A stretch of 54,095 nt of DNA from Chthoniobacteraceae bacterium. Its GTDB lineage: Bacteria; Verrucomicrobiota; Verrucomicrobiia; Chthoniobacterales; Chthoniobacteraceae. This document shows, piece after piece, positions 1 to 54,095 of the stretch. Under the pieces are notes generated by a model, which worked only from the letters and a program-made list of their open reading frames with translations, was not told the DNA's origin and ran no database searches. A program made the translations under genes and the position numbers. The DNA is taken from the NCBI GenBank assembly GCA_031409655.1, contig JANNXQ010000289.1, forward strand, positions 1 to 54,095. The letters are read 5' to 3'. Numbering within the stretch: position 1 is the first letter of the stretch; every line of letters begins with the position of its first letter.

Positions 1-75
1 CCCCCCCCCTCCTTTTGTGGGCGGGGGGGGCGGGGCTGTTCTTTGGCGCCCCCCGGGCCCGCCGCCGCTCCCAGG

Positions 76-1086
76 TCAGCCCAGAACTTTCCAGGTGTGG
101 TCCACGCTTTTCTCGAGCGCGTGGTACTGCTTTCCATTCGCGTCGAGGTGCCGCACGACTGCGCGCTGCGCGTTGATCTGGAGGTGACTGAACCCGTTGA
201 CCGCCGTGCCAAACGGCATCTGGCGCGTCTTGTTCTTCAGCTCCCGCGCCCGCGCGCCGCCGCCGCCGGAGAGCACGAAGCTCGTCTTTTGCCCCGCGAG
301 TTCGAGGTGCTGCAGATCGTGATCGTGCCCGCACAGATAGAAATGCACGCCCGCCGCCTGGAGCAGCGGCGCGAGCTTCTCGACGAGCTCCTTGCTGTCG
401 CCGTGGACGCCATTGGAGTACACGGGATGGTGCCCGACGACGATGGTGAAGGGCGCGCGTTTGCTGGCGAGTTGCTCGCGCAGCCACTGCCATTGCGCCT
501 CTTCCTCGTCCGCCCTCAGGCAGGGCTTGAGCTTCTTTTCCGCGCTCTTGTCTTCGGGATCAGCCTTGCCGCTGACGCTGCGCAGATTCGTATCGAGGAA
601 GAGGAACGTGGCGACGCCGCGCAGCTCCTGGCGATACCACTTCGCCGGCAGCGTCCAGCGCGTGCTGCCGGCGGCCGCGTAGGCGAGCTGCACCTTCTGG
701 CCGTCCACGGTGTCGTGGTAGTCGTGATTTCCGAGCACTGCCGGACATGGGCAATCGAAGACTCCCGCGGGATACATTTCCTCAAAGCCCGACTTCCACC
801 GCTCCGCACTCAGCCCACCGCCAAGCTTGCTGTTCTTGTAGAAATTGTCGCCGAGAAGCAGCAGCCATTCGGGCTTGATTCGCTGCCGCTCGAGATACGT
901 CTGCATGCCGCCCGCCACCGCCGACTGCGCGGGTCCGCCGCTGCCGAAGTCACCGATCATCAGCAGGTGCAGATCGCCTGGCTGTTCCGCGGCAAGCAGC
1001 GGGCGCGGCCGGAGATTCAGCGCGAGCGCGGCGCTGGAGCAGAAGACGGTCTGGAGGAAACGGCGGCGGGGGAGGATGAGGTTCAT
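76..1086 (-). CDS. Tat-exported calcineurin-like metallophosphoesterase (purple/tartrate-resistant acid phosphatase type)
   Basis: Twin-arginine signal PRRRFLQ; metallophosphoesterase motifs GDFG, GDNFY, GNHD, GHHP, GHDH. Confidence 0.85.
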   Translation of the reverse strand: MNLILPRRRFLQTVFCSSAALALNLRPRPLLAAEQPGDLHLLMIGDFGSGGPAQSAVAGGMQTYLERQRIKPEWLLLLGDNFYKNSKLGGGLSAERWKSGFEEMYPAGVFDCPCPAVLGNHDYHDTVDGQKVQLAYAAAGSTRWTLPAKWYRQELRGVATFLFLDTNLRSVSGKADPEDKSAEKKLKPCLRADEEEAQWQWLREQLASKRAPFTIVVGHHPVYSNGVHGDSKELVEKLAPLLQAAGVHFYLCGHDHDLQHLELAGQKTSFVLSGGGGARARELKNKTRQMPFGTAVNGFSHLQINAQRAVVRHLDANGKQYHALEKSVDHTWKVLG

Positions 1087-1143
1087 GAAAGGTATCAGGA
1101 CAACCGGCGAAGCGGCTCAATCCTTGGCGGGAAAGCCAGCGAA

Positions 1144-2526
1144 TCAGAAATGCGATGGCGTGCGCTGGAGGAAGCGTCCGCGTCCAACAGTGCCGACGAA
1201 TTTTCCATCCCGCACCGCGACCTCGCCGCGAACGGTGACGACGCTCGGGCGGCCCTCGATCTCCCAGCCTTCGAAGGCGTTGTAGTCCACGGCTTGGGTC
1301 TGCGTTTTCACGGAGAGTTTTCCGCGATACGCCGGGTCGTAGATCACGAGGTCGGCGTCGCTGCCCACGGCGATGGTGCCCTTGCGCGGGAAGAGGCCGA
1401 AGAGCTTCGCGGCGTTCGTGCTCGCGGCGGCGACGAAGGTCTGGAGGTCCAGCCGTCCGCGCGCGACGCCGTGGGTGTAGAGCAGGTTCACGCGATCTTC
1501 GAGCGACGGGATACCGTTTGGGATCTTGGTGAAATCGTCGCGACCCATCGGCTTCTGACCGACGAAATCAAAGGGCGCGTGATCCGTGGCCACCGTGCTC
1601 ACGAGACCGCTGGCGAGCGCGTTCCAAAGCACGGGCTGATGGCGCGCGTCGCGGAGCGGCGGCGACATCACATACTTCGCGCCCTCGAAGTCCAGACGCT
1701 CGGCGTAGGTTTTGTCGAGGAGCAGATATTGGATGAGCGTTTCCACCCACACTTTCACCCCGCGCTGCCGGGCCGCGATGGCCGCATCGAGCGCCTCTTC
1801 GCAACTCGTGTGCACGCAATAGACATGCGCGCCGGTGAGTTCGGCGAAGGTGCAAAGGTGATGCACACCTTCCGCCTCGACGCGCGGCGGACGGCTCGCG
1901 TGATGGCCCTCGGGACCGGTGACGCCGGCAGCGAGCAATTCGCGCGAGCGCTCCGCAACGAGCGTCTCATTTTCACAATGCGCGGTGACGATCACGCCCA
2001 GTTCCTTCGCGAGCTTTAGCGTCTGGTAAAGTTCCGCGTCGTCGATGCCGAAGGCGCCTTTGTAAGCGAGGAAGACTTTGAAGGAGCTGATCCCGCGCGC
2101 GACGATCTCGCGGAGTTGGACGGCGGTCGTCGCGTCGAATTTCGTCACGCCCATGTGGAAGGTGAAATCGCACGCGGATTTTCCCACGGCCTGCTCCATC
2201 CACAGTTCGAAACCCGCGAGTGTGTCGTCCTTCCGCGACGGGCAGCACATCTCGATGAGCGTGGTGGTGCCGCCGACGAGCGCGGCCTGGCTGCCGGTGA
2301 CGTAGGTGTCCTTCGCAAACGTGCCCATGAAGGGCAGGTAGATGTGGACGTGCGGATCGATGAAGCCGGGGAAGACGAGCTGGCCCGTGGCGTCGATGAC
2401 CTCCGCACCGGCGGGCGCCGTGAGGCCGCGCCCGAGCTGGGTGATGGTCTCGCCTTCGCAAAAAATGTCGCCGGTGAAATCGGAGTCCGCGGTGACGATG
2501 CGGCCGTTCTGGATGAGGAGAGGCAT
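1144..2526 (-). CDS. hydA: Dihydropyrimidinase (D-hydantoinase)
   Basis: PGFIDPHVH, GGTTT, SFKVFLAYKG (carboxylated Lys), HCEN, SPPLR, TDHAPF, IPNG; lies in a pyrimidine catabolic gene run. Confidence 0.92.
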   Translation of the reverse strand: MPLLIQNGRIVTADSDFTGDIFCEGETITQLGRGLTAPAGAEVIDATGQLVFPGFIDPHVHIYLPFMGTFAKDTYVTGSQAALVGGTTTLIEMCCPSRKDDTLAGFELWMEQAVGKSACDFTFHMGVTKFDATTAVQLREIVARGISSFKVFLAYKGAFGIDDAELYQTLKLAKELGVIVTAHCENETLVAERSRELLAAGVTGPEGHHASRPPRVEAEGVHHLCTFAELTGAHVYCVHTSCEEALDAAIAARQRGVKVWVETLIQYLLLDKTYAERLDFEGAKYVMSPPLRDARHQPVLWNALASGLVSTVATDHAPFDFVGQKPMGRDDFTKIPNGIPSLEDRVNLLYTHGVARGRLDLQTFVAAASTNAAKLFGLFPRKGTIAVGSDADLVIYDPAYRGKLSVKTQTQAVDYNAFEGWEIEGRPSVVTVRGEVAVRDGKFVGTVGRGRFLQRTPSHF

Positions 2527-2601
2527 GGCAGTCGATGGGTGAAGGACGGGTTGCGTTTTGTCGCACTGCCCCGGCGAATGCGATGGTAAAAGCGCGGGGC
2601 G

Positions 2602-3126
2602 CTACCCGAAGAGCTGCGCCTGGCCTTTCTCGCCCGCCCGCTCCGCCTTGAATTGCGCGAGCAGCTCCCGACGTCGCTCCGCCGGGATCTCGCGCTTGAT
2701 CTTCGCGATCTCCGCCCCCGCGAGCACGTCGCACCGCTCATTCCCCTCGTTGCCCGTATGACCGCGCACCCAGCGCCAGGCGATCTCGTGCCGCCGCGCC
2801 TGTTCGTCGAGTTCACGCCAGAGTTCCGCATTTTTCACCGCCTCCGTTGGCGTCCGCATCCAGCCGCGCTTCCGCCAGCCGTGGACCCACTTCGTGATCC
2901 CGTTGCGGACGTACTCCGAGTCGGTGTGAAGCTCGACCGTGCAGCGCTCCGTGAGCACGCGCAGCGCTTCGATCGCCGCGCGCAGCTCCATCCGATTGTT
3001 CGTCGTCGCCGGCTCACCGCCACTGATCTCCCGGCGCTTCTCGCCGTAGCGCAAGACCGCCGCCCAGCCTCCGGGCCCCGGATTTCCCTCACAGCCGCCG
3101 TCGGTGTGGATCGTGACCTTCTTCAT
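2602..3126 (-). CDS. rnhA: Ribonuclease HI with a C-terminal extension
   Basis: Start set at MKKVTIHTDGG; catalytic motifs TDG, TNNRMEL, TDSEY, GH, NERCD; extra helical tail ending GQAQLFG. Confidence 0.93.
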   Translation of the reverse strand: MKKVTIHTDGGCEGNPGPGGWAAVLRYGEKRREISGGEPATTNNRMELRAAIEALRVLTERCTVELHTDSEYVRNGITKWVHGWRKRGWMRTPTEAVKNAELWRELDEQARRHEIAWRWVRGHTGNEGNERCDVLAGAEIAKIKREIPAERRRELLAQFKAERAGEKGQAQLFG

Positions 3127-3140
3127 CACACTCGCCGGCC

Positions 3141-4616
3141 CTACTTCTTCCACACGTCGCCCACCCCTTCGCCAAACCAGCGGGTGCTGATGACTTTCTG
3201 CTGGGTGTAAAATTGCACGGCTTCGCGACCCTGGATGTGGAGGTCGCCGAAGAAACTTTCGTCCCAACCGGTGAAGGGGAACATCGCCATGGTCGCAGGC
3301 ACGCCGACGTTGATGCCGACCATGCCGGCTTTCACGCGGTGTTTGAATTCGCGCGCGGCTTTGCCGGAGTTGGTGAAAATGGCGGCGCCGTTGCCGAAGG
3401 CGGAGGCATTGGCGGTGGCGATCGCGGCGTCGAGGTCGTCCATGCGCATGACGTTCAGCACGGGGCCGAAGACTTCTTCGCGGGCGAGCGTCGTGCCGGG
3501 CTGCACTTGATCCACAATGGTCGCGCCGAGGTAGAAGCCGCCAGGAGCTTCGGGCACGCGTACGTTGCGGCCATCGGCAATCACATTCGCGCCTTCGCTC
3601 TCGCCACTCGCGACGAGGCTGAGCACGCGGTTGCGATGCAGCGCAGTGATCACCGGACCCATGTCGGGCTGCGCCGGGCGGTCGGTGGGGCCGACCTTGA
3701 TCGCGCGCGCGGCTTCGACGAGCGAGGGCAGCAAACGCTCCGCGGCGGCACCGACGGTGAGCGCCGTCGAACCAGCCATGCAGCGTTCACCGGCGCAGCC
3801 AAAAGCGGCGGTGCTGAGGCTTTCGACCGTCCTCGGCACGTCGGCATCGGGCATCACCACGATGTAATTTTTCGCGCCACCGTTCGCTTGCACTCGTTTC
3901 CCATTCCGCGTGCCGGTCTCGTAGATGTAGCGGGCGATGGGCGTGGAGCCGACGAAGGAAATGGCGCGCACTTTCGGATGCGTGAGCAGGGCATCGACGC
4001 ACTCGCGTCCGCCGTGGACGAGATTGAGCACGCCTTTCGGCAGGCCCGCTTTTTCGAGTAACTCAACGAGCGCGATCGCCGTCAGCGGCACCTTCTCGCT
4101 GGGCTTGAGCACGAAGGTATTCCCGCAGACCAGCGCGAGCGGGAACATCCAGAGAGGGACCATCGCGGGAAAATTAAACGGTGTGATCCCGACGCACACG
4201 CCGAGCGGTTGGAGCACCGTCTCGCAGTCCACGCCCCGCGCGATATTTTCCAGCGTATCCCCCATCAGCAGCGACGGTGCGCCGCAGGCATACTCGATAT
4301 TCTCCAGCCCACGAAACAAGCTCCCACGGGCCTCCGCGAGCGTCTTCCCATGCTCGCGCGAGACCGTGGCGCAGAGCCGATCAAAATTTTCCTCCACGAG
4401 CTGCCGATAGCGGAACATGACCCGCGCGCGCTCCACGACCGGCGTGTCCCGCCAGGCCGGGAATGCCGCGGCCGCAGCCTCGACGGCAGCATGCACTTCG
4501 GCAGCGCCACCCGAGGGACACTCGGCGATGACCTCGCCGGTGGAAGGATTGAAGACCGGCGTGCCGCTCGTGGCCAAACGCCATTCGCCGGCGATATATT
4601 GCGGACAGGCAATCAT
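3141..4616 (-). CDS. mmsA: CoA-acylating methylmalonate/malonate-semialdehyde dehydrogenase
   Basis: GITPFNFPAMVPLW, LKPSEK, SFVGST, GGAKNY, AFGCAGERCMA, EEVFGPV, GMVGINV. Confidence 0.92.
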   Translation of the reverse strand: MIACPQYIAGEWRLATSGTPVFNPSTGEVIAECPSGGAAEVHAAVEAAAAAFPAWRDTPVVERARVMFRYRQLVEENFDRLCATVSREHGKTLAEARGSLFRGLENIEYACGAPSLLMGDTLENIARGVDCETVLQPLGVCVGITPFNFPAMVPLWMFPLALVCGNTFVLKPSEKVPLTAIALVELLEKAGLPKGVLNLVHGGRECVDALLTHPKVRAISFVGSTPIARYIYETGTRNGKRVQANGGAKNYIVVMPDADVPRTVESLSTAAFGCAGERCMAGSTALTVGAAAERLLPSLVEAARAIKVGPTDRPAQPDMGPVITALHRNRVLSLVASGESEGANVIADGRNVRVPEAPGGFYLGATIVDQVQPGTTLAREEVFGPVLNVMRMDDLDAAIATANASAFGNGAAIFTNSGKAAREFKHRVKAGMVGINVGVPATMAMFPFTGWDESFFGDLHIQGREAVQFYTQQKVISTRWFGEGVGDVWKK

Positions 4617-4619
4617 CGG

Positions 4620-5750
4620 TCACCCGCGAGCGAGCGCGTCGCTCTGCTTCACGAAATCATCGCCGGTCCACTCGCCATCGGCGGCGACCATCTTCTTGGC
4701 CGTCTCGGCAGCTTTCTGCGCGGCCTTCCGGGCGGTCTGGCGCTGTACGAGGTCGGCGTGCGTGGTAAAGTAGTCGAGCGACTTGCCTTTGAAATCCGCG
4801 AGCGTCTCGAACTTGTGCTTTTCCATGAAGGCGAGCAGTTCGTCGCACATCGGCTTCACGTGTTCGTAGCCAAATTTCATCACGCCGGTGCAGACCTGCA
4901 CGGTGTCGCCGCCGAGCAGGATGAACTCCGCGGCATCGCGTCCGCTCTCCACGCCACCGATGGCCGAGAGCGTGCGTCCGGGGAATTCCTTCCGAATCAT
5001 TTGCGCGATCTCCATGACCATGCGGAGCGCGATCGGCTTTACCGCCCGCGACGAATAACCACCCGGCGTGGTGTAGCCTTCCACGCTCGGCTCCGGGCGC
5101 AGCGTCTCGAGATCCACGCCCATCACGCTGCGGATTGTATTGATCGCACTCACGCCATGGCACCCAGCGCGCAAGGCCGCGCGACTCGGGTCTTCGATGT
5201 GGGTCACGTTCGGCGTCATCTTCGCCCACACGGGTTTCTTCGCCACGTCCATCACCCAGCGGCACACTTCATCGAGGATCGCGGGATCTTCGCCCATCGC
5301 CGCGCCCATCTTGCGTTCGGGCAGTCCATGCGGGCAGGAGAAATTCAGCTCAAAAGCATCCACCCCCGCATCCTGGCAGCGCTCGACGATCTCGATCCAG
5401 GCGTCCTTCCGATACTCCTCCATGATCGAAGCGATCAGCACCCCCTCGGGGAACTGGTCTTTGCACTTCTTGAATTCCTCCAGCCAGATCGAAAACTTCC
5501 GGTCGCTAATCAGCTCAATGTTTTCCCAACCGATCACTTCGCTCCGGTCCGCAGAGTAGAGCTTCGCATAACGCGGCGTCACGTTGACCACCTTGCTCGC
5601 ATCGAGGCTCACCGTCTTGGCGATCACCGCACCCCAGCCCTCCTTAAAGGCGCGCGTGATGACATTGATATTCGTCCCCGGCGGCCCCGACCCGATGACA
5701 AAAGGATTCGGCAACTTCAAACCATCGACGGTCGTGGCGAGGGAGGGCAT
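4620..5750 (-). CDS. preA: Dihydropyrimidine dehydrogenase FMN subunit (PreA / plant PYD1-like), without a C-terminal ferredoxin domain
   Basis: NPFVIGSGPPGTN, NIELISDR, ELNFSCPHG, AKMTPN, SAINT, VQVCT; no CxxCxxC clusters at the C-terminus. Confidence 0.9.
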   Translation of the reverse strand: MPSLATTVDGLKLPNPFVIGSGPPGTNINVITRAFKEGWGAVIAKTVSLDASKVVNVTPRYAKLYSADRSEVIGWENIELISDRKFSIWLEEFKKCKDQFPEGVLIASIMEEYRKDAWIEIVERCQDAGVDAFELNFSCPHGLPERKMGAAMGEDPAILDEVCRWVMDVAKKPVWAKMTPNVTHIEDPSRAALRAGCHGVSAINTIRSVMGVDLETLRPEPSVEGYTTPGGYSSRAVKPIALRMVMEIAQMIRKEFPGRTLSAIGGVESGRDAAEFILLGGDTVQVCTGVMKFGYEHVKPMCDELLAFMEKHKFETLADFKGKSLDYFTTHADLVQRQTARKAAQKAAETAKKMVAADGEWTGDDFVKQSDALARG

Positions 5751-5756
5751 GGCTCG

Positions 5757-5762
5757 ACGCTA
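5757..5762 (-). promoter_or_regulatory. Possible -10 element (TAGCGT) of a leaderless preA transcript
   Basis: TANNNT hexamer 6 nt upstream of the ATG with no Shine-Dalgarno; pattern match only. Confidence 0.3.
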
Positions 5763-5876
5763 GCCACCCGCGCACGGGACGGAAAGCGGGAAGATGCCGA
5801 ACCATGTCACCGTGAAAGTGCGCCGGTCGATGCTCCTTGAACACCATGACCGCTTCCCGCTAAGGCATCCCTCGCC

Positions 5877-8342
5877 ATGCCCCCTCCCGAAGCCCGGTTC
5901 GCGGTTCTGATGTTCACGGACATCGTGGACTCGACGGGGCTGAAGTCCACCCATGGCGTGCCTGCCTACATGGCTGCGTTCGAGCGGCACAATGCGCTGT
6001 TTGAGGGCATCGCGCCCAGTTTCCCGGCGATGCGGATCTTCAAGCATACCGGCGACGGTTACTTCGCTTCGTTCGCGGGTGTCGCTGACGCCGTTCGCTT
6101 CGCGCTGCTCTTCCAGGATGTCATGCGGCGCGAAAGATGGACCGCCGTCACGCTCGCTACGCGCATCGGCATCCACACGGGCGAAGTCACCGAAACCGAA
6201 ATCCTCGGGCACGGTGATTTGCAAGGCCCCGCTGCTGACCTCACCGCGCGCGTCATGTCGCTCGCCGTTGGCGGACAGATTCTTCTCACGCGCGGACCGT
6301 TCGACGAGGCGCGCCCCTTCGTCCGCGAGCACCCACTCGTCGATGGGGAAACGGCACCCGCGCTGAGCTGGCTCGCCCACGGCCCCTACCGAATGAAAGG
6401 CCGCGACGAGCCGATGGAAATCTTCGAGGTCGGTGCCGATGGCCTCGCTCCGCTCGCGCCACCACCCGACAGTGAGAAGGCAAAGCGCGCCATCCGGCCC
6501 GGCGAAGAGGAGACCCTCGGCTGGCGTCCGGCGGACGGACTCGAGATCCCCGGACGCCCCGGCTGGCGGCTCGTCGGCAAACTCGGTGCCGGCGGCTTCG
6601 GCGAAGTATGGACCGGCGAACACGCGAAACTCCACCAGCGCCGCGCCTTCAAGTTCTGCTTCGACGACGAACGCCTCCGCGCCCTCAAGCGCGAAGTCAC
6701 CCTCGTGCGCCTGCTCCGCAGCGCGCTCGGCGAGCGCGACGACATCGTCCACCTCCACGAACTCAAGCTCGACGCCCCGCCTTTTTATCTCGAAAGCGAC
6801 CTCGCCCCGCACGGCAACCTCCTCCAGTGGGCCGAGCGCATGGGTGGCCTCGAAAAAACTCCGCTCGCGCAACGCATCGCCCTCGTCGCCCGCACCGCCA
6901 CCGCCCTCGCTGCCGCGCACAGCATCGGCGTCCTGCACAAGGACATCAAACCGACGAACATCCTCATCTTCGACGGCCCCAACGGCGAACCGCGCCCGCG
7001 CCTCGTCGATTTCGGCATCGGCACCCTCGCCGATCCGGCAGTGCTCGGCGAACACGGCGTCACCGCCGCCGGCTTCACCCGCACGAAAGTCGAGCACAGC
7101 ACCGGCACGCCGACTTACAGCCCTCCCGAATACCTCGCCGGAAAACCCTACACCATCCAGGGCGACATCTACGGCCTCGGCGTCCTGCTCTACCAACTCG
7201 TCACCGCCAAGCCGCTCGACCCGCTTGCCGTCGGTTGGGAACGCGACATCGCCGACCTGCTCCTCCGCGAAGACGTCGCCGCTTGCGTCGATGGCGACCC
7301 CGCACGCCGGCTCCCGAGCGCCGCCGACCTCGCCGGTCGCCTTCTCCACCTCGACGAGCGTCGCGCCGAGATCGTGGAAAAGGAACGCCTCATCCGCGAA
7401 GCCACCGCCCTTGCCGAAGCCGAAGCCGCCGCGCTCGCCGATCGAGTCCGCCTCGCACGCCTACGCAAACTCGCCACCGCCTTTGCCGTCCTCGCCCTGC
7501 TCGCAATCGTGGGCGCTGCGACCGCGTGGATAGCGCTTGGCGAAGTCGGGCGGAAGAAAGCGGAACTAGATCGCAAGAATACCGAGCAGCGCGCGCTGCT
7601 CGTCGAGGCGGCCCGTTCTGACCGGCTCGTTGCGGAGGAAAAGTTGCGCGCGGGGCGGGAGCGTGAAGCGTTCGCTCATCTCGCCCGCGCGGGTGCATAC
7701 GATCCCACCTCGACACTCGCGGCAGAAATGGCCGCGGTGGCCGTCAATACGTGGGAGCACCCATTGCCCTCAACAATCCTCGCGGGGCACGAGGGCAGGC
7801 TGGCGAGCGCGCAGTTCAGCCCGGACGGCACGCGCATCGTCACCGGCTCCTTAGACGGGACCGCGCGCGTGTGGGACGCCGCGACCGGCAAGCCCCTCGC
7901 CACGCTCACTGGGCATGAGGGTTCGGTGATGAGCGCGCAGTTCAGCCCGGACGGCTCGCGCATCGTCACCGGCTCCTACGACAAGACCGCGCGCGTGTGG
8001 GACGCCACGACCGGCAAGCCCCTCGCCACGCTCACCGGGCATGAGGATGAGGTGGGGAGCCCGCAGTTCAGCCCGGACGGCTCGCGCATCGTCACCGCCT
8101 CCTCCGACAAGACCACGCGCATCTCGACCCTTCTCCCACCGAGAACTGGCCCACCGCCAGATTGGTTCCCCGATTTCCTCCGCTACATGGCGCAGATGCG
8201 ATTGAACGCGGACGGGGAGCTGGAAACGCTCAAGCCGGACGACTGGCTCGCGCTGCGGGAGCGGATGCGGGCGGTGCGGCGCGCGAGCGCGGGGCAGGAC
8301 ACGCCTTACCTCCGCATCCTCCGCCGCTGGGTGCCGGAGTAG
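5877..8342 (+). CDS. Class III nucleotide cyclase - Ser/Thr kinase - TM helix - WD40 repeat fusion protein
   Basis: Cyclase motifs FTDIVDST, KHTGDG, RIGIHTGE, DLQGPAADLTAR, MKG; kinase motifs GAGGFGEV, AFK, HKDIKPTN, DFG, GTPTYSPPE, DIYGLG; hydrophobic LATAFAVLALLAIVGAATAWIAL; three GH..FSPDG..WD-type repeats. Confidence 0.88.
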   Translation: MPPPEARFAVLMFTDIVDSTGLKSTHGVPAYMAAFERHNALFEGIAPSFPAMRIFKHTGDGYFASFAGVADAVRFALLFQDVMRRERWTAVTLATRIGIHTGEVTETEILGHGDLQGPAADLTARVMSLAVGGQILLTRGPFDEARPFVREHPLVDGETAPALSWLAHGPYRMKGRDEPMEIFEVGADGLAPLAPPPDSEKAKRAIRPGEEETLGWRPADGLEIPGRPGWRLVGKLGAGGFGEVWTGEHAKLHQRRAFKFCFDDERLRALKREVTLVRLLRSALGERDDIVHLHELKLDAPPFYLESDLAPHGNLLQWAERMGGLEKTPLAQRIALVARTATALAAAHSIGVLHKDIKPTNILIFDGPNGEPRPRLVDFGIGTLADPAVLGEHGVTAAGFTRTKVEHSTGTPTYSPPEYLAGKPYTIQGDIYGLGVLLYQLVTAKPLDPLAVGWERDIADLLLREDVAACVDGDPARRLPSAADLAGRLLHLDERRAEIVEKERLIREATALAEAEAAALADRVRLARLRKLATAFAVLALLAIVGAATAWIALGEVGRKKAELDRKNTEQRALLVEAARSDRLVAEEKLRAGREREAFAHLARAGAYDPTSTLAAEMAAVAVNTWEHPLPSTILAGHEGRLASAQFSPDGTRIVTGSLDGTARVWDAATGKPLATLTGHEGSVMSAQFSPDGSRIVTGSYDKTARVWDATTGKPLATLTGHEDEVGSPQFSPDGSRIVTASSDKTTRISTLLPPRTGPPPDWFPDFLRYMAQMRLNADGELETLKPDDWLALRERMRAVRRASAGQDTPYLRILRRWVPE
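7779..8123 (+). repeat. About three tandem 126-bp near-identical WD40-coding repeats
   Basis: gcagttcagcccggacgg recurs at 7811, 7937 and 8063 (exact 126-nt period). Confidence 0.92.
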
Positions 8343-8362
8343 GACAGGCGTCGGCTCCCGTC
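8339..8362 (+). repeat. Degenerate GTAG-type REP half-site overlapping the kinase gene stop codon
   Basis: gtaggacaggcgtcggctcccgtc resembles gtagggcaggcgctccgcctgcc at 45073. Confidence 0.4.
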
Positions 8363-8741
8363 AGACCCGCAGCGCTGCGCGTGCTTCCCGGCGGAAGTCG
8401 CGGCACATCGTGAGGGCACGCCTTGCCTCGGCCAGCGTGGCATCGGTCCCCGGATAGCGGAAGGCGACGGCAAACTGGGCGAGGTACTTTGCCGCCGGCA
8501 TGAAGGCCGCCCACATTGGCTCGAGCCGGAGTACGGGTTGAAGCAGTTGCGGCAGGTCGTGGGTCTTTGGCGGCACGGTGCCGGCTTCGACGAGTCGTGC
8601 CTTGAGATACTTCTCGACGCACTGCTGGCAGTGGAAGCTCTGCACATTCGGCGCGCGATTCTTGCGGCGACGGCTCAATCCGGCGGCAACGGAAAAATCT
8701 TCTTCCGCCTTCTCCACCCACTCACGAGTGACCGCTCGCAT
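8361..8741 (-). CDS. HEPN domain protein (MNT-HEPN pair)
   Basis: Start MRAVTREW; W..KAEED, FHCQQCVEKYLKA, KTHDL, RYP motifs; overlaps the upstream MNT gene by 20 nt. Confidence 0.88.
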   Translation of the reverse strand: MRAVTREWVEKAEEDFSVAAGLSRRRKNRAPNVQSFHCQQCVEKYLKARLVEAGTVPPKTHDLPQLLQPVLRLEPMWAAFMPAAKYLAQFAVAFRYPGTDATLAEARRALTMCRDFRREARAALRV

Positions 8742-9045
8742 ACAGGACCTTTCCCCGGTCAAGAATCTCGCGGATGAAGAAATCGCCCATCGCTTCACGC
8801 TTCGCGATCTCGCGCGGGGAGCGCACCAGCAGGTCGATGGGAAAACCCGGATGCTCCAGGCGATTGCGGATGCGAAAGGATTGCTCGATCGCGCTGCCGC
8901 GGAAGGGCATCACGACCATCAGATCCACGTCGGAATCTTCGGTGACCTGGCCGTAGGCGTGAGAGCCGAAGAGGATGATCTTCTCAGGGTGAAACTCGCG
9001 CGCGATCGCTTCGGTGTATTGCTGGATGGCTTCGCGACGGTGCAT
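8722..9045 (-). CDS. Minimal nucleotidyltransferase (MNT), predicted antitoxin
   Basis: Start MHRREAIQ; IILFGSHAYG....SDVDL (GS-x10-DxD); 107 aa; directly upstream of HEPN. Confidence 0.88.
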   Translation of the reverse strand: MHRREAIQQYTEAIAREFHPEKIILFGSHAYGQVTEDSDVDLMVVMPFRGSAIEQSFRIRNRLEHPGFPIDLLVRSPREIAKREAMGDFFIREILDRGKVLYASGHS

Positions 9046-9104
9046 ACCCGTGAAAGGATAGTCACACCGCACGCGACGGAGAAGCGCGAATTTCCGCGCC
9101 CGCA

Positions 9105-9315
9105 GGCATGGGGCAAAGCTCAACTCGAACACGCCTGCGAACTGCAGCCCGCCCACCCGCTCGCCCAACTCGCCCTCGCGCGGTTTGAGCCGGACGCCAC
9201 GCGCCCCGGATTCCTCCGCCAGTTCAGCCTCGAGCGCCTCCTGCCCCAAGACCCGGCCGCCGGGCAACCCGCCCTCCTCCTCCGCGCCGCCAAACTGCGC
9301 CTCCGCGCGCGGTAA
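9105..9315 (+). pseudogene. Orphan coding-like fragment (helical, AWGKAQLEHACELQPAHPLAQLALARFE...LRAR*)
   Basis: Strong C/G-ending codon bias (ctc, gcc, cgc) in one frame ending in TAA, but no plausible start codon. Confidence 0.4.
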
Positions 9316-9339
9316 CGGCGAGCATCGGAGGAGGAGGTC

Positions 9340-9488
9340 AAGGAGTGGCGGACATTCCTGTCGCCGTGGTTGCTCCTGCTGCGGAGAAGCACACTTCCTG
9401 GCAAGGCGGTGGGTACGTCATTCGCCCGCGAAGGATGTCAGGCGCTTCGCGCGATGTGATCTCCGGCGACAGGAATGTCGCCGCTCCT
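9340..9488. repeat. GGAG-type REP inverted doublet
   Basis: aggagtggcggacattcctgtcgccg ... cggcgacaggaatgtcgccgctcct are inverted arms, each an internal hairpin. Confidence 0.8.
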
Positions 9489-9495
9489 CGCGCCG

Positions 9496-10725
9496 CTATC
9501 CGATCCAAGCTAGCGCTTTATCGGCGAGTTTATCGAAGGCGGTGATGGCTTGGATGAGGTGTTCTTCCTTGGTGTCTTCGATTTTGTTGTGGCTGATGCC
9601 GTGGAGGCTTTGGACGAACATCATCACGGTCGGCACGCCGGCGCGGGCGACTTCGGCGGCATCGTGCAGGGGGCCGCTCGGGAGACGGTGCGAGACGCCG
9701 CAGGTTTCGCGGATGGCCTCGTCGCAGAGCGCGATGAGATCTTCGTGGAAAGGGCGCGGCGCGATGTGCCAGAGGCGTTCCCAGGAAACGCCGACGTGGC
9801 CTTCGCTGGCGAAACGCTCGCTGGCAGCGTGCGCCTCGGCGAGCATCGCGGCGAGCGCGGTGGGATCGAGGTGGCGCTGATCGAGGGTGATGCGGCATTC
9901 CTCGACGACGCTGGTGACGATGCCCGGTTTCGTGGTGCAAGAGCCGATGGTGCAGACGCCGCTCCCGCTGCGTTCGGCGATGCGGTAGATTTCTGCGCTC
10001 ATCTTTCCCGCGGCGAGGAAGGCGTCCTTGCGGCGGTTCATCGGCGTGCTGCCGGAGTGCGCGGCCTGGCCGCGGAAGGTGATGGCGTGGCGCTCGACGC
10101 CGAAGGTGCCGAGCACGGCGCCGAGCGGAAGATCGAGGACGAGCAAGACCGGACCCTGCTCGATGTGCAGTTCGATGTACGCGGCGGCGTGGGCGAGTTC
10201 CTTGCCGCTGGCTTGCACATTTTCAAAGTCGATGCCGCACTCGCGCAGTGCGTCCGGCAAACGGATTCCGGCCTTGTCCACGAGCCCGCGCGCTTCGTCC
10301 ATGTCGAGATTCCCCGAGCACGCGGACGATCCGAAGAGGCTCTTGCCAAAACGCGCGCCTTCTTCATCGGCCCAATCCACGAGCCGCACCGTCACCGGCG
10401 GGCGACCTTGGTATTGCGCGTTCATTCGCCGCAGAATCGCGACCCCGGCCATAACATTGAGGCAGCCATCGAGCCACCCGCCATTCGGCACCGAGTCGAT
10501 ATGTCCGCCGATGAGCAGCTCCTTTTCCGAAGCGCCGCGCATGGTCGCCCAGAGATTACCAGCCTCGTCTTGATGAATCTCCACGGGCAACTCCTCCAGC
10601 TTGTGCCGGAGCCAGGTGCGCGCCGTGGCCCACTTCGGGGTAAAGGCCACACGCTGCGCACCATCTTCGTCGCCGGTGAGGGCCCGGAGTTCCTTGAGTT
10701 CGGCGATGGTGCGTTGGGGATTCAC
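9496..10725 (-). CDS. M20-family Zn amidohydrolase (beta-ureidopropionase / allantoate or ureidoglycolate amidohydrolase type)
   Basis: GTG start inferred (VNPQRT); GGHIDSVPNGGWLDG, DEEGARF, ELHIEQGP, AHSGSTPM, SGPLHDA, GISH. Confidence 0.85.
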   Translation of the reverse strand: MNPQRTIAELKELRALTGDEDGAQRVAFTPKWATARTWLRHKLEELPVEIHQDEAGNLWATMRGASEKELLIGGHIDSVPNGGWLDGCLNVMAGVAILRRMNAQYQGRPPVTVRLVDWADEEGARFGKSLFGSSACSGNLDMDEARGLVDKAGIRLPDALRECGIDFENVQASGKELAHAAAYIELHIEQGPVLLVLDLPLGAVLGTFGVERHAITFRGQAAHSGSTPMNRRKDAFLAAGKMSAEIYRIAERSGSGVCTIGSCTTKPGIVTSVVEECRITLDQRHLDPTALAAMLAEAHAASERFASEGHVGVSWERLWHIAPRPFHEDLIALCDEAIRETCGVSHRLPSGPLHDAAEVARAGVPTVMMFVQSLHGISHNKIEDTKEEHLIQAITAFDKLADKALAWIG

Positions 10726-10736
10726 AGGCGTCGGAA

Positions 10737-11075
10737 CTAACTCCCGCGATAGGTGCTGTAGGCCCACGGGCTGCAGAGCAGAGGCACGTGGTAGTGCGAG
10801 TCGGGATCGGTGATGTGAAAGCGCACGGGCACCGCATCGAGGAACTCGCACTCCGGGCCGAAGTAGGCACGGACGTGAAAAGTAAGTTCGTAGATTCCCG
10901 CCGTCAGCGCCGCACCCGCGAGAAGCGGGCCATCCGTCCGGCCGTCGGTGTTGGTCGTCGTCGTGATGAGTAACTCCGGCTGACCCGGGGCGAGTCGATG
11001 CAGTTCGATTTTGAGATGCGCCGCTGGTTTTCCGTCGGCGATATCGAGGACGTGGGTGGTCAGTTTTCCGGGCAT
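10737..11075 (-). CDS. uraH: 5-hydroxyisourate hydrolase (transthyretin-like)
   Basis: LTTHVLD...G.PA, TNTDGR, HYHVPLL and the C-terminal YRGS signature. Confidence 0.95.
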
Positions 11076-11076
11076 G

Positions 11077-11583
11077 TCAGGGGGCCACGATGTCGTTGAG
11101 CCGCAGTTGCGCAATCTTGTAGATCTCCTCCAGCGCCGTGGCGATCTCGGTGGCCGGCTCGTTGTTTAGACGCTGCTCCATGGCGGCGATGATCGCGTCC
11201 ACGTTGTTCAGACGCGCACAGATGATGAAGGGGAAATCGAAGCGCGCGCGGTAGGCCGTGTTGAGCGTTTGGATACGCTGGATCGTCGCCACGTCCGCCT
11301 GCGCGAATCCGGCGCTGGCCTGTTCGCGGCTGGATTCGGCGGTGACTTGTCCCTGCTGGGCGAGTCGTCCGGCGAGATCGGGGTGCGCGCGGATGAGGGC
11401 GAGCCGCCGCACTCCGGAACTCGCCGCGACGATCGCCACCAGCGCGCTGTGCAAGGCCGCCGCGCTGGCAAAGGGGCGCAGCTCCGCGGCCTTTTCGGCG
11501 ACCCATGGAGAGTGCTCGAAGACGCCGCCCGTCAGCGCGACAAAGGCGCTGGCCGGAAGGGCATTGAGTTGGTCGAGGGTCAC
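11077..11583 (-). CDS. uraD: OHCU decarboxylase
   Basis: GTG start inferred; [40 protein letters not shown]. Confidence 0.93.
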
Positions 11584-11729
11584 AGCGTTCGAGAAATTGC
11601 CACGGACGAGATCGGCAGAGCGAGTGCAGGATGAACGGTGCGGGACTTCGACGCCACGCTTGGTTTCGCCGGGTTTGCGCTTCACGATTCGTCTTTCCCG
11701 GACTCAGTCCACCAACCTCCCACGTCACC

Positions 11730-12572
11730 ATGATCCTCGGCCCCAATCGTTACGGAAAACAGCGCGTCCGCGTGCTGAAACTCAACCGTAAACCCGACCA
11801 GCATGTCGTCAAGGAACTGACCGTCAGCACGCTTTTGCAGGGCGACTTCAGTGCGGCGCACCTTGGCGGCGACAACTCCACGATCGTGCCGACCGACACG
11901 GTGAAAAACACCATCCACGTCCTCGCCAAAGATTGCCTCGGCGAAAACACCGAAGCTTTCGCCAACGCCCTCGCGAGTCACTTTCTCGATCGCTACGCCC
12001 ACCTCGAATCGGTGGAGGTCGAGATCCGGGAGCGCGTCTGGCAGCGCATGACGATCGACGGGACGCCGCATCCGCACAGCTTCATCGACCGCGACCAAGG
12101 CGTGCCGCTGGTCTCGCTGAAAAAATCGCGGGACGCCTTCATCCTGTGGTCGGGCATCACCGATCTCATCGTGCTGAAGGCGACGGAGGCCGCGTTCGCT
12201 GGTTTCCCGCGGTGCGAGTTCACGACGCTCCAGGAAGTGCCCGACCGGATCGTTGCCACGAGCATCTTCGCGCAATGGAACTACACGGCGCTCGACCTCG
12301 ATTTTGCCAAACTCAACGAGCGGATTTTGACCACGATGCTCGGAGTTTTTGCTAAGGAATTCAGTCCCTCGGTGCAGCGGACGCTTTTCCAAATGGGTGA
12401 GGCCGCGTTGCAGGCGGTGAGCGAAATTGCCGCGGTCGAAATAAAACTGCCGAACAAGCACTATCTCGGCATCGACCTCGCGCCGTTCGGACGCGAAAAC
12501 GCGAACGAAGTCTTCCTTCCGACCGACGAACCGCACGGCGAGATCGAGGCCATCGTGCAACGGTCGGCGTGA
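11730..12572 (+). CDS. pucL: Cofactor-independent urate oxidase (uricase)
   Basis: YGK..V, PTDTVKNT, VLK.T...F.GF, DRI, SPSVQRTL, PNKHY, PHGEI. Confidence 0.93.
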   Translation: MILGPNRYGKQRVRVLKLNRKPDQHVVKELTVSTLLQGDFSAAHLGGDNSTIVPTDTVKNTIHVLAKDCLGENTEAFANALASHFLDRYAHLESVEVEIRERVWQRMTIDGTPHPHSFIDRDQGVPLVSLKKSRDAFILWSGITDLIVLKATEAAFAGFPRCEFTTLQEVPDRIVATSIFAQWNYTALDLDFAKLNERILTTMLGVFAKEFSPSVQRTLFQMGEAALQAVSEIAAVEIKLPNKHYLGIDLAPFGRENANEVFLPTDEPHGEIEAIVQRSA

Positions 12573-12602
12573 GGCAACAGGGAGGCGACTTTGGACTGCG
12601 CG

Positions 12603-13415
12603 TCAGTCTCCGCCAGTCGCCCGGCGCAAATGACCCCCGGGCTTTTTCCGCAAAATCGGCAACAGCTCGGCCAGCACGCTGATCGCGATTTCCGCCGGGG
12701 AATCCGCGCCGATATCCAGCCCGATGGGTGCGTAAAGATTCGGCGCCTGGCGCGGGGCGAGGCCGCGGCGCTCCAGCTCCTCAAAGACTCGCGACACTTT
12801 GCGCCGGCTGCCGATCATGCCGATGTAGCGGAGCGCCGATCGATCGAGCGCGGCGGCCAGCGCCTCTTGATCGATCAAATAGTTGCGACTGACGATGACC
12901 AGCGCCTCATCCGATCGCCACGTTCGGCTGGCAATAAAGTCGGCGGGTGAAACGTCGCTGATGATCTGGTGAGCGTGCGTGAAATCCCTCAGCAACTCAG
13001 GGCGATCTTCGAGGACGGTGACGTGCAGGCCGGTTTCAGACGCGAGCCGCGCGATGGCCTGCGAGCAGTGTCCGCCGCCGATGAGGAAGATGGCCTCGTT
13101 CACGATCTGGGGCTCGAGGAGCACGGTGACTTCGCCTCCGCAGATGGCGCCAAAAGAGTCCGCGTCGTTTTCGTGCAGCGGGTAACGCCGCAAGCTTGGA
13201 CCTTTTTCGTGAAGAACTTTGCCGGCGTCTTCGATCACCAAGGCCTCGAATTTTCCGCCGCCGATCGTGCCGTCCGTCTTGCCATCCGCATAGACGATCA
13301 TCTTGGCTCCGGCCTCCCGCGGCACCGATCCGCTGGTGGCCGCGACGGTCACCAGCACGCAGGGAGTGCGGGCCTCGCGCGCCCGGAGCAGTGCCTGCAA
13401 TACCCAGTTGGTCAT
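12603..13415 (-). CDS. xdhC: XdhC/CoxI xanthine dehydrogenase Moco maturation factor
   Basis: GSVPREAGAKM, GTIGGG, CGG, GGGH, YIGMIGSRRK, PIGLDIGADSPAEIAIS. Confidence 0.92.
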   Translation of the reverse strand: MTNWVLQALLRAREARTPCVLVTVAATSGSVPREAGAKMIVYADGKTDGTIGGGKFEALVIEDAGKVLHEKGPSLRRYPLHENDADSFGAICGGEVTVLLEPQIVNEAIFLIGGGHCSQAIARLASETGLHVTVLEDRPELLRDFTHAHQIISDVSPADFIASRTWRSDEALVIVSRNYLIDQEALAAALDRSALRYIGMIGSRRKVSRVFEELERRGLAPRQAPNLYAPIGLDIGADSPAEIAISVLAELLPILRKKPGGHLRRATGGD

Positions 13416-13618
13416 GGCGCTTTCACAGGCCGTGATTGTGCGCGTGGGGACGGAAATGAGGCAAGCGTGACGGACAAAGTTGGGCGTGTCCCGTGCGGGG
13501 TCTTTTTAAAAAAAGCCGCATTCAGAAACAGCACCGCTTCCTCCCGACGATTGATTTGCCGAGCGAGACCAGCCACAAATCCCCCCACGCGCCTCCCGCG
13601 CCCCCGTCATCCCACTCC

Positions 13619-14629
13619 ATGGCCGCGATCTCTCTCGACCCTTCCGCTCCCGATTTCACCCGGCGCTGCGTCAATCTCGCTGACCGCCGACTGGGCGCGG
13701 AGGCGGTGGCGGCGAGCGACGATTTCTTTGCGCCGAAAGAGCGGATGCTGAATCCGGAGCCGGCGATCTTCATCCCCGGAAAATACGACGACCACGGCAA
13801 GTGGATGGATGGATGGGAAAGCCGGCGGCGGCGGGTGACGGGGCACGATTGGTGCGTCGTGAAATTGGCGCGTCCGGGAACGATCGAAGGCGTGGACCTC
13901 GACACCTCGCACTTCACGGGAAACTTTCCGCCCGCGGCTTCGGTCGAGGCGTGTCAGGTCGCCGCAGGGCATCCGTCCGACGCCACCGAGTGGCTCGAGA
14001 TCGTGCCGGCGAGCGCCTTGCAGGGCCAGAGCCACCACTACCTCGCCGCGTCCTCGACGCAGACTTTCACCCACGTGCGGTTGAATATTTTCCCCGACGG
14101 TGGGATCGCCCGGCTGCGGATCTACGGGCGTCCGCGAGTGGAGTGGCGGGATCTGGCAAAGGACACGCTGGTCGATCTCGCCGCGGTGGAAAACGGCGCG
14201 TACATCGTGGCGGCGAATAACCAGCACTTTGGCCTCGCCTCGGCACTGCTCCTCCCGGGGCGCGGGCTCAATATGGGCGATGGTTGGGAGACGAGGCGGC
14301 GCCGCGAGCCGGGGAATGACTGGTGCATCGTGGCGCTCGCGCATCCGGGCTCCATCCGCCGGGTGGTCGTCGATACCGCTTTCTTCAAAGGAAATTTTCC
14401 CGATCGCTGTTCGCTCCAGGCGGCGGCGGTGAAGGGCGGGACGGGCGACTCGCTAATCACGCAGTCGATGTTCTGGCCGACGCTGCTCCCGGAGCAGAAG
14501 CTGCAGATGGATCACGAGCATCCCTTCGCCGCCGAAGTCGTGGATCTCGGCATCGTGTCGCACGTGCGCTTCAATATTTTCCCCGATGGTGGCGTGTCGC
14601 GGCTGCGGCTCTGGGGATTCCTTGGCTAA
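13619..14629 (+). CDS. alc: Allantoicase
   Basis: Start [26 protein letters not shown] and DGWETRRRR duplicated domains, [18 protein letters not shown] twice. Confidence 0.95.
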
Positions 14630-14652
14630 ACGCGCGACGATGAAATCCGCTC

Positions 14653-15933
14653 ATGCCTGATTTCGATCTGCTCATCCGCGGTGCGCACCCGCATCCGGCG
14701 ATCGGAATCGCCGATGGCAAGTTCGCGGCCTTCGCCGAGGGCAGCGCGCGGGAGACGATCGACGCCACGGGCCTGCTCGTCCTGCCCGGCGTCGTGGATG
14801 CGCACGTTCATTTCAATGAACCGGGACGCGCGGAGTGGGAGGGTTGGGAGACGGGCTCGCGCGCCGCGCTCGCGGGTGGCGTGACCACGGTCTGCGACAT
14901 GCCGCTGAACTCCACGCCGCCGGTCGTCACCGTAGCAGCCTTCGACGCCAAGCGCGCTGCCGCGGGGGCGAAAAGCGCGTGTGACTTTGCCCTGTGGGGC
15001 GGCCTGATTCCCGGGCATCTCGACGATCTCGAGCCCCTCGCCGCGCGCGGCGCGATCGGCTTCAAGGCGTTCATGTCCGGCAGCGGGATCAGCGACTTTC
15101 CAAAGGCGGACCTGGCGACTCTGCGCGCCGGGATGCAGCGCGCGGCGGCGCTCGGGCGACTGGTCGCGGTCCATGCGGAGTTCGATCGCGAGCGAACCGG
15201 CAGCGGCACCACGGTGCGCGATTTCCTCGACTCCCGCCCGATCGAATCCGAGTGCGAGGCCATCCGCGCCGCGATCGATCTGGCCGGCGAGACGGGTTGC
15301 GCACTGCACGTCGTCCACGTGAGCAGTGCGGCGGGAATCGCCCTGATCACCGAGGCGCGAGCCCGCGGCGTGGACGTGACGGGCGAGGCTTGCCCGCATC
15401 ATCTCGTGCTCACCGAGGAGGACATGGAAACGCTCGGCGCGGTGGCAAAATGCGCGCCGCCACTGCGCAGCTCCGACGAGCGGAAAAAGCTCTGGTCGCG
15501 CGTACTCGCGGGCGGAGTGCAAACGATCGGCAGCGACCACTCGCCGTCGCCGTGGTCGCTGAAGAGCGATTCGGATTTCTTCAAAGTGTGGGGCGGCATC
15601 TCCGGCATCCAGCATCTCCTGCCCGTGCTCCTCGACGCCGGCCTCGACCCCGAAATTTGCGCGACCTTGACGGCCCTGCATCCGGCGCGCCGCTTCCACC
15701 TCGCCGGCAAGGGCGCGCTGCTCGTCGGCGCGGATGCGGACGTCGCGCTGGTCGAAATCGGCGGCACGCAGGAGGTCACCGCCGAGGCGCTTCTCTATCG
15801 GCACCGACACTCGCCTTACGTCGGGAGAAAACTGCGCGCCTGCGTCCGGCGCACGATTTTGCGCGGGCAAACCGTCTGCGTGGATGGCAAAGTCACCGGC
15901 GCGCCGCACGGGCGCCTGCTCCTCCCGACATGA
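14653..15933 (+). CDS. allB: Allantoinase
   Basis: DAHVHFNEPGRAEWEG, GGVTT..DMPLNS.P, GFKAF, HAE, KCAPPLR, SDHSP, WGGISG. Confidence 0.93.
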   Translation: MPDFDLLIRGAHPHPAIGIADGKFAAFAEGSARETIDATGLLVLPGVVDAHVHFNEPGRAEWEGWETGSRAALAGGVTTVCDMPLNSTPPVVTVAAFDAKRAAAGAKSACDFALWGGLIPGHLDDLEPLAARGAIGFKAFMSGSGISDFPKADLATLRAGMQRAAALGRLVAVHAEFDRERTGSGTTVRDFLDSRPIESECEAIRAAIDLAGETGCALHVVHVSSAAGIALITEARARGVDVTGEACPHHLVLTEEDMETLGAVAKCAPPLRSSDERKKLWSRVLAGGVQTIGSDHSPSPWSLKSDSDFFKVWGGISGIQHLLPVLLDAGLDPEICATLTALHPARRFHLAGKGALLVGADADVALVEIGGTQEVTAEALLYRHRHSPYVGRKLRACVRRTILRGQTVCVDGKVTGAPHGRLLLPT

Positions 15934-15937
15934 CTCC

Positions 15938-17245
15938 ATGAACGAACCCTCCATGAGCTTTACCCCCGACGAAGTGGCCCCGATCGCGGCTGCCTTGAGC
16001 GCCGCGAATCGCGACTTCCTCGTCCACTATCCCGGCGAGTCGAATCACCGCCAGCCGGTGCATGTGCTCTATGGCGGCGGGCATCTCTTCAAGGCGGATT
16101 CAGCGCGCAAGCTCGGCGAGTTGGCGCTGCGTTCCTTCCAGGAAAATGCACCCGATGCCGCGACGCTCGCCGCCGCGCTCGGGCTGAGCGGCGACCCCGC
16201 TTTCCTCCAGGCGCTCCATGATCGGGTGGGCGAAAAGCTGCGGCGCGAACCGGTCGAAGACTTCCGCCTCGATTACGAAGACGGCTACGGCAACCGGCTC
16301 GATGCCGAAGAAGATGGTCACGCCGCGCAAGGTGCCCGCGAAGTCGCCAGCGGATTGGCCGCTGGCACGCTGCCGCCTTTCATCGGCATCCGCATCAAGC
16401 CGATGAACGAGGATCTGCGCGCCCGGGCCACGCGCACGCTCGATATTTTCCTCACCACGCTGCTTACCGCATCGGGCGGACGGCTGCCGGAAAATTTCGT
16501 CATCACCGTCCCGAAAGTGCAGATCCCCGAGCAGGTCATCGCCGTCGGTCATCTCCTGGAAATCCTCGAACGCAAAAACGGTCTCGCCGTCGGGGCGCTG
16601 AAGATCGAGTTGATGCTGGAGACGCCCCAAGCCATCATCGACCAGCACGGGCGGCTCACCCTGCCGACGCTGCTCGCTGCGGCGCGGGGCCGGTGCGTCG
16701 CGGTGCATTTCGGCGTCTATGATTACACCGCCTCGCGCAATATCACCGCGGCCTATCAGGGCATGAGCCACGCGGTCTGCGATTTCGCCCGCGAGATCAT
16801 GGCGGTGGCGCTCGCAGGCACCGGCATTTTTCTCTCCGATGGGGCCACGAATATCCTGCCCGTCGGCTCCCGCGAGACCGTGCAACACGCCTGGCGCCTC
16901 GCCTTCGAGGACACCAGCCACTCGCTGCGCAACGGCATCTACCAGGGCTGGGACCTGCATCCGTCGCAGTTCATCCCGCGCTACGCCGCGGTCTATGCCT
17001 TCTTCCTCGGCGGACTCGAAGCCGCGTCGCGCCGGCTCAAAGCCTTCATGGAAAAAGCCGCGCTCGCGTCGCTCTGCGGCGATGTCTTTGACGACGCCGC
17101 GACCGGCCAGGGGCTGCTGAATTTCTTCTTGCGCGGCATCACCTGCGGCGCGATCACCGAAGCCGAAGCGCTGGCCACTGGGCTGACGCTCGAGGAAATC
17201 CGCTCGCGTTCCTTTTTGAAAATTCTGCTGGGGCGGAGGAAATGA
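15938..17245 (+). CDS. CitE/HpcH-HpaI/malate synthase-like TIM-barrel protein (DUF6986-like), function unknown
   Basis: RQPVHVLYGG, DFRLDYEDGYG, GIRIK, PKV, LMLET, HFGVYDYTA, SDGATN, YQGWDLHP; starts 4 nt after allB and overlaps the xdh start. Confidence 0.7.
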   Translation: MNEPSMSFTPDEVAPIAAALSAANRDFLVHYPGESNHRQPVHVLYGGGHLFKADSARKLGELALRSFQENAPDAATLAAALGLSGDPAFLQALHDRVGEKLRREPVEDFRLDYEDGYGNRLDAEEDGHAAQGAREVASGLAAGTLPPFIGIRIKPMNEDLRARATRTLDIFLTTLLTASGGRLPENFVITVPKVQIPEQVIAVGHLLEILERKNGLAVGALKIELMLETPQAIIDQHGRLTLPTLLAAARGRCVAVHFGVYDYTASRNITAAYQGMSHAVCDFAREIMAVALAGTGIFLSDGATNILPVGSRETVQHAWRLAFEDTSHSLRNGIYQGWDLHPSQFIPRYAAVYAFFLGGLEAASRRLKAFMEKAALASLCGDVFDDAATGQGLLNFFLRGITCGAITEAEALATGLTLEEIRSRSFLKILLGRRK

Positions 17246-20200
17246 TGAGCTCAGCCGCCTTCACGCTGACCCTCAACGGCGAGAGGGTCGAGGTGCGGGA
17301 CGCGGCGCCCGATACGACCTTGCTCGACTGGCTGCGCCGGACCGGGCGCGTGGGGACGAAATGCGGTTGCAACGAAGGCGACTGCGGAGCCTGCACGGTG
17401 GCGCTGCTCGAGACCGACGCGCAGGGCCGGCCCGCCTGGCGCGCGATCAACTCGTGCATCGCGCTGCTGCCGATGTTTGCCGGACGCGAACTCGTGACCG
17501 TGGAAGGCGTGGCCGATGGCGCGGAGTTGCATCCGGTGCAGGCCTGCATGGTGCAGCACTACGGCTCGCAGTGCGGCTACTGCACGCCGGGTTTTGTCAT
17601 GTCGATGTTCGAGGGCTTTCAGCGGGACGACATGAATGAGCCGTGGCAAATCGCGGATCAACTCAGCGGCAATCTGTGCCGCTGCACCGGCTACCGGCCC
17701 ATCCGCGACGCGATGCTCGACGCTCTCGCGCAGCGAACGCCCGACGCGCGCTTTGCGCGGGAGACGGCACCGCTTGCGCCGTTCACTTTCGAGCGCGAGA
17801 CAGAAATGTTTCACCGTCCCGCGACGCTGGCGGATTTGCTCAAGCTCAAGCGTCAGCATCCCGCCGCGGTGCTCGTGGCCGGCGCGACGGAGATCGGTGT
17901 ACTGATCAACAAGCGGCATCAGCGTTTTCCTAAGCTGATCTCGACGGAAGCGGTCGCGGAATTGCGTACGATCGTATCGACCGACGACGCGTGGCATCTC
18001 GGCGCGGCGGCAACGCTCACGGCGATCGAGGAGGCGCTCGGCGGCGAGTTGTCGTCGTTCGGAAAAATGCTTCGGCTCTTCGCCTCGCGGCAGATTCGCA
18101 GTCGCGCGACGCTTGGCGGAAATCTGGCAACGGCGTCGCCGATCGGCGATAGCGCACCGGTACTGCTTTCGCTCGATGCGTCGCTGGTCCTGGCCTCCGA
18201 AGCCGGCGAACGCACCGTGCCGCTCAGCGAATTTTTTACGGGATACCGGAAGACCGTTTTGCGCACGGATGAGGTCATCAGGACGATCGTGGTGCCGCGC
18301 AAGGAGTTGGGGCGCCCTCGCCCCGAGTTTGAGTCACGGGGCGAGGGCGCCCCTACTCCTTGGACGCGCACTGCATTTTTCAAGGTCTCGAAGCGGCGCG
18401 AGATGGACATCAGCACGGTCGCGGCGGCGTTTTGCATCGAGATCGATGCGCAGGGCTTGGTGACGCAGGCGCGGCTGGCGTTCGGCGGTGTCGCGGCGAC
18501 GCCGATGCGGGCGCTCGACGCCGAGCGGGCCTTGCTCGGGCGCACGCTGGAGGAAGGTGCGGCGGAGGTCGCGGCGACGTTGCGCGAGGCGTTCACGCCG
18601 ATCGACGATGCGCGGGGGAGTGCGGAGTTTCGGCGCGGATTGATCATCAGCCTGTGGGAGAAGTTCGTGCGTGGTGACGTGGAGGATTCGCTCAAGTTTT
18701 CGCCGAGCGAAGTCTGGTCGGCGACGGATGCCTCGCGGGCGCTGCCGCATGAGAGCGCGGTGGGGCACGTCACCGGCCGCGCGGAGTATGTGGACGATGT
18801 CGCACAGCGCCGGGGGATGCTGGAGCTGTGGCCGGTGCGCGCGCCGCACGCGCATGCAAAGATTCTCCGGCGCGACGCGGCCGCGGCGCGGCGGATGCCG
18901 GGCGTCGCGGCGGTGCTGCTCGCGGAAGATGTACCGGGTCACAACGACGTGGGGGGCCACCACGACGAAGTGCTCCTCGCGGATTCCGAAGTGCTCTTCC
19001 ACGGCCATCTCGTCGCGATCGTCGTCGGCGAAACATTGGCGGCGTGTCGTGCGGCGGCGGCGCTTGTGGAGATCGACTACGAACCGCTTCCGGCGGTGCT
19101 CACGATCCCCGAAGCAATCGCGGCGGACAGCTTTCACACCGCGCCAAACTTCATGCGACGCGGTGACTGGCGCGCGGCGCTCGAAGGCTCCGCGCATCGG
19201 ATCGAAGACGTCTTCGAGTTTGGCGGGCAGGAGCATTTCTATCTTGAGACGCAGGCCGCGTGGGCCGAGGTCGATGGGGAGGGGAATGTGCTCGTCTCCT
19301 CCTCGACGCAACATCCCACGGAGATCCAAACGATCGTCGCCGAGGTGCTGCACTTGCAGCGTCATCGCGTCGTCGTCCAGGCGCCGCGGATGGGCGGCGG
19401 CTTCGGTGGCAAGGAGACGCAGGGGAATACCTGGGCGGCGCTCGTGGCGCTCGCGGCGCTCAAGACGGGTCGCCCAGTGCGCGTGCAACTCGACCGCGAT
19501 CTCGACATGCAACTCACCGGCAAGCGCCATCCCTTTCGCACGCACTTTCACGCTGGCTTCGATCCGGAGGGAAAGCTCCGCGCGCTGAAGTGCGAGCTCA
19601 TCTCGAATGGCGGCTGGTCGCTCGATCTCTCCCAGCCAGTCACGGATCGCGCGATGTTTCACCTCGATAATGCCTACTACCTCCCGAACGTGGAAGTGAG
19701 CGGGCGCGTCGCAAAGACGCACCTCGCGTCGAACACGGCGTTCCGCGGATTCGGCGGACCGCAGGGGATGCTCGTCATCGAGGAGATCATGGACCGCATC
19801 GCGCGGCAGCTCGGGCTCCCGCCGGAAGTCGTCCGCGAGCGGAATCTCTATCACGGGACCGGTGCGACGAATACAACCCACTACGGCCAGGAAATCGGCG
19901 ACAACCGCATCCAGGCGATCTGGCATCGGCTGAAGGAAACGTCCGGCCTCGCCGCGCGCCGCGCGGAGATTGCGGAGTGGAATGCCACGCACCGCGGCCG
20001 CAAACGCGGTCTGGCGATCACGCCGGTGAAGTTCGGCATCAGCTTCACTTTCACGCCCTACAATCAAGCCGGCGCGCTCGTGCTGATCTACCGCGACGGC
20101 ACCGTGCAGGTGAATCACGGCGGCACCGAGATGGGCCAGGGCTTGCACACGAAAATCCTCGGCATCGCGATGCGCGAACTCGGCGTGCCGCGCGAGTCCA

Positions 20201-20970
20201 TCCGCATGATGACCACGGCCACGGACAAGGTCCCTAACACTTCGGCCACTGCGGCGTCGAGCGGCTCCGATCTGAATGGCGCAGCGGTGCAGGACGCGTG
20301 TCGGCAGCTCCGCGCGCGGCTCGCGCCGATCGAGGCCGAGCTGCGCCAGAGCGGAAAAGAGCCGACCTTCGCGGAAGTCGTCGAGCGCGCCTACCTGCAG
20401 CGGGTGAGCCTCAGCGCGCAGGGCTTCTATGCGACGCCGGGTCTCCACTGGGATCGCGCCGCGGGTCAGGGCCGCCCCTTTCACTACTACGCCTGCGGGG
20501 CGGCGGTCACGGAGGTGGAGGTGGATGGCGACACCGGGATGAGCCGCGTGCGCCGGGTGGACATCCTGCACGACGCTGGCCATCCGCTAAATCCGCAGAT
20601 CGACCGCGGCCAGATCGAAGGCGGCTTCGTGCAGGGCCTGGGCTGGCTCACTTCCGAAGAACTCCGCTGGGACCCAAGCGGCGTCCTGCTCACCCACAGC
20701 GCGAGCACCTATCAGATTCCCGCAATCAGCGATGCGCCTGCGGATTTCCGGGTCGCGCTTTTTGAAAATGCCGAGCAACCGAACGTCGTCCACGGCAGCA
20801 AAGCCGTGGGCGAACCGCCGCTGATGCTCGCGATCTCCGTGCGCGAAGCGATGCGCGAAGCCGTCGCCTCTTTTGGCACCGCGCCCCGCCGCGTGAGTCT
20901 GCCATCGCCCGCGGTTCCAGAGGCCGTGTTCGCGGCGATTCAGAGCGTGCGGAAAGAGATGACGACCTAA
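17242..20970 (+). CDS. xdhB: Single-chain xanthine dehydrogenase (XdhA+XdhB fusion: 2x[2Fe-2S], FAD, Moco)
   Basis: GCNEGDCGACTV, QCGYCTPG, GNLCRCTGY, ATLGGNLATASPIGD, KVSKR, EHFYLE, RMGGGFGGKE, AFRGFGGPQG, GTEMGQG, SKAVGEPP. Confidence 0.95.
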   Translation: MMSSAAFTLTLNGERVEVRDAAPDTTLLDWLRRTGRVGTKCGCNEGDCGACTVALLETDAQGRPAWRAINSCIALLPMFAGRELVTVEGVADGAELHPVQACMVQHYGSQCGYCTPGFVMSMFEGFQRDDMNEPWQIADQLSGNLCRCTGYRPIRDAMLDALAQRTPDARFARETAPLAPFTFERETEMFHRPATLADLLKLKRQHPAAVLVAGATEIGVLINKRHQRFPKLISTEAVAELRTIVSTDDAWHLGAAATLTAIEEALGGELSSFGKMLRLFASRQIRSRATLGGNLATASPIGDSAPVLLSLDASLVLASEAGERTVPLSEFFTGYRKTVLRTDEVIRTIVVPRKELGRPRPEFESRGEGAPTPWTRTAFFKVSKRREMDISTVAAAFCIEIDAQGLVTQARLAFGGVAATPMRALDAERALLGRTLEEGAAEVAATLREAFTPIDDARGSAEFRRGLIISLWEKFVRGDVEDSLKFSPSEVWSATDASRALPHESAVGHVTGRAEYVDDVAQRRGMLELWPVRAPHAHAKILRRDAAAARRMPGVAAVLLAEDVPGHNDVGGHHDEVLLADSEVLFHGHLVAIVVGETLAACRAAAALVEIDYEPLPAVLTIPEAIAADSFHTAPNFMRRGDWRAALEGSAHRIEDVFEFGGQEHFYLETQAAWAEVDGEGNVLVSSSTQHPTEIQTIVAEVLHLQRHRVVVQAPRMGGGFGGKETQGNTWAALVALAALKTGRPVRVQLDRDLDMQLTGKRHPFRTHFHAGFDPEGKLRALKCELISNGGWSLDLSQPVTDRAMFHLDNAYYLPNVEVSGRVAKTHLASNTAFRGFGGPQGMLVIEEIMDRIARQLGLPPEVVRERNLYHGTGATNTTHYGQEIGDNRIQAIWHRLKETSGLAARRAEIAEWNATHRGRKRGLAITPVKFGISFTFTPYNQAGALVLIYRDGTVQVNHGGTEMGQGLHTKILGIAMRELGVPRESIRMMTTATDKVPNTSATAASSGSDLNGAAVQDACRQLRARLAPIEAELRQSGKEPTFAEVVERAYLQRVSLSAQGFYATPGLHWDRAAGQGRPFHYYACGAAVTEVEVDGDTGMSRVRRVDILHDAGHPLNPQIDRGQIEGGFVQGLGWLTSEELRWDPSGVLLTHSASTYQIPAISDAPADFRVALFENAEQPNVVHGSKAVGEPPLMLAISVREAMREAVASFGTAPRRVSLPSPAVPEAVFAAIQSVRKEMTT
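18300..18364. repeat. REP-like palindrome inserted in frame in xdh (encodes KELGRPRPEFESRGEGAPTPW)
   Basis: 24-bp arms aaggagttggggcgccctcgcccc / ggggcgagggcgcccctactcctt, matching the intergenic copy at 31160-31223 except for one base. Confidence 0.92.
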
Positions 20971-21016
20971 GTTTCCCCCGGCACTCTCGCTCTCTCTATT
21001 CTTTGCTGCCCGTCCC

Positions 21017-22504
21017 ATGCTCCGCCTCCTGCGTTTTCTCCCGCTCTCTCTGATCCTCTCCACTGCCGCCTTTGCCGGTGAGCGCCCCATCTCCCGTCCC
21101 GGCGTGCTCCTCCTCACGCACGAAGCCGCGATGCAGATGGCGCTGGCGAAGAACTTCGCCATCCAAGTCCAGCGCTTCGCGCCGCAGGTCGCCGAGCAGC
21201 GGGTCCGCAGCGCGTGGGGCGAATTCGATCCCGTGCTTTCCGCAAAATGGGACCGCGATGATAACACCCGCCGGAACCAGTTCGTGGATTCAAGGGTGCA
21301 ACTCGCGCGGTCGAGTTCGCGCACGGACGACTGGAATGTCGGCTTCGGTGGGCTCACCCCGTGGGGCCTGCGCTACGATCTCGGGCTCGGCAGCACGACT
21401 TCGAGCGGAACCGCAAGCTCGGGCGACGATCGATTCGCCACGAGCACCCGGCTCGCCATCGAGCAACCGCTGCTGCGCGGTTTCGGCCCAGCAGTGAATC
21501 TCGATGTGGTGCGGATCGCGCGGAACAACGCCTTTGCCTCCGAGTGGGCGTTTCGCCAGCAGATCATCGACACCCTGACCGAGACCGATTTCGTGTACAA
21601 CGACCTGCACTTCGCGCTCGAGAATCTCAAAGTCGCCGAGCGGTCGCGGGCGCTGGCTCTGCAACTCTACTCCGACAACGAAGCGCGGCTGAAGATCGGG
21701 GTGAAATCGCCCCTGGACGTCACCGAAGCACGAGCGGAAGCGGCGGCGCGTGAGGAAGCCGTGATCCTGGCGCGGCGGGTGGTGCGCGATAACGAAAACC
21801 TGCTCAAGCAACTCGTCACCAATGATCTCGAGTCGATGCTTTCGATTCAGGTCGAGATCGAGCCGCCACCGTCTCCGTCGTTCGCCCCGGATGTGCCCCG
21901 GGGAATCAATGACGCGCTTGGTCTGCGTCCCGACTATCAGCAGGCGTTGCTCGTTTTGAAGAATCGCAACGTCACGCTGGCCTTCCAGCGCAATGCGACT
22001 TTGCCGCGGTTCGACCTCACCGGTTCGCTCGAACTGCTCGGCCTGGGCACCAACTTCGGATCCAGCGTGGAGCGCACCCCGCGGCGAGATCAGACGATTT
22101 GGACCGTCGGTGCGGTCGTCAGCATCCCGATCCCCAATCGAGAGGCGCTCGGAAATGAGGCCGCCGCCCGCCTGCAAGTCGCCCAGCAAATGGTGGAGCT
22201 GAAGCGCCTCGAACAAAAGATCGTCGTCGAGGTGGACAATGCCAGCGGGCAGGTGGTCACCTCCCGCGAGCGGATCGTTTCGAATGAGGAAGCGCGCCGT
22301 CTCGCCCGCGAGAGCCTGGATGCGGGCGAGGAGCGTTTGAAGGCGGGCGTCGGAACGACCTTCGTGGTGCTCGAACTCCAAGCCAAGCTGGCGGAGGCGG
22401 AGGCCGCGGAAATCCGCGCCCGAGCGGACTACAACAAAGCGGTCTCGGAATACTATCGGCAGACCGGGACTTCGCTGCGGGTGTACAATGTGAACCTGCA
22501 GTAG
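21017..22504 (+). CDS. TolC-family outer membrane efflux protein
   Basis: Signal peptide; two OEP-like repeats (AL..N..I, RPD...., LPRFDL, G....VL..Q..L..A). Confidence 0.85.
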   Translation: MLRLLRFLPLSLILSTAAFAGERPISRPGVLLLTHEAAMQMALAKNFAIQVQRFAPQVAEQRVRSAWGEFDPVLSAKWDRDDNTRRNQFVDSRVQLARSSSRTDDWNVGFGGLTPWGLRYDLGLGSTTSSGTASSGDDRFATSTRLAIEQPLLRGFGPAVNLDVVRIARNNAFASEWAFRQQIIDTLTETDFVYNDLHFALENLKVAERSRALALQLYSDNEARLKIGVKSPLDVTEARAEAAAREEAVILARRVVRDNENLLKQLVTNDLESMLSIQVEIEPPPSPSFAPDVPRGINDALGLRPDYQQALLVLKNRNVTLAFQRNATLPRFDLTGSLELLGLGTNFGSSVERTPRRDQTIWTVGAVVSIPIPNREALGNEAAARLQVAQQMVELKRLEQKIVVEVDNASGQVVTSRERIVSNEEARRLARESLDAGEERLKAGVGTTFVVLELQAKLAEAEAAEIRARADYNKAVSEYYRQTGTSLRVYNVNLQ

Positions 22505-22517
22505 CGGCGCCGAACCG

Positions 22518-23915
22518 TCACTGCGCCGCGCGCGTCTGGACAAATTTGCCGGGATTCAGCAGCCCGCTCGGATCGAGCGCGGTCTTCAGCGCGACATGCA
22601 CTTCGCGGCTCACGGCGCTCGCCGCCTGCGGCCACCAGCGTTCCTTCGCCACGCCGATTCCGTGTTCGCCGGTGATCGCGCCACCCCAGGCAAGCACCTG
22701 GGTGAAAAGCTCATCGAGCGCGAGGCCGACTCTCGCCTTCACCGCAGGGTCGCTGTGATAGTTCGCGGCCATGATGTTCGTGTGGATGTTGCCGTCGCCC
22801 GCGTGACCGAAGCAGGCGATCGGGTAGCCGTATTTCTTGCGCAGTTTCGCGGCGAAATTGGCGAGATCCACGAGCCGTCCGCGCGGGACGACGATGTCTT
22901 CGTTGAGCTTGATCAGCCCGGTGGACTTCAGCGATTCGGAGAATTTGCGCCGCAACTGCCAGAGCTTCTCACACGCGACCTCGCCGTGCGCCGTCGCGAG
23001 ATGCAGCGCGCCGAGGCTTTGCAAGAGCGCGGCAAGCGAGCGCGTCTCCGAGCGCACAGATGCAGGCTGGCCGTCGAGGTCGATGAGTACGTGACCTTCA
23101 CCGGCCGGCACGATCGCCGCGCCGAGATGCTCGCGCGCGCTTTTTAGCGTGAAGCTATCGGCTATCTCGAGCGCGGCCGGGAGGAAGCCCGCGTGGAAGA
23201 TTTTCTGCACCGCATCCGCGGCCTGACGGAAGGTGCGGAAGCTGGCGGAAAGACTGGCGCGCGCGGGCGGGAGCGGCAGCAGGCGCAGGGTGGCCTCGGT
23301 GACGACGCCGAGCAAGCCTTCGGAGCCAACAAAGATTCCGATGAGGTCGAAACCGGTTTTGTTTTTGTGCGTCCGCCCGCCGGTGCGGAGGACGCGGCCA
23401 TCGGCGAGCACCACTTCGAGACCGAGGATGTAGTGGCGGGTGACGCCATACTTCAGGCAGCGCGGGCCGCCGGCATTCGTGGCGATGTTGCCGCCGAGGC
23501 TGCAGTCCGCAAGGCTCGCGGGGTCGGGCGGATAGTAGAGGCCCTGCGCGCGCACGGCGGCTTGCAGCACGCCAGTGATCACGCCCGGTTCGACGACCGC
23601 AACGCCGTCGGCAAAGTGGATCTCTTTGATGCGATTCATCCGCGCCAGCGAGAGCGCGATGCCCCCGTGCAGCGGCACGCAACCGCCGACGTAGCCATAA
23701 CCCGCCCCGCGTGCCGTGACCGGGATGCCGCGCCGATGGGCGAAGCGGAGGACTTTGCTCACCTCCTCCGTCGTGCGCGGAAAGACCACCACATCCGGCG
23801 CGCGGCTCGCGAACCACTTGTCGGTCGCATGTTCGGCGAGCGTCTGTGTCGCCACGGACACCTGCTCGGGACCGATGAGCCGGGCGAGTTGCTTTGCGAA
23901 AAGAGGTGCGGGCAT
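22518..23915 (-). CDS. FAD-linked oxidase, glycolate oxidase GlcD / D-2-hydroxyacid dehydrogenase type
   Basis: [54 protein letters not shown]. Confidence 0.85.
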
Positions 23916-23935
23916 CCGCGGATTCGCCGCCACGT

Positions 23936-24697
23936 TCAACGTTCCTCAGTCCCCTTGCCGCCCAGGGCTTTTTGAATGCTGCCGCTCATGCGCTGGAGAA
24001 ATCCCGGCTTCGGTTCCGGTTCTTTCGGCGGAAGAGGCTCGGCCCGGCGGATCTCCGGTTCGCGTTCGACCGCGACCACGGCAGTCGCCTGCGTCTTGGG
24101 TTTCACTTTCGGCCGCGGCACCGGCGTGGGCGTGGGCGGGGCTGCGGTGACGAGTGGCGACGGCGGATCGACCGGAAAGCCATCGTGCGAAATGACGCTC
24201 CCCTTCCCCGCACTGACCACGATGCGTCCGAGTTCCGCACCCGCGTCGTCCACGCAGGTCACCGTCCAGAGCGGCACGGCTTCGGGCCCATCCTTGCGGA
24301 GTTCGTAGTGCATCACGGCGACGCTCGCGTTGTTTGCGAGCGCATATTGCTGGGTGATTTTCGCGACCTTGTCGGAATCAAATTTCAACGCTTCGCCCCC
24401 GAAGACATCCGCTGGCTGCACGCTCTCGACGAACTGGGAGAGATTGCGCGAGGCGACCACTTCGCCGGCGGCGATGACAAATTCGCGCAGGCCGTTTTCG
24501 GATTTCTCGTCGTGCGTGAGGAGATACCAGCGTTCTGGATCAGGCGTGCCGTCGCGCGCTTCGATCCGCGCGAGTTTCTTCGACTCCCCTTTGGGCAGCA
24601 GTTTGAGCGCGTCGATGGCCGTGGGCGTCTCAGCCGCCTGGGCCAAAGCCCCAGCGGCCCAGCAATGCGCGACGAGGAGCGCGAGGAGCGGTTTCAT
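23936..24697 (-). CDS. Secreted hypothetical protein with a Pro/Lys-rich C-terminal tail
   Basis: Signal peptide [19 protein letters not shown]; coding-type codon bias; the ORF-track N-terminal extension runs through a repeat. Confidence 0.7.
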
Positions 24698-24761
24698 GGA
24701 ATGCATCCGACGTGCGAACTTAGCGAGCCGACGGCGGGATTCAAAGCGAATGTCCATCGGC

Positions 24762-24887
24762 CCCGGGAGCGCCGCCGTCCCGTGCGGCATCGTCACTCGC
24801 GCGCGCAGCGCCGCTCAGATGTGGTGCTGCGCGCAATCGGGAGGTTGCCGCACGGGACGGCGGCGCTCCCAGGCGGCGCTCCCAGGG
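24762..24887. repeat. GGAG-type REP inverted doublet with internal hairpin
   Basis: cccgggagcgccgccgtcccgtgcggca ... tgccgcacgggacggcggcgctcccagg, followed by a short tandem duplication of cggcgctcccagg. Confidence 0.85.
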
Positions 24888-24934
24888 TGAGGAATTTCTT
24901 TACCGGCTCGACGGCGCTTCGCAGAGTCGCGCGC

Positions 24935-26119
24935 ATGATTATCAAACCCAAAATCCGCGGCTTCATCTGCGTTACGGCTCACCCGGCCGGCTGCGCGGCG
25001 CATGTCCGGGGGCAGATCGATTTTGTGCGTTCCAAAGGCGCGCTGCGGGAGATGCCGAAGCGGGTTTTGGTGGTCGGCGCCTCGACGGGCTACGGGCTGG
25101 CGAGCCGCATCGTGCCAGCATTTGCGGGTGGCGCGGCGACGGTCGGCGTGTTCTTTGAGAAGCCCTCGGAGAACGGCAAGCCGGCAAGCGCGGGGTGGTA
25201 CAATTCGTGCGCCTTTGAACAGGAAGCGCACGCCGCCGGCCTCCACGCGAAGAGCGTGAATGGCGATGCTTTCTCGGAGGAAATCAAGACGCGCACCATC
25301 GACCTCATCAAGGCGGACCTCGGACAGGTGGACCTCATCGTTTATAGCCTCGCTTCTCCGCGCCGCACGCATCCGAAGACCGGCGTGACCGCGAAGTCTG
25401 TGCTGAAGCCGGTCGGCCCGCCTTTCACGGCGAAGACCGTGGACACCGACAAAGGCACGGTCTCGGACATCACCATCGACTCCGCGAGCGAGGAGGAGAT
25501 CGCGGACACGGTCACCGTCATGGGTGGCGAGGATTGGGAAATGTGGATTGACGCGCTCGCCGCGGCAGGTGCGCTCGCGCCGGGTGCGAAGACGGTGGCG
25601 TATTCCTATCTCGGACCGGATCTGACGTGGGCGATCTACCGCGCGGGGACGATCGGGCGGGCAAAGGAAGATCTGGAAGCGACCGCAAAACGGCTCCACG
25701 AAAAGCTCTCCGGCTCCGGCGGCGCGGCGTATGTCTCCGTGAACAAGGCGCTGGTCACGCAGGCCAGTTCAGCGATCCCCGTGGTGCCGCTCTACATTTC
25801 GCTCCTCTACAAAGTGATGAAAGCGCAAGGACTGCACGAAGGCTGCATCGAGCAGATCCAGCGACTCTTTGCCGACCGGCTCTACAACGGCGCCGCGCCC
25901 CAGCCCGACGACGAAGGGCGTATCCGGATCGATGATTGGGAGATGCGGCCGGACATCCAGGCGGCAGTTGCCGCGCTCTGGCCGTCGGTGACGACGGAGA
26001 GTCTGCCGACCGTCTCGGACATCGCGGGATATCGGCAGGAATTCCTGCGGCTCTTCGGCTTCGGGATGGCGGGCGTGGACTACGACGCCGAGGTCGATCC
26101 CGAGGTGAAGCTGAGCTAA
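24935..26119 (+). CDS. fabV: Enoyl-ACP / trans-2-enoyl-CoA reductase FabV
   Basis: [58 protein letters not shown]. Confidence 0.95.
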
Positions 26120-26125
26120 AGGGGA

Positions 26126-26225
26126 AATTCACCGCGAAGGAGCGAAGCAGCAAAGAGTGCAGAGCAACAAGGGCGCATCGTTCTTCCCTTCGCTGCTTCG
26201 CTTCTTCGCGGTGAATTCCTTTTTT
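26126..26225. repeat. 30-bp inverted repeat (aattcaccgcgaag family) between convergent fabV and nth; probable terminator
   Basis: Arms 26126-26155 and 26188-26217 differ at 2 G-U-compatible positions; followed by a T tract. Confidence 0.75.
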
Positions 26226-26233
26226 CCGCGCGG

Positions 26234-26872
26234 CTACTTTGCTTTGCCAGCGCTGGGGCAGAGGCTCGCGATCTCACACGCAGCGCAGTCGGGCTTGCGA
26301 GCCATGCAGCGGCGGCGGCCATGCCAGATGAGCCAGTGGCTGAAAAGCGTCCATTGCTCGCGCGGGATGAGTTTCATCAAGTCCTGCTCGATCTTCTCCG
26401 GCGTCGTCTGCTTCGTGAGGCCGAGCCGTGCGGAAAGACGCTGCACATGCGTATCGACGACGACGCCCACATTGATCCCAAACGCATTCCCGAGGACCAC
26501 GTTTGCCGTCTTGCGCCCGACGCCGGCGAGCGGCGTGAGTTCGTCCATCGTCCGCGGCACTTCCCCTCCGTGCCGGGCGACTAGCGCCGTGCAACACGCT
26601 TTGAGGTTCTTTGCCTTGGCGCGGAAGAAGCCGGTCGTTTTGACGATCTCCTCGAGCTGCTCCTGCGGCAGCGAGACGTAGTCCTGCGCACTCTGGCAGA
26701 CGCGGAAGAGTTCCTTGGTCACGATGTTCACGCGCTTGTCCGTGCATTGCGCGGAGAGGATCGTGGCCAGGAGCAGCTCCAGCGGATTGCGGTAGTCCAG
26801 CTCGCAGTGCGCGTCGGGATAAGTGCGCGCCAGCGCGGCGACCACGGCGGTGGCGCGTTCGGCGCGCGTCAC
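26234..26872 (-). CDS. nth: Endonuclease III
   Basis: LLATILSAQCTDKRVN, HhH L.GVGRKTANVV, VDTHV, C-terminal C..RKP.C..C.....C Fe-S motif. Confidence 0.95.
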   Translation of the reverse strand: MTRAERATAVVAALARTYPDAHCELDYRNPLELLLATILSAQCTDKRVNIVTKELFRVCQSAQDYVSLPQEQLEEIVKTTGFFRAKAKNLKACCTALVARHGGEVPRTMDELTPLAGVGRKTANVVLGNAFGINVGVVVDTHVQRLSARLGLTKQTTPEKIEQDLMKLIPREQWTLFSHWLIWHGRRRCMARKPDCAACEIASLCPSAGKAK

Positions 26873-27123
26873 TTCGCTTTCGGCGTGGGGGCTCCGACGC
26901 CCCCGAGCGCCTCCACCTTCTGCTTGGCCTGCTCGGCAAAGGGCGAGTCGGGATACTTCTCCACGATGTCCTGATAAGCGCGGACCGCCGCTTTCTTCTG
27001 GCGATCACGGAATACTTTCACCTTCTCGGCCTGCTGTTCGGCTTGGGTCTTCTCTTTCTTGCAGCCGATCAGGCTGCTGCCAAAAGAGGCCAACAGGAGG
27101 AGGGCGAAGATATTGCGGAGCAT
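26869..27123 (-). CDS. Small lipoprotein with a TPR-like Y.....KYP.S..A..A segment
   Basis: Hydrophobic signal and lipobox LIGC; overlaps the nth start by 4 nt. Confidence 0.7.
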   Translation of the reverse strand: MLRNIFALLLLASFGSSLIGCKKEKTQAEQQAEKVKVFRDRQKKAAVRAYQDIVEKYPDSPFAEQAKQKVEALGGVGAPTPKAK

Positions 27124-27255
27124 GAGGGAAGGGATCAGGGGAGCCGCGGCTGGGCCGCCAGCGCCGGCAGTTTTAAGCACGAATCCCCGTCGATGGACAC
27201 AAATAACCCGCGCCGCGGCAGGCCTCTGCGAGACTGACGTTTCCTCGAAAGCGGT

Positions 27256-30200
27256 TCACTTTTTCGCTGGCGCAGCTTCCTTTTTCGCCGCCGGCGTCGG
27301 CATGGGGATCTGGCCGTTCGCCTGCTTCTCGAGGAGTTGCGCGCCGAGCCAGAGACCCTCGGAGGCCGCGTCGCTCACTGCGCTATAGTAGGCAGCGATC
27401 TTCATGTAGTTGTCGATCGCCTGCTCGAAGCGCCCATTGCCCTCGTGGATCTTGCCGAGGAGGAGCATCGAGCGCGCGCGCAGTTCGGACGTGGCGTCCT
27501 TCGCCTTGATCACTTCGAGGAGCAGCTTGCTCGCTTCGTCGTCCTTCTTCTGCTCGTGCAAGCCCTGGGCGATGGGGAAGTTCGCCTCGAGCGCGTATTT
27601 CGACCAGCCGTAGAGCTTCTTCAATTCCTCGGACACGGTCCCGGCCTCGGTCGATTTGGCGGATGCTTCGCCCTCCTTCCCCTCCGCCTTGAGTTGCGCG
27701 GCCTGCGCCTGGAGGATCTTGGATTTGCCGAAAAGAGCGATGGCTTGCGCTTCCTGCACGTCGCGCGGGGCCTTCGCCGGCTCGGTATTCGCCGGGATCC
27801 GATAGTCCTGGGCGATCTTCTCATAGACCTTCGCGGCCTCGTCGTACTTCTTGTTCTCGATGAGCGAGCGTCCATAGAGATCGAGTTCCCCCGAGCCGAA
27901 ACGCAGATCGTCGCGGAAGACGGCCTCCATCTGCGTGAGCGCCTTGGCCTTGTCCCTTTCGAAAGTGTAACCGGCGAGCGTGAAGGCGACCTTGCTCGAG
28001 AGATTCGGATTCTCCTTACACTTCTCCAGGAGCGCCGCGAAGTAGGCGTCCACGTCTTCGACCGTTTTGATTTTCACCCGCAGTTGGAGACGCAGGACAT
28101 CGAGCAGATTATTCAGCGCCAGCGCCACCGCCGGACTTTCGGGGAAATCCGCGATAATCCGCTCGGATGCCGCGAGGCTCTTCTCCACCCCCTTGCGCCA
28201 CTCGCCGCGTTTCGCTTCATCGAGCGCGAGGTAGGGGCCTTGCGATTCTCCGTAGCTTTTCCACAGCCCACTCAGTTTCACGAGGGCATCCGCAGCGGTC
28301 GGGTGCGCCGGCTTTTTCTCCACAAACTCTTCGTAGGTCGTGATCGCCTCCATCCCTTTACCCTGGCTGGTCTGGATCTGCGCCATGAAGTCGTAGGCCT
28401 GATAGAGCGCATCGTTCTCGGCATACTTTTCCGTGAAGGTCTTCATGAGCGCGGCGACCTCCTCGTACTTCTGCTCGCCGGCGAGAGAGCGCGCGCGCTC
28501 AAAGTAGGAAAAGGGTGCCGGGGCGCTCTCCGGGAATTTTTCCGCCAGCTTCTCCAGACTCTTGAAGCCTTCCTCCTTCTCGCCCGTATTCATCTGCCCC
28601 TGCGCCAGCGCGTAGAGCGCCTCCGGCATGAGCTTGCTGTCGGGGAATTTTTCGATGAAGCCCTGCAGTTCCTTCACCGATTCCTTGATGTCCCCGCTGA
28701 GTTGCAGTTGCCCCACGTAAAACGCCGCGTCCTCGGCCTGCGGCGTCCCGCTGTAGCTATCGCGCACGCTCTTAAAGGCGGCGACGGCATCGGCCGTTTT
28801 GTCCGTCTTCATATAGACGATCCCGACGGCAAATTCCGCCGCGACCGCGAGTTCCTTGGCTGGCTTCGTTGCCAGGAAATCCTGGAGGCTCTTTAACGAC
28901 TCCTCGTATTTGCCCAGGCCGACCTGCGCCATGGAGCGCTGCATCATCAGTTCCGCGATGTAGCGACCGGTGGGATAGGTTTCGACACCCCGCTGGAAGA
29001 ACTCGATGGCCTTCTCGGGATTCGTGAATTCCTGGCCCGGCGTGAGGAACATGCTGCCCATCACGAGGTCGAGATTTTCGGCCATCGGGTCCGCCTTGTA
29101 GGCCGTCTGAAAGGCTTCGTATTTCTCCACCGCCTTCTCGACCTGGTTCTGAATCGCGTAGCCCAGCGTCGTGAAATAGAGGATCTGCTTCTTCTGTTCC
29201 GCGTCTTCGACGTAAGGATCGACGAAGTTGAAAATCACCCGCGCTTCGTCGTGTTTGCCGAGTTGGAAATAGACCATCGCGCTCTTCACCTTGGCCGTCA
29301 CCGTGAGGTCTGGGCGGCCTTCGATGGTGGGAATTTTTTCGGCCTCCTTGTCGGCAATGCGATTGTAGTAGTCGCGGGCGGCGAGATCGCGATTCACGGT
29401 CACGGCCTGCTTCGCGGCGGCGCGGTACTGCTGCACGCGGAGCTTCTGTGCTTCGACCACGCGATCCTTCGGAAAGACGCCGCGGTAGGCCTCGAGCGCG
29501 CGCATCATCATCGGCGGCTTCTCCTTCTCCGGTAAGTGCGTGGCGCGGGCGAAGAGCAGTTCACCGATCTGAAATTGCGACTCGTAAACGAGCGCCAGGC
29601 TGGTCGGTTTCGCGATGATCTCCCGGAGGATTTTTTCCGCCTCCTGGTAGTTCTTCTTCGCCCCCGGATCGGCGCCGTCTTTCTCCGCCGCCACATTAGC
29701 CAGCGTGCCGAGCGTGAGACCGAGGAGATACTGGCTGTCGAGGATCGTCGGACTCTGCGCAAAGGCCTGGATATTCGACCGCAGTGCGGTCACGGCCTCG
29801 TCGTAGCGCGCGATCTGATAAAGCGCGATGGACTTCGAGTAGTTCGCGGACTCCACCTCGCGGCTCTTCGGATAGTTTTTGATAAACGTGTCGAACTGAT
29901 TCGCGGCGTCGGCAAAGGCCACCTCGCGCGCCTTGTCCCCCGGCGGGAGCTTGGTCGCCTTCGCGACGAGGATCTGGGGGATCATGTTGGCCGCGAGTTC
30001 CTTCGTCTGCGCGTCCACGTTCTTCAACGCGGGCAGCTTTTCCAGCGCTTCCACGCTTTTGTCATACTCGCCCGCGAGGAAGTAGGTGTAGCCGACGCGG
30101 AACTGGGCCTGCGGGATCGCGCCGGATGTCGGATATTTCGTGATCAGCGTCTCGAAGAGCGTGATGGCATCGGCGTATTTGCCGTCGTTCGCGAGCGCCA

Positions 30201-30339
30201 GGCCGTCGTCGAACATTTTCAGATCGAGCGGCTGCGCGGCTGCCGGAGCCTGCGCCCGGGCCGTCTGCGGCAAGACCGCGAGGAGCGCCGCAAAGGCGGA
30301 AAAAACTACGAGCGCGAGGGATCGGAAATGGGTCTTCAT
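27256..30339 (-). CDS. Large exported TPR-repeat protein (BamD/CpoB-like repeats)
   Basis: Signal peptide; many A...F..(L)...YP.S..A..A.Y..G repeats. Confidence 0.85.
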   Translation of the reverse strand: MKTHFRSLALVVFSAFAALLAVLPQTARAQAPAAAQPLDLKMFDDGLALANDGKYADAITLFETLITKYPTSGAIPQAQFRVGYTYFLAGEYDKSVEALEKLPALKNVDAQTKELAANMIPQILVAKATKLPPGDKAREVAFADAANQFDTFIKNYPKSREVESANYSKSIALYQIARYDEAVTALRSNIQAFAQSPTILDSQYLLGLTLGTLANVAAEKDGADPGAKKNYQEAEKILREIIAKPTSLALVYESQFQIGELLFARATHLPEKEKPPMMMRALEAYRGVFPKDRVVEAQKLRVQQYRAAAKQAVTVNRDLAARDYYNRIADKEAEKIPTIEGRPDLTVTAKVKSAMVYFQLGKHDEARVIFNFVDPYVEDAEQKKQILYFTTLGYAIQNQVEKAVEKYEAFQTAYKADPMAENLDLVMGSMFLTPGQEFTNPEKAIEFFQRGVETYPTGRYIAELMMQRSMAQVGLGKYEESLKSLQDFLATKPAKELAVAAEFAVGIVYMKTDKTADAVAAFKSVRDSYSGTPQAEDAAFYVGQLQLSGDIKESVKELQGFIEKFPDSKLMPEALYALAQGQMNTGEKEEGFKSLEKLAEKFPESAPAPFSYFERARSLAGEQKYEEVAALMKTFTEKYAENDALYQAYDFMAQIQTSQGKGMEAITTYEEFVEKKPAHPTAADALVKLSGLWKSYGESQGPYLALDEAKRGEWRKGVEKSLAASERIIADFPESPAVALALNNLLDVLRLQLRVKIKTVEDVDAYFAALLEKCKENPNLSSKVAFTLAGYTFERDKAKALTQMEAVFRDDLRFGSGELDLYGRSLIENKKYDEAAKVYEKIAQDYRIPANTEPAKAPRDVQEAQAIALFGKSKILQAQAAQLKAEGKEGEASAKSTEAGTVSEELKKLYGWSKYALEANFPIAQGLHEQKKDDEASKLLLEVIKAKDATSELRARSMLLLGKIHEGNGRFEQAIDNYMKIAAYYSAVSDAASEGLWLGAQLLEKQANGQIPMPTPAAKKEAAPAKK

Positions 30340-30470
30340 AGGCGGCTGGCGAGGGTCTGGGACGATAGTGTCGCGGTCGCGCCGTGACCAATTCTTTTGT
30401 CGCCGCGCACCGAGCCTTTCTTGGCGATGTCCATTCGCAACCGGCTGTGGTTTCTATTCCACCCCTCGCG

Positions 30471-31169
30471 ATGCTCGCCGTCACCTTTGCCCTGCCTGAA
30501 GAAAGTAGAAATTTCCTCCGCGCCCTCCATCACCGCCGCCCGGTCGCGACGCATCCCGGCTGGTGGACTGGCCGCATCGGCGACGCTGCCGTGACGGTGG
30601 TTCACACTGGCATGGGCCTCGAAGCCGCGGCCTCGGCAGCGGAAGCCCTGCTCGTCGGCGTGCGCCCCCGGTGGGTCATCAGCGGGGGATTTGCAGGCGC
30701 CCTCGATCCGCGACTGCGCCTCGGCGACGTGGTTGTGGCGGAGAATTTTTCCAGCCCGGCGCTGCTCGCCCGCCTCGACCTCGCCGCACATCGCGGCCAA
30801 CTCGTCAGCCGCGCACGCCCCGCGGAACTCGTGGAGGAAAAAGCCACGCTCCATCGCGAGACGGGCGCCATCGCCGTGGACATGGAGACCGCAGCGATCG
30901 CCGCAGCGTGCGCCCGCGCCGGAGTGCCGCTCCTCGCCGTGCGGGCGATCAGCGACCCCGCGCAGACGCCGCTCCCAGCGCCGCTCGCGGAGTGGTTCGA
31001 TCTCGCCCGCCAACGCCCGCGGCCCCGCCGACTGCTAATGTACGTCTGGCGCCGGCCGTCGGCGATCTGGCCTTTCGTGCGCTTCGTGCGGAGCCTCCCC
31101 GTCGCCCGACGCGCACTCACGGAAGCGCTGCTGCGGAGCGTGGAGATAGGCGTTGGCTTCAAGGAGTAG
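30471..31169 (+). CDS. PNP/MTA-SAH nucleosidase-family phosphorylase (HpnG-like)
   Basis: TFAL..E, HTGMG, ISGGFAGAL...L.LGD, AVDMET, AVRAISD; the TAG stop lies inside the REP arm. Confidence 0.75.
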   Translation: MLAVTFALPEESRNFLRALHHRRPVATHPGWWTGRIGDAAVTVVHTGMGLEAAASAAEALLVGVRPRWVISGGFAGALDPRLRLGDVVVAENFSSPALLARLDLAAHRGQLVSRARPAELVEEKATLHRETGAIAVDMETAAIAAACARAGVPLLAVRAISDPAQTPLPAPLAEWFDLARQRPRPRRLLMYVWRRPSAIWPFVRFVRSLPVARRALTEALLRSVEIGVGFKE

Positions 31170-31223
31170 GGGCGCCCTCGCCCCAAGTGCATACTTGGGG
31201 CGAGGGCGCCCCTACTCCTTGGA
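31160..31223. repeat. GTAG-type REP palindrome between convergent genes
   Basis: Perfect 24-bp arms aaggagtaggggcgccctcgcccc / ggggcgagggcgcccctactcctt with a 12-nt centre. Confidence 0.92.
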
Positions 31224-31224
31224 T

Positions 31225-32016
31225 TTACCTCCCGAGCACCTTTGCGAAGAAGCCCTTCATGTCCTCCCACGACTTTTTGTCGGCGGCCTTGTTGTAAGCG
31301 TTGCCTTTGGAGTTGTCGTTGCCCGCTTCGGGCTTGGTGAAGCTGTGGACCGCGCCGGGATACGCGACGAATTCATAGCTCACCTTCGCCTTCACCATCT
31401 CCTCTTTGAAGGCGGCCTGTTCCGGCGGCTTCACATAAGGATCGTCCGCGCCGTGACAGACGAGCACCTTCGCTTTCACCCCGCCCTCTGCCGCCGGCAG
31501 GGTGGTGCCGAGGCCCCCGTGAAAGCTGACGATCCCCGCGACCGGCGCACCGCTGCGGGCGAGTTCGAGCACCGTGGTGCCACCAAAGCAGTAGCCGATC
31601 GCCGCCGTCTTCCGCGCGTCGATGCCGGGGCGCTTCAGCAATTGGTCAAAGCCGAGCGTGACGCGGCGACGCAGCAGCGGGAGGTCGCCCTTATATTTGC
31701 CGGCCTCGGCGGCGCAGTCCTGCGGATCGCTCGGCCGCACGCCCTGGCCATAAATGTCGGCGGCAAACGCGATGTAGCCGAGTTCCGCAAGCATCGTGGC
31801 GCGGCGCTTCGCGTAATCTTGCAGGCCCGTCCAGTCGTGGATGACGAGCACGCCGGGCCGCGGTTTTTCGACCGCATCGTCGTAGGCAACGAATCCTTCG
31901 AGGATCGTCTCGCCGTCTTTGTATTCGACGACTTCCGTTTTGATCTTCGCCGAAGCCGGTTGAGCAGCGACGGCCACGAGGGCGAAGGCTGCGGTGGAGA
32001 GGGTGGTCGCTTTCAT
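31225..32016 (-). CDS. Dienelactone hydrolase-family protein (exported)
   Basis: Signal peptide; HDWTG, IGYCFGG nucleophile motif, HGADDP, HSFT. Confidence 0.9.
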   Translation of the reverse strand: MKATTLSTAAFALVAVAAQPASAKIKTEVVEYKDGETILEGFVAYDDAVEKPRPGVLVIHDWTGLQDYAKRRATMLAELGYIAFAADIYGQGVRPSDPQDCAAEAGKYKGDLPLLRRRVTLGFDQLLKRPGIDARKTAAIGYCFGGTTVLELARSGAPVAGIVSFHGGLGTTLPAAEGGVKAKVLVCHGADDPYVKPPEQAAFKEEMVKAKVSYEFVAYPGAVHSFTKPEAGNDNSKGNAYNKAADKKSWEDMKGFFAKVLGR

Positions 32017-32056
32017 GGGCAAAAACCTACCCACGATTTTCCCTTCTGACCACTGC

Positions 32057-32347
32057 CTACTCCTTCTCGTCCTCCGCGTCCGCCTCTTCCCAAGTGCCCC
32101 CGCGATCCACGATCAACTTCTCGATCGCTGCCACGTCTTCGTAGGAAAGATGCTTCCGCTGATACTTCCGCCAGAGCACGCCGCGCAGGGCGACGAGGTC
32201 ATCCATCAAAGGCACGTCGTAGTAGGTCCAGTGCTCCTCGCTCGCGAGTTGCGCCTGGATGCGCCACTTCTTGCCAAACTTTTCCGCGCGCACTTCCCGC
32301 TTCTCACCGTCCTCGGTTCGGGATTTCCAGACGTGAAGATTGCGCAT
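32057..32347 (-). CDS. Hypothetical protein (96 aa)
   Basis: MRNLHVWK...KREVRA.KFG..W...WRKYQRK; protein-like composition and codon bias. Confidence 0.7.
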   Translation of the reverse strand: MRNLHVWKSRTEDGEKREVRAEKFGKKWRIQAQLASEEHWTYYDVPLMDDLVALRGVLWRKYQRKHLSYEDVAAIEKLIVDRGGTWEEADAEDEKE

Positions 32348-32399
32348 GACGGGCGGGGTCATAGCCGTTACCCACGGAAGCAGCAAGCAACGCCCGTCC

Positions 32400-33302
32400 T
32401 TGAAAGAAACCCGCTCGATCCTCCTTTTTCTGATCGGTAGCGCTCTGCTCGGAGCGTTGCTGGCGCCATGGCTTTTCTGGGGCGGACGGGGGCTCGCAGC
32501 ACGCGGCATCGTGCCCTTTCTCGCGGAGCCGGACTTTGCGCAATACTTCGATCGCGCGGTGCTCATCGCCGCAGTGGCGCTGCTCTGGCCGACGATCCGC
32601 ACCCTGCACATCCGCAGCCGCGCAGAGCTCGGGATCGAGCCCGATCTGCGCGGCTGGACGCACCTCGCCGTGGGTTTCTGGGCGGGCTTCGTCTGCCTCG
32701 GGCTCTTCGCCGTGGTCGCGCTCCAGCTCGGCGTTTACAAACTCAAGTCCACCCCGCCGTGGGGCGATCTCGGGAAGATCGCGCTCTCGGCCGGGGTCGT
32801 CGCGCTGCTCGAGGAGTGGCTTTTTCGCGGCGCTTTCCTCGGCATCTTCCGGCGCGCGATGAGCAAGTGGACGGCGGTCTTCTGGGTTTCGGCGATTTAC
32901 TCGATCCTGCATTTCGTGAAACCGCCGCGCGTCGATCTCGCCCCGGAGCAGATCGACTGGCTCACGGGCTTCCGCGTATTGCCGTCGTGCTTTGAAAAGT
33001 TCGCCGAGCCCGCGCTCCTCGGCGCGGGCTTCACCACGCTCTTTCTCCTCGGCTGGATCCTCGGCTGGTCCGCCCTCCGCACCCGGGCGCTCTGGCTCGG
33101 CATCGGGCTGCACGCGGGGCTGGTCTTCGCAAAATTCGGCTTCAGCAAACTCACCAAACGCAAGATCGACGACACCCTGCCGTGGCTCGGGGATGACATC
33201 ATCGTCGGGCTCGGCGCCCTCGCCGTCATCGGCATCGCGGGTCTGCTCTGCTGGCTGTGGTTGGAATATGAAGATCGCAAGCTTCGCGCGGCGAGCCAGT
33301 GA
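32400..33302 (+). CDS. CPBP (CAAX protease/Abi) intramembrane metalloprotease
   Basis: TTG start inferred; multiple TM helices, EEWLFRG, LHF, IGLH. Confidence 0.85.
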   Translation: MKETRSILLFLIGSALLGALLAPWLFWGGRGLAARGIVPFLAEPDFAQYFDRAVLIAAVALLWPTIRTLHIRSRAELGIEPDLRGWTHLAVGFWAGFVCLGLFAVVALQLGVYKLKSTPPWGDLGKIALSAGVVALLEEWLFRGAFLGIFRRAMSKWTAVFWVSAIYSILHFVKPPRVDLAPEQIDWLTGFRVLPSCFEKFAEPALLGAGFTTLFLLGWILGWSALRTRALWLGIGLHAGLVFAKFGFSKLTKRKIDDTLPWLGDDIIVGLGALAVIGIAGLLCWLWLEYEDRKLRAASQ

Positions 33303-33999
33303 GGCGCTGACGGCGCTGCTTTACCCGCCGCACTGCGCTGGCTGCGGCGCGGATACCTCGGCGGGCGTGCATCTCTGCGCACGCTGCGCGGCCAAGGCGC
33401 GGCCGATCGTCGCGCCCTTTTGCCAGACCTGCTCGGAGCCTTTCGCGGGTGCGATCACCTCCACCTTCACCTGCCAGAACTGCGCGGAGCGGCGGCTCCA
33501 TTTCGACTGCGCCGTCGCGCCCTATCTCAGCCGCAGCGTCGTGCGCGAATTGATCCATCGCTTTAAATACGACCGCCACTTTTACCTCCGCCACCCGCTC
33601 ACGGCATGGGCCGCCGACGGGCTCGCTGACACCCGCCTGGCTGCCCCACCGATCGACGCCTTCGTTCCCGTGCCGCTCCATCCCGCGCGCTTCCGCGAGC
33701 GCGAATTCAACCAGGCAGACGAAATCGCCAAACTCCTCTCCCAACGCACCGGCACCCCGCTGCTCCGCGCCCTGCGGCGCATCCGCTACACGTCCACCCA
33801 AACCGTGCTCGACCGCCACGAGCGGATGGAAAACTTGCGCAATGCCTTCCGGGTGCGCGACACTGCCGCCGTGCTCCTGCGCCATCTCGTTCTCGTGGAC
33901 GACGTCTTCACCACCGGCTCGACCGTCGATGAATGCGCGCGCGTCCTCCGGCAGGCTGGAGCCGCCTCCGTGCGCGTCCTCACCGTCGCGCGCGGCTGA
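33268..33999 (+). CDS. comF: ComF-family protein (double Zn ribbon + phosphoribosyltransferase)
   Basis: YPP.C..C, C..C repeats, FKY, PVPLH..R.R.R.FNQ, LVDDVFTTGST. Confidence 0.9.
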   Translation: MKIASFARRASEALTALLYPPHCAGCGADTSAGVHLCARCAAKARPIVAPFCQTCSEPFAGAITSTFTCQNCAERRLHFDCAVAPYLSRSVVRELIHRFKYDRHFYLRHPLTAWAADGLADTRLAAPPIDAFVPVPLHPARFREREFNQADEIAKLLSQRTGTPLLRALRRIRYTSTQTVLDRHERMENLRNAFRVRDTAAVLLRHLVLVDDVFTTGSTVDECARVLRQAGAASVRVLTVARG

Positions 34000-34032
34000 A
34001 TCCCGCAACTCCGCAACCCTTCTCCCGCAACC

Positions 34033-34878
34033 ATGGGCATCTTCTCCAAACCTCCCTTCAGCTCCGAAAAGAAACGCGAATTTCCGGAGGGCCTCTGGCA
34101 GAAATGCCCGGCCTGCTCCGAGATGATTCACAACCTCGAACTCGCGCAGAATCTCCGCGTCTGCCCGAAGTGCGATCATCACTTCACCCAGACCGCCCGC
34201 GAACGACTGGAGATGCTGCTCGATCCGAAAAGTTTCGTGGAGCACGACGCGAAGATGAAGTCGGTCGATACGTTGAAATTCACCGGAATGGCCAGCTACA
34301 CGGACCGGCTCAAGAGCTACCAAAAGAAGACCGGCCTCAAGGACGCCGTGATTTCCGGGGTCGGGAAAATCGAAGGGGATCGCGTGTCGATCGCGGTCAT
34401 GGATTTCAACTTCCTCGCCGCGACCATGGGCTCGGTGGTGGGTGAAAAACTCACGCGCACGATCGAACGTGGCACCAAGGAGCGGCTCCCCGTGATCATC
34501 GTCTCGGCCTCCGGCGGCGCGCGGATGTATGAAGGCGTGCTCAGTCTCCTGCAGATGGCGAAAACGTGCGGCGCCCTCGCGCTCCACGCCGCCGCGAAAC
34601 TCCCCTACTTTTCCATCCTCACGAATCCGACGACCGGCGGCGTGAGCGCGAGTTTCGCCACCGTGGGCGACGTGAATATCGCGGAGCCAAAGGCGATGAT
34701 CGGTTTCGCCGGGCCGCGCGTGATCCGCGAGACGACGCATCAGGATTTGCCGCCGGATTTTCAGACCGCGGAATTCCTCGAGGAGCGCGGCCTGATCGAC
34801 ATGATCGTGCATCGGAAAAAGATGCGGGAGACCTTGAGCAACCTCATCGGCTACCTCGCGCCGGCCGCGACGACGTGA
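34033..34878 (+). CDS. accD: Acetyl-CoA carboxylase carboxyltransferase beta subunit
   Basis: GLWQKCPAC..CPKC Zn finger, MGSVVGEK, SGGARM.EG, PTTGGVSASFA, GFAGPRVI. Confidence 0.96.
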   Translation: MGIFSKPPFSSEKKREFPEGLWQKCPACSEMIHNLELAQNLRVCPKCDHHFTQTARERLEMLLDPKSFVEHDAKMKSVDTLKFTGMASYTDRLKSYQKKTGLKDAVISGVGKIEGDRVSIAVMDFNFLAATMGSVVGEKLTRTIERGTKERLPVIIVSASGGARMYEGVLSLLQMAKTCGALALHAAAKLPYFSILTNPTTGGVSASFATVGDVNIAEPKAMIGFAGPRVIRETTHQDLPPDFQTAEFLEERGLIDMIVHRKKMRETLSNLIGYLAPAATT

Positions 34879-36113
34879 ACTACGAGGAAGCCGTAGGGTG
34901 GCTCTACGGCACCCAGCTCCACGGCATCAAGCTGGGGCTGGAGAGCATCGAACAACTCGCGGGGAAGCTCGTCGGCGCGGAGGCGCTGCGTTCGACGTTC
35001 GATCATCGAACGGGACCGGTTTTCATCCACGTCGCCGGGACGAATGGGAAAGGCTCCGTCTGCGCGATGGCGGATGCGGCCTGCCGCGCTGCGGGACTGC
35101 GCACCGGGCTCTACACTTCGCCGCATCTCGTGACCTTCCGCGAACGCCTCCGGCTCGATGGCGAGATGATCTCGGAGGCCGACGTGGCGGTGGGCTTGAG
35201 CGAAATTCGCGATGTGATGACGGGCTGGGAATATCCGCCGACGTTTTTTGAAATCGTGACGGTGCTGGCGCTGGCGTGGTTTCAGCGGCGCGGCGCGGAG
35301 GTCGTGATCCTCGAGACCGGCATGGGCGGGCGGCTGGACGCCACGAATGTGGTCACGCCCGCGGTGAGCGTGATCACGCCCATCGGGCTCGATCATCAGG
35401 CCTGGCTCGGCTCGACGCTCGCCGCGATCGCCACGGAGAAAGCCGGCATCTTCAAACCCGGCGTGCCCGCGGTCTCCGCAGCGCAATCTCCCGAAGCCGC
35501 AGCCGTGCTCCGGGCCGAGGCCACCCGGGTCGGCGCGCCTTTGCGTTTCGTGACCGCACCACTTGGAGACGAGTGGCGCGTGCATCTCGCGGGGCCGCAT
35601 CAGCGCTGGAATGCCGCGCTCGTGCGCGAGGCCCTGGCGGCGGCCGGCTTACCCGTGAACGCCGCAGCTCTGGCCGAAGGCTTCGCCAATGTGCAATGGC
35701 CGGGGAGATTCCAGCGGATCGGCGAACGCATCATCCTCGACGGCGCGCACAATCCTCACGCCGCCACTCAGCTCGCGGAGACTTGGCGGCAGGAATTTGG
35801 TGACGCCCCGGCCACGCTCATCTTCGGCGCGATGCGAGACAAAGATGTGGCCGGGGTGCTCGCGGCGCTGCGTCCGATCGCCGCCCGGATCATCGCCGTG
35901 CCCGTGCAAAACGCGCGCGCCTGCTCGACCGAAGAACTCTGCGCCAGCAACCACGAAATTCCTTGCGAGCCAGCCGCGAGCCTTGCCGCGAGCCTCGAAC
36001 GCGCGCACCTTTTTCCGGAGAAAATCCTGATCGCCGGCTCCCTCTTCCTGATCGGTGAAGCCCTCGCGCACTTCGACCCGGCCTCGGCCCCGCGAGAGCG
36101 TTCGGAGCAGTAA
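34875..36113 (+). CDS. folC: Folylpolyglutamate synthase / dihydrofolate synthase
   Basis: GTG start overlapping the accD stop; IHVAGTNGKGS, YTSPHL, TFFE, ETGMGGRLDATN, EKAGI, WPGR, DGAHN. Confidence 0.95.
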   Translation: MNYEEAVGWLYGTQLHGIKLGLESIEQLAGKLVGAEALRSTFDHRTGPVFIHVAGTNGKGSVCAMADAACRAAGLRTGLYTSPHLVTFRERLRLDGEMISEADVAVGLSEIRDVMTGWEYPPTFFEIVTVLALAWFQRRGAEVVILETGMGGRLDATNVVTPAVSVITPIGLDHQAWLGSTLAAIATEKAGIFKPGVPAVSAAQSPEAAAVLRAEATRVGAPLRFVTAPLGDEWRVHLAGPHQRWNAALVREALAAAGLPVNAAALAEGFANVQWPGRFQRIGERIILDGAHNPHAATQLAETWRQEFGDAPATLIFGAMRDKDVAGVLAALRPIAARIIAVPVQNARACSTEELCASNHEIPCEPAASLAASLERAHLFPEKILIAGSLFLIGEALAHFDPASAPRERSEQ

Positions 36114-36115
36114 AT

Positions 36116-36763
36116 CTAACCGCGCGCCTTCGCCAACGCCGCGCCCATGTCTTCCGCACGGAAGCTATACGTCCCGACCACCAGCGTGTCCGCCCCTGCC
36201 GCGCGCGCCGTGGCGGCGGTTTCGTCGTTGATGCCGCCGTCTACTTCGATGCGAAATTTTTTCCCCATCCGCTCCCGCGCGGCACTCGCCAGCCGCACTT
36301 TTTCCATCATCTCCGCCATGAAAGGCTGCCCGCCAAATCCAGGCACGACCGTCATCACGAGCAGCAGATCGATGAGGTCGAGATACGGCAACGCGGCCTC
36401 GAAGGGCGTCGCGGGATTGAGCGCGAGACCGGCCGTTTTGCCGCTCTCGCGGATGGCTCGCAGCGTCTTGTTCACGTTGTGCTTGGCCTCGACGTGGACG
36501 GTGATATTCGCGGCGCTTTTTAGGAAGCGGGGAAAATAGTGATCGGGCCGCTCGATCATCAGATGCACGTCAAGCGGCTTCGTCGCCACCGCCGCCACGG
36601 ATTCCACAAAGGCCGGACCGAAGGAGATATTGTCCACGAAATGCCCGTCCATCACATCGAGGTGCAGCCAATCAGCGCCCGCGGCCTCGGCCCGGCGCAC
36701 CTCGTCATGCAGCCGACCGAAATCACAGGCGAGGATGGAGGGAGCGATGACGATGGCAGGCAA
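36116..36763 (-). CDS. rpe: Ribulose-phosphate 3-epimerase
   Basis: TTG start inferred; IAPSIL..DF, HLDVMDGHFV.N, DVHLM, MTVVPGFGGQ, EVDGGI. Confidence 0.95.
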   Translation of the reverse strand: MPAIVIAPSILACDFGRLHDEVRRAEAAGADWLHLDVMDGHFVDNISFGPAFVESVAAVATKPLDVHLMIERPDHYFPRFLKSAANITVHVEAKHNVNKTLRAIRESGKTAGLALNPATPFEAALPYLDLIDLLLVMTVVPGFGGQPFMAEMMEKVRLASAARERMGKKFRIEVDGGINDETAATARAAGADTLVVGTYSFRAEDMGAALAKARG

Positions 36764-36770
36764 AGCAGTG

Positions 36771-36863
36771 GAAAGTTGAAGATGGAGTGCTGCGCCGCGG
36801 AGAAGCGCGGGCGCCGTCCGAATACTGCGCCACCCGGCTCGCAACTCTCAACTCTCAACTTCC
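36771..36863. repeat. Inverted heptamer array (CAACTCT)n, degenerate left arm
   Basis: caactct-caactct-caact at 36842-36860, facing gaaagttgaagatggag at 36771. Confidence 0.65.
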
Positions 36864-36868
36864 CGCCA

Positions 36869-37852
36869 TCAGAGCAGCCAGGCCGCCAGCGAGAAGTAGA
36901 GGAGCAGCGTGAGCACATCCGTGATGGCGAGCGTGATCGGGCCGGCGGCGATCTTCGGATCGAGCTTCAGCGCATGGAGGAGCGTTGGGACGCCAAGCCC
37001 GGCGAGACAAGCGATCCCCACGGACCCCGTGACACTCACCCCGACGACCACCGCACCCGGGACGGTCTGCCGCCAGAGGAAGACGATCGCAAAGACGAGC
37101 AGCCCACACCCGCAACCCAGCAAGGACGCGGTGCCGACCTCCCGCCGCGCGCTCTTCCAAAACCAGCGCCAGTCGGGAGTCCGCACCCGCAACGCCTGAA
37201 GAGTGAGCGTCATGGATTGAATGCTCACGGATTCCGCGAGGGCGAGGACCAGCGCCAGGAAGAACGCCACGAGCACCGTGCGCGCGAGCGTTTCCTCAAA
37301 GGCTCCCGCCAGCAGCGCGCCGACGGTGCCACTGCCGATGGTCGCGAGCAGCCACGGAAAGCGCAGCCGGAAGGCCCGCCACGTCGAAGCACCCCGCGCC
37401 TCCTCGATGTGAAAACCGAGCACCTCGAAGGTGTCGGTCGCCTTGTCCGGCTCCGCCAGATCGAGCACCTCCTCGGTGAAGACGCCGATGTCGAGCACGC
37501 CCACCACCTGCCGCTGCGCATCGACCACCGGGAAGGCGAAAAATTTGTAGAGGACGAAAAGCTCGCAGGCCTCAAGCAGCGTGGCCTGCTGCGGGATCGC
37601 CACCACGCGCCGCACCATCAGGTCGGCGATCCGCTGGTCCGGTTGCCCGAGGAGCAGGCTTCGGGTGGGGAGCACGCCCGCGAGCCGCCCGTCCGCATCG
37701 GCCACGTAAAAGTAGATGATCTTTCCCCCGATCCCCTGCTCCCGGATCGCCCGCAGCGCATCTTCGACGGACATGCCTTTGCGCAGCAGGACAAAGTCCG
37801 AGCGGGTGTGCGCGAGGACGGCTTCGTGAAAATGAGTCGGACTACCAGGCAT
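36869..37852 (-). CDS. mgtE: Magnesium transporter MgtE (CBS pair + membrane domain, no N-terminal domain)
   Basis: IYFYV.D...L.GV, FPVVD CBS motifs; R.PWL, DP.IAAGP.TL.ITD. Confidence 0.88.
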   Translation of the reverse strand: MPGSPTHFHEAVLAHTRSDFVLLRKGMSVEDALRAIREQGIGGKIIYFYVADADGRLAGVLPTRSLLLGQPDQRIADLMVRRVVAIPQQATLLEACELFVLYKFFAFPVVDAQRQVVGVLDIGVFTEEVLDLAEPDKATDTFEVLGFHIEEARGASTWRAFRLRFPWLLATIGSGTVGALLAGAFEETLARTVLVAFFLALVLALAESVSIQSMTLTLQALRVRTPDWRWFWKSARREVGTASLLGCGCGLLVFAIVFLWRQTVPGAVVVGVSVTGSVGIACLAGLGVPTLLHALKLDPKIAAGPITLAITDVLTLLLYFSLAAWLL

Positions 37853-37925
37853 GACCAAATGGAGACCTCCCTCCGCCCCCGCTCTTATCTTCTTCCTCCG
37901 TGTCGGTGAGGATGAATCGCCAACC

Positions 37926-38072
37926 CTAAGGAGCGGGCAGCGTCACCGGCGGCGGCGGCGGCGCGGCGCTGCGGACTTCGATCCACCACCACAGACCGAG
38001 CACGAGGGCGAGCACCACGAGGCCGCTCGCGATCATCCGCCCGCGGGTCGGCGGAGCCTCCGGCGCAGCCAT
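37926..38072 (-). CDS. Unannotated 48-aa single-TM polyproline peptide
   Basis: ATG..TAG open frame MAAPEAPPTRGRMIASGLVVLALVLGLWWWIEVRSAAPPPPPVTLPAP; starts 6 nt after the preceding stop; below the ORF-track cutoff. Confidence 0.6.
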   Translation of the reverse strand: MAAPEAPPTRGRMIASGLVVLALVLGLWWWIEVRSAAPPPPPVTLPAP

Positions 38073-38078
38073 CGCCAG

Positions 38079-38363
38079 CTACTCGACGAGCGTGTCGATG
38101 CGCTCTGCCGTCTCGAAATCGAGATCGGTGATCCCGCCTTCGCTATGGGTCGAGAGCGCGATCCGCACCTTGGTGTAGCGGATGTCGATGTCGGGATGAT
38201 GCTCATCCTCCTCGGCGATTTCCGCGACGCTGTTCACGAAATCGATCGCGCCATTGAAATCATCGAATTCGTAAACGCGTTCGATGTGTTTTTTGTCCAG
38301 CTCCCACTCGGGGAGTTTCTTGAGCCACGCTTTGATGTCCTGAGGGGTGAGAAGTTCGGCCAT
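38079..38363 (-). CDS. Pterin-4a-carbinolamine dehydratase (PhhB/PCD family)
   Basis: F.DF..A..FVN.VA..AE...HHPDI, L.TH..GG.T..D. Confidence 0.92.
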   Translation of the reverse strand: MAELLTPQDIKAWLKKLPEWELDKKHIERVYEFDDFNGAIDFVNSVAEIAEEDEHHPDIDIRYTKVRIALSTHSEGGITDLDFETAERIDTLVE

Positions 38364-38609
38364 GATGTCTTGGGATTAAAAATGTGCGGGAGAAGTAACA
38401 CCCCGCGCCAGCAATTCAAACGCAATCTCACTCCGTTTCCGCAGCGACCCGGAAGCTCGCGGTGCCACGCATTTGAACCGTCCCGACATCCTGCTGGACG
38501 GTGCAGGAATCCGGGAAAGAATCCCCCCCAGCCGCGTTAGAGTCTTTGACGACACGCACCGTCGTTCTCCCCGGAATGGAACCAAGAAACGAACAAGAAG
38601 AGAACGAAC

Positions 38610-39167
38610 ATGAAGACCTACACGAAATACGGAATCGCCCTCGCCTGGGCGGCAGTCGCAGTCGCCTACTACGTGCGAGTGCCAGAGTTCAGGGAGTCCG
38701 TGCAGGCAAAATGGCCCTGGGCCAAAGACCGCGTGGCGCTTGGGCAAACCGCAAAAGCCAGCCCGCCGCCCCAGCCCGCACCGGAACCAAAAGTGCAGCC
38801 GATGGAGGAGCCCGCACCGCTCCCCGAACCAGTCGCGGTCGTCCGCGCGCCCGCAGCACCGCTGGCCATGACCACTCCCGAACCGGAGCGCACCCCGAGT
38901 GATCTTTTCCAGGAACTCGCCAACAACCGCGCCACCTGGCCGGCCACGGTCCGCCTGAAGAGCACGGTGTCCTTTCCCGCCGTCCTGAACGGCAAAGTCG
39001 TCGGCCGGGTGAATCTCGGAAAGGAGAGCGTGGTGACGCTGGTCACGATCAGCCAGGGGAAGCTCGGCCTGGAAAATCGCGGGGGTGGCGCGTGGGTCGC
39101 CCCGGAGCAGACGGACCTGCTCGATAGGCTCCCCCGCTCGGTCCCGCGCCTCGCGGAATCCCGCTAG
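38610..39167 (+). CDS. Membrane-anchored hypothetical protein with a Pro-rich linker
   Basis: N-terminal TM helix, Pro-rich linker, small beta-rich C-terminal domain. Confidence 0.7.
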   Translation: MKTYTKYGIALAWAAVAVAYYVRVPEFRESVQAKWPWAKDRVALGQTAKASPPPQPAPEPKVQPMEEPAPLPEPVAVVRAPAAPLAMTTPEPERTPSDLFQELANNRATWPATVRLKSTVSFPAVLNGKVVGRVNLGKESVVTLVTISQGKLGLENRGGGAWVAPEQTDLLDRLPRSVPRLAESR

Positions 39168-39303
39168 TCGCCGCCCGCAGGCTTTGCATCTTTCATCGCG
39201 GCTTCGGTCGTGGCATTCGTCGGCCCCGCCATGACCCGCATCCCAGTATCCAGGCTCGATCCTCGCGCCCCCCAAGGCTAGTCCCGGCGCACCTTCGATC
39301 ACG

Positions 39304-40434
39304 ATGCACCTCGTCTATTTCGGACAGCCCCCCAGCCAGGGCACGGGCAGTCCGATCACCATCCTCCGGCACCTGCGGCGCTTCGCCGCGGACGGGCATC
39401 GCATCTCGGTCATTGAGGAGTGGGGGCCGCCGTCCGCCAGCGAGTGGCCCGTCTTCCAACTTCCGCATCGGCGATTCTGGTGGCCACCCTTCGGTGGAAA
39501 TGACGACTGGCTGCGCGCCCTGCGGATGCGCCTCTGGGCGGGTGAAAGTGCGCGGGTGCTTGGCGAACGACCGTCGGCCGTGCTCACCTATCTCGGCTCT
39601 CACTCGGGCCTGCTTTCGGAAGTCGCGGCCCACTACGCGCGGCGCTTTCGTTTGCCGCTGAGCACCATCGTCCACGACGACGTCGCCGCCTTTCCCTCCG
39701 CCGACCCTGCGGCAGTCAAAGTCACGCAGCAGCGCTACCGCTGGATTCTCAAACAGGCGCACTGGAACTGGTTCGTCTCCGAAGAACTCGCCGCAGCCTA
39801 CGGCCAACCCGGCGGCGAGGACTCCGTGCTCCTCCCCATTCCCGAAGGCACCGATCGTCGCACCGCGTGGCGCCCCTCTTTTGCGCAGCGCCCACTGATC
39901 GTCTCCGCCGGCTTTCTTTACGATGAGCAGATCCCCCTGCTCACCCGCCTCGCGCGGATCATCGATCGCGCCGGCGGTCACCTCCTTCTCCTCACCCGCG
40001 AAACGCCCGCTCTCCGCAAACTCTGCACGCGCGAACCGATCACCCTGAAAGCGCTGCTGCCCTCGAATGCCGACGCGCTCGACTTCGTCGCCGCCGAAGC
40101 CGCCGGCTTCCTCGCGGCGTACTGCGACCGTGTGGAAGAGATGCCGTGGATTCGCAGCAGCTTCCCGAGCAAGGTCGTGGAGTTCAGCCACGCAGGGCTG
40201 CCGATGCTCTTCGTCTCCCCGGCGGCGAGCACCATTCATCGGTGGAATGTCGCGCACTTGGTGCCGCACAATTTCACGCCCGATCAGGAAGCCGGGATCG
40301 CTGATTTCGTGGCCGCGTTGAAAGATCCAGCGAGCTGGGAAACCGCCGCCCGTTCCACGCGCAAACTGGCAGAGACCGACTTCGATCCCGCAGGCATCCA
40401 CACGCGGCTCGCGGCGAAAATGTCGGGCGGATAG
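39304..40434 (+). CDS. GT-B (family 4-like) glycosyltransferase
   Basis: G.G....I.RH N-terminal loop, VHDD, VSEEL, SFPSK..E....G.P. Confidence 0.7.
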   Translation: MHLVYFGQPPSQGTGSPITILRHLRRFAADGHRISVIEEWGPPSASEWPVFQLPHRRFWWPPFGGNDDWLRALRMRLWAGESARVLGERPSAVLTYLGSHSGLLSEVAAHYARRFRLPLSTIVHDDVAAFPSADPAAVKVTQQRYRWILKQAHWNWFVSEELAAAYGQPGGEDSVLLPIPEGTDRRTAWRPSFAQRPLIVSAGFLYDEQIPLLTRLARIIDRAGGHLLLLTRETPALRKLCTREPITLKALLPSNADALDFVAAEAAGFLAAYCDRVEEMPWIRSSFPSKVVEFSHAGLPMLFVSPAASTIHRWNVAHLVPHNFTPDQEAGIADFVAALKDPASWETAARSTRKLAETDFDPAGIHTRLAAKMSGG

Positions 40435-40445
40435 TCGCCCGCCGA

Positions 40446-41879
40446 TCAGGCGAGGATCTCGTTCACCAGCCGGCCGCCTTGGTTGTCAGTGAGCGAGACG
40501 TCGGCGCCGTTGCGTTTGAAGGTGAGCTTCGTGTGGTCGATGCCGAAGAGGTGCATCAACGTCGCGTGGTAGTCGTGGTGGTTCACGATGTCCGTCACGG
40601 CTTTGTGGCCAAACTCGTCCGTTCCGCCAAAGGTCGTGCCCGCTTTGAAGCCACCACCCGCGACCCACATGGTGAAGCCGTAGGTATTGTGATCGCGGCC
40701 GACGACATCGAGGTTGCCTTCGTATTGGATGACCGGCAGGCGACCCATTTCGCCGCCCCAATGCACCGCTGTCGAATCGAGTAGCCCGCGTTGCTTGAGA
40801 TCGGCGACGAGTCCGGCGGAGCCTTTGTCCACATACTCACAAGCCTTCGGCAGACTCCCGATGATTCCCTTGTGATGATCCCAAGTCTGATTGCCAGTGT
40901 AGAGCTGCACGAAACGCACGCCGCGCTCCACGAGCCGCCGCGCGATCAGGCAGCGCATGCCAAATTCCGCCGTTGCGGGATTGTCGATGCCGTAGAGTTT
41001 TTTCGTCGCCTCACTTTCACCGGAAATATCGAGCGCTTCTTTCGCTGAAGTCTGCAGCTTGCCGGCGAGCTCGTAGCTCGAGATGCGGGCCTCTAGATCA
41101 GTCTCGCCGGGATGCTGCGCGAGGTGCTCGCGGTTGAGTTTTTCGAGGAAACCGAGGTAGCGCTTTTGGGCTTCGCCGCGCAGGTGCGGGGCCGCGTCGA
41201 GATTCGGAATACGCGGCTCGGTGGCGCGCACCGCGGTGCCCTGATAGAGCGACGGCAGCCAGCCGTTCGTCCAATTTTCCACCCCGAGCACCGGAAGCCC
41301 GCGCGGATCGGTGAGCGCGACGTAGGCGGGCAGTTCCTGCGACTCGGAGCCGAGCGCGTACGTCAGCCAGCTCCCGATCGTGGGTCGTCCGCCGAGGATG
41401 CGTCCGTTTTGCAGCGCGTAGATGGATTGCCCGTGATTGTTCACGCCCGTCTGCATGCCGCGCAGGATGCACACGTCATCGACCACGCCGGCGAAATGCG
41501 GGAGCAGCTCGCTCACATCCGCGCCGCACGCGCCGTGTTGCTTAAACTTCCACGGACTCGCCAGTACCTTGGTGCTGGCGTGCGCAGCGTCGTCATACTT
41601 CACCTCGCCGGGAAATTTCCGGCCATCGAGTTTGTCGAGTTCCGGCTTCGGATCAAAGAGATCGATGTGGCTCGGCCCGCCCTGCATGAACATCGAGATC
41701 ATGGCCTTCGCCTTCGGCGCAAAGTGCGGCGGCTTTGGCAGTAGATCGTAGTGGCGCGGCCCGACGTCGATCGGCTTCGCGAGCAGCCCGTCCTGCTTCA
41801 AGAGCCACGCGAGCCCGAAGGCCCCGAGATGAAAGCCACCGCTGGCGAGGAAATGACGGCGGGAGTAGCAGGTGTTCAT
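40446..41879 (-). CDS. DUF1501 sulfatase-like Tat protein
   Basis: SRRHFL, HFAPKAK, FMQGGPSHIDLFDPKP, ARRLVERGVRFV, WDHH, EMGR.P, GRDH. Confidence 0.92.
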   Translation of the reverse strand: MNTCYSRRHFLASGGFHLGAFGLAWLLKQDGLLAKPIDVGPRHYDLLPKPPHFAPKAKAMISMFMQGGPSHIDLFDPKPELDKLDGRKFPGEVKYDDAAHASTKVLASPWKFKQHGACGADVSELLPHFAGVVDDVCILRGMQTGVNNHGQSIYALQNGRILGGRPTIGSWLTYALGSESQELPAYVALTDPRGLPVLGVENWTNGWLPSLYQGTAVRATEPRIPNLDAAPHLRGEAQKRYLGFLEKLNREHLAQHPGETDLEARISSYELAGKLQTSAKEALDISGESEATKKLYGIDNPATAEFGMRCLIARRLVERGVRFVQLYTGNQTWDHHKGIIGSLPKACEYVDKGSAGLVADLKQRGLLDSTAVHWGGEMGRLPVIQYEGNLDVVGRDHNTYGFTMWVAGGGFKAGTTFGGTDEFGHKAVTDIVNHHDYHATLMHLFGIDHTKLTFKRNGADVSLTDNQGGRLVNEILA

Positions 41880-41908
41880 GGATGGAGATTTGAGAGCGAC
41901 CGCAAACT

Positions 41909-42093
41909 CCTGGGAGCATACGCGTCTCGCGTGTTGATTGCGGCGTCCCGCCGAAACAAACTTCCTGAATTTTGCCGGTGAGACACTGGGATTCGGCTTT
42001 CGTTTCCCGGAACGCCTCGGGGATGCGGTCGCCGATGAAAGTTCGTCGCCGCGAGACGCGCCGACCGACACGCGAGACGCGTATGCTCCCGGG
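41909..42093. repeat. Long REPIN-like inverted doublet
   Basis: cctgggagcatacgcgtctcgcgtgt ... acacgcgagacgcgtatgctcccggg, with a second inner pair of hairpins. Confidence 0.88.
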
Positions 42094-42116
42094 AACTTCG
42101 ACCCGCACGCTCTCTT

Positions 42117-44798
42117 TCAGTCCACATACAAAAACCGGTTCGCCGTGAGCAGCGCCTGGCAGAAGGTCGCGAGGGCCTGCGTTTCCGGAGTCGCGGGCGG
42201 GGCTTCCTTGCCTTTCGGGAGGGCCGGCGCTTTCACCGGATGCTCTTTGAAGTGCGCGGCTTGTTCATTCAGGAACGCCACGGACTCCGCGAGATCGCCC
42301 GCCGCGGGTTCACTGCCGAACGCCAGCAGCCACGCGCGTTTCACCTGCGCCTCGAGATTCGCACCGGCATCGCGCGCCACGCGCTCGGCAAAGAACTTCG
42401 ACTGCGCGAGCGTGAACTCCCCATTCATCATCGCCAGCGATTGCGGCGCGACGGTCGAGGCGTTGCGCGCTTCGCAGTTCGGCTCCATGCGCGGCATGTC
42501 GAAAGTCTCCAAAATCCCGAGCGGCTTGGTGCGCCGATTCTGGACGTAAAGACTGCGCCGGAACTCGTCGCCATTGAGCGGCACGTATTTTCCGGACGGG
42601 CGTCCAGCGGTGTCGTTCGTATCGACGCCGACGACGATCAGTCCGTCTTCATCCGTCCGCACCGGCACCGGCGGGCCAAACATCTTCGGGTTCATTTTCC
42701 CGCTCACCACGAGCATCGCGTCGCGAATATTCTCCGCCTCGAGCCGCCGGACATTCATGCGACCGACGAGCAGATTGTCGGGATCTTCGCGCTCCTTCCG
42801 CGGATCGCGCACGGACGACTGCCGATACGCCGCCGAAGTCAGCACGAGCCGGTGCAGCTTTTTCATGCTCCAGCCCTGCGCGACGAATTCGCTCGCGAGC
42901 CAGTCGAGCAACTCCGGATGCGTCGGTCGGTCGCCGAGATGCCCGAAGTCTGCGACGGATCCGACGAGGCCGCGTCCGAAATGATGGTGCCAGACTCGAT
43001 TCACGAGCACGCGCGTGGTGAGCGGATGCTGGCCATCGGTGAGACTGCGGGCGAAGGCGAGGCGTCGTCCGCTCGTCGGCAGCGCGCTGTCCTTTTGCGG
43101 AATTTCCGTCGGACGCAGCGACGCGAGGATCGTGAGTTCACCTGGCTGCACCTGCTCGCGCGGCTGAGTGGGTTCGCCGCGACTGAAGAGGTGCGTGGCC
43201 GGCAGTGGCGCGCCGGGCGTTTCATTGAGCACCGGGATGAATTCCTCCACCGGCTTGCGCTTGCGAATCTCCGCGGCTTTGTCGGCGAAGACCTTCAACT
43301 CCGCCTCGTGCTTCGTCTTGTAGGTGCGGTCGTAGAGATACAGGGATCCGGCGCTGAGTTGATTGATCGTCGGGTGCGCCTTGAGCAGTTTGAGCTGCTC
43401 CGGCGTGCGTTTCTTCGCCTCCGTCTTGAAGGCCGCGCGCAACGGCTCCCGCACCTCCTCCGGCTTCGCGTCGAGCTCCCAGCCGAGCACTTTCTCGATG
43501 AATTCGTCCTCCTTTACCTTCCGCTCGGCCTCCACAGCCTTCGCCTCTTTCTCGATCTCCGCCGCTTTCGCCCGCTCGGTATCCGGCATCAGCGAGACGA
43601 GCCGCGCCGCCGGCACGCGCCACTTTTCCGGATCCAACGCCGGCTCGAAGATCGCGCGCATCCGGTAGTAGTCCGTCTGCGGGATCGGATCGTGCCGATG
43701 ATCGTGGCACTGCGCGCAGCCGACCGTCATCCCGAGCAGCGACGACGACACGACTTTGATCGTCTCGGAGACCACCGCGTTGCGCGCGATCTTCTGCTCA
43801 GCGGTCGCAGCGCCCGCAGTTCCATCCGGCACCATGCGCAGGAAGCCGGTGGCGGAGAGCTTCTCGATCGCGTCCGGCGCGAGATTTTTCAGCGGACCAG
43901 TCACCATCTCGTCGCCCGCGAGCTGCTCGCGGATGAATTCGTCGAAGGGCTTGTCCGAGTTGAAAGCGCGGATCACGTAGTCGCGATATTTGTGCGCCCA
44001 GAGCCGCACCGGATCAGCATCCGAGTAACCGTCCGAATCCGCATACCCCGCGACATCGAGCCAATGCCGCCCCCAGCGCTCACCGTAGTGCGGCGAGGCG
44101 AGCAGCCGATCCACGAGCCGCTCATAGGACCCAGGCGCCGTGTCAGCGAGAAAAGTCGCCACCTCGTCCGGCGTCGGCGGCATGCCCGTGAGAGCGAAAG
44201 TCACCCGGCGCAGCAGTGTCCGTCGATCCGCCTCCGGCGCGAACTCCAGCCCTTTTTCCGCGAGCTTCGCGAGGAGGAAAGCGTCGATTGGATTCAAGGA
44301 GCGGCGGTTTTCAACCGCCGCCGGCGATTGCCAATCGCCGTTGCTCCTTGGCACCGCCGTCCGCCGGATTGGCTGGAAGGCCCAAAACTCCCGCTCCTCC
44401 TCGGTAATGAAAAACGTCGGCACCTCCGTTGGCTCCGGTCGCGCCGTCTTCGCTCCCTGGACGATCCACTTCTCGAGGGTCGCGATCTCCGCCGCCGTCA
44501 GCTTGTCGCCCTTCGCCGGCATCTCTCCTTCGCGCACCAGCGTCAGCATTTCGCTCTCCTCCGGCTTCCCCGGCACGAGCGGATGCGCGCCTTCGTCCGA
44601 CGGCATTTCCATGAGCCGCCGCAGCCGCAGATCCACGCCCCCCTTCAGCTTCTCCCCCTCGCCATGACAGTGGAAACAATGCCGCTTCACAATCGGCCGC
44701 ACATCCCGCTCAAAGGTCAGCTCCACCACCTCCGCACGCGCTGAAACCATGATCGCCAGAGCCGCGAAGAGGAGCAGGGAGCGTGGAATCGGAGACAT
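42117..44798 (-). CDS. Planctomycete cytochrome c / DUF1549 / DUF1553 protein
   Basis: CFHCH and CAQCH heme motifs, WAFQP, NPIDAF, YGERWGRHWLD, RVLVNRVW, PTHPELLDWLA. Confidence 0.93.
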   Translation of the reverse strand: MSPIPRSLLLFAALAIMVSARAEVVELTFERDVRPIVKRHCFHCHGEGEKLKGGVDLRLRRLMEMPSDEGAHPLVPGKPEESEMLTLVREGEMPAKGDKLTAAEIATLEKWIVQGAKTARPEPTEVPTFFITEEEREFWAFQPIRRTAVPRSNGDWQSPAAVENRRSLNPIDAFLLAKLAEKGLEFAPEADRRTLLRRVTFALTGMPPTPDEVATFLADTAPGSYERLVDRLLASPHYGERWGRHWLDVAGYADSDGYSDADPVRLWAHKYRDYVIRAFNSDKPFDEFIREQLAGDEMVTGPLKNLAPDAIEKLSATGFLRMVPDGTAGAATAEQKIARNAVVSETIKVVSSSLLGMTVGCAQCHDHRHDPIPQTDYYRMRAIFEPALDPEKWRVPAARLVSLMPDTERAKAAEIEKEAKAVEAERKVKEDEFIEKVLGWELDAKPEEVREPLRAAFKTEAKKRTPEQLKLLKAHPTINQLSAGSLYLYDRTYKTKHEAELKVFADKAAEIRKRKPVEEFIPVLNETPGAPLPATHLFSRGEPTQPREQVQPGELTILASLRPTEIPQKDSALPTSGRRLAFARSLTDGQHPLTTRVLVNRVWHHHFGRGLVGSVADFGHLGDRPTHPELLDWLASEFVAQGWSMKKLHRLVLTSAAYRQSSVRDPRKEREDPDNLLVGRMNVRRLEAENIRDAMLVVSGKMNPKMFGPPVPVRTDEDGLIVVGVDTNDTAGRPSGKYVPLNGDEFRRSLYVQNRRTKPLGILETFDMPRMEPNCEARNASTVAPQSLAMMNGEFTLAQSKFFAERVARDAGANLEAQVKRAWLLAFGSEPAAGDLAESVAFLNEQAAHFKEHPVKAPALPKGKEAPPATPETQALATFCQALLTANRFLYVD
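44295..44351. repeat. REP-like doublet in frame within the DUF1549 gene (encodes PRSNGDWQSPAAVENRRSL)
   Basis: caaggag...ctccttg ends with two internal hairpins gcggcggtt/aaccgccgc and cggcgattg/caatcgccg. Confidence 0.8.
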
Positions 44799-44900
44799 TG
44801 AGGGAGGAGTGCACCGGCGCACTGCGACCTACCTCCAGAAACGGACGATCTTAGATGCGAGGCACCTCACCTCGCCATGCCCAGCTCCCTCAGCGCCCGG

Positions 44901-44985
44901 CGGATGGGGAGGGATTCGAACCCTCGTTACCTTTCGGTAAACACGCTTTCCAGGCGTGCGCATTCGACCACTCTGCCACCCATCC
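44901..44985 (-). tRNA. tRNA-Ser(GGA)
   Basis: GGATGGG/CCCATCC acceptor stem, anticodon arm CACGC-CTGGAAA-GCGTG, long variable arm, GGTTCGAATCC T-loop; followed by CCG rather than CCA. Confidence 0.95.
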
Positions 44986-45070
44986 TTTTTGCCGGCTGCG
45001 GGCGGTGAAGGTGGGCGGAAAGCGGCGCGGCTGCAAGCGGGAAGACAGCAGTAGCTGAGGTTGCCGTGAG

Positions 45071-45122
45071 TTGTAGGGCAGGCGCTCCGCCTGCCGAAGC
45101 AACCGGAGCGGTTGCCCTACAA
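45071..45122. repeat. Compact GTAG-type REP doublet
   Basis: ttgtagggca...tgccctacaa terminal inverted repeat; hairpins ggcaggcg/cgcctgcc and gcaaccg/cggttgc. Confidence 0.88.
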
Positions 45123-45179
45123 GCCTGCTCCAAGCGGAGCCTCCAACCGCCAAGAGAACCACTTTCGCCGGGCTGCTGG

Positions 45180-45671
45180 TCAGTCGCGGAAATTCTGATA
45201 GGCCAGCGCCACGCCGAAATCCTGGCTGCGGCAAAAGGCGATCACGTCCTGAAGATCGTCCCGCTTTTTCCCGGTCACACGGATTTGCCGCTCCTGAAGG
45301 GCGCTCTGGACCTTGAGTTCACGGGCTTTGATCGCTTTCACGATCTCCTTGGCCTTGTCGCCGTCGAGGCCCTGCTTGATCACGAAATCTTGGGTGGCGT
45401 GGCCAAGCGGGGAGATGGCGGGGTCTTTCCGCTCCACGTTGCGCAGGTCCACGTTGCGCTTCGCGAGCTTGCCGGTGACGATGTCGTGCAAGGCTTTCAG
45501 CCGCGAGGCATCCTCGGCTTTCAGTTCGATCGTCGATTCCTTTTCCTGCCAGTCGATCGAGGCCGTGGACCCTTTGAAGTCAAAGCGCGTGGCCAGTTCC
45601 TTGCGCGCCTGGTTGATGGCGTTGTCGATTTCCTGGACGTCGATTTCCGAGACGATGTCGAATGAAGGCAT
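45180..45671 (-). CDS. yajQ: YajQ-family nucleotide/c-di-GMP binding protein
   Basis: MPSFDIVSE.D.QE.DNA, RFDFKG, RVTGKKRDDLQ, NFRD. Confidence 0.96.
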   Translation of the reverse strand: MPSFDIVSEIDVQEIDNAINQARKELATRFDFKGSTASIDWQEKESTIELKAEDASRLKALHDIVTGKLAKRNVDLRNVERKDPAISPLGHATQDFVIKQGLDGDKAKEIVKAIKARELKVQSALQERQIRVTGKKRDDLQDVIAFCRSQDFGVALAYQNFRD

Positions 45672-45672
45672 T

Positions 45673-45837
45673 GGAAAAGTGGATGGTTGAGCGTTGAGAG
45701 TTGAGAGCCGAGCCGTTCTGAAGCCGAGGGTGCGGATTCAAACCCGAGCGACACTCAATTGCCGATGTTTGTTTTCAGAATCAGATGGATCGGCTGTCTC
45801 GCTTCGCTCGGCTCTCAACCATCAACTCTCAACTTCC
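45673..45837. repeat. Inverted heptamer arrays (GTTGAGA)n ... (TCTCAAC)n around a unique spacer
   Basis: ggttgagcgttgagagttgagagccgagc ... gctcggctctcaaccatcaactctcaac. Confidence 0.8.
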
Positions 45838-45838
45838 G

Positions 45839-47125
45839 TCATTCATACCGCAGCGCCTTTACCGGATCGAGCCGGGCGGCGAAATACGCGGGAATGAGCG
45901 CGGCGAGGGAGCAGATGATGAAGGCGCTCACGCAGATGATCGCCACGTCGCCCGGGACGACCTCGGCGGGGATGGCGCTGAATTGATAGATGCCGGGCGG
46001 AAAAATCTCGATCCCGAGCGCGGTGGCGAGGAAGTCCTTGAACTCATTCCGCCAGCGGATGAGCGCCATCCCGGCGGCGAGACCGGTGATGTTTCCAAAG
46101 AAGCCGACGACCATGCCCTGCGCGAGGAAGACCCAGACGATCTGCCCGGGCGTGGCCCCGAGCGCTTTCATCACGCCGATCTCGCGGGTCTTCTGCACGG
46201 TCACCGTGATGAGGGTGCTCATGATGCCGAAGGCGGCGACGATGACGATGAAGAGGAGCAGGAAAAACATCGTGTTCCGCTCCAGCCGGATGGCGTCGAA
46301 GATCTGTTTGTTCAAGTCGATCCAAGTGTAGATGCGCAGCGTCGGCGGGACGACCTCTTCCAGCTTCGTCTGGAGCTGCGCGGCCTCGTAGGGATCTTCC
46401 GTTTTGATGGTGATGCCGTGCAGTCCGTCGCCGAGGCCGTAGAGCTCCTGGCCGATGTGCAGGGCGACGAGCAGGAACTCCGCGTCATACTGATAGCGCC
46501 CCGAGGAGAAGATTCCCGCCACCGTCAGCTCCTGCGGCAGCACCATGGAGCGCAGATCGGAGAGCGTGGTTTTATTGTCGGTCTCCCCCTCGGCCTTGTT
46601 CAGCGCGTCCATGATCTCGCCGATATTCCCCGGCGAATAGACGATCACCTTTTGCCCCACCCGCGCCCCGAGCTGCGTGGCGAGTTCGCTGCCGATCACG
46701 CATTCGTCGCTCCCGAGCCGCAGTTCGCCCTCCACGATAGCGGAACGGATCTCGGTGACCCGCTCCTCCTGCACGATGTCGATGCCGCGGATCTTCGGCG
46801 CGAGCCGGCGCCCCTCGCACTCCACGATCACTGGCCCTTGCACGAAGGGTGCCGCCGCGACGACCCGCGGCGTCTGGCGGATCGTCTCCATGAGCGGGCG
46901 CCAGTCGTCGATCGTCGTGTCACTGCTCACGAGCAGATGCGCATCGAAGCCGAGCACCTTCCGCCGCAGTTCCTGATCGAAGCCCGTCATCACCGAAATC
47001 ACGAGGATGAGCACGCAGATGCCGAGGGTGACGCCGAGGATGGAAATGATCGTGATCGCGGAGACGAAGGTGCGCTTCGGCTGGAGATAGCGCAGGGCGA
47101 GGAAAAGGCTGAAGGGTGTTTTCAA
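45839..47125 (-). CDS. LolC/E-family lipoprotein-releasing ABC permease
   Basis: TTG start inferred; FLALRYL, SVMTGF..EL, KTREIGVMKALGA, PA..AA.LDPVKALRYE. Confidence 0.9.
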   Translation of the reverse strand: MKTPFSLFLALRYLQPKRTFVSAITIISILGVTLGICVLILVISVMTGFDQELRRKVLGFDAHLLVSSDTTIDDWRPLMETIRQTPRVVAAAPFVQGPVIVECEGRRLAPKIRGIDIVQEERVTEIRSAIVEGELRLGSDECVIGSELATQLGARVGQKVIVYSPGNIGEIMDALNKAEGETDNKTTLSDLRSMVLPQELTVAGIFSSGRYQYDAEFLLVALHIGQELYGLGDGLHGITIKTEDPYEAAQLQTKLEEVVPPTLRIYTWIDLNKQIFDAIRLERNTMFFLLLFIVIVAAFGIMSTLITVTVQKTREIGVMKALGATPGQIVWVFLAQGMVVGFFGNITGLAAGMALIRWRNEFKDFLATALGIEIFPPGIYQFSAIPAEVVPGDVAIICVSAFIICSLAALIPAYFAARLDPVKALRYE

Positions 47126-47236
47126 ACGGGAGATGGCGCGCCCATGCCTAGTGGCCGCGAAGCCCCGCACAAGGGCAAAAGATCGCGGGGAGAAACCGGT
47201 TGACACTCGCCGGTGCTGGTTGTTTCTGTGCGTTGC

Positions 47237-47836
47237 ATGAAAAAGGTTCTCTCCCTCCTCGTTTCTTACGTGCTTTTGCAAACGCAGACTTGGGCGCTCA
47301 GTGGTGGGCCGGTCTTTGATACGCCGGGAAATGTGGCGAGTGTGGTCGGGACTTTCTCAGGTGTCCTTTCTCCCAGAATTTTCGGCGATACTTCGATCGG
47401 GATCTTTTCCCTGACGGTGCCCACCAGCGGGCTCTCTTCGGGAGCTTTCAATTACTTCACGAACGGGAGCGTCTTTGTGGGAACGATCACGGGCGTCGGA
47501 GATCCCGAAGACAATTCGATCACCGCCTCTCTCAGTGCGACCGCGACTTCGCGGCAATACATCACCACGGTCACCACCACCACGACCGGCGGCGTCATTG
47601 TCACCACCACGAACTCGGCGCTCACCACGGTCGGCTCAGGCTTCGCCACGGGAACCTTGGAGGCGAAGGTCAAGGCGGCCGAGGGCTCGACGGATGTCGC
47701 AGCTATTGGGGCGCGATTGAAAGGCGACGCGACTCTTTCCATCGTCCGCGCGCCCGCACCACCCTTCGGAAATCAAGATGGCTTCCCGGCCAGTGGAGAT
47801 GCCTTCCTTTCGGTGACGGGTTTCCGCCAGCAGTAG
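47237..47836 (+). CDS. Secreted Ser/Thr-rich beta-strand hypothetical protein
   Basis: Signal peptide MKKVLSLLVSYVLLQTQTWA followed by LSGGP. Confidence 0.7.
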   Translation: MKKVLSLLVSYVLLQTQTWALSGGPVFDTPGNVASVVGTFSGVLSPRIFGDTSIGIFSLTVPTSGLSSGAFNYFTNGSVFVGTITGVGDPEDNSITASLSATATSRQYITTVTTTTTGGVIVTTTNSALTTVGSGFATGTLEAKVKAAEGSTDVAAIGARLKGDATLSIVRAPAPPFGNQDGFPASGDAFLSVTGFRQQ

Positions 47837-47950
47837 GAGGATCGGTGACATGGCGTTGAGCGCGCGTCCGTCGGGGGACGCCAGCGCCGCGAGGCCTGCT
47901 TCCCAGCCTGCCGGGCACCCCCGAACCCGTCCCCCGTCTTTATTGTGAAG

Positions 47951-48493
47951 ATGCGCTCTCGAACCATGGGTTTGCGCGCTGCCTTCACGCTTCTCGAACT
48001 GCTGACCTGCGTGGTCATCATTCTGATTCTTTCGACCATGCTGATCGGGACATTTCAGAAGCTGCGGAACCGCGCCGAGACCGCATCCTGCGAACAAAAC
48101 CTGAAGAGTCTCTATGTGGGCGCGAGCGCCTTCGTTCAGGATCAGGGTCACTGGCCGCAGGTCGATCCGAAGCTGCTCGCGGGAGGAGAGACCGACTACG
48201 CGCTCGCCTGGATCACGGCTCTCGCGCCTTACAAAATCTCCCGGCAGTCCTGGCTCTGCCCGACCGTGCAACGGGAACTCGGCAACCCGGATTTTAATGC
48301 GCCCGAAAAAACGCGCATCGACTACATCGCCAGCCCCTTCGACGCAGACCCGCGATCGCCCTACAAATGGAACACGCAACCGTGGTTCATTGAACGAGGG
48401 GGCGGTCACGAAGGTGGCAACCGCATCGTTTTCCCGGATGGGAAGATCGTCCCACTCGAGGAGGTAAAGCGGACCTTGGCACCGAGCCTATAG
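47951..48493 (+). CDS. Prepilin-type N-terminal methylation domain protein
   Basis: AFTLLELL hydrophobic helix, C..NLK, CP, and C-terminal H....N..F.DG. Confidence 0.85.
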   Translation: MRSRTMGLRAAFTLLELLTCVVIILILSTMLIGTFQKLRNRAETASCEQNLKSLYVGASAFVQDQGHWPQVDPKLLAGGETDYALAWITALAPYKISRQSWLCPTVQRELGNPDFNAPEKTRIDYIASPFDADPRSPYKWNTQPWFIERGGGHEGGNRIVFPDGKIVPLEEVKRTLAPSL

Positions 48494-48570
48494 GAGCGAG
48501 CGTGGTTCGCTCTTTCGACGCGGCAGGAGCACCCCGTTCTCCGCCCCAAGCCATCCACCAGAATCGTCTC

Positions 48571-49176
48571 CTATCCTGCCGGATACTCTGCCGCCATCCA
48601 TTCCGCCGCCTGGCGCAGCGCATTCGCCCGGTGGCTCAGTCTGTTTTTCACCGCTGCCGGCAGTTCGCCAAATGTTTCGCAGTGGCCAGCGGGCACGAAG
48701 AGCGGGTCGTAGCCGAAGCCGCCGTCCCCTTTTTCCATGTTCACGATGATGCCTTCGACCGCGCCGTCGAAATTCCCGAGCACTCGCCCATCCTCGGCAA
48801 TAGCCATCGCGCAGCGAAAGCGCGCGGTGCGGGCCTTGCCGCGCACCCTGGCAGCTTCGAGTTCGCGGATGAGGCGGGCGCGGTTGTCGGCGTCAGTGGC
48901 TCCGGGGCCGGCGTAGCGGGCGCTGCGGACGCCTGGGGCGCCGCCGAGGGCGTCCACTTCCAGGCCGCTGTCGTCGGAGAGCACCAGGCCGGCGAAGAGC
49001 TTTGAGGCAGCCACGGCTTTGATCCCGGCATTCTCCGCGAAGGTCTCGCCGGTCTCATCCGGCGCCGGGACTTCGGGATGGGCGTTGAGATCGGTGACCT
49101 GCCATTCGGGTCCGAGCAGGGCGCGGATCTCGGCAGTCTTGTGGGCGTTCTTGGTGGCGATGAGCAGGCGGGGCAT
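48571..49176 (-). CDS. rdgB: dITP/XTP pyrophosphatase (HAM1 family)
   Basis: ATKNAHK..E, ETGETF.ENA..KA, DDSGLEVDALGGAPGVRSARY, GFGYDP, SHR. Confidence 0.95.
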   Translation of the reverse strand: MPRLLIATKNAHKTAEIRALLGPEWQVTDLNAHPEVPAPDETGETFAENAGIKAVAASKLFAGLVLSDDSGLEVDALGGAPGVRSARYAGPGATDADNRARLIRELEAARVRGKARTARFRCAMAIAEDGRVLGNFDGAVEGIIVNMEKGDGGFGYDPLFVPAGHCETFGELPAAVKNRLSHRANALRQAAEWMAAEYPAG

Positions 49177-49188
49177 GGGCGAAGTGAT

Positions 49189-49293
49189 GAACTTCGAACA
49201 TCGAACTTCCAACGTCGAACATCGAACGAATGGACCCGGACCGTGCGATCCTCAGTTCAAGGTTGAATGTTCGACGTTCGATGTTCGATGTTC
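49189..49293. repeat. Inverted heptamer arrays (GAACATC)n ... (GTTCGAT)n between divergent rdgB and leuS
   Basis: gaacttc-gaacatc-gaacttc-caacgtc-gaacatc ... gttcaag-gttgaat-gttcgac-gttcgat-gttcgat. Confidence 0.88.
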
Positions 49294-49305
49294 CCCTTCC
49301 GCCGA

Positions 49306-51960
<2,655 letters not shown>

Positions 51961-52075
51961 TGGTGGCTGGCGCGCTCCGCCGCGCCATGGCAAAACTCCG
52001 CGCGCAGCGCCAAGCCCTTTGAGCGGCCTCCGGACGGAGCAACACCCATGGTGCCGCGGAGCGCACCATCCACCA
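51961..52075. repeat. GTGG-type REP inverted doublet
   Basis: tggtggctggcgcgctccgccgcgccatgg ... ccatggtgccgcggagcgcaccatccacca. Confidence 0.82.
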
Positions 52076-52145
52076 GCAGCGACCACTCCCCCATCCGAGA
52101 GTTTGCCGGGCCGGTGCTTTGCTGGTACGGATCTGACCCAATCCC

Positions 52146-52460
52146 ATGCCACACGCTCCGCGCATCCTCAGCATCGAAGGCGAACTCGACATGCACAATG
52201 TCCCGCAGGTCCGCGCACGACTGGCCAGCGTGGTCGAACAGCAGGTCCCGCAAGTCCTCCTCGACCTCACCGGCGTGAGCTACATCGATAGCTCCGGCCT
52301 CGCTCTTTTCATCGAAAACCTCCAACGCATCCAAGCCTACGGCGGCCAGCTCCGACTCTTCGGCCTGCGCGATTCCGTCCGGCAGATCTTCGAAATCTCG
52401 CGGCTCGATCAAGTCTTTCAACTTTTCCCGGACAAGGACGCCGCGCTGCAAGCCGCCTGA
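52146..52460 (+). CDS. STAS-domain anti-sigma factor antagonist
   Basis: GELD, LDLTGVSYIDSSGL, V..IFEI.RL..VF. Confidence 0.93.
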   Translation: MPHAPRILSIEGELDMHNVPQVRARLASVVEQQVPQVLLDLTGVSYIDSSGLALFIENLQRIQAYGGQLRLFGLRDSVRQIFEISRLDQVFQLFPDKDAALQAA

Positions 52461-52557
52461 AGCGGACGCGCAATAGCGACTAAGAGCAGAGCCCTCAGGA
52501 GATCAGACGTTTGGCGGCCCGCCCGCCACCAGAATCAATTCAGGAACAGCGCACGCC

Positions 52558-54000
52558 ATGGACATCTACATTCTCCGCGAAGGCCAGGAAATCGGCCCCT
52601 TTAACGAAGCCAAGACGCACACCCTGCTCAACCAGGGCAGCATCGGCATGACCGATCTCTCGTGGTGCCCGGGGATGTCCAAATGGCTCCCGCTTTCGGA
52701 AGTCATCTCGTCGCTCCCCACGGAAGATTCGGAGCCAGAAGAGAGCATCGCCGCCGCGGAATCGCAGGCCGCGACGAACGAGATCTCGGACGCTCCCTTC
52801 GAGTCCGCAACCCGCAAGCAGCGCGCGCTCCTCGCCTTTCTCGGCATCGCCGTCGAAAACCTGCTCTCGCGCACCCAGGCCGCGCTGATCATCAGCGACA
52901 CCATGGAAGATGCCACCTGCAGCGGGCGTTTCAGCCAATGGCAGACCGAGCGGCTCACCCTCCACCCGGATCTTTTCGCGGCGGAGATTCAGGCGAAACG
53001 CGCCGGCCGCGCCGACCACTTTCACCATCTCGCGCACACGGAGGGTGCGGCGTATTTCGTCAACTTCGCCAAACCCCACGCCCAGGCGCTCGTCAGCTAC
53101 CTGGACCTCAGTTTCCCCACTTGGGACACAAAGGAAGCCACCGCCGCTCGCGACTATTTCTTCCCCGCGATCGCCGAAAAATTTCCGCAACACGTGAAGC
53201 CGGAGTGGCAGGGCCGGCTCCACTATCCGAACGGCGTGAAAGGCACGCCCGAACTCGCTGGTCCAACGCCCGCCCTCCGCCCGCCACCCGCGCGCTCCGG
53301 CGGTCTCCCGATCATGGCCATGGCCCGCGGCATTTTCTTCGGGCTGCTGATCCTCGGAGTCGCGTGGTTCGTGCGGAAGAAGCTGACGGGTGCGGACGCA
53401 AATGCGGCTGGCCCGGGCGCCGCGTCATCCGCAAAGGCGACCGCCCCCGCTCCCGCCGCGACGGCCGTGGCCGAGGCCTCGTCCGCAACCGCGGATGCGG
53501 CCCCGCCCTCACCCACCACGGCCCCGGCCGAGTCGCCGGAGACGATGCAGACTCCGGACGCTGCCGCCAGCTCCTCCGGCGAAATGACCGCGCCCGCAGC
53601 CGCTGCCCCACCGGTCATGCCAGCGACCGACAGTGCACCCGCAGCGCGCACCGTCCCATCGGCACCTCCGCCAGCGATGACTCCGATCCGCCTCACCAAA
53701 CCCGCCGAGGTAAAACTCGCCTTCGGGAAAGTCGTCCTCCCGGCCGGCACGACCGTGAAATTCCTGGCGCAAGAAGGCCCCTGGCTCCGCGTGCAATACA
53801 TCAAGGACACCATCTTTGTCCCCGCGACCTCGACGAACGTCAACGACCTCCCGCCCGCACCCGCCGCCGAACCCGGCCTGCTGCCCGCTCCGCCTGCCGC
53901 CACCGCACCCGACCCGCTCGCGCCTCCCAAACCCGCCAAGGACTCACTTTTCGGCGACCTCCCGACACCGATCCCACCGCCGCCCGCACCACCTCTCTAG
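52558..54000 (+). CDS. GYF_2 (DUF4339) domain membrane protein with an Ala/Pro-rich tail
   Basis: Y..R.GQ..GPF ... W..GM..W.PL N-terminal domain; TM GIFFGLLILGVAWFV. Confidence 0.82.
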   Translation: MDIYILREGQEIGPFNEAKTHTLLNQGSIGMTDLSWCPGMSKWLPLSEVISSLPTEDSEPEESIAAAESQAATNEISDAPFESATRKQRALLAFLGIAVENLLSRTQAALIISDTMEDATCSGRFSQWQTERLTLHPDLFAAEIQAKRAGRADHFHHLAHTEGAAYFVNFAKPHAQALVSYLDLSFPTWDTKEATAARDYFFPAIAEKFPQHVKPEWQGRLHYPNGVKGTPELAGPTPALRPPPARSGGLPIMAMARGIFFGLLILGVAWFVRKKLTGADANAAGPGAASSAKATAPAPAATAVAEASSATADAAPPSPTTAPAESPETMQTPDAAASSSGEMTAPAAAAPPVMPATDSAPAARTVPSAPPPAMTPIRLTKPAEVKLAFGKVVLPAGTTVKFLAQEGPWLRVQYIKDTIFVPATSTNVNDLPPAPAAEPGLLPAPPAATAPDPLAPPKPAKDSLFGDLPTPIPPPPAPPL

Positions 54001-54024
54001 CCGCCTGTTGAAATACCCGGCCTC

Positions 54025-54052
54025 GGTGGATGGCGCGCTCCGCCGCGCCATG
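54025..54052. repeat. Second copy of the GTGG-type REP arm (partner probably beyond the window edge)
   Basis: ggtggatggcgcgctccgccgcgccatg, near-identical to 51962-51989. Confidence 0.8.
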
Positions 54053-54095
54053 CCCAACGCGCGCCGCAGGCCCATCTTCCCAGTATGGCGCTGTG

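Follow-up and report, generated by a model that had tools for sequence, protein, structure and literature searches.

An in-frame REP dimer in a loop of a Verrucomicrobiota xanthine dehydrogenase, its repeat family and the associated RAYT

Results

The xdhAB gene and its palindromic insert

The window is the whole stretch of DNA analysed, 54,095 nucleotides of contig JANNXQ010000289.1 from a Chthoniobacteraceae bacterium (assembly GCA_031409655.1; its genome is G000 below). It contains an xdhAB fusion gene that lies 3′ of a purine-degradation cluster and carries a short palindromic repeat in frame, together with a second copy of the same repeat at the end of another gene. The features are as follows.

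11631..17245, strand not assigned: purine-degradation cluster 5′ of xdh (urate oxidase, XdhC-like, allantoicase, amidohydrolase, DUF6986)
17242..20970, + strand: xdhAB fusion gene, 1242 aa, with the element between FAD_binding_5 (190-353) and CO_deh_flav_C (379-477)
18300..18362, strand not assigned: REP dimer (REPIN/BIME-like), 63 bp, in frame on the + strand as K354-W374 of XDH
18300..18324, + strand: left REP arm with CAAGGAG foot, variable dinucleotide TT (18307-18308), 6-bp hairpin and 4-nt loop
18338..18362, − strand: right REP arm, same consensus as the left arm, variable dinucleotide TA (GTAG form)
30384..31169, + strand: PNP_UDP_1 family (phosphorylase/nucleosidase) gene, last codons and stop supplied by the repeat
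31160..31221, strand not assigned: second REP dimer copy, 62 bp, convergent genes on either side, TAG at 31167-31169

The XdhAB reading frame contains seven Pfam domains, with the Fe–S, FAD and Mo-cofactor domains complete, and runs over 1242 aa with no stop or frameshift. It scores 960 bits against TIGR02965, above the cut-off of 849.5, and 466.5 against TIGR02963, half a bit short of the cut-off of 467. The motifs compared by eye, which we take to be those of the cofactors and the active site, are the same as in the seven closest homologues. A query with the homologue P0004 returned the window gene as the single match in G000, and the gene carrying the insert is apparently intact. The start of xdh is overlapped by the DUF6986 gene of the purine cluster (15734-17245), whose product weakly resembles HpcH/citrate-lyase proteins. 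Near residue 1035, the window protein (P0001), P0002-P0004 and P0008 are without ∼20-24 residues that most homologues have.

Codons 18301-18363 of the frame encode KELGRPRPEFESRGEGAPTPW, residues 354-374, and this peptide is followed by TRTAFF and then by KVSKR. The proposal of the first-pass annotation that a REP palindrome is carried in frame inside xdh is thus confirmed, with the end of the element moved from 18364 to 18362. Its reading of the second copy also held, since the stop codon of the nucleosidase gene (frame 30384-31169) is the TAG of that copy, whose end is corrected to 31221. The arms of the second copy are perfect and its only unpaired bases are the central 31189-31190. In the xdh copy, the base that removes the stop had been described as the only mismatch between the arms. 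This is true of the first 26 bases, where 18308 (T, the other arm implying A) is the sole mismatch, but near the spacer 18326, 18328 and 18329 are likewise unpaired. Compared with the family as a whole, the xdh copy has no mismatch at 44 conserved arm positions.

Contigs of two DNA runs, X1 and X2, which may themselves be the source sample of the window, reach from unique xdh sequence on the left into the element as far as 18316 and 18325. On the right they match the flank starting at 18345 and 18338, and neither side shows a differing letter. They carry T at 18308 and no other letter at this base; hence the T is not an error of the window. No empty-site allele was found in these contigs, which can show presence only. 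That xdh is damaged or silent, or that the repeat led to a false join in the assembly, is very improbable. No contig of the two runs spans the entire element, and no match to xdh was obtained in three genomes of the same genus, so that the gene may be dispensable. Against this, both junctions are matched in both runs, the frame is free of stops and frameshifts, the motifs agree by eye with those of the closest homologues, and the gene is the only xdh of its genome and lies within an intact purine cluster.

In an AlphaFold model of XDH residues 181-480, the insert is predicted to form a coil between two strands (model positions 173-193), with pLDDT values of 63-75 compared with 89-98 in the adjoining blocks. 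The modelled FAD domain superimposes on the solved XDH structures 1jro and 3nvv with TM scores of 0.80-0.83, and an alignment to 1jro leaves a gap of roughly the size of the insert. Mapping the insert on a predicted structure, as the first-pass annotation had suggested, thus supports its placement in a tolerant loop.

The loop in homologous enzymes

The segment from YRxT to KVSKR is 33-39 aa long in 97 of the 102 homologues in which it could be measured (18 of the 120 examined were not measurable), compared with 51 aa in the window XDH. The named close homologues are from Verrucomicrobiota. In a FastTree phylogeny of 60 sequences, calculated with the loop excluded, the sister of the window protein is P0004 (85% identical, support 0.91), which has a segment of 33 aa with a short loop. 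Comparison of segment lengths with P0004 indicates that 21 codons were gained and three host codons lost. An earlier estimate of about 21 contributed residues is therefore correct for what the element encodes, and relative to the usual loop the enzyme has gained 18 residues net. As anticipated, XDH orthologues without the element, P0004 among them, are also without the peptide.

The loop is extended by at least 10 residues in 8 of 211 XDH proteins, and no peptide is common to all eight. P0002 has a peptide of the same repeat family as the window protein, P0003 has a different one, and that of P0073 looks by eye like O. terrae peptides of GTAG-19. At the DNA level, this loop of XDH holds a 102-bp REP dimer unrelated to the window element in a further genome (loci L060/L103, G061:C165:4865-4966); its family has 18 matches in its own genome and none in G000. 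The XDH loop has thus received two REP families as seen on DNA, and more as judged by peptide. About six sites in XDH are prone to insertion, and this loop is among them; at P0004 positions ∼168, 276, 324, 360, 470-490 and 636, inserts of at least 10 residues occur in 24, 3, 30, 8, 17 and 6 of the 211 proteins, respectively. Many inserts at these sites look by eye like the REP peptides in an Additional file of PMC3733652. A pattern scan of genomes gave 28 matches, among which the YR.T..KVSKR segment was present in four, three of them XDH-like and one with a palindrome, while a long-loop pattern scan of metagenomes gave 11 matches of 71-74 bases, each at or near the minimum length of the pattern.

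The loop of P0008 is of native length; its sequence KEAGRP resembles the six residues with which the left arm of the element begins, and it is possibly a trimmed remnant. One could imagine that the insertion is old, having arisen in an ancestor of P0001, P0002, P0003, P0004 and P0008, and that it was retained and remodelled there and may have a role at the FAD domain. The same-family peptide of P0002, the resemblance of KEAGRP to a trimmed left arm and the clade support of 0.95 are consistent with this, as is the occurrence of two other in-gene copies in common with a second genome of the genus (G001), so copies can persist. However, P0001 and P0002 are 80% identical and are not sisters in the tree, and both of their junctions are displaced by two residues relative to each other. 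In addition, the full match of the xdh copy to its family at the conserved arm positions is unlike an old insert, and neither P0003 and P0004 nor the set of eight long loops shows a shared peptide. We regard an old insertion as improbable.

The repeat family and its RAYT

The arm consensus CAAGGAG-NN-GGGGCG-CCCT-CGCCCC is present in 196 arms in the genome (reversed control, 0), far more than chance would give. They make up 113 elements, including 83 full dimers of 60-77 bp in which inverted REPs flank a variable spacer. The pattern is present in 5 of the 61 genomes searched. A RAYT gene (G000:C187:31226-31867) scores 83.1 bits against the NF047646 model, above its cut-off of 80. Of the 13 Y1_Tnp loci, this gene alone has consensus arms to its left and right. 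It is flanked by dimers on each side and all four of the arms are of the GTAG form. A partial RAYT relative in genome G026 likewise adjoins a dimer of this family. The family thus shows the high copy number, inverted pairs, flanked RAYT and mostly extragenic location of REP/REPIN-RAYT systems. Target duplications of 4-6 bp were found at none of the 83 dimers, which excludes a MITE with target duplication; shorter flank duplications of 3 bp and 2 bp occur at five and six of the 83, respectively.

In having a Y1 HUH transposase gene between inverted REP dimers and ∼100 dispersed copies, the system is like published REPtrons and REPIN-RAYT systems, and it shares with them a short perfect hairpin and a tetranucleotide 0-2 nt 5′ of the hairpin (Nunvar 2010, PMC2817692; Quentin 2018, PMC6006769; Corneloup 2021, PMC8266576). 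The short stem, 4-nt loop and tag two bases off resemble the geometry of REPtron Mb (PMC8266576). Unlike in REPtrons, the invariant tag is the GGAG within the CAAGGAG foot and is separated from the stem by two bases. Directly at the foot of the hairpin, only 47 of the 196 arms have GTAG and 5 have GTGG, and GGAG two bases upstream is nearly invariant. The RAYT relatives L115 and L111 keep the CAAGGAG foot with differing hairpins, and since the foot is common to related RAYTs with different hairpins, we infer that GGAG is the likelier recognition tag. The open frames that contain the relatives L115 (G000:C213:31334-34990) and L119 (G000:C102) are 528 and 1374 aa long, respectively; in L115 there are five feet similar to CAAGGAG, each next to a hairpin of another kind.

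The variable dinucleotide and the stop codon

Arm positions 8-9 (18307-18308 in the window) are hypervariable within an otherwise conserved 25-mer. The three bases after CAAGGAG are CAG in 72, TAG in 47, CCG in 18 and TTG in 16 of the 196 arms, and in the 83 full dimers the variable dinucleotide is identical on both arms in 23 and unlike in 60. As the dinucleotide that follows CAAGGAG is free to vary within the family, the TTG of the xdh copy needed no special mutation. The first-pass annotation had taken TTG for a special stop-removing change and had asked whether intergenic copies carry it too; the answer goes against that view. Of the 15 elements that have a TTG arm, 12 were not called as read through in any gene, though one of these may overlap a gene's start; 149 of the 196 arms are already free of TAG. 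TTG is found in 12 of 146 non-genic and 2 of 20 genic arms. The asymmetric TAG/TTG pair occurs in five elements, and none of the four besides xdh was called as read through.

Where the element lies inside a gene in its KE frame, three of three copies are without TAG, which has a probability of p=0.44 given the family's own frequencies. At gene ends the signal is clearer. Genes that end in the KE frame use the TAG of the element in seven of eight cases versus 47 of 196 expected (p=3e-4, a post hoc comparison). The seven genes ending on an element TAG, which include the RAYT gene, are at C128:3292, C183:7000, C183:19140, C187:31156, C187:50306, C289:31160 and C73:21459. Coupling of the variable dinucleotide to neighbouring bases was assessed in 26 mutual-information tests. 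The first spacer base gave p=0.001 in one test and no outer-flank position reached p<0.01, and a guide-target rule in which the dinucleotide is coupled to the flanks was rejected as these tests were not convincing.

A stop-free copy is necessary in xdh, whereas a special mutation is not. A single change from TAG to TTG at or after arrival may nevertheless have taken place in the xdh copy. The stronger proposal, that a TAG-bearing copy inserted and that a point change to TTG was then selected because it rescued the frame, would account for the fact that the arms disagree, over their first 26 bases, at the stop-removing base alone. It would also fit the four GTAG arms adjoining the RAYT gene and the presence of TAG at that position in one of the two copies nearest to the xdh copy (the closest TAG-bearing copy, at C230, is as near as any other, with a score of 53 of 63). 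However, a TAG copy would have inactivated the gene until it was rescued, the pairing of TAG with TTG is shared with elements that are not read through, and the clearer TAG signal is the one at gene ends. A selected TAG-to-TTG change was rejected in view of the hypervariable dinucleotide, the predominance of TAG-free arms, the frequent difference between the arms of a dimer and the shared TAG/TTG asymmetry, and we consider it quite unlikely.

Other copies within genes

By a dicodon gene model built for this analysis, 13 of the 113 elements are read through in genes compared with 415 of 600 random sites under the same rule, and 100 elements versus 185 random sites were not called as read through. 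Among full elements, 8 of the 10 genic copies have a length that is a multiple of three, versus 18 of 73 others (Fisher p=0.001). The in-gene copies occupy all three frames, and 5 of 20 genic arms retain TAG out of frame. The depletion of elements in genes and the lengths divisible by three show statistically, at the level of the genome, that selection acts as a filter.

When 20 candidate frames were scanned, ten genes besides xdh were supported by Pfam, NCBIfam or orthologues. They encode AcrB, GlpD, PabB, two DUF7133 proteins, a sulfotransferase fusion, an FtsX permease (outside the 13), an M56 peptidase, an acyltransferase and the product of a gene on C303. The rarity of an in-gene copy implied by the first-pass annotation was thus overstated, and intragenic dimers have been published for O. 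terrae. Its suggestion that the insertion was kept in a tolerant loop of a working enzyme is supported for xdh, which appears intact from its sequence. The net gain over element-free homologues is usually less than the length of the element. With and without the element, the corresponding segments are 26 versus 27-28 aa in AcrB, 26 versus 18-27 in PabB, 25 versus 17-18 in the C303 gene, 28 versus 13-15 in a C39 gene and 30 versus 14 in a C214 gene. These lengths suggest that the in-gene copies took the place of host codons, as judged against homologues 60-90% identical, for which separate deletions could account for part of the difference. No orthologue of the C230 gene was found in five genomes. 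The copies at G000:C303:12163 and C214:31946 are those common to the same-genus genome G001 (C486 and C378), one being identical and the other having three base changes.

Recurrence of REP families at the same sites is also seen in AcrB, where palindromes of three dispersed repeat families occupy the linker in four of eight homologues (loci L156, L159, L161 and L162, in G000, G015, G001 and G002). One of these families has 37 matches in G015, and another has nine in G001 and 111 in G002. At the other seven aligned in-gene sites, no second family was found.

Discussion

In-gene REP dimers are already published for Verrucomicrobia and the xdh case is an ordinary instance of them. In PMC3733652 (Di Nocera, De Gregorio and Rocco, 2013), intragenic GTAG REPs and REP dimers are described, most of them (70 rows) in the verrucomicrobium O. 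terrae. In-frame dimers are given as encoding 20-30 aa, a REP TAG acting as a gene stop is recorded and a neutral-loop explanation is proposed. A xanthine dehydrogenase of P. syringae also appears on the list, with the REP at residues 820-826 of 839. The paper describes a single same-site case, in Xanthomonas recB, and inserts in other genes of the same category are placed at different sites, whereas in the present analysis several REP families recur at one loop. A whole-file term search of Additional file 3 of that paper, compared by peptide, found no peptide of the family of the xdh element. The Rickettsia palindromic elements, of ∼105-146 bp and from Rickettsia (Ogata 2000, as cited in PMC3733652 and PMC3184786), are likewise palindromic repeats inside a protein-coding frame. 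The xdh element differs in its length of 63 bp, its cognate RAYT and its homologues in Verrucomicrobiota, and thus falls outside that class by length and host; it works like a Rickettsia palindromic element and is not one.

We propose that the xdh element is a RAYT-associated REP dimer that was spread with loss of host DNA and filtered by purifying selection, leaving a passenger loop, and we regard this account as likely. The RAYT, an HUH tyrosine nuclease, would spread the dimer by single-strand cleavage and joining, a role suggested by its position. Arrival would involve no target duplication and often the loss of some host DNA, and in the xdh loop the dimer likely replaced three host codons. 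Purifying selection would purge copies that shift the frame, carry a stop or hit the folded core, and the surviving xdh copy would have come from the three quarters of arms that are without TAG. The 21-residue insert is likely translated as a tolerated, functionless coil, and such tolerant loops would be hit repeatedly by whichever REP family is active in the lineage.

The fresher point relative to published in-gene REPs is the repeated occupation of the same loops with loss of host residues. Turnover of one loop by several REP families was reported in no paper found in a literature search without most subscription journals or bioRxiv supplements. The reuse of loops may reflect where inserts survive and not active targeting. 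More tentatively, and with slightly less than even confidence, we suggest that tolerant loops in Verrucomicrobia could be standing REP slots, in which RAYTs overwrite codons and successive families replace one another, so that loops are turned over routinely.

What is useful beyond the individual gene is a REP family for which a matched RAYT is at hand and whose CAAGGAG-NN foot is unusual, together with numbers on how selection filters insertions by frame, stop and site, and the marking of the XDH and AcrB sites as insertion-tolerant. The reuse of loops with loss of host residues bears on whether RAYTs spread REPs by insertion or by replacement. If the slot reading is true, RAYT-REP systems would be a routine engine of enzyme loop turnover.
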